Source: Psychrobacter sp. HD31
GTDB lineage: Bacteria; Pseudomonadota; Gammaproteobacteria; Pseudomonadales; Moraxellaceae
Reading direction: 5' to 3'
NCBI RefSeq assembly: GCF_051097895.1
Contig: NZ_CP142525.1
Coordinates: forward strand, 1,200,001 to 1,232,000
Length of the DNA: 32,000 nucleotides
Shown here: in pieces, positions 1 to 32,000 of the stretch
How the letters are laid out: each line of letters opens with the position of its first letter
Numbering within the stretch: position 1 is the first letter of the stretch
The notes under the pieces: model-generated
What the model saw: the letters and a program-made list of their open reading frames with translations, nothing else
Told to the model about the DNA's origin: nothing
The model's database searches: none
Translations under genes and position numbers: made by a program

Positions 1-156
1 TAATACTGAATTAAGATTAGATGCTGCTGATGTAGGCATATCGTCAAATATTACCGCTTTTTGTTCAATCTCATTTGTAACAAAGTTTGGAGTTTGACAA
101 GCAGATAAGCTGATTGCCACAAACATGGATACCACTAAATACTTCATTTGTTTCAT
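1..156 (-). CDS. Putative lipoprotein; only the N-terminal 52 codons are in the window and the gene runs off the left edge
   Basis: My own minus-strand translation from the ATG at 156 gives MKQMKYLVVSMFVAISLSAC QTPNF.... This is a signal peptide with an L-S-A-C lipobox. AAGG lies about 10 nt upstream. The frame is open to position 1. It is not in the ORF track because it is truncated. Confidence 0.45.
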   Translation of the reverse strand, partial: MKQMKYLVVSMFVAISLSACQTPNFVTNEIEQKAVIFDDMPTSAASNLNSVL

Positions 157-165
157 TGTTATACC

Positions 166-798
166 TTATGGCTTTTTCATGCCAAATTTTTCATTCATCC
201 TGCTATAAAACCTTGCCACACCGTCACTTTGTTCTGTTGGTTTTACTTTATGCACACGCCCAAAATCTAATGCAAGATACAACACAATGTCAGCAAAACT
301 AAGCGCATTATCTACCAAATAATCATGGTCTTTAAGAATCGCTTCAAAATATGGCAAGGCATCAACCGCTCTTTTTATCGACTTAGGCACAAACTCAGCC
401 ACTTGCTCAACACGATGAGCTTTTGATGGATGACCATGCTGAAAAGCCAGCATATAGGGATATAAAACTTCTAACTCGGCAGCTCGTCTCATGGCACAAA
501 CCTTAGCTCGATGCACGGCTCCCTGCCCCATAAGCGAGGTTTGTCCATAGGTTTTATCTAAATATTCACAAATGGCTTGCGAGTCATTAATAATAGTGCC
601 ATCTTCTAACGTTAAGACTGGCACAAGCTTTAATGGGTTAATCCTCGCAAACTCATCTGTGCTTTGCTCATCTTTGGCAAAATCTACTTCTATTATCTGT
701 AAATCATCTAAGTTATAAATATCCAAACCCTTGGCTTGCATTAACAAAATAGGTTTGCGTGGGTTTGGTGCATATTGATTAATATATAGTTTTTTCAT
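166..798 (-). CDS. Glutathione S-transferase family protein
   Basis: 210-aa ORF. The N-terminal thioredoxin-like GST fold is visible (INPLKLVPVLTLEDGTIINDSQAICEYL), followed by a helical C-terminal domain. Confidence 0.85.
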   Translation of the reverse strand: MKKLYINQYAPNPRKPILLMQAKGLDIYNLDDLQIIEVDFAKDEQSTDEFARINPLKLVPVLTLEDGTIINDSQAICEYLDKTYGQTSLMGQGAVHRAKVCAMRRAAELEVLYPYMLAFQHGHPSKAHRVEQVAEFVPKSIKRAVDALPYFEAILKDHDYLVDNALSFADIVLYLALDFGRVHKVKPTEQSDGVARFYSRMNEKFGMKKP

Positions 799-849
799 CG
801 TTAATTCCTTTTAACTTTGATTCATTAAATGTGATTCACCACTGGTTAA

Positions 850-1194
850 CTACATTGTTTTATTGCCATCAACAATATCCATACCTGCAGATTTAGCCCC
901 CCTTGTGCCCCCTGTAAGGATGACAATATCTCGGCTACTATCTAAATCTTCTAATGTGTTTGCAGCCCTTGGTGCTTTACTGCCACCACCACAAAGTACA
1001 TACACGGTGCCTTGTGCGTTGTCTAAAGCTTGTTTATCAATACCGGCATTGATTGGTTGGTTACTTGCGCCAGAAATGTGCCCCTCAATATAGGCAGACT
1101 CATCTCGTACATCCCAAATATTGGCATCTTCTAGGCTAACTTTTTTATCAGCCAGCTCTTTGGCAAGCTCGGTTACTGGTAGTTCTCTTATCAT
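850..1194 (-). CDS. Single-domain rhodanese-like sulfurtransferase
   Basis: 114-aa ORF with the rhodanese pattern WDVRDESAYIEGHISGA and an active-site loop CGGGSKA. Confidence 0.8.
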   Translation of the reverse strand: MIRELPVTELAKELADKKVSLEDANIWDVRDESAYIEGHISGASNQPINAGIDKQALDNAQGTVYVLCGGGSKAPRAANTLEDLDSSRDIVILTGGTRGAKSAGMDIVDGNKTM

Positions 1195-1334
1195 TTTTTA
1201 TCCTTTTAAATCATCACCCTTGCATAAAAACCCTTTATTGTTAAAGTCATAAGGGATGTTGGTTTTAGCAAGCGTAGTATTACTATTATTTATTTGGCAA
1301 ACCGCTCCGCACCCAACTGGTGGGCAGTAATCGC

Positions 1335-2441
1335 TTACAAGTTGGTAAGTGCACTCAACAAGCGTTCATTTTGCTTTGCTGTACCAATCGTAATACGTAA
1401 ATATTCATTGATTCTGGGCTTGTTAAAATAACGTACGATAATACCCTGCTCACGCAACACGCCTGCCACTTGTTCGGCATTGCCTTCACAAATATTGCTT
1501 GGCGGTTTAGCAAATATAAAGTTGGCATGGGAGTCTAACACCTCAAACCCCAAATGTTGGATACCGGCAGTTAACTCGTTGCGCAAATCAATCACTTGCT
1601 GACAAACTCCTTTAAAATAGGCGGTGTCTTCCAAACTTGCGACAGCGCCAGCTTGGGCTAAACGGTCAAGCGGATAGCTATTAAAGCTGTTTTTCATACG
1701 TGTTAACGCTTCAATTAAAGAAGGGTTAGCAAACGCCATACCCACTCGCAAGCCCGCCAAAGCACGAGACTTTGAGAATGTTTGAGTCACTAACAAATTG
1801 TCATATTTATCAATTAAACTCACAGCAGAAACAGGCTGACCATCACTACTCACGGCAAAATCAATGTAGGCTTCGTCAATAACCACCACAGAGTTTGAGT
1901 GCTCCGAACATAGTTTTTCTACAACTGCTAATGACATCAACATGCCTGTTGGTGCATTAGGATTAGCAATAATGATACCCCCGCTTGGCTGTCGATAGTC
2001 ATCTGGATCAATACCAAAGTCTGCCAGTAGTGGGATTCGTACCAAATCTATCCCAAAGGTATCTGCATAAACAGGATAAAAACTGTAGCCAATATCTGGG
2101 GTCAGTAACGGACGCTCTTTCATAAAAAAGCACGCAAAAACCAGTGCCAACACTTCATCCGAACCATTACCAACAAAAACTTGATTTGTTTGTACACCAT
2201 ACGTCGTTGCCAATGTTTGGCGAAGTGTATCTGATTCTGGCTCTGGATACAGACGCAAAGCATGCGCTTGATCGTTTAGTACATTGGCAATTGCCTCGGC
2301 AACTTTTGGCGAAGGCGGAAACGGGCTTTCATTGGTATTAAGTTTACACAAATTATCGTGCTTTGGTTGCTCGCCAGGGACATAAGGCGATAAGTTACGG
2401 GCTTTACTTGACCATAAACGGTCATCTATTTTAATTGTCAT
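1335..2441 (-). CDS. hisC: Histidinol-phosphate aminotransferase
   Basis: 368 aa. Contains LNTNESPFPPSP and the PLP-lysine motif TFSKSRALAGLRVG typical of HisC. It sits in his-gene context. Confidence 0.95.
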   Translation of the reverse strand: MTIKIDDRLWSSKARNLSPYVPGEQPKHDNLCKLNTNESPFPPSPKVAEAIANVLNDQAHALRLYPEPESDTLRQTLATTYGVQTNQVFVGNGSDEVLALVFACFFMKERPLLTPDIGYSFYPVYADTFGIDLVRIPLLADFGIDPDDYRQPSGGIIIANPNAPTGMLMSLAVVEKLCSEHSNSVVVIDEAYIDFAVSSDGQPVSAVSLIDKYDNLLVTQTFSKSRALAGLRVGMAFANPSLIEALTRMKNSFNSYPLDRLAQAGAVASLEDTAYFKGVCQQVIDLRNELTAGIQHLGFEVLDSHANFIFAKPPSNICEGNAEQVAGVLREQGIIVRYFNKPRINEYLRITIGTAKQNERLLSALTNL

Positions 2442-2651
2442 ATTTTTTCTCTAAAATTTAATTGATTGATAATTTCTTATTACTTGTTTTAATTCTGCTT
2501 CACATTCTGATAGAACTTTTATAAACTGCTGATAATTGACGTAAAACTTATTCCTTTCAGACTCGATAGTCTTCTCTAAAGAATACTAACGACAGGTCTA
2601 AATCATCTGTGATGGCTAATAAGCAAACAATCTGATTATTAGTTGCCTAAT

Positions 2652-3944
2652 TTAAGTTCGATATCTTGCCGATAACGCATGCGCCATTAAGTCCTCTTTT
2701 TGGGCAAGCTTATCTGCAACTTTAGCAAGGGGTTTGCTGCCCTCTGGCGAGCAATAAATTAACGAAGATTTTTTCTGAAAATCATAAACCCCAAGCGGTG
2801 ATGAGAACCTCGCCGTGCCTGACGTTGGCAGCACATGGTTAGGACCTGCACAATAATCACCAATTGCCTCAGGGGTATGACGCCCCATAAAAATTGCCCC
2901 CGCATGGCGGATATCTTCTAACAATGCTTCTGGCTCATCTACCGACAACTCTAAGTGCTCAGGCGCAATGCGGTTAATCATAGCCATGCCTTCAGCACGG
3001 TTTTTTACTAAAATTAATGCCCCACGGTTGGCAATCGACTCACCAGCAATATCTTTTTTAGGCAACTGGGCAAGTGCTTTGTTAATCTCTGTTTCTACTT
3101 GTTTAAGTTGCTCTGCCGATGTGGTTACAAAAATCGCTTGTGCGACTGTGTCATGTTCTGCTTGTGACAATAAATCCATCGCAAGCCAATCTGCACGGTC
3201 ATTATCTTGCCCTTCGGCATATACAAGCACTTCTGAAGGTCCAGCAATCATATCAATGCCAACTTGTCCAAACACTGCTCTTTTAGCAGCTGCCACAAAC
3301 TTGTTGCCTGGTCCTGTAATTTTATCTACTTGTGGGATGCTATCCGTACCATAAGCCAACGCTGCTACGGCTTGGGCACCGCCAATCGTAATAACTTTAT
3401 CCACCTCTGCAAGGTAAGCTGCGGCAAGTACCAACGGATTAAGCACACCTTTTGGTGCCGGCACCACCATAATCACTTGCTCAACCCCAGCTACTTTAGC
3501 AGGTATGGCATTCATCAATACCGATGAAGGATACGATGCCAACCCACCTGGCACATAAATACCCACTTTATCAAGTGCCGTTACTTTTTGCCCTAAAGTG
3601 TTACCCAACTCATCTTGGTAAGTCCAAGATGCTTGTAGCTGATGCTCATGAAATGATTTAACGCGTTCTGCTGCTGTGGTTAACGCTTGTTTAACGCCGT
3701 CATCAAGCGCATCAAAAGCCTGTTTAAGTTCAGTTTGGCTTAGATGCAGCTCATCCATGCTTGTTGCTGGATGCTGATCAAACTTTTGCGTCAATTCTAG
3801 TACGGTTTTATCGCCATTGGCACGCACTTGCGCAATAATGTCATCAACGGTTGTCAACAACTGTGGGTCATTGACGGTTTCAAAAGCAAGTAAGTCTGTT
3901 AACTGCTCATTAAAATTAGCATCTGCTGAGTTTAAACAACGCAT
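2652..3944 (-). CDS. hisD: Histidinol dehydrogenase
   Basis: 430 aa with full-length HisD-like sequence (QAEHD, GDYCAGPNHVLPTSGTARFSSPLGV). It lies between hisG and hisC. Confidence 0.95.
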   Translation of the reverse strand: MRCLNSADANFNEQLTDLLAFETVNDPQLLTTVDDIIAQVRANGDKTVLELTQKFDQHPATSMDELHLSQTELKQAFDALDDGVKQALTTAAERVKSFHEHQLQASWTYQDELGNTLGQKVTALDKVGIYVPGGLASYPSSVLMNAIPAKVAGVEQVIMVVPAPKGVLNPLVLAAAYLAEVDKVITIGGAQAVAALAYGTDSIPQVDKITGPGNKFVAAAKRAVFGQVGIDMIAGPSEVLVYAEGQDNDRADWLAMDLLSQAEHDTVAQAIFVTTSAEQLKQVETEINKALAQLPKKDIAGESIANRGALILVKNRAEGMAMINRIAPEHLELSVDEPEALLEDIRHAGAIFMGRHTPEAIGDYCAGPNHVLPTSGTARFSSPLGVYDFQKKSSLIYCSPEGSKPLAKVADKLAQKEDLMAHALSARYRT

Positions 3945-3970
3945 ATATCATCCTATGCAAAGATCTACAA

Positions 3971-4000
3971 AATAAAAACCAGTTTAGCATACTAAACTGG
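3971..4000 (-). terminator. Terminator-like hairpin between hisG and hisD; a possible partial terminator or attenuator
   Basis: The minus-strand RNA reads ccagtttag-tatg-ctaaactgg followed by tttttatt. That is a perfect 9-bp stem, a 4-nt loop and a T-run. The stem is AT-rich, so the structure is weak. Confidence 0.35.
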
Positions 4001-4041
4001 CATAAAAAATTTAAAAAAATGATGGGTCAGATTAACGAAAC

Positions 4042-4704
4042 TTAACCAGCCACACTTTGTTTAAAAGAGTCTAAAATTGGCTCAAGCAATGCAAACTTGC
4101 GTTTGTAGCTTGCTTGGTTAACAATCAAACGAGACGACACTTCACAAATGTGTTCTAAAGGTTCAAGCCCGTTCGCTCGTAACGTGTTGCCAGTGTCTAC
4201 CACATCCACAATCAAGTCACCCAAACCAACTAAAGGCGCAAGCTCCATCGCACCATACAGTTTAATAATATCAACTTGTTGACCACGGCTTGCAAAATAC
4301 GCACGTGCCACATTCACGTATTTGGTAGCAATACGCAAGCGACGGTTTGGTAGCTCGGCATTCTTAATGCCCGCTGTCATAAGCTTACATTTAGCAATTT
4401 GTAAATCTAGTAGCTCATAAACATGTTTTGCACCATGCTCTAGTAGCACATCTTTACCAGCAACACCAACGTCTGCTGCGCCATGCTCAACATAAGTTGG
4501 TACATCACTGGCACGCAAAATAAGCACACGCACATCTGGGTTAGTCGTTGGGAAGATCAACTTACGAGATTCTTTTGGATCTTCTAATAATTCGATACCC
4601 GCATTTTTCAGCAATGGCAAAGTTTCTTTTAAAATTCGCCCTTTTGACAAGGCAAGCGTTAAACCATCAAAGTCGCTATCTGCTTGATTAATGAGTTCAG
4701 TCAT
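4042..4704 (-). CDS. hisG: ATP phosphoribosyltransferase, short form
   Basis: 220 aa with [18 protein letters not shown] and a short HisG(S)-type length. In characterised systems this form works with HisZ, which is not in this window. Confidence 0.93.
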
Positions 4705-4858
4705 AATTATTTGGTCTTATAATATTTTTTAATAACCGAAGCCAATCACTTGCTTGTTGCAATTGACTCGCTTTGGTTGTTTGATACTTTAGTTGTTTCG
4801 GTTGCTGATTATTACATCGCCTGATTATTGCATCACTTAGTATAACAGCGTTATTTTC

Positions 4859-6169
<1,311 letters not shown>

Positions 6170-6260
6170 TTAACTATAATATCTTACCATGTAAAAACTG
6201 CTATTTTTCCCTATGTAAAGAGACTTTGGCTGTGTTTTTACCGCTATTTTTTATGATACA

Positions 6261-6503
6261 TTAACCTTGTTTTGCTTCCCACTCTGCTGGGGTTAAAGCT
6301 TGGATATTTAAGGCATGTATGGTGCCGTCAGAAATTAACTGATTTGCCAAACCAAGTACCGCCTGCTGACGCTGTACAGGGCGTTTGCCTTCAAAGCTTG
6401 CATCCACAACTCTTACGTCAAACTTGTTGCCTTCGTTTGCTGCTTGGATAAACGCATCTGGAAAGTGCGGTTGTAAAAATTCGATAAATTGATCTGCATT
6501 CAT
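6261..6503 (-). CDS. ibaG: BolA-family protein (IbaG/YrbA-like)
   Basis: 80 aa, with a BolA-like C-terminal IHALNIQALTPAEW. It is immediately upstream of murA, as in other gammaproteobacteria. Confidence 0.8.
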   Translation of the reverse strand: MNADQFIEFLQPHFPDAFIQAANEGNKFDVRVVDASFEGKRPVQRQQAVLGLANQLISDGTIHALNIQALTPAEWEAKQG

Positions 6504-6634
6504 TTAATAAAAGCCTTAAAAAAATAAAATTTATTATAACAGCAGTACGGTGGGTTTAAAATGGTTTGCATGAATAAGTTGATTGTTTATACCTTTTGAT
6601 AAAATTTTTCTATCAAACTCATCATAAGTTAGTC

Positions 6635-7051
6635 TCAAACTTCAAAAAAAGCCCCTTGAATCCATTTAGGCGGATTATCCAAACCATCAAAGCAAACCAC
6701 ATCAAAACGGCATTCATAATTTGCATATGCTGGATTTGCTTGCAAAAAATGCTGGGCAGCATCAATCACCTTTTTCTGCTTGGCTGGGGTTATGCTGTCA
6801 ACCGCCGTGCCATACTGCCCATTTTTAGCTGTGCGTCGCCCTTTTACCTCAACAAAAACAAGCGTATCCCATGCATTGCCCTTTTGTATCATAACTAAAT
6901 CAAGCTCACCCACTTTAGGCTGTAACCAATTTTGAGCAATTAAAACAAGTCCTTGATTTTTTAAATATTGACAGGCAAGCGCTTCATAATGTTTACCGAT
7001 TTTTTGGTGAGGGGCGTTAAGCGTGAGTTTTGGCTGTTTGGATTGAGTCAT
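6635..7051 (-). CDS. yraN: YraN-family (UPF0102) PD-(D/E)xK-like putative endonuclease
   Basis: 138 aa with the motifs GELDLVM ... FVEVKGRR typical of the YraN family. Confidence 0.8.
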   Translation of the reverse strand: MTQSKQPKLTLNAPHQKIGKHYEALACQYLKNQGLVLIAQNWLQPKVGELDLVMIQKGNAWDTLVFVEVKGRRTAKNGQYGTAVDSITPAKQKKVIDAAQHFLQANPAYANYECRFDVVCFDGLDNPPKWIQGAFFEV

Positions 7052-7151
7052 TCATTAATCATATCACAAACATGTTAAACTATCGTTTTGATAGCCTAAT
7101 AAACTTACTGATAACAAATACAATTAAGGCAACTTAATTTATATCGCTTCG

Positions 7152-7183
7152 GTTTAGCGTCTATTTAGTTTAGCGTCTATTCA
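7152..7183. repeat. Tandem 16-bp direct repeat in the divergent yraN/rsmI intergenic region
   Basis: gtttagcgtctattta (7152-7167) is followed directly by gtttagcgtctattca (7168-7183), matching 15 of 16 positions. A second short direct repeat, agtattgaaa, occurs at 7183-7192 and 7207-7216. Confidence 0.6.
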
Positions 7184-7363
7184 GTATTGAAATTAGCATT
7201 AAAGTTAGTATTGAAACGTTACAAAAATCAAAGTGACAACAAAAAAGTAGCAAGAACAAAAAGTCACTAGGTTTAAGCCGTGCAACACTATATTTAATGT
7301 AGCAAGTTTATATTGATATCACTCTATTTATTGATTATGCCCCTTGGCTTTGTTGGATTTTTT

Positions 7364-8227
7364 ATGACCATGAACACCGCACAAAACAACAATTTTGGTA
7401 CGCTATCCATTGTTGCCACCCCTATTGGCAACCTTGATGACATAACCACCAGAGCAATAGACGCTTTAAAAACTGCCGATATCATTGCTTGCGAAGACAC
7501 ACGCACCTCTGGCAAGCTGCTTAATCATTTTAATATTGACACCACAACTTGGGCATATCACGAGCACAATGCAGATGTACAAACCGCCAAATTTATTGAG
7601 CTGCTACAACAAGGCAAAAACATTGCATTAATTAGCGATGCAGGCACGCCATTGGTAAGCGACCCTGGCTATCAGCTTGTATTAGCTTGTCATGAGGCAA
7701 ACATAAAAACCGTACCTGTGGTTGGCGCATCGGCAGCTATTGGGGCTTTGTCTGTGGCTGGTTTACCATCGGACAAATTTAGCTTTTTAGGGTTTTTACC
7801 TGCCAAGCAATCAGGGCGACTAAAACAGCTAGAAACACATGCCAACCGTAACGAAACCATGATTTTTTACGAAGCCCCTCACCGCATTATCCCTTGTTTA
7901 AAAGACATGTCCGCCATATTTGGACTAAATAGAGAAATCACTTATTGCCGCGAGCTTACCAAAACATTTGAAACCGTTTATAAAACCTCATTGGGTGAGT
8001 TGATAGATTTTGTTAGCAATGATTCAAACCAACAAAAAGGCGAAATTGTGCTGGTTGTTGCTGGCAAACCTAATAATGAAAATGAAGACATTGCCCAACA
8101 TGATACCTTGTTGTTACGTTTGCTTGATGATTTATCGGTCAAAAAAGCAGCGGCATTGGCAAGTGACATCACAGGGATGAAAAAGAATGCCTTGTATCAG
8201 CGTTTATTGACATTACAAAAATCTTAA
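7364..8227 (+). CDS. rsmI: 16S rRNA (cytidine1402-2'-O)-methyltransferase
   Basis: Contains LSIVATPIGNLDDITTRAIDALKTADIIACEDTR, the tetrapyrrole-methylase-fold RsmI signature. The ORF-track start at 7313 is a TTG, so I prefer the ATG at 7364 (MTMNTAQ...). Confidence 0.9.
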   Translation: MTMNTAQNNNFGTLSIVATPIGNLDDITTRAIDALKTADIIACEDTRTSGKLLNHFNIDTTTWAYHEHNADVQTAKFIELLQQGKNIALISDAGTPLVSDPGYQLVLACHEANIKTVPVVGASAAIGALSVAGLPSDKFSFLGFLPAKQSGRLKQLETHANRNETMIFYEAPHRIIPCLKDMSAIFGLNREITYCRELTKTFETVYKTSLGELIDFVSNDSNQQKGEIVLVVAGKPNNENEDIAQHDTLLLRLLDDLSVKKAAALASDITGMKKNALYQRLLTLQKS

Positions 8228-8304
8228 CCGTTTTACACAAGCAGATATAACCAAATTTTTGTGTGTTATTAACTTGCCACATCATCACAACACATCTCTC
8301 GCCC

Positions 8305-8321
8305 AGCTATTTTAAATAGCT
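8305..8321. promoter_or_regulatory. 17-bp palindrome upstream of betB; candidate operator, or a weak rsmI terminator
   Basis: agctattt-t-aaatagct has perfect 8-bp arms around 1 nt. It lies between the rsmI stop and the betB start. Confidence 0.3.
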
Positions 8322-8446
8322 TCAACTCGCCTTTCTTATTTGTTTTTAATTTTTATGTTTAAATTTAAAGTGGATTAAGAAAGGCTAACAAAAAATATCA
8401 ACACACAGCCAAATACGACCAAGTCATCAAGCAAGGTACCACCTTA

Positions 8447-8455
8447 TGTTACAAT
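8447..8455 (+). promoter_or_regulatory. Putative extended -10 promoter element for betB
   Basis: tgttacaat follows the TGnTAnAAT pattern about 38 nt upstream of the betB ATG. An RBS, aggaagg, lies at about 8482-8488. There is no clear -35 element. Confidence 0.3.
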
Positions 8456-8492
8456 GGTCACTATTAAAATAAAACAATATTAGGAAGGCTTC

Positions 8493-10007
8493 ATGTCCAC
8501 GCTTAACACGACCCTAAACACCACCGACTTCACTCAAACTCAAACGGCTTACATCAATGGTCAATACCTGCCCATCGACCCATCGCTAGAAACATTTGAC
8601 ACCATTAACCCTGCCACAGGAGAGGTGCTTGCCACCGTTCAACAAACCACCACAGAGCAAATAGACCAAGCGGTACAATCTGCCATAGCAGGGCAAAAAG
8701 TGTGGGCAAGTATGTTGCCTGTGGAACGCACTCGTATCCTACTAAAAGCGGTAGAGCTACTCCGTGGTTACAACGATGAGCTGGCATTACTAGAAAGCAA
8801 AGACACTGGCAAAGGCTTATCAGAAACCCTGTATGTGGATATTGTCACAGGGGCGGATGTGATTGAATATTATGCAGGGCTGGCACCGTCTATCGAAGGT
8901 CGCCAAATCCCATTGCGTGACACCAGTTTTGTTTATACCCGTGAAGAGCCTCTAGGTGTGGTTGCTGGCATTGGGGCATGGAACTATCCAATCCAAATCG
9001 CCATGTGGAAGTCTGCACCAGCACTTGCAGCTGGTAATGCAATGATATTTAAACCATCAGAAGTAACGCCATTGACCGCATTAAAACTTGCCGAAGTGTT
9101 TACTCAAGCAGGCTTGCCAGATGGCGTATTTAATGTGGTGCAAGGTGATTACCGTGTGGGTCAAGCCATCAGCGAGCATCCAGACATTGCCAAAGTATCC
9201 TTTACGGGCAGTGTGCCAACGGGTAAAAAAGTGATGGCAAGCTCGGCAGAATCTTCGCTTAAAGATGTGACCATGGAGCTGGGCGGAAAATCACCCCTGA
9301 TTATTTTTGATGATGCAGACCTTGATACCGCCGCTGACATTGCCATGATGGCAAACTTTTACAGCACAGGTCAGGTTTGTACCAATGGCACAAGGGTATT
9401 TATCCACAAGTCGATGCAAGCAGAGTTTGAGCAAGCCATTACCCAGCGTGTTAATCGTATTAAGGTTGGTAACCCACTAGATGAAACTACCAATATGGGA
9501 CCATTGGTCAGCTTCCCTCATATGGATAAGGTGCTTGATTATATTGAGCAGGGTAAAAACAGTGCTGCCAAACTATTGGCAGGTGGAGAACGCTTACAAG
9601 GCGAGTTAAATGGATTTGACGTAAGTAAAGGGGCGTTTGTTGCGCCAACGGTGTTTAGTGACTGCACCGATGAAATGAGCATCGTGACAGATGAGATTTT
9701 TGGTCCTGTGATGTCTATTTTAACCTATGAAACTGAGGAAGAAGTGATACAGCGTGCCAATGCCACTGAGTACGGCTTAGGCGCTGGCGTGGTCACTAAA
9801 GACTTAAAACGTGCCCACCGTGTGATTGGGCAGATTGAGGCTGGGATTTGCTGGTTAAATACGTGGGGCGAGTCGCCTGCTCAAATGCCTGTGGGTGGCT
9901 ATAAGCATTCTGGTGTGGGGCGTGAAAATGGCTTGCAAACGCTTAAACATTATACGCAGACTAAGTCAGTTCAGGTTGAGTTAGGTGGGTTTGAGTCGGT
10001 TTTTTGA
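8493..10007 (+). CDS. betB: Betaine aldehyde dehydrogenase
   Basis: 504 aa. The ALDH catalytic motifs ELGGKSP and [15 protein letters not shown] are present, and the protein resembles BetB end to end, including an intact C-terminus. Confidence 0.95.
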
Positions 10008-10050
10008 TTTAAAATAAATAGATATTCATATAGATAACTGGAGAGAAATT

Positions 10051-11043
10051 ATGATACAAAATATCGTTTACCATATTTTGGATAAAGAACAAGGTGTAAT
10101 CAATAATGGAAAAATATATTTAAATCCACACAAACTACCCATTGATGATTCAACTAATGAACTTTTCTCACAACTTATGGAAAGGTATAAAGGACGGGCT
10201 GGAAAAGGCTACGGTACCTTTGAAGACGACATAGTTAACTTTCCTGCTTCAAGTATTTTAGATAATTATTATATTAATAAAAACTTCCTTGAAACAACTG
10301 AAAAGCTAATGACTGTGCTCTTAAGCCACAGCAATTCCCAAGTAGGGGCTTCAGGAGGTAAAGTTGTTTTTGTTACATATACTGAAAACAAAGAAAGTTA
10401 TTTTTTAGTAGCTATTTTGGGAGAGAAAGTTGGACTTTTAGCTAGAGACTGGAATCTCACACAAGATGAATTTTTAAATTTTGAAAACCTAAGATTTGCA
10501 GGAAGAGTAAACCTGACAGCGTGGAAACGTGATTCTACTGAACGTTATATCAGCTTTTTAAAAGGTAGTGGCGATGTATCAGATTATTTTAAGCGATTTC
10601 TTGGATGTAATGACGCTTTAATGAACAATCTCGAAACAAAAAAACTTGTTGAGCTAATCGATAGCTTTACACATACACAGAAAATTAGTTTCCAAGAAAA
10701 GGTCGATTTAAGGAATCAAGCAAAAGACTATTTATCTAACCTTGCAGATAACTCAATACAATTTAGTTTACAGACATTTGCAAATCATATTTGGTCAACC
10801 GAACCCCAACAACTTATTGACCATTTCGCAAGTTATGGAGAGGACAACGATTTACTACTTTCTGATGGTTTTGTTCCAGATAAACGAAATTTAAGACGAT
10901 TAACGACATATGAACAAAAAACAAAGAATTGGAAACTTTCATTTGGTTCTGAAGCCATTACATCAGGAGAAATAGATTCTGTTGATGGTCAAATCATTAT
11001 TAAAAATCCAAATGATGAATTAATTTCTGCTTTTAGTAGTTAA
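10051..11043 (+). CDS. Divergent NdpA/YejK-family nucleoid-associated (DNA-binding) protein homolog; first gene of the inserted cassette
   Basis: 330 aa with a GGAG RBS at 10041-10044, six nt upstream of the ATG. The N-terminus IQNIVYHILDK, the block GGKVVFVTYTENKESYFLVAIL, and the central block RVNLTAWKRDSTERYISFLKGSGDVSDYFKRFLGCNDAL match the conserved segments of E. coli YejK as I recall them. The gene is very AT-rich relative to its neighbours. Confidence 0.75.
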   Translation: MIQNIVYHILDKEQGVINNGKIYLNPHKLPIDDSTNELFSQLMERYKGRAGKGYGTFEDDIVNFPASSILDNYYINKNFLETTEKLMTVLLSHSNSQVGASGGKVVFVTYTENKESYFLVAILGEKVGLLARDWNLTQDEFLNFENLRFAGRVNLTAWKRDSTERYISFLKGSGDVSDYFKRFLGCNDALMNNLETKKLVELIDSFTHTQKISFQEKVDLRNQAKDYLSNLADNSIQFSLQTFANHIWSTEPQQLIDHFASYGEDNDLLLSDGFVPDKRNLRRLTTYEQKTKNWKLSFGSEAITSGEIDSVDGQIIIKNPNDELISAFSS

Positions 11044-11056
11044 AACTGAGTAATTT

Positions 11057-12247
11057 ATGAGCATTTCATTTCAAGACCTCGTTACAACTTATCGCAAACT
11101 ATCATCGTGGAATGATGATAAAAGCATTGCCAATTATAAAGTTAATAACACCTCAGATTTGAAGCTAATCAACAATATTCTTAATAGCGATAACTTCGAA
11201 AACTCTCAAATTGAAGTTATTGAAGGAGAACCATCGCTTCAAAAAACAATTAAACTTCGAATCGGACAACCAAACCTTGCTTTAGGTATACTTTATAAAA
11301 CATTTGATGAGTTCTTAATAGGTGATTTCCAAAAAATACATAATTCTCATTATTCCGAAAAACCTTTTTTTATTCAAGATATCGATTATTTCTCTGTTGA
11401 AAATAAAAAAAATGAGGAAATTGAGTCCTATCAAACAATAAAAAAACTATTTTATTGCTTAGAAAAAATGTCATCTTATTCAGATAAACTAAATAAAAAA
11501 CTGATATTCTTTTCAAAGAATGTCATTAATTTAAACTACTCAATAAGCACAACCAATATAAGTGACTTTAAACTGTTATTGAAAAGTTTAACAAAACAGC
11601 AAAAAGAAACTATCGATAAGTTTTGCATTTGGTTTGAAGACCAAAATTCAGCAACTCATATTAGTGAAAAAAAGTCAATATTATCGCAAGTACTATTGAA
11701 CTTTAGAAATGATTCAACAGAAATAAATCTTACAGCAGTAGTCGAAGACATCGAATATATTTTTAAATCTATTAAAGGGCAATATGAACTATATATTGAA
11801 AACTTTAAATATGATAAATATGTTCAAAAGTTAGAAGAGAAAAGCGATAAATTTATAGAACATGTTAATACCAGTATTTCAAAAGTTATTACTCAAATAT
11901 TAGGACTTCCTATTGCTGTAGCTATATCAGCAGTATTAAAAGGGACTCAACAAAATAATAATTGGATTATTTATTGCTTAGTAATTATCTACGCATTAAT
12001 TTGTTTCTTTGCTTTAAATGCCCAAAAGGCAACACTGGACCACATTAAAAAATCCGTTAAAGAGTATTCAGACAAATTACCTCAATACTTTAATGAGTCA
12101 TGGAATAAGGAAGAAAAACACATCAATAACCTTATTCAAAAACAAATGCTTTTGTATTGGGTTATGTGCACTACAGTAGGTTTAGCAATATTATATGCTG
12201 GATGGAACATAATACATAATCTATTTTGCATCAACCCCTCTATATAA
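11057..12247 (+). CDS. Uncharacterised membrane-anchored protein with a soluble helical N-terminal region and three predicted C-terminal TM helices; second gene of the cassette
   Basis: 396 aa, starting 13 nt after gene 1. Hydrophobic segments lie at about aa 277-295 ([19 protein letters not shown]), 303-322 ([20 protein letters not shown]) and 364-389 ([26 protein letters not shown]). I recognise no catalytic motif. The protein is rich in N, K and I. Confidence 0.75.
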
Positions 12248-12285
12248 CTAAAAAATTAAAAACTATCATCAACAAAGGCAACACT

Positions 12286-13977
12286 ATGAACAAAAACAAT
12301 TACAACTACATCATCATTGGCGCAGGCTCAGCAGGTAGCACCCTCGCCTGCCGCCTAACCGAAGACCCAAACACCAGCGTACTACTACTTGAAGCTGGCA
12401 GACCAGACCACCGCCTAGACTTCCGCACGCAAATGCCAGCCGCCTTAGCCATGCCACTACAAGGCACCACCTACAACTGGGGCTACAAAACCGACCCAGA
12501 ACCACACATGAACAACCGTGTTATGGATTGTGGACGAGGCAAAGGCTTAGGCGGAAGCTCACTGATTAATGGTATGTGCTATATCCGTGGTAATGCGTTG
12601 GACTTTGACGACTGGGCAAAAATAGAGGGGCTAGAAGACTGGACATATCTTGATTGCCTACCCTACTTTAAAAAAGCCGAAAACCGAGATGCAGGCGAAA
12701 ACGACTACCACGGCGTGGGCGGTCCTATCGACATGACCACCTCAAAGCCCAATGTTAATCCATTGTTTGAGGCGATGATAGAAGCAGGCGTGCAAGCTGG
12801 CTACCCACGCACCGAAGACCTAAACGGCTATCAACAAGAGGGCTTTGGTCCTATGGACAGATTTGTTACGCCAAATGGTCGCCGTGCTTCTACCTCTCGT
12901 GGCTATCTGGATACTGCCAAAGAGCGAGATAATTTGACCATCTTAACGGGTGCGTTGACCGATGTCATCCTGTTTGAAGGCAAACGTGCCGTGGGTGTAA
13001 AAATCAGCCATGATGGTCAAGACAAAATCTTCCATGCTGACAATGAAGTCATCGTATCATCAGGGGCAATTGCCTCGCCTCAACTGTTACAACGCTCAGG
13101 CGTGGGTCCTAAACAGTGGCTTGATGAGTTAGATATCCCTGTGGTGTTAGACGCTCAAGGCGTAGGTAATAACTTGCAAGACCACCTAGAGCTATATATG
13201 CAGTACGAGTGCTTAAAACCTGTGTCCATTGCCGATGCCAATAAATGGTGGAACAAACCACCAATCGGTGCGGAGTGGTTATTTAATGGTACAGGGCTTG
13301 GGGCATCCAATCAGTTTGAAGGTGGTGGATTTATCCGAACGCATGATGAGTTCACCCATCCAAATATCCAGTATCACTTCCTACCATTGGCGGTGCGTTA
13401 TGACGGCACCAATGCAAGCGATGCACACAGTTTTCAAGCACATGTTGGCTCATTACGTTCCCCAAGCCGTGGACGAGTGAAGATTAAATCTCGTGATCCA
13501 AATGCACACCCAAGTATTTTGTTTAACTATATGTCGCATGAGCAAGATTGGCGAGAGTTCCGAGAAGCGATGCGAGTCACGCGTGAAATCATTCACCAGC
13601 CAGCCCTAGATCCATACCGTGGTAAGGCACTCAGCCCAACCGAGGACTTAGTAACCGATGCTCAGCTAGATGCCTATGTGCGTGAGCATGGCGAGACCGC
13701 CTACCACCCATCCTGTACTTGTGCCATGGGCGAGCATGAAGGGGCTGTGGTCAATGGCGAAGGTTTAGTACACGGTCTGGAAGGCTTGCGTGTGGTTGAT
13801 GCGTCTATCATGCCTAACATCATTAGTGGTAACTTAAATGCCACCACCATCATGCTTGCCGAAAAAATTGCTGATAAGATTAAAGGCGAAACATTGCCTA
13901 AATCAACCGCAGATTATTATGTGGCAAATGGGGCACCACTTAGAGGTGAGCCGATGCGTACCTATACGCCAAATTAA
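12286..13977 (+). CDS. betA: Choline dehydrogenase (GMC oxidoreductase)
   Basis: The FAD-binding N-terminus [33 protein letters not shown] is present. I place the start at ATG 12286 with AAAGG about 10 nt upstream. The ORF-track start at 12226 would overlap the cassette gene and adds a non-homologous extension. Confidence 0.95.
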
Positions 13978-14032
13978 TTTTTTAACTTTTAACAAAGTCT
14001 TGTCTTGTTTTTAACAGATGAGGCTTTCACTT

Positions 14033-14124
14033 TGCTATAGACAATATACCCAAGTATAACCACTTAAGTTATGCGTTATGTTCTTTATTTAAAGTAGGCT
14101 TATTTTCTATAGCAATGTCTATAC
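14033..14124. promoter_or_regulatory. Inverted-repeat elements upstream of betT; candidate operator sites
   Basis: tgctataga (14033-14041) is the exact reverse complement of tctatagca (14106-14114). The second site continues as the imperfect palindrome tatagcaatgtctata. Confidence 0.25.
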
Positions 14125-14175
14125 GCTAGGCATATCAATGCTTTGCGTGAATTTAATGATATAAAGGACATTGTA

Positions 14176-16185
14176 ATGAATCATATGACCTCGTCAGACT
14201 CTGGCGAACCCCTTAGTCTTAACAAAGTGGTGTTTATCGCCTCGGCGTTATTATCCATCTTGTTAATTATTTGGACAATTGCCTTCCCCACTTATAGTGA
14301 AACCATGCTTAGTAATGCCATGACCTGGGTTTCTAACAACTTTGGTTGGTACTATATGTTGGTAGTGGCAGCTTACAGTATTTTTGCTTTATTTGTGGGG
14401 TTTTCTAGCTATGGCGATATCAAGCTAGGGCAAGACCACGAGCAAGCCCAATTTCCATTTTTAGCATGGGCAGCCATGCTGTTTTCGGCGGGTATTGGTA
14501 TCGACTTGCTGTTTTTTGGGGCATCAGAACCCTTAATGCATTATTTAACCCCGCAACCAGGTATCGATGCTGCCAGTAGCGAAGCAATGCGACAAGCCAT
14601 ACCGCAAGCCTTTTTACATTGGGGGCTTCATGGCTGGGGGATTTATGCCCTTATTGGTATGGCGCTGGCTTATTTTGCTTATCGCAAAAATATGCCATTG
14701 GCGTTGCGTTCTGCCCTAACCCCAATTTTTGGTGAAAAACGAATCAATGGCTGGCTTGGGCATAGTGTGGATACCTTTGGTATTGTGTGTACACTTATGG
14801 GTATTGCCACCAGCTTGGGTATTGGCGTATTGCAAGCCAATGCAGGCTTAAACCATGTATTTGGTATCGAGTCTAGCAAAACCGTACAAGCCATTATTAT
14901 TGTCGCTGTAGTGGCTGCTGCTGCCATCTCTGCCATGACAGGGGTAGAAAAAGGCGTGCGCCGCTTATCTGAGTTTAATATGCTCACCGCTACCCTACTG
15001 TTAATTGCCATTTTGGTGATGGGCAATACGGTTCATTTATTAAATACTTTTACTCAAAATATTGGCGATTACTTCCAAACCGTGGTAACCAAAACCTTTG
15101 ATGTGTATGCCTACCAAGGAGACGCTGGTGCAGAGTGGAAGTCTTGGTGGACGGTATTCTTTTGGGCTTGGTGGGTTGCTTGGGCACCATTTGTTGGCTT
15201 GTTTATTGCACGTATTAGCCGTGGTCGTACCTTGCGTGAGTTTGTTTTTGGCGTAATGTTTATCCCGCTTGGCTTTATTTTTGCATGGTTCTCAATCTTT
15301 GGTAACTCAGCAATTGATTTGGTTGCAGGTGGTGCAACTGAGCTGGGCGAAACCGCTGTTAATAATGCCGCCATGGGTATGTTTGCTTTATTTGAGCACT
15401 ATCCATTTAGTGATGTGTTGTCATTAGCTGGTGTTATCATTGGCTTGGTGTTTTTTGTGACTTCGGCAGACTCTGGTGCATTGGTACTGGCAAACTTAAG
15501 CTCAAGAGGCTTAAATAACGAAACCGATGCCCCAATTTGGCTGCGTCTGTTTTGGGCAGCTGCCACAGGTATGATTACCTTAGGCTTATTGTTTGCTGGG
15601 GGCTTTAGCTCACTTCAATCTGTTTCGGTTATTTCTGGCTTGCCGTTTTCTATCATTTTAGTGCTTTATATGATTGCAATGTGGAAGTCACTTAAGGAAG
15701 AAGGCAGCAAACGTAAGGCAAATATTGTTGGTACAGTTGGTACTGCACAAGTGCTAAATGGCGGTAAAAACTGGAAGAGCCGTTTGCAACGTATTGTTAA
15801 CTTCCCTGATAAAAAGAAAGTCCGTAGCTTTATGGATAAAGTGGTACTAACCGCCATGCAAGAGGTTGAAGCAGAAATGAACGAGCGAGGCTTAACAACC
15901 AAGCTAACCGAGTATATGGAAGATGATGGCGAAGGGTTACACCTAAAAGTAGGCCATGGTGACGAAACCGACTTTAGCTATGGCGTTTATATTATTAAAG
16001 CTGACCGCCCTAACTTTAGTTTTAGTAATGCCAGCAAGCATACTGAGCATTATTACCGTGCTGAGGTATTTTTAACCGAAGGCTCGCAAGAGTATGACCT
16101 AGTCGGCTACTCAAAAGAGCAAGTACTGATGGATATTTTAAACCAGTACGAACGCCATTTACAGTACCTGCATTTAGAGCGTTAA
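14176..16185 (+). CDS. betT: BCCT-family choline/glycine betaine transporter
   Basis: A polytopic membrane protein with a BCCT signature region (WTVFFWAWWVAWAPFVGLFIARISRGRTLREF) and a long cytoplasmic C-terminal tail. I prefer ATG 14176, which has an AAAGGA RBS, over the TTG at 14143. Confidence 0.9.
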   Translation: MNHMTSSDSGEPLSLNKVVFIASALLSILLIIWTIAFPTYSETMLSNAMTWVSNNFGWYYMLVVAAYSIFALFVGFSSYGDIKLGQDHEQAQFPFLAWAAMLFSAGIGIDLLFFGASEPLMHYLTPQPGIDAASSEAMRQAIPQAFLHWGLHGWGIYALIGMALAYFAYRKNMPLALRSALTPIFGEKRINGWLGHSVDTFGIVCTLMGIATSLGIGVLQANAGLNHVFGIESSKTVQAIIIVAVVAAAAISAMTGVEKGVRRLSEFNMLTATLLLIAILVMGNTVHLLNTFTQNIGDYFQTVVTKTFDVYAYQGDAGAEWKSWWTVFFWAWWVAWAPFVGLFIARISRGRTLREFVFGVMFIPLGFIFAWFSIFGNSAIDLVAGGATELGETAVNNAAMGMFALFEHYPFSDVLSLAGVIIGLVFFVTSADSGALVLANLSSRGLNNETDAPIWLRLFWAAATGMITLGLLFAGGFSSLQSVSVISGLPFSIILVLYMIAMWKSLKEEGSKRKANIVGTVGTAQVLNGGKNWKSRLQRIVNFPDKKKVRSFMDKVVLTAMQEVEAEMNERGLTTKLTEYMEDDGEGLHLKVGHGDETDFSYGVYIIKADRPNFSFSNASKHTEHYYRAEVFLTEGSQEYDLVGYSKEQVLMDILNQYERHLQYLHLER

Positions 16186-16216
16186 TACGACAAATTAATC
16201 AAGATTATCTTAATTT

Positions 16217-16253
16217 AAAAAATCCCTCTTGTTCATCACAAGGGGGATTTTTA
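16217..16253. terminator. Bidirectional rho-independent terminator between convergent betT and the TauE-family gene
   Basis: aaaaaatccctcttgt-tcatc-acaagggggattttt. The stem has about 13-15 bp with one mismatch and is flanked by an A-run and a T-run. Confidence 0.75.
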
Positions 16254-16289
16254 TAAGCATGATTAATAACCGTCGTTTATATTACTAAT

Positions 16290-17051
16290 TTAAAACAGCC
16301 CTGTTAGCCCTTGCCACCCTACTTTTAACCCTAACACCGTTAAAATTAATAAAATAAGCTGGCGGAACCTATGCTGTGGTAAGTAACGACGCAACCTAAT
16401 GCCCAAAATAAGAAAAACAATGGAGGCTAACGTTAATCCACCTATCAGAGTCCACTCGTCTCCTGATAACGCCTTAATTGGCTCATACAACACAAATATT
16501 TGCGCAAACTTACCAAGTAAATAACACATATTACCCACTTTGGCGATGGTGTTTTTATCATCTGTCATCGATAACAAATACATCAACAAAATTGAAGACA
16601 TGGCATTGGTAGCCCCACCAACAATACCAGCGACTAAACCTGTTACTATCAATACGGGCTTTGTATCTGGCAGCTTTAGTTGCTTGCCAGTAAGGGATTT
16701 AACCACATAAAACCCCACCACAACTGCTAAAGCAAGTTGTAAGTAGGCAGAGTCAATTATCAACAGCAATTTTGCTCCAATAATGCTCCCTATTAGGCTC
16801 ATCAGCGCAAGTAGCCAATACTTACGTAAGTAATAACTAAAGTTGTGCCAAATTTTGCCATCACCAATCAGCCATGTCATGGCATTTAAGGCAAGTGCGG
16901 GGAATAACGACAAAATAATCGCATAAGAAAAATCATACAGGCTGGCAAGTGCGGTGGTGGTGACCAAAGTTACCCCCAACCCACTAATACCATGCAAGAT
17001 AGAGGCTACAGCAAAAATAACCATAAGTAGGAGGTTTTGGGTATCTGCCAC
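16290..17051 (-). CDS. TauE/SafE-family sulfite/anion exporter (membrane protein)
   Basis: 253 aa and highly hydrophobic, with about 7-8 TM segments and Gly-rich helices typical of the TauE family. The start codon appears to be GTG. Confidence 0.75.
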   Translation of the reverse strand: MADTQNLLLMVIFAVASILHGISGLGVTLVTTTALASLYDFSYAIILSLFPALALNAMTWLIGDGKIWHNFSYYLRKYWLLALMSLIGSIIGAKLLLIIDSAYLQLALAVVVGFYVVKSLTGKQLKLPDTKPVLIVTGLVAGIVGGATNAMSSILLMYLLSMTDDKNTIAKVGNMCYLLGKFAQIFVLYEPIKALSGDEWTLIGGLTLASIVFLILGIRLRRYLPQHRFRQLILLILTVLGLKVGWQGLTGLF

Positions 17052-17156
17052 TATTTTTCTCTCACATTAATGTAGGATGCTTTGCCAAACGCGCTATCTA
17101 AAAACCTTTGTAAACTTATAAGACGAGCGTTGAAAGCAGATTTAATCAAACAGTTA

Positions 17157-18503
17157 TCATCCAACCAAACTATCACCAATTAGGCTTACCAAACTTTCAG
17201 CAATGCTATCTTTACTTGCTTTATCGAGCGGCACTGCCTGCTTGTGATACTGATTAGCAAAATAAACAGTCATGGCATTGTCATCACTGGCAAATCCAAT
17301 ATCTTTGCGTGATACATCATTACAGGCAATCATATCAAGCTTTTTGCTTTCTAGCTTGCCCTTGGCGTATTTTTCTACATCTTGCGTTTCTGCAGCAAAA
17401 CCAACCATAAATATATCAGGGTGCTCATGCGAAATGGTTGCCAAAATATCTGGGTTTTTAACCAAATCAAGCATCATCGCATCTTGTGTTTTTTTAATTT
17501 TTTGTGGCACCACTTCACGAGTACGGTAGTCTGCCACCGCAGCTGTGGCAATAAAAATATCCGTTGCTAAATGTTCACTTGCCTGCCCGTCATCAATATC
17601 ATTGTGCTCGCTATGTTCATGGCTGTGTTCATGGTGCTCGTGGTGTTCATGATGCTCGTCATCTGATTCATGCGCCAAAAATGTTAGCAAGCTTGGGTGC
17701 TCACCATTGGCACACTGTTGTGCCACATTTAACATATCATTTGCCGACATCACATCAATACGATTAACATCAAAAGGGGTTGGTAGGGTTACTTTACCGC
17801 CCGCAATTAAGGTGACATTTGCGCCAGCATTGCGACAAGCTTTGGCAAGCGCAAACCCCATTTTACCTGTTGAATGGTTAGATAAGTATCGCACAGGGTC
17901 AATTGCTTCTACCGTTGCACCTGCCGTGATCGTCACATTTTTACCAGCCAACACTTGGGGCAACCGTTGTTTTGCAATAAACACTTTGGTTTGCGCCAGC
18001 AAGGTTTCTGGCTCTGGTAGTCTCCCTGCACCAACATCACCACAAGCTTGTTCGCCACTCTCTGGTGCGATGATCTGATAGCCTAAATCTGCCAGTACTT
18101 GCACATTTAATTGCACTGCTGGGTTTGCCCACATCTGTTGGTTCATTGCTGGTGCAAGCATAATTGGCGCACTGGTTGCCAAACAAACCGTTGCTAGTAA
18201 ATCATCTGCCATGCCAGCAGCAAGCCTTGCTAAAGTATTGGCTGAAGCTGGTGCAACAATTATTAAATCTGCCCATTTTGCCAGCTCGATATGCCCCATA
18301 CCTGCCTCGGCTGTTTCATCTAACAAACTGGTGTGTACCTCATTGCCTGTTAGTGCCTGCATGGTTAATGGTGTGATAAAAGATTTGGCCCCTTCTGTCA
18401 TAATCACTTTTACATCAAAGCCATCTTTTACCAGCAATCTTGCAAACATTGCCGACTTATAAGCAGCAATGCCACCGGTAACCGCCAAAATAATGTTTTT
18501 CAT
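17157..18503 (-). CDS. coaBC: Bifunctional phosphopantothenoylcysteine decarboxylase / phosphopantothenate-cysteine ligase
   Basis: 448 aa. The N-terminal flavoprotein domain (ILAVTGGIAAYKS, PAMNQQMW) and the C-terminal CoaB domain (SNHSTGKMG, AAVADYR) are both present. It carries a His/Glu-rich insertion (see findings). Confidence 0.95.
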   Translation of the reverse strand: MKNIILAVTGGIAAYKSAMFARLLVKDGFDVKVIMTEGAKSFITPLTMQALTGNEVHTSLLDETAEAGMGHIELAKWADLIIVAPASANTLARLAAGMADDLLATVCLATSAPIMLAPAMNQQMWANPAVQLNVQVLADLGYQIIAPESGEQACGDVGAGRLPEPETLLAQTKVFIAKQRLPQVLAGKNVTITAGATVEAIDPVRYLSNHSTGKMGFALAKACRNAGANVTLIAGGKVTLPTPFDVNRIDVMSANDMLNVAQQCANGEHPSLLTFLAHESDDEHHEHHEHHEHSHEHSEHNDIDDGQASEHLATDIFIATAAVADYRTREVVPQKIKKTQDAMMLDLVKNPDILATISHEHPDIFMVGFAAETQDVEKYAKGKLESKKLDMIACNDVSRKDIGFASDDNAMTVYFANQYHKQAVPLDKASKDSIAESLVSLIGDSLVG

Positions 18504-18608
18504 AAGTTGTACTCAAACATATCAAATAAGAAAAATTGCACTTATAGTAACAAGTTCGCTATGATTGTTCTAGGATTAATGTAAATAAGCATACAAGGAA
18601 GACGCTTT

Positions 18609-19292
18609 ATGGCGATTAAGGATTGGCACGAAGATGAACGCCCTCGTGAAAAACTACTAAAATTTGGCGCATCGCATTTAACGGATGCAGAAATTTTGGC
18701 AATTTTTTTACGCACTGGCACCAAACAACAATCAGCCATAGAACTCGCACGCTCATTAATTGACAATTTTGGTAGCCTTGCAGAGCTTGTTGCTGCCCCT
18801 AAAAAAACCGTACTTGCCTGCCATGGCATTGGTTTGGCTAAATATGCACAAATTCTTGCCAGCTTAGAAATGGGTAAACGGTATTTAGACAGCCAATTAA
18901 AAACAGGGACTGCCTTAACTCAATCACAACTGGTTAAAGATTATGTAACAACGCAATTAAGGCAAGAGTCTCGAGAGGTTTTTGCCGTACTTTGTTTGGA
19001 TAGCAACTTAAGGCTATTAGATTATGAAGTACTGTTTGTTGGCGGTATCGACAGCTGTGCGGTGTGCATTAAACAAACATTACGTCATGCTATCAGCCAT
19101 TGCGCTCGCCACATCATCGTGGCACATAACCACCCACAAAACCATGCCACCCCATCAACACAAGACCAAGAAATCACTCAGCAGCTCTCTAATGCTTGTT
19201 CTTTGGTTGATATCAATTTGCTAGATCACATTATTGTTGGACGAAATGATGTTTTATCTTTTGCAGAGAGCAAACAACCACCATTTGATTAA
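18609..19292 (+). CDS. radC: RadC-family JAB/MPN-domain protein
   Basis: 227 aa with an N-terminal HhH-like region and the JAMM motif HNHPQNHATPSTQD. It is divergent from coaBC, as in E. coli. Confidence 0.9.
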   Translation: MAIKDWHEDERPREKLLKFGASHLTDAEILAIFLRTGTKQQSAIELARSLIDNFGSLAELVAAPKKTVLACHGIGLAKYAQILASLEMGKRYLDSQLKTGTALTQSQLVKDYVTTQLRQESREVFAVLCLDSNLRLLDYEVLFVGGIDSCAVCIKQTLRHAISHCARHIIVAHNHPQNHATPSTQDQEITQQLSNACSLVDINLLDHIIVGRNDVLSFAESKQPPFD

Positions 19293-19541
19293 ACCTAACG
19301 TTAGCAATCATTTTGTTTATTCAAAGACTATTTAATTATCCACATAATTAATATTTAACTTAGCTTGCAAGCAAACACATCATTAGCATTTATTCTTGAA
19401 GTACTAGGTAACGGTAATGCTTATATTTCATAAAAATTATTAGTTTTATTATAAAGTTTTTAGTTGTGTTTATTAAAAATCGTTTGCAATACATAATGTT
19501 AGTACATTATTATAAAAAAATAATATGCAAAATATCACTTT

Positions 19542-19564
19542 AAGTTTGTATAAAATACAAACTT
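19542..19564. promoter_or_regulatory. Perfect 9-bp inverted repeat upstream of the symporter gene; candidate operator
   Basis: aagtttgta-taaaa-tacaaactt. A second inverted repeat, ataatgt-tagt-acattat, lies at 19493-19510. Both sit inside a 389-bp AT-rich intergenic region. Confidence 0.3.
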
Positions 19565-19681
19565 TATCCATTAGTTGTATCTCTTTAATCATTTAACTTA
19601 ACCTAATTTATTTCTTCAATAATATAGTCAAGATTAATTAAATAGATGCTACTAAAGTTCAATTATTTAGGAGGACGAACT

Positions 19682-21049
19682 ATGTGGAGCAAACTAGGAT
19701 TGACAGGCAAAATTATTGTTGCCATGGTGCTCAGTATTGCATTGGGATTATTCTTTAATATATCAGGCTTAAATGCTGATGGCGGCTTTATAAATACTTA
19801 TATCGTCGAAGGGTTATTTGGTATTATTGGTAGGCTATTTGTTAACTCGTTAAAAATGTTAGTTGTGCCTTTGGTACTTATTTCATTGATTTGTGGTGTT
19901 TGTGGTATTGGCGACATCCGACTGCTTGGACGTGTTGGTGGTAAAACCTTCGGTATTTACATGGTTACTACGGCTTTAGCAATTGCAACGGCTATTGGGC
20001 TTGGTTCTATATTTGGTATTGGTAAAGGGATGAACATCTCTTCTAAAGCTGCATTTGAAGCTAAAGAAGCACCGCCACTTGCCGAAGTATTTGCCAATAT
20101 CATTCCATCCAACCCGATTAGTGCGATGGCAAATGGTGACATGTTATCCATTATTTTCTTTGCCATTTTGATTGGTATTAGTATCTTGATGGTAGGTAAA
20201 CCTGCAAAAGGAATCGTTCAATCACTTGAAGTGGTAAATGAGATTATCCTAAAAATGGTTACCATCATCATGAACCTTGCACCATACGGTGTATTTGCTT
20301 TGCTTACCAAAGCAATGGCAAACCTTGGTCTTGACCTGATTGTACAACTACTTGGTTATGTTGCTGTGTTGGTCGGCTCTTTAGCATTCCACTACTTTGT
20401 AACCATGATGATTATCCTAAAAGTAACGTCCGGATTATCTATCAAAACTTTCCTTGCAAAAATGCGTGAAGTTCAAGTATTTGCATTTTCTACCTCTAGC
20501 TCAAATGCCACCATCCCGGTAACCTTGCGTACGGTTACCAAACGTATGGGGGTAAACAACTCGGTTGCTTCGTTTACAGTACCATTTGGTGCAACTATCA
20601 ATATGGATGGTACCGCTATTATGCAAGGTACTGCCACAATTTTTATTGCAAACCTATATGGAATCGATTTAGGTATTACTGAATATTTAACCGTTATCCT
20701 TATGTCGGTGCTTGCTTCAATCGGCACAGCTGGCGTACCTGGAGTTGGTTTGATTATGTTATCAATGGTTTTTGCTCAAGTTGGCTTACCAGTAGAAGGC
20801 ATTGGTCTAATTCTTGGGGTTGACCGCTTGTTAGACATGCTACGCACCGCAGTAAACGTTGGTGGCGATGCGGCAGTAACCACGATTGTTGCTAAAAGTG
20901 AAGACAAGCTTAATATAAATGTGTTTAACGACCCTGAAGCAGGATTGGAAGAGATGGAAGATGAACATATTGACCTTGAAGGTGAAAAGGAGTTCGCTAA
21001 CATTATGAACGATGATACACTTGGTAGTGAATATAATGATAAAAAGTAA
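19682..21049 (+). CDS. Dicarboxylate/amino acid:cation symporter (DAACS/SDF family, GltP/DctA-like)
   Basis: Polytopic membrane protein with family motifs (FSTSSSNATIPVT, AGVPGVGLIML, VDRLLDMLRTAVNVGGDA). I prefer ATG 19682, preceded by the RBS taggagga, over the ORF-track start at 19646. Confidence 0.9.
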   Translation: MWSKLGLTGKIIVAMVLSIALGLFFNISGLNADGGFINTYIVEGLFGIIGRLFVNSLKMLVVPLVLISLICGVCGIGDIRLLGRVGGKTFGIYMVTTALAIATAIGLGSIFGIGKGMNISSKAAFEAKEAPPLAEVFANIIPSNPISAMANGDMLSIIFFAILIGISILMVGKPAKGIVQSLEVVNEIILKMVTIIMNLAPYGVFALLTKAMANLGLDLIVQLLGYVAVLVGSLAFHYFVTMMIILKVTSGLSIKTFLAKMREVQVFAFSTSSSNATIPVTLRTVTKRMGVNNSVASFTVPFGATINMDGTAIMQGTATIFIANLYGIDLGITEYLTVILMSVLASIGTAGVPGVGLIMLSMVFAQVGLPVEGIGLILGVDRLLDMLRTAVNVGGDAAVTTIVAKSEDKLNINVFNDPEAGLEEMEDEHIDLEGEKEFANIMNDDTLGSEYNDKK

Positions 21050-21082
21050 AACGCTTATTTATCGTTAACCTTGTAATAAAAC

Positions 21083-21116
21083 AATCCCCCATACGCATTC
21101 GTATGGGGGATTTTTA
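21083..21116. terminator. Bidirectional rho-independent terminator between the convergent symporter and flavin reductase genes
   Basis: aatcccccatacg-catt-cgtatgggggatt followed by ttttt. The core stem is a perfect 11 bp, rich in G and C. Confidence 0.8.
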
Positions 21117-21140
21117 CAAACCTATTTATACAACTACATA

Positions 21141-22385
21141 TTACTGCTTGGCACGCAATCTACCAAATACGGCTTTGCCTTTTAAACGGTTTATGGTGTT
21201 AGCCAGCATATATTTTGCAAACACCTTTTTTGGCGATAATTGCGGATCAGGGGCTTGGTTGCGTGCCATGCGTTTAAATTGTTTGGCATACCAAATGATT
21301 TCCATAACACCGCCTCTATCAATTGCCCTAATGCCTGTTTTAATAGGTTTTACCTCATTGTCTAACGCATTGCCTGCAAGCCATTTGTTACAGGCATCGG
21401 GTTCAATCGCTAACGGTCGCCCCACCCCAATAAAGTCACAAGCATTTGATTGCAAGGCGTTATCCATGCCTTCACGTGTACGGAACCCCCCAGTTACCAT
21501 CAGCGGTATTGAGGTTTGCTCACGCACTTTAGCCGCAAAATCAATAAAGTAGGCTTCACGTTCTTTGGTACTTTGTTTCGCACCTGTCATTGCAGGTGCT
21601 TCATAGTTTCCACCAGAAATTTCAACAAAGTCTACACCCAGTTTTTCTAGCTCTTTAATCACAATTAAAGAGTCGCTTTCACTAAATCCGCCTCGTTGAA
21701 AGTCTGCCGAGTTAAGCTTAACGCTAAGGATAAAGTTATCCGTTGTTTTTGCTTGTATGGCTTTAACACTTTCCGTTAAAAAACGCATTCTGTTTTCAAT
21801 ACTACCGCCCCATTCATCGCTGCGGCGATTATGGTGGGGAGATAAAAACTCACTCACTAGATAGCCATGTGCACCATGAATTTGTACACCTTCAAAACCT
21901 GCCTTTTCACAAATACGGGCAGATTCTGCAAAGCGTTCAATTAAATTGTGAATCTCATCAGTTGTTAATGCACGCGGCGTAGGGAAAATTGCCTGCATGT
22001 CTTTGTGGAATGGCACGGCAGAAGGCGCCACAGTTTCTTCATTTAGTCCAGTCGGGCACTGCTTACCTGGGTGGCTTAACTGTACAATTGTAATCATGCC
22101 CTCGGCTTTACCAGTTGCCGCCCATTTTGCCAACATTGGCAAATCATGCTCATCTTCAACAACCACAACACCTGGTTCATTTTTAGCTCGCCAATCAATC
22201 ATCACATTACCAGTGATGGCACAACCAAGCCCACCTTCTGCCCATATGCGATAAAGATTAATCAAACCATCATTTACTTCGCCCGCCTCATTAGCAAGTG
22301 CTTCACTCATTGCACCTTTTGCAAAGCGATTTTTAAATACATGCCCACGTAAGCTGATTTGATTAGTAACATTGATAGAGTCCAT
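21141..22385 (-). CDS. NADH:flavin oxidoreductase, Old Yellow Enzyme family
   Basis: Contains the OYE TIM-barrel motifs HGAHGYLVSEFLSPHHNRRSDEWGGSIENRMRF. I prefer ATG 22385 (MDSINV...), which has a GAAGGA RBS. The ORF-track start at 22460 would overlap pdxJ. Confidence 0.88.
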   Translation of the reverse strand: MDSINVTNQISLRGHVFKNRFAKGAMSEALANEAGEVNDGLINLYRIWAEGGLGCAITGNVMIDWRAKNEPGVVVVEDEHDLPMLAKWAATGKAEGMITIVQLSHPGKQCPTGLNEETVAPSAVPFHKDMQAIFPTPRALTTDEIHNLIERFAESARICEKAGFEGVQIHGAHGYLVSEFLSPHHNRRSDEWGGSIENRMRFLTESVKAIQAKTTDNFILSVKLNSADFQRGGFSESDSLIVIKELEKLGVDFVEISGGNYEAPAMTGAKQSTKEREAYFIDFAAKVREQTSIPLMVTGGFRTREGMDNALQSNACDFIGVGRPLAIEPDACNKWLAGNALDNEVKPIKTGIRAIDRGGVMEIIWYAKQFKRMARNQAPDPQLSPKKVFAKYMLANTINRLKGKAVFGRLRAKQ

Positions 22386-22437
22386 TCTTATTCCTTCTTC
22401 CTTTGATTTATAAATTATTATATTGATAATTTTACAG

Positions 22438-23187
22438 TTATGATTGTCCAGCCATCGCATTTTTCATTGCAACAACCGCGTCTGACAGCCCCATAAACAA
22501 AGCATCAGCGATTAAAGCATGTCCAATGTTTAACTCATTGATGCCATCAATTTTTGCAATTTTATAGACGTTATCGCGCGTTAAACCATGCCCTGCGTTA
22601 ACCAGCAAATCATTATTGGTAGACTGCACATGTTTTACAGCAGCAATAATTCGATTTAATTCTTTTGCCTCAGCCTCTGAGTTATTTTCTAACCCTGCTT
22701 CTGCATACGCCCCAGTATGTATTTCAATAGCATCTGCATGTATACGAATAGCCGCATCAATTTGAGTCACATCTGGGTCAATAAATAAAGATACCTGACA
22801 CCCTGCCTCTTTTAAGCTAGTAACCACCTCTTCTATCCAAGGCTCTTGTCCCAAAACATCTAAGCCACCTTCGGTAGTCAGTTCTTGACGTTTTTCTGGC
22901 ACTAAGCAAACCCATTCTGGTTTTACATCACGTGCAATATCTAACATTTCAGAAGTTGCCGCCATTTCCAAGTTCATTGGTATCGTTATTTGTTCTTTAA
23001 TTTGATAGACATCAGCATCTTGTATGTGACGACGATCTTCTCGCAAATGTAGCGTAATACCTTCGGCACCTGCTTGCTCGCACTCAACTGCTGCCTTTAT
23101 TGGACTGGGATAGCCAACACCACGTGCTTGACGTAAGGTTGCAATATGGTCAATGTTTACACCAAGTTTTGGGGTGTTCATAGACAT
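22438..23187 (-). CDS. pdxJ: Pyridoxine 5'-phosphate synthase
   Basis: 249 aa with LGVNIDHIATLRQARG and a full-length PdxJ pattern. It is downstream of recO, as in E. coli. Confidence 0.95.
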   Translation of the reverse strand: MSMNTPKLGVNIDHIATLRQARGVGYPSPIKAAVECEQAGAEGITLHLREDRRHIQDADVYQIKEQITIPMNLEMAATSEMLDIARDVKPEWVCLVPEKRQELTTEGGLDVLGQEPWIEEVVTSLKEAGCQVSLFIDPDVTQIDAAIRIHADAIEIHTGAYAEAGLENNSEAEAKELNRIIAAVKHVQSTNNDLLVNAGHGLTRDNVYKIAKIDGINELNIGHALIADALFMGLSDAVVAMKNAMAGQS

Positions 23188-23289
23188 AAAAAACTTCTCT
23201 TTTACTATATTAGGGAGTCATTTTATCACAGTTTAGATTTGCATGATGATTAGCGTAAATAACTGCAAGGTTCACACTTGTTTTAAGAT

Positions 23290-24045
23290 TTAACGATAGC
23301 GAGCTTGCTGCTGCCAAAGCGCACGGCTTTGTAAAGGTTGGTAGTCAAATAAATGATCTATCATGAGTTTGTGCAAACCACTCCATACTTTTAAAGTATC
23401 GGCTTGAATCGCCTTATCATGATTTTTTAAGCTATAAACTTGCTCTTGGTGAGTTTGCAAATAATCGTCTATTTGTTGCAACCATTTGCCTAAAAATATA
23501 CTAGAAGCTGCAAATTCGGTAGGTTCTGATTTTTGCGCCGCAATATAATTAACAAAACCTTCGTCCGCAATAAATCGGTAGTCTTGTTCCTGTTTAATCG
23601 GCTCGCCTTGACTGTCTGTATCTAAGGTTATGGCATAACCGAGTTCAGTAAATAATGCCTGCTCAAAAAAACGCAATAACAACCTTAGCTGAACACCATT
23701 TAACGGTTCTCTCAAAGTTGTTAGGCTATGCTGATAGTTTTGCCACAAAACTGGCATCGCATCTTCACTTGCTAACAGCTTCCATAACAGTTCATTCAGA
23801 TAAAATCCTGCATACAAATTTTGTCCTGTGATGGCAACTTGAGGCGTTAATGGCTGAATTTGGGTAAAAGTTTTAAGACTGCGTTTGCCACTGGCAAACA
23901 ATTGAATATGCGCAAAAAGGGGCATGCCTTTTTTACCAACGCCGTGCACAACACCATGCGTTTGGGTAAAAAAGTAATATAAGGCACGGCTTTCTTTGTA
24001 CGGTTTGTGATGGAGCAAATAGCCTGTTAGGGGTTCGTTTCTCAT
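23290..24045 (-). CDS. recO: DNA repair protein RecO
   Basis: 251 aa. The N-terminal OB-fold-like region (GYLLHHKPYKESRALYYFFTQTHGVVHGV) and its position in the era-recO-pdxJ context support the call. Confidence 0.85.
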   Translation of the reverse strand: MRNEPLTGYLLHHKPYKESRALYYFFTQTHGVVHGVGKKGMPLFAHIQLFASGKRSLKTFTQIQPLTPQVAITGQNLYAGFYLNELLWKLLASEDAMPVLWQNYQHSLTTLREPLNGVQLRLLLRFFEQALFTELGYAITLDTDSQGEPIKQEQDYRFIADEGFVNYIAAQKSEPTEFAASSIFLGKWLQQIDDYLQTHQEQVYSLKNHDKAIQADTLKVWSGLHKLMIDHLFDYQPLQSRALWQQQARYR

Positions 24046-24840
24046 TTACGCCCCTTTTGGCTTGAGTGATTTAACACGATACCAATATTGATATTGCTCT
24101 TTAAAACCAATGCTATGGTATAAATTAAGTGCAATACGATTGTCTAAAATGACTTGTAAATAAGCAGTATGACAGCTGTTCTCTTTAGCATAACTGACTA
24201 AATGATACACTAGTTGCCGACCATACCCCTTCCCACGATATGACTGATCAATCGCAAGGTCAAATAATCCCATAAACCCATCTTCAATCACCCCCAAACC
24301 ACAGCCAATTCTTTGCTCATCTATGGTTAAAGTGACAAATGCCGTTGGTAAGGCAATAGAATGGAGGATATTAAAAAAACCTTGTCTTTTATCTGCAGAG
24401 TAGCCATTGAAAGTTAAAAAGTCGCTTAACCAAAGTTCATTACAATCAGTCTGTATATCAATTTCAACATTTTGTATTTTCTTTGCAATAACAAAACGCT
24501 CATCAAAATTATTTAAGCTGAGAGTTTGTACAGAGGTTAAACCCACAAACTGATAACCATACTCTGCCAGTAGACTATCTAAGTGGGTCGGATAAGTATG
24601 CTGGCTTAATTTATAAACTGTTGGTAAGTTATGAGCTTGGTAAACTTTTTCACAAAACTGAATTTTTTGTTCTACACTTGTGCTTGGAAACTCAGTAATT
24701 ACTGGTGGAAATATCGGATTAACTGAGTTGGCTCGTTTACTCACACCGTCGGATAGGCGAATAACCCAACCATCATAAAAAATCGTTTTTTGGCTTGGGC
24801 AAGCATTAAAAGAGAGTTGTTCAAATTGTTGAGTTAGCAT
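24046..24840 (-). CDS. GNAT-family N-acetyltransferase with an extra N-terminal domain
   Basis: 264 aa. The acetyl-CoA binding motif QSYRGKGYGRQLV and the C-terminal NRIALNLYHSIGF are present. Its stop codon directly abuts the recO start codon. Confidence 0.8.
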   Translation of the reverse strand: MLTQQFEQLSFNACPSQKTIFYDGWVIRLSDGVSKRANSVNPIFPPVITEFPSTSVEQKIQFCEKVYQAHNLPTVYKLSQHTYPTHLDSLLAEYGYQFVGLTSVQTLSLNNFDERFVIAKKIQNVEIDIQTDCNELWLSDFLTFNGYSADKRQGFFNILHSIALPTAFVTLTIDEQRIGCGLGVIEDGFMGLFDLAIDQSYRGKGYGRQLVYHLVSYAKENSCHTAYLQVILDNRIALNLYHSIGFKEQYQYWYRVKSLKPKGA

Positions 24841-24865
24841 TAAATCTCCAAACTAACGGCTCCAA

Positions 24866-25879
24866 TCAATAACCCAAACTAGTTAAAGCTCTGTCATCGT
24901 CCGACCAACCACGCTTAACCTTAACCCACAGCGTCAGCATCACTTTACGATCAAACATTTTTTCCATATCTTGACGAGCCTCAATACCCACTTGTTTGAT
25001 ACGCTTGCCTTTCTCACCAATCACAATCGCTTTTTGCCCTTTACGCTCAACAAAAATAGTGGCATCAATAAAGGTACACGCCTTGCGTTTTTTGCCTGTT
25101 TTTGGATCAGTATGCGCAGGCTCATCTCTAAACTCGTCAATTTGTACGGTCAAGTCATACGGTACTTCATCACCAGAGCTACGCATAATTTTTTCACGAA
25201 TCATTTCGCTTGCTAAAAATCGTTCAGAACGGTCGGTCATTTGCTCAACATCATAAATTGGCTCGCCGTTTGGCAAAAATTGCTCAATGACTTCTTCTAA
25301 ACGATCAAGATTTTGATTCTTTTGAGCAGAAACAGGAATGATATCAGCAAAATCAAAACTTTCATTAAACTCTTCAATCAGTGGTAATAATGCAGATTTA
25401 TCATCCATTGTATCAACCTTGTTGATGACTAATACAACAGGTAAATCCGTTTCGCCAAGCTTTTCTAGCGTTAGCAAATCATCTTCTCGCCATTGATCGC
25501 TATCTACCACAAACAACACCAAATCTACATCTACTAAAGTAGAAACAGCGGCTTTGTTCATACGTTCATTAATTGCTTTTACCTCTTTAGTGTGGATACC
25601 TGGGGTATCGGCAAATACCGCCTGCATACGCTCATTAGATAAAATGCCATGAATACGATGACGAGTGGTTTGCGGTTTTCGTGAGGTAATAGAAAGCTTT
25701 TGTCCTAATAGGTGGTTCATTAAGGTTGATTTACCAACATTAGGACGACCCACAATCGCCACATAGCCTGATTTAAAATGACGATAGTCAGGTTTTGTAT
25801 CGCCATTAAAAAATGCATCAATGGTTGATTGATTTTGTTCAGTCGAGTCTAAATCTTTATTTTGTTTTGATTCTGTCAT
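24866..25879 (-). CDS. era: GTPase Era
   Basis: 337 aa with G1 GRPNVGKST, G3 DTPG, G4 NKVD and a C-terminal KH domain. It has an N-terminal extension of roughly 30 aa compared with E. coli Era, as I recall that sequence. Confidence 0.95.
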   Translation of the reverse strand: MTESKQNKDLDSTEQNQSTIDAFFNGDTKPDYRHFKSGYVAIVGRPNVGKSTLMNHLLGQKLSITSRKPQTTRHRIHGILSNERMQAVFADTPGIHTKEVKAINERMNKAAVSTLVDVDLVLFVVDSDQWREDDLLTLEKLGETDLPVVLVINKVDTMDDKSALLPLIEEFNESFDFADIIPVSAQKNQNLDRLEEVIEQFLPNGEPIYDVEQMTDRSERFLASEMIREKIMRSSGDEVPYDLTVQIDEFRDEPAHTDPKTGKKRKACTFIDATIFVERKGQKAIVIGEKGKRIKQVGIEARQDMEKMFDRKVMLTLWVKVKRGWSDDDRALTSLGY

Positions 25880-25977
25880 AGTTAGGTATCATATAGGCTG
25901 AGCTTTTGCTCAGAGAATTAAAAAAAATTGGGTGAAAATAACTTATTTATTGTACTGTCATGCACCATAAGTATTTT

Positions 25978-26766
25978 TCACAATTTATGGCTTGCCACTG
26001 CCTTTGGTAATTTATTTAGCTGATTAATCATCAGTTCTGCTGATTTTTGCTCAGCAATCCTTCTGCTTTCACCAGATTGCATAATTTCAGGACAATCTTT
26101 CACTTTCACCTGACAGCTCACCACAAAAGTCTGATTGGGTGCATTACCAATGGTTTCTAATAGCTCATAATGTGGCAAATCTAACTGCTTGGCTTGAAGC
26201 CACTCTTGCAAGCGACTTTTAGCATCCTTCAGCATTTTTTGCTCACTTACACTGTTTATTAAATCGCCGTACCATGATAATACGCATGCTCTAACCACCT
26301 CAATATCGCCACTATCAAGGTATATTGCACCAATCAGTGATTCAACGGTATCTGCCAAAATTGAGGCTCTTTGTCTACCACCGCCTTTACGCTCACCAAC
26401 ACCAAGAATTAAGTAGTCAGACAGCTGAAGCGATTGCGCAATTTTAACCAACGACTCTTGACGAACCAAGGTAGCACGCATGCGCGTTAGTTGCCCTTCT
26501 TGATGTTCAGGGTAACGCTGATACAAGGCTTCGCCAATAATCATACCCAATAAAGCATCGCCTAAAAACTCCAAACGCTCGTAGTTTGTTTTACTATTAA
26601 ACGAACGGTGCGTTAAGGCAAGTTGAGGTAAATTAACGTCTTTAAAGGTATAGCCCAAGCTATTACCTAAAACCTGTAACTGACGCACAAGCTTTAATGA
26701 CAGTTTAACTGATTTGTTAACTGCTCTGGGTTTACGATTGGTTTCTGTTTCAATTGGTTTATTCAA
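25978..26766 (-). CDS. rnc: Ribonuclease III
   Basis: Contains the RNase III signature ERLEFLGDALLG and a C-terminal dsRBD. There is no ATG near the 5' end. The ORF-track start is a TTG at 26766, and an in-frame GTG (VRQLQVLG...) would give a length closer to E. coli RNase III. The start is therefore uncertain. Confidence 0.9.
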   Translation of the reverse strand: MNKPIETETNRKPRAVNKSVKLSLKLVRQLQVLGNSLGYTFKDVNLPQLALTHRSFNSKTNYERLEFLGDALLGMIIGEALYQRYPEHQEGQLTRMRATLVRQESLVKIAQSLQLSDYLILGVGERKGGGRQRASILADTVESLIGAIYLDSGDIEVVRACVLSWYGDLINSVSEQKMLKDAKSRLQEWLQAKQLDLPHYELLETIGNAPNQTFVVSCQVKVKDCPEIMQSGESRRIAEQKSAELMINQLNKLPKAVASHKL

Positions 26767-26809
26767 AATGTTGCCTACATTCTACAAAATTCTGTTAGTT
26801 TATGATGGG

Positions 26810-27718
26810 TTAGTCGATGCTGCCATTTCTGCTAAAGCTTGGCATTTTTAGTCCAGCTTCTTTATGCATCCAAATATAGCTGGCTTTACCTGCTAAATTT
26901 TTATCTGGCACAAAACCCCAAAACCGCCCATCTTTACTGCTATCACGGTTGTCACCCATCACAAAATATTGTTCTTCTGGTACTTTAATTTGCCATTGCT
27001 TACCTTCGGTTGCTACGACACTTGGTGAGTGCTCACGCAAAAAAGTCGCATCAAGTCTCGCTGCGCTTTCAAAACCGTCAATATCACGGATAAGATGGGT
27101 ATGTTCCCCTATTTTTTCTTTTGAATAGCTAACCAAACTTTCTTCATATTGGCTTAATTTTATGGCTTGTTGCTCGTTAAGTGTTTCATTATTAATTTCT
27201 ATCCCTTCAGGATACAAGCCATTCACCAGTGCTTCATTGGCGGTAAAGTCAACTTGTTCTGTTGGCATTGCCTCACCATTGATTGATAACACCCCATTAT
27301 CATAGCTTACTGTATCCCCTGGCAAACCAATCACTCGTTTAATATAGTATTGTTTGGGATTTTCAGGAAAACGAAATACCGCCACATCACCATGCTGTGG
27401 ACTACCTGTATCTAAAACTTTGGTGTTAAGTAAAGGCAAACGCAAGCCATAAGCGGTTTTATTTACCGTAATAAAGTCACCGGTATACAGTGTTGGTACC
27501 ATAGACGATGACGGGATGTTAAATGGTTCAACAATAAATGAACGAACAATAAGCACCACCATCAAAATGGGGAAGAAATCATAAGCTTGGCGCACAGTAA
27601 AAGATTCTTGCCCTTTCCCACGTTGTTTACGCTGACGTAAAATAAATTTATCAGCCAGCCAAATCGCCCCTAATATTAAGGTTAATGGTACTAAAATTAA
27701 ATTAAAATCAAAATCCAT
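26810..27718 (-). CDS. lepB: Signal peptidase I
   Basis: 302 aa with the catalytic Ser motif SSSMVPTL, the Lys box YIKRVIGLPGD, and GDNRDSSKDGRFWGFV. Confidence 0.95.
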   Translation of the reverse strand: MDFDFNLILVPLTLILGAIWLADKFILRQRKQRGKGQESFTVRQAYDFFPILMVVLIVRSFIVEPFNIPSSSMVPTLYTGDFITVNKTAYGLRLPLLNTKVLDTGSPQHGDVAVFRFPENPKQYYIKRVIGLPGDTVSYDNGVLSINGEAMPTEQVDFTANEALVNGLYPEGIEINNETLNEQQAIKLSQYEESLVSYSKEKIGEHTHLIRDIDGFESAARLDATFLREHSPSVVATEGKQWQIKVPEEQYFVMGDNRDSSKDGRFWGFVPDKNLAGKASYIWMHKEAGLKMPSFSRNGSID

Positions 27719-27735
27719 GAAGGTACCTTATCCTA

Positions 27736-29535
27736 TTAATCATCAACTTTAAGAACTGCTAAAAACGCTTCTTGCGGGATTTCTACACTGCCCACTTGCT
27801 TCATACGCTTTTTACCTTCTTTTTGTTTTTGTAGTAGTTTTTTCTTACGCGACACATCACCACCATAACATTTAGCAGTAACATCTTTACGCATCGCTTT
27901 TACCGTACTACGTGCGATGATTTGGCTACCAATCGCTGCTTGAATCGCCACATCAAACATCTGGCGAGGAATCAGCTCTTTCATTTTAACAACCAACTGA
28001 TTGCCACGGAAACGCGCATTATCCTGATGGACAATCATTGCTAAAGCATCTACTTTATCGCCATTAATTAACACATCAACACGTACCAATTTATCTGCTT
28101 CGTATCGTTCAAAACCATAGTCTAATGAGGCAAAACCACGAGATACCGACTTAAGACGATCAAAAAAGTCCATGACTACTTCACCCATTGGAATATCAAA
28201 TATCAACTGAACCTGATTGCCCATAAAACGCATGTCTACTTGCACGCCACGACGCTCGATACACAAAGTCATCACATTGCCAAGGTAGTCTTGTGGTACA
28301 AGAATATGACAGCGGGCAATTGGCTCACGAAACTCTTGAATAACCCCTACATCTGGTAACTTACTTGGGTTATCTACATGAATCACATCCCCATTTTTCT
28401 TTTCAATTTCATAAATTACCGATGGGGCGGTCGTAATCAAATCAAGATCATATTCTCGTTCCAAACGCTCTTGAATGATTTCCATATGGAGCATACCAAG
28501 AAAACCACAGCGGAAACCAAAACCTAGGGCATCTGAAGTATCTGGCTCAAAAAATAATGCCGCATCGTTAATTTGTAGTTTTTGCAAAGCTTCACGGAAC
28601 TTCTCAAAATCACTAGAATCTACAGGGAACATACCAGCATATACCTGAGGCGTGACTTGTTTAAATCCAGGAATGTTTTCTACATCTGGCGTTTTGTCAT
28701 GGGTAATCGTATCACCAACCGGAGCACCTTGAATGTCTTTAATACCCGCAATAACAAAACCCACCTCCCCTGCTTCTAACACACCTGTTTCTAGAGGTTT
28801 TGGTGTGAATACACCAATTGAGGTAACTGGATGTGCCTCTTTTGTTGATTTGATATAAATTTTATCACCTTTTTTAAGACGACCTTGACGCACACGCACC
28901 AGTGACACCACGCCCAAATAGTTATCAAACCAAGAGTCGATAATCAATGCTTGAAGTGGTGCGTCTCTATCTCCCTCTGGAGACGGAATACGCTCTACTA
29001 AAACCTGTAAGAGCTCATCAACACCCAATCCCGATTTTGCCGAAACACGTGGGGCTTCATCCGCCTCAATCCCAATAATATCTTCAATTTCTTGAATGAC
29101 ACGCTCAGGTTCTACTTGTGGTAAATCGATTTTATTTAAAACAGGTAAAACTTCTAACCCTTGATCAACCGCTGTATAGCAATTCGCAACAGATTGAGCC
29201 TCGACCCCTTGTGCTGCATCAACCACTAACAAAGCCCCTTCACAGGCGGCTAGTGAACGAGAAACTTCATAAGAAAAATCTACGTGTCCTGGCGTATCAA
29301 TAAAGTTAAGCTGATACTTCTCACCATTTGGGTGGTCATAATATAGAGTAACAGACTGTGCTTTAATGGTAATGCCTCGCTCTCGCTCAATATCCATTGA
29401 ATCTAAGACCTGCTCTTGCATTTCTCTATCCTGTAATGCGCCACACATTTGAATGAAGCGATCTGCCAGTGTAGATTTACCGTGGTCGATATGAGCAATG
29501 ATGGAAAAATTACGAATGTTAGTTAATGCCGTCAC
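27736..29535 (-). CDS. lepA: Translation elongation factor 4
   Basis: 599 aa with [20 protein letters not shown] and a full-length LepA pattern. The start codon is GTG. Confidence 0.97.
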
Positions 29536-29616
29536 TAAAGCCTACTTATGTCTATCAAAATTAATTACAAATTTTTAAAAATTAAATTAAAAAAATCAGC
29601 CATGTTTAACTGACTG

Positions 29617-29622
29617 ATTATA
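29617..29622 (-). promoter_or_regulatory. Putative -10 hexamer for lepA
   Basis: The minus strand reads a perfect TATAAT about 80 nt upstream of the lepA GTG. A partial -35 (aTGACg) lies about 18 nt further upstream. This overlaps a weak hairpin with a T-run that could instead terminate kpsS. Confidence 0.3.
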
Positions 29623-29671
29623 ACAAGGAAACGCTTAGAGCGTCATTAATATTAATGAAAACAAACTAAAT

Positions 29672-30910
29672 TTATGATTTATTCTTTGATTGTTTTAATA
29701 ATTGGACTGATTTGGTTTTATTTTGATACTCATCCATCCAAGGAGACTTACCATAAAATGAACCATTAAGCTGATTTTCTTCAATTAAGTATTCACGAAA
29801 CCTGAGATAAAATTCATTGTCTGGCTGTTGCGGATTTATCCAAAACTCATCTAATGGTTTTTGGTCAGTTAACTTTTCTACATTATAAATCGCACGTCCC
29901 ATCAACTTAATTGGCTTTTTATGATAAATTGACTGAAGTCCTGTTGTACTATTCACCGTTACCATACCAAGGCTATTTCTTATCAGCGTTGGTAAATGCA
30001 TATCACAACCGTAATGCACACGCTCAGCAACACCAAGTTGATGTGCAAGTTGCGCAATATATTTACGGTAATCTCTATGCCCTCTATCAAGTGGATGATG
30101 TTTAAAAACTAGATGATGACTTGCATCTGCATGGCTGGCAAAGCTACTTACCACCTCATTAATAAAATCTTTCACATCCGTGTAATCACTATGATGTGTG
30201 ATTTGTGTATCTTTATGTACTTGCAGAGTACAGACAAAATACGCCTTTTTATGCTGCGCTATCATTTTTTCTAACAAACGTTGATCACGCGCATGGTCCC
30301 GTATTTTACGATAAGGTGCTTTTATCCACGCTTTTGCTTCTTGAATGGCCGTTAATCCACGATAATGATAATAGTTTGGATACTTTTTTTTGTTTAGCCT
30401 AACAACAATATAGTAAATAATCGCCGCCCAACACAAACGATAAAACCGATTATTGGTATAAAGTGGTTTGTCATGTGCTTTTGGCAAATTATGGATTTTA
30501 TTAACATCTAGACGAGAAAAGCCGTTAATACCGTGCTCTTCAAAAGTGATATAGTCAGGTCTAAGATAGCCTTCTTCAAATACAAAAAAGCTGGTTTTAG
30601 ATTGCTCACAGTATTCGGCAGCCTTTAAATGATGTGGACGACAATCACCAAAGCAGACGATCGCATCAATATCATGCGTTTCGACAAACTTAGCTAACCA
30701 GCCATCAAACTCATCAACCGCTCCCTTATAGTCGTAAGCATTATCATGCTGATAAAAAAAGGCATCACCAGCATTAAAATTAATTTTACTAACCGCTATA
30801 TTTTGATCTAATAAAAAAGAAGCAAACCGACTAAAGGATGACCCCATTTTGCCCTGTAGCAACAATACATGCTGATAGGTTAACAAGCGTTGCATAGAGG
30901 TGGTTTTCAT
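29672..30910 (-). CDS. kpsS: Capsule polysaccharide biosynthesis protein KpsS (LipB-like beta-Kdo transferase)
   Basis: 412 aa. It shows strong block similarity to E. coli KpsS as I recall it: LLLQGKMGSSF, FGDCRP, FEEGYLRPDYIT, KHHPLDRGHRDYR, VNSTTGLQS. Confidence 0.85.
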   Translation of the reverse strand: MKTTSMQRLLTYQHVLLLQGKMGSSFSRFASFLLDQNIAVSKINFNAGDAFFYQHDNAYDYKGAVDEFDGWLAKFVETHDIDAIVCFGDCRPHHLKAAEYCEQSKTSFFVFEEGYLRPDYITFEEHGINGFSRLDVNKIHNLPKAHDKPLYTNNRFYRLCWAAIIYYIVVRLNKKKYPNYYHYRGLTAIQEAKAWIKAPYRKIRDHARDQRLLEKMIAQHKKAYFVCTLQVHKDTQITHHSDYTDVKDFINEVVSSFASHADASHHLVFKHHPLDRGHRDYRKYIAQLAHQLGVAERVHYGCDMHLPTLIRNSLGMVTVNSTTGLQSIYHKKPIKLMGRAIYNVEKLTDQKPLDEFWINPQQPDNEFYLRFREYLIEENQLNGSFYGKSPWMDEYQNKTKSVQLLKQSKNKS

Positions 30911-31010
30911 GGGTAATAATTGCCTAGAATTTCGCTATAAAAAGCATCTTAAGAAACGTCGCTATAATAGCATAAATGGCTGTATCTGTATTGTAACAAA
31001 GTTTTAATTT

Positions 31011-32000
31011 TTATTGGCTTCGGCTTTTAATGCGATTTCGTATTTGCATAAACCTTAACTTGCTTTGTCCAACAAGTTTACTGATTAACTTTTGTTTTTG
31101 CGGAGTTTGTTGGCTATTTTCGTTTTTATATAAATAATCTATCACTTGCTCTACTTGCGCAAGCCCATAGCCACCGGGTAAGCGGTATAAAGGATATTCA
31201 ATTAAGGTACAATAAATGAGTTGGTTTAAAGTTAAATCGACATGACGTTCTCGCCGTTTTAAAAAATTTGATTTAGGCATAATATCTGAGTCTATATCAT
31301 TTGTTAGCCCCCATCCAGCATAAAATGGCAACCCATAACAAGTTACCTTTTTTTCCCTCAATAAAGCTTCAAACCCTGTTAAGGAGCTGATTGTATGCAC
31401 CTCATCAATTAACGCTAAGCAATCTGGCATAGCAACATCATGGGCAACTGCATCTGCTAAACCTAATGTGGCTTTATCTACCTTGCCCGTTCGCAATCCT
31501 GCTTCTACATCCGGATGTGGTTTATACACAATATAGGCATTCGGGTTATCAACACAAACGCGTTTAATTAACTCAGCATTTTTTGTAATCATAGAACCAC
31601 AAAATTGGACCGACAAATCATCTTCTACTTGCCCAACGACTAATATTTTATGCTTTTTCGTTGTTTGTATTGCTTTTAGCCAATGTAATTTATCAGCATT
31701 TATTTGGTTGCCAACATTATACTTACTTACTTTATTGGCGAGCATATATTGATGTAATTTTTCTGCTCTGGCATTTTGTTGTTCAGTTAACGGAAGGCTG
31801 TTTTTTAACAAACCTTCTAAATCAGATGGTTCTGTTGCATTATAATAAATACCTTGTTTATCCAACACAACAGACAAAGGCGCAAGTAATGTTGCACCTA
31901 AGCCGTTTGAACGAATAAAGCCATCTTCCATACAATAAACGTGGTTACTTGTTTTGTGTTCACCGATTTGTAGGCGCTTTGCAAGCCCCCAAACTAAAAA
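31011..32000 (-). CDS. kpsC: Capsule polysaccharide biosynthesis protein KpsC (LipA-like); only the C-terminal part is in the window
   Basis: Contains the conserved EDGFIRS and VGQVEDD motifs. My own translation shows the frame stays open upstream of the ORF-track ATG (31931) to the window edge (...FLVWGLAKRLQIGEHKTSNHVYCMEDGFIRS), so the gene continues beyond position 32000. Confidence 0.85.
   Translation of the reverse strand, partial: FLVWGLAKRLQIGEHKTSNHVYCMEDGFIRSNGLGATLLAPLSVVLDKQGIYYNATEPSDLEGLLKNSLPLTEQQNARAEKLHQYMLANKVSKYNVGNQINADKLHWLKAIQTTKKHKILVVGQVEDDLSVQFCGSMITKNAELIKRVCVDNPNAYIVYKPHPDVEAGLRTGKVDKATLGLADAVAHDVAMPDCLALIDEVHTISSLTGFEALLREKKVTCYGLPFYAGWGLTNDIDSDIMPKSNFLKRRERHVDLTLNQLIYCTLIEYPLYRLPGGYGLAQVEQVIDYLYKNENSQQTPQKQKLISKLVGQSKLRFMQIRNRIKSRSQ

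What the first reader, a model, noticed from the sequence alone, without database searches (positions are those of the whole stretch)
10008..12285. AT-rich two-gene cassette inserted between betB and betA: candidate undescribed DNA-binding plus membrane system
betB and betA are normally adjacent cistrons of one operon. Here they are about 2.3 kb apart, and both look full length: the betB C-terminus ...GGFESVF and the betA FAD-binding N-terminus are intact. The gap holds two tightly linked genes, 13 nt apart, on the same strand.

Composition shifts sharply. My hand counts on 60-nt blocks give about 20-28% G+C inside the cassette (10381-10440 and 11401-11460) and about 53-58% in betB and betA (8941-9000 and 12301-12360). 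The encoded proteins are rich in N, K and I. This indicates horizontally acquired DNA.

I found no integrase, transposase, terminal inverted repeats or flanking direct repeats. I also found no convincing independent promoter, so the pair is probably read through from the betB promoter.

Pairing a nucleoid-associated-type DNA binder with a multi-TM protein resembles the logic of sensor/effector anti-phage modules. One example is Kiwa, which combines a membrane component with a DNA-binding component; abortive-infection systems with membrane-disrupting effectors are another. I do not recognise this pair as any named system.
Basis: partly seen in the sequence, partly recalled or inferred. Interest (0 to 1): 0.85.

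Follow-up and report, generated by a model that had tools for sequence, protein, structure and literature searches.

The report
Nucleoid-protein plus membrane-effector phage-defence pair

Summary
betB (8493-10007) and betA (12286-13977) are intact and 2,278 nt apart. The gap holds two same-strand genes 13 nt apart, with 29.6% G+C against a window mean of 40%. Ten other Psychrobacter species have betB and betA 55-210 nt apart and lack both genes.

Gene 1 (330 aa) is a YejK/NA37 nucleoid-associated protein, but not the housekeeping YejK ortholog. Gene 2 (396 aa) has a soluble N-terminal part and three C-terminal hydrophobic helices.

Both genes are significant but sub-threshold matches to the NCBIfam models for the two proteins of DS-1. 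DS-1 is an E. coli defence system validated in the DefensePredictor study (Science 2026). The architecture also matches type II PANGU (bioRxiv 2026): a nucleoid protein plus a transmembrane effector that causes abortive infection.

In 17 of 17 homologous loci examined, an NA37 gene lies immediately upstream of the gene 2 homolog, and the two proteins co-diverge (r = 0.81). These loci lie in prophages, a Tn7-like element, plasmids and defence islands.

The pair is therefore a new, divergent member of a known kind. What remains unusual is its context. It is a scarless insertion with no detectable promoter inside a core osmoprotectant operon, far from any mobile element or defence island.

The parts
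8493..10007 (+). betB (betaine-aldehyde dehydrogenase), the intact upstream flank. It is the presumed source of transcription into the cassette.
   Evidence: Pfam Aldedh E 1e-172 over residues 32-493. It is 79-83% identical to BetB of other Psychrobacter species.
10008..10050 (+). 43-nt leader between the betB stop codon and the gene 1 start. It contains a GGAGAG ribosome-binding site and no recognisable promoter.
   Evidence: Sequence read. The promoter scan found nothing here. Homologous pairs elsewhere have 200-525 nt upstream spacers.
10051..11043 (+). Gene 1: a YejK/NA37-family nucleoid-associated protein (330 aa). It is the PagA/DS-1A-like candidate sensor.
   Evidence: Pfam NA37 E 3e-60 over residues 6-324. 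NF053868 DS1_1_antiphage E 5e-25. The YejK equivalog model gives 145 bits against a cutoff of 341. phrog_3767 E 1e-70. PDB 9be2 YejK E 4e-16. It is 43% identical to WP_077474557.1, a NAP that DefensePredictor scored as defensive.
11057..12247 (+). Gene 2: the partner/effector protein (396 aa). It has a soluble N-terminal part (aa 1-273) and a C-terminal membrane part.
   Evidence: NF053869 DS1_2_antiphage E 1e-16. phrog_5023 E 1e-36. hhalign of the family profile against DS-1B gives probability 98.8%, E 1e-16 over 289 columns. hmmsearch gives DS-1B E 4e-32. The AF2 model has pLDDT 94.9.
11876..12202 (+). Part of gene 2 that encodes three hydrophobic helices (aa 274-296, 300-327, 364-382). This is the predicted membrane-inserted effector module.
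   Evidence: Kyte-Doolittle segments. The AF2 model has long helices at 232-294, 303-340 and 343-391. The pre-TM helix and the TM1-TM2 hairpin are the best-conserved parts of the family, at 2.0 bits against 1.4 bits for the N-terminal domain.
12248..12285 (+). 38-nt spacer between the gene 2 stop codon and the betA start. No terminator is present.
   Evidence: Sequence read. The terminator scan found nothing here.
12286..13977 (+). betA (choline dehydrogenase), the intact downstream flank.
   Evidence: Pfam GMC_oxred_N and GMC_oxred_C. It is 84-86% identical to BetA of other Psychrobacter species over residues 6-560.

Best explanation
The cassette is a horizontally acquired two-gene anti-phage system of the NAP-plus-membrane-effector kind. 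It is a distant relative of E. coli DS-1 and has the same architecture as type II PANGU.

Shown here: gene 1 is a YejK-like nucleoid-associated protein. Gene 2 is a homolog of the DS-1 second protein, with a soluble N-terminal part and three C-terminal hydrophobic helices. The two genes always travel together, in this order, and co-diverge. The pair is typical cargo of prophages, transposons, plasmids and defence islands.

Inferred from the published PANGU model, not shown for this pair: in uninfected cells the NAP is held on the nucleoid. When a phage degrades host DNA the NAP is released. It then binds the N-terminal domain of the membrane protein and activates it. The activated protein damages the membrane and aborts the infection at the cost of the cell.

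Inferred from the anatomy: the native promoter did not come with the cassette. Only 43 nt separate it from betB, so in this genome it is most likely transcribed by read-through from the bet promoter, and betA is now transcribed through it.
For: Family assignment. Gene 1 matches NA37 (E 3e-60). Both proteins match the DS-1 NCBIfam models (E 5e-25 and 1e-16). Of 122 gene 2 family members, 115 match DS1_2. hhalign against DS-1B gives 98.8% probability, and hmmsearch gives E 4e-32.

Experimental support in relatives. DS-1 (NAP WP_000355468.1 followed by WP_000150292.1) is listed as defensive and replicated in PMC13092281 Tables S6 and S8. Type II PANGU (NAP Pag2A plus TM protein Pag2B) protects E. 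coli from T4 by abortive infection. Both genes are required. The isolated N-terminal domain of Pag2B binds Pag2A with KD 19 nM, and Pag2A leaves the nucleoid on infection.

Synteny. In 17 of 17 loci, NA37 lies immediately upstream on the same strand. Pairwise identities of the two proteins co-vary, with r = 0.81 and Mantel p = 2e-4.

Context of homologs. The closest homolog sits beside a type I HsdR gene. Others sit next to Gabija GajA/GajB and in a Tn7-like element with a methyltransferase and PDC-M26A. Others are in E. coli lambdoid prophages between the holin gene and Q, in a Mu-like Psychrobacter prophage, and in phage phi2LM21.

Foreign origin. The cassette is 29.6% G+C against 40%, and it is absent from the bet loci of 10 other Psychrobacter species.

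Intactness. Both ORFs are full length, and all family-conserved residues are present in gene 2.
Against: Similarity to the validated DS-1 proteins is low. It is 21-25% identity over partial alignments, and scores are far below the NCBIfam equivalog cutoffs (88 against 330 and 61 against 315). Functional equivalence is therefore extrapolated.

The N-terminal part of gene 2 is only mildly acidic (net charge -4, pI 5.7). That gives little support to a DNA-mimic surface.

No own promoter was found, so the pair may be poorly expressed here.

The window contains no other defence gene or mobile element.

The Foldseek search of the PDB gave no significant match that would reveal the effector chemistry.
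Confidence: 0.7

Rival explanations
1. The pair is a decaying remnant of prophage or island cargo. It was once a defence or superinfection-exclusion module, landed without its promoter, and has no current function in HD31.
For: The cassette has no promoter, only a 43-nt leader. Homologs elsewhere have 200-525 nt of upstream sequence. No other element sequences lie around it. DNA similarity to the closest relative (67%) stops at the ORF ends.
Against: Both ORFs are intact and full length, and all family-conserved residues are retained. A good ribosome-binding site precedes gene 1. The position inside an operon guarantees transcription whenever betB and betA are co-transcribed, and no terminator lies on either side.
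Confidence: 0.12
2. The pair has a housekeeping role in chromosome or membrane organisation. In this reading an extra nucleoid protein is tethered to the membrane by gene 2, or regulates the bet genes, and the pair has nothing to do with phages.
For: Gene 1 belongs to the same Pfam family as the abundant E. coli nucleoid protein YejK. The pair sits among core genes.
Against: Gene 1 fails the YejK equivalog model, with 145 bits against a cutoff of 341. The pair is absent from 10 other Psychrobacter species at this locus. Its composition is strongly atypical. Homologs are carried on prophages, plasmids and transposons, and only 16 of 5,426 complete E. coli genomes carry the prophage version.
Confidence: 0.05
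3. The pair is a classical toxin-antitoxin or addiction module. Gene 2 would be a membrane toxin that gene 1 constantly neutralises, stabilising the DNA that carries it.
For: The genes form a tightly linked, co-diverging two-gene unit on mobile DNA. Gene 2 encodes a small membrane protein with long helices that faintly recall alpha-pore-forming toxins (Foldseek E 0.07, not significant).
Against: [quoted passage not shown] There were no matches to known TA families in Pfam, NCBIfam or PADLOC.
Confidence: 0.08

Closest known systems
DS-1 (DefensePredictor, DeWeirdt et al., Science 2026; NCBIfam NF053868 DS1_1_antiphage and NF053869 DS1_2_antiphage)
   Same: It is a two-gene operon with an NA37/YejK-like protein first and a roughly 400-aa partner second. 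Both window proteins hit the two DS-1 models (E 5e-25 and 1e-16). The partner family aligns to DS-1B over 289 columns at 98.8% probability.
   Different: Identity is only 21-25% and scores are far below the equivalog cutoffs. DS-1A carries an N-terminal zinc-ribbon extension (CxxC...CxxC, residues 1-40) that gene 1 lacks. The hydrophobic segments of DS-1B are weaker than those of gene 2. The host is Psychrobacter, not E. coli.
Type II PANGU (Pag2A NAP plus Pag2B transmembrane effector; Li et al., bioRxiv 10.64898/2026.04.06.716658)
   Same: It is a bicistronic operon with a spacer under 40 nt. It encodes a YejK-like NAP plus a protein with a soluble N-terminal domain and a C-terminal TM domain. 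Relatives are linked to RM and Gabija loci, as the preprint describes.
   Different: Sequence homology to Pag2B could not be tested because no sequence is held. The N-terminal domain here is only weakly acidic. The pair here lies outside any defence island and lacks its own promoter.
E. coli lambdoid-prophage NAP plus 392-aa pair (L099-L101)
   Same: It belongs to the same gene 2 family. The partner is 25% identical over its full length (E 4e-22), the NAP is 36% identical, and the order and overlap are the same.
   Different: It is carried as a moron between the lysis genes and antiterminator Q, with its own 290-nt upstream region. It is annotated only as a hypothetical protein and a nucleoid-associated protein. 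It has not been tested, unless it is the PANGU-Ecu system.
Kiwa (KwaA membrane protein plus KwaB DUF4868)
   Same: The general logic is shared: a membrane component paired with a DNA-binding component.
   Different: There is no sequence relationship. No Kiwa model in PADLOC matched either protein. Gene 1 is NA37, not DUF4868.
Housekeeping YejK/NdpA
   Same: It has the same Pfam family and fold. PDB 9be2 matches at E 4e-16.
   Different: Gene 1 fails the equivalog threshold. It is operon-linked to an effector, foreign in composition and accessory in distribution.

Membership tests
DS-1 (NCBIfam equivalogs) | The first protein reaches the NF053868 DS1_1_antiphage cutoff (330 bits). | tested here: not met
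   88.3 bits, E 4.8e-25. It is a homolog but not an equivalog.
DS-1 (NCBIfam equivalogs) | The second protein reaches the NF053869 DS1_2_antiphage cutoff (315 bits). | tested here: not met
   60.7 bits, E 1.3e-16. hhalign gives 98.8% probability and hmmsearch gives E 4e-32. It is the same superfamily but a different subfamily.
DS-1 (NCBIfam equivalogs) | Gene order is NAP then partner, on the same strand and tightly linked. | tested here: met
   The spacer is 13 nt. DS-1 is at 220602-221777 and 221780-222994 in its record.
DS-1 (NCBIfam equivalogs) | The pair protects against phage when expressed. | not testable with these tools
   This needs plaque assays.
Type II PANGU | It encodes a YejK-like (NA37) nucleoid-associated protein. 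| tested here: met
   Pfam NA37 E 3e-60. PDB YejK E 4e-16.
Type II PANGU | It is a bicistronic operon with adjacent genes less than 40 bp apart. | tested here: met
   The spacer is 13 nt and both genes are on the same strand.
Type II PANGU | The effector has a soluble N-terminal domain and a C-terminal transmembrane domain. | tested here: met
   Hydrophobic segments lie at residues 274-296, 300-327 and 364-382. The AF2 model has pLDDT 94.9.
Type II PANGU | The N-terminal domain is an acidic DNA-mimicking (DMK) surface that binds the NAP. | tested here: inconclusive
   Residues 1-275 have net charge -4 and pI 5.7. No surface electrostatics or binding test was possible.
Type II PANGU | The effector shows sequence homology to Pag2B. 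| not testable with these tools
   No sequence or accession is given in the preprint text, and no supplements are held.
Type II PANGU | The operon is genetically linked to known defence genes. | tested here: inconclusive
   It is not linked in this window. Homologs are linked: HsdR in L004, Gabija in L088 and MTase plus PDC-M26A in L002.
Type II PANGU | The NAP leaves the nucleoid on phage-induced DNA degradation, and infection is aborted. | not testable with these tools
   This needs microscopy and infection assays.
Kiwa | KwaA and KwaB (DUF4868) homologs are present. | tested here: not met
   No PADLOC hit apart from PycTM at E 0.32. Pfam shows NA37 only.
Housekeeping YejK | The protein reaches the NF001557 equivalog cutoff (341 bits). 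| tested here: not met
   145.4 bits.
Transposon, integron cassette or integrative island | Terminal inverted repeats, target duplication, attC, integrase/transposase or a tRNA site are present. | tested here: not met
   Only chance-size repeats were found. The window has no such ORFs and no tRNA. The 38-nt 3' spacer is too short for an attC site.

The most novel reading that the evidence does not exclude
This divergent clade of the family has three strong TM helices, lacks the zinc ribbon, and is only 15-25% identical to the tested systems. It may work differently from the tested E. coli systems. Its promoterless capture inside the bet operon may also put immunity under choline or osmotic-stress control. 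That would be a defence system wired into a metabolic operon rather than a defence island.
Probability: 0.15. Interest if true: 0.6.

Novelty: new member of a known kind. Interest (0 to 1): 0.35.

Why it matters
The finding extends the NAP-sensor plus membrane-effector defence family to Psychrobacter (Moraxellaceae). The profile search found about 800 clusters at 50% identity in the partner-protein family, and the contexts examined include Mu-like and lambdoid prophages, a Tn7-like element and plasmids.

It also shows that such systems can sit as scarless insertions, with no detectable promoter, inside core metabolic operons. Island-based discovery and 2023-era tools such as PADLOC v2 miss them there.

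How the membrane effector is activated, and what it does, is still unknown even for the published type II PANGU. A compact, well-modelled variant (pLDDT 95) with a clearly delimited conserved pre-TM helix and TM hairpin could help that work. The finding does not open a new category.

Tried and rejected
- PADLOC v2 gave no hit on either protein. The database predates DS-1 and PANGU.
- Pfam gave only sub-threshold noise on gene 2: 8xMP, Caveolin and DUF5001.
- The Foldseek search of the PDB with the gene 2 model gave nothing significant. The best match was the AhlB/SmhB alpha-pore-forming toxins at E 0.07 and TM-score 0.17-0.21, so I do not claim a pore-forming-toxin fold.
- The profile search of PDB sequences gave only spurious TM-helix matches to VAMP2.
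- The word-index profile search with 122 sequences returned only 10 proteins because of the candidate cap.
- The search for related loci with the 122-sequence alignment failed because no stretch was conserved enough. It was rerun with the 8-sequence alignment.
- Exact-sequence look-ups of BetB, gene 1 and gene 2 found no contigs on record. No same-species genome could therefore be compared.
- blastn of the cassette against phage genomes gave no match.
- I looked for borders of the transferred DNA by aligning to the closest relative. Similarity (67%) covers only the coding region.
- Alignment of the betB-betA spacers of relatives showed they are too diverged to define the junctions.
- I rejected an integron-cassette, transposon or tRNA-island origin.
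- I rejected Kiwa membership.
- I looked up phage specificity for DS-1 in the supplementary tables but could not extract it.
Full report
**1. The observation**

The window carries betB at 8493-10007 and betA at 12286-13977 on the + strand. Two further + strand ORFs lie between them. Gene 1 is at 10051-11043 (330 aa) and gene 2 is at 11057-12247 (396 aa).

The spacers are 43 nt, 13 nt and 38 nt. BetB and BetA have complete domain sets. They align end to end with orthologs.

The 2,278-nt gap is 29.6% G+C. All other 2,278-nt windows average 40.5% +/- 2.2%, with a minimum of 35.2%. GC3 is 0.22 and 0.24 for the two genes, against 0.44 and 0.47 for betB and betA.

N+K+I makes up 22% and 31% of the two proteins, against 14-15% of BetB and BetA.

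The rest of the window is core housekeeping: hisG, murA, rsmI, betT, coaBC and radC. It has no tRNA gene. Nothing suggests an integrase or transposase. Repeats at the junctions are of chance size. A sigma-70 consensus scan finds no site in the 43-nt leader, and no terminator flanks the pair.

**2. It is an insertion**

The exact gene 2 protein is on record from Psychrobacter sp. HD31. A scan of one genome per species returned 80 bet loci.

All ten other Psychrobacter species have betA starting 79-208 nt after the end of the BetB match, and none has either cassette gene. Their BetB proteins are 79-83% identical to the window's. Of the 80 loci, 78 have gaps under 500 nt.

There are two caveats. 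The nearest species is still only 83% identical in BetB. No same-species genome could be found. The age of the insertion within the HD31 lineage is therefore unknown.

**3. What the genes are**

Gene 1 is a full-length NA37/YejK-family protein (Pfam E 3e-60). It matches the solved YejK structure 9be2 at E 4e-16. It fails the NCBIfam YejK equivalog model, with 145 bits against a cutoff of 341. It also matches NF053868, named "nucleoid-associated anti-phage protein" (DS1_1), at E 5e-25.

Gene 2 has no Pfam family. It matches NF053869, named "anti-phage protein" (DS1_2), at E 1e-16. It also matches phrog_5023 at E 1e-36.

A profile search of 1.84 billion cluster representatives found 819 related clusters at E <= 1e-3 and 289 at E <= 1e-10. 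Most are 380-430 aa. Of 122 members scanned, 115 match DS1_2.

I recovered the sequences of the two DS-1 proteins from Table S8 of the DefensePredictor paper.
- The family profile aligns to DS-1B over 289 columns, with hhalign probability 98.8% and E 1e-16.
- hmmsearch of the family profile against DS-1B gives E 4e-32.
- Pairwise identity is only 21% for gene 2 against DS-1B and 25% for gene 1 against DS-1A.

The pair is therefore homologous to DS-1 at superfamily level but is a different subfamily.

**4. Anatomy of gene 2**

AlphaFold2 with the 122-sequence alignment gives a confident model, with pLDDT 94.9 and pTM 0.82.
- Residues 1-165 form an alpha/beta domain.
- Residues 168-230 form helices.
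- Three very long helices follow, at 232-294, 303-340 and 343-391.

Hydropathy places three membrane-type segments at 274-296, 300-327 and 364-382. The loop between the second and third segment is lysine-rich.

The best-conserved part of the family is the helix leading into the membrane plus the first TM hairpin. It scores 2.0 bits per column, against 1.4 for the N-terminal domain. Near-invariant residues are H201, F250, Q280, L282, P285, Q323 and L327.

The N-terminal part is only mildly acidic, with net charge -4 and pI 5.7. The Foldseek search of the PDB gives nothing significant.

**5. The two genes are one unit**

An NA37 gene lies immediately upstream on the same strand in every locus where I could see the neighbourhood of a gene 2 homolog. 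It usually overlaps the homolog or lies a few nucleotides away.
- Five metagenome contexts.
- Sinorhizobium phage phi2LM21.
- Two plasmids.
- Eight IMG/VR viral contigs.
- Three loci reached from the NA37 side.

Across 17 pairs, the pairwise identities of the NAPs and of their partners correlate with r = 0.81 and Mantel p = 2e-4.

**6. Where the unit lives**

- The closest relative (66% and 51% identical for the two proteins) sits just downstream of a type I restriction R subunit.
- A Methylobacter plasmid copy abuts a Gabija locus, with GajA and GajB at E about 1e-230.
- Another copy is cargo of a Tn7-like element, beside a cytosine methyltransferase and a PADLOC candidate gene.
- Psychrobacter frigidicola carries a copy next to integrase fragments.
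- An uncultured Psychrobacter carries one in the early region of a Mu-like prophage.
- E. coli carries one as an opposite-strand moron between the holin gene and antiterminator Q of a lambdoid prophage. It is present in 16 of 5,426 complete genomes.

The pair is more AT-rich than its flanks in all six loci where I measured it, for example 35.6% against 51.7% in E. coli. This is the distribution expected of a mobile defence or superinfection-exclusion module.

**7. What is already known**

DefensePredictor (PMC13092281) cloned DS-1 from E. coli and lists it as defensive and replicated. It names the YejK nucleoid-associated domain as newly validated in defence.

The supplementary tables of that paper also score a 323-aa NAP as strongly defensive. 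That protein is 43% identical to gene 1 over its full length.

A 2026 preprint (10.64898/2026.04.06.716658) defines PANGU systems as bicistronic operons of a YejK-like NAP plus an effector. Type II pairs the NAP Pag2A with a transmembrane protein, Pag2B.
- Both genes are needed for protection against T4, and protection is by abortive infection.
- Neither gene alone is toxic.
- The isolated N-terminal "DNA-mimicking" domain of Pag2B binds Pag2A with KD 19 nM.
- Pag2A-GFP leaves the nucleoid on T4 infection.
- How Pag2B is activated, and what it does, is explicitly left open.

I could not obtain the Pag2B sequence. Membership of type II PANGU therefore rests on architecture, while membership of the DS-1 superfamily rests on tested homology.

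**8. Most likely mechanism**

Shown here: the domain identities, the linkage, the co-divergence, the mobile and defence contexts, and the foreign origin.

Inferred from the PANGU work:
- The NAP is sequestered on intact chromosomal DNA.
- Phage-induced genome degradation frees it.
- It binds the N-terminal domain of gene 2.
- The membrane module is switched on and kills or arrests the infected cell.

Inferred from the local anatomy: the pair arrived without its own promoter, so it is read through from betB, and betA is now transcribed through it. I put 0.7 on the defence assignment and roughly 0.5 on the specific PANGU-type mechanism.

**9. Rivals**

- A functionless remnant (0.12). This is possible because of the missing promoter, but both ORFs and all conserved residues are intact.
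- A housekeeping nucleoid or membrane role (0.05). This is contradicted by the accessory distribution and by failure of the YejK equivalog test.
- A classical toxin-antitoxin pair (0.08). This is at odds with the reported non-toxicity of PANGU single genes, although it has not been tested for this clade.

**10. Verdict**

However, the system is no longer undescribed. It is a new, divergent member of the DS-1 and type II PANGU kind. Kiwa is not related.

The remaining points of interest are the odd location and the still-unknown effector mechanism. The location is a scarless insertion with no detectable promoter, inside a core operon and outside any island.

Noticed in passing
window 8493-16185: The bet genes (betB, betA, betT) are richer in G+C than the other genes of the window. 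They have 44-49% G+C and GC3 of 0.42-0.47, against 36-45% and mostly 0.27-0.39. Their best matches outside the genus are Neisseria and Spirabiliibacterium at 75-77% identity. The bet cluster itself may be laterally shared.
   Followed up: partly
L016 7763-9082 (-), Neisseria montereyensis; L062 7459-8498, N. musculi: Other genomes also have something inserted between betB and betA. One has a 439-aa ORF on the opposite strand, whose translated sequence looks to me like an FMN-dependent hydroxyacid dehydrogenase with a Tat-like signal; it was not run against any family library. The other has about 1 kb with a 234-aa ORF of unknown function. The spacer seems to tolerate insertions.
   Followed up: partly
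L007, L008, L011, L014, L015, L022 just after the betB stop: The betB-betA spacers of other Psychrobacter species are 55-190 nt long and unrelated to each other. Several contain hairpin-like inverted repeats. None resembles the window junctions.
   Followed up: no
L099-L101 7001-9203: E. coli lambdoid prophages carry a homologous NAP (344 aa) plus 392-aa pair as an opposite-strand moron between the holin gene and antiterminator Q. It is present in 16 of 5,426 complete genomes and is annotated only as a hypothetical protein and a nucleoid-associated protein. It may or may not be the PANGU-Ecu system.
   Followed up: partly
L102 7001-9210 and L103: A Mu-like prophage of an uncultured Psychrobacter carries the pair between gam/HU and gemA/mor. 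The proteins are 46% and 40% identical to the window proteins. Phages of this kind are a plausible vehicle for spread within the genus.
   Followed up: partly
L001 1-6551: A four-gene cluster lies directly upstream of a homologous pair. It encodes a DUF3584 SMC-like protein of more than 1,221 aa, then proteins of 207 aa and 442 aa, then a DUF7281 protein. It has no PADLOC hit and could be an unlisted SMC-type defence system.
   Followed up: partly
window 12226-12285: The ORF list extends betA upstream to a TTG at 12226, overlapping the end of gene 2. Alignment with orthologs supports the ATG at 12286 as the real start.
   Followed up: yes
DS-1A residues 1-40 (from PMC13092281 Table S8): The validated E. 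coli DS-1 NAP has an N-terminal zinc-ribbon-like extension (CxxC...CxxC). Gene 1 of the window lacks it. Its role is not discussed in the text I read.
   Followed up: no
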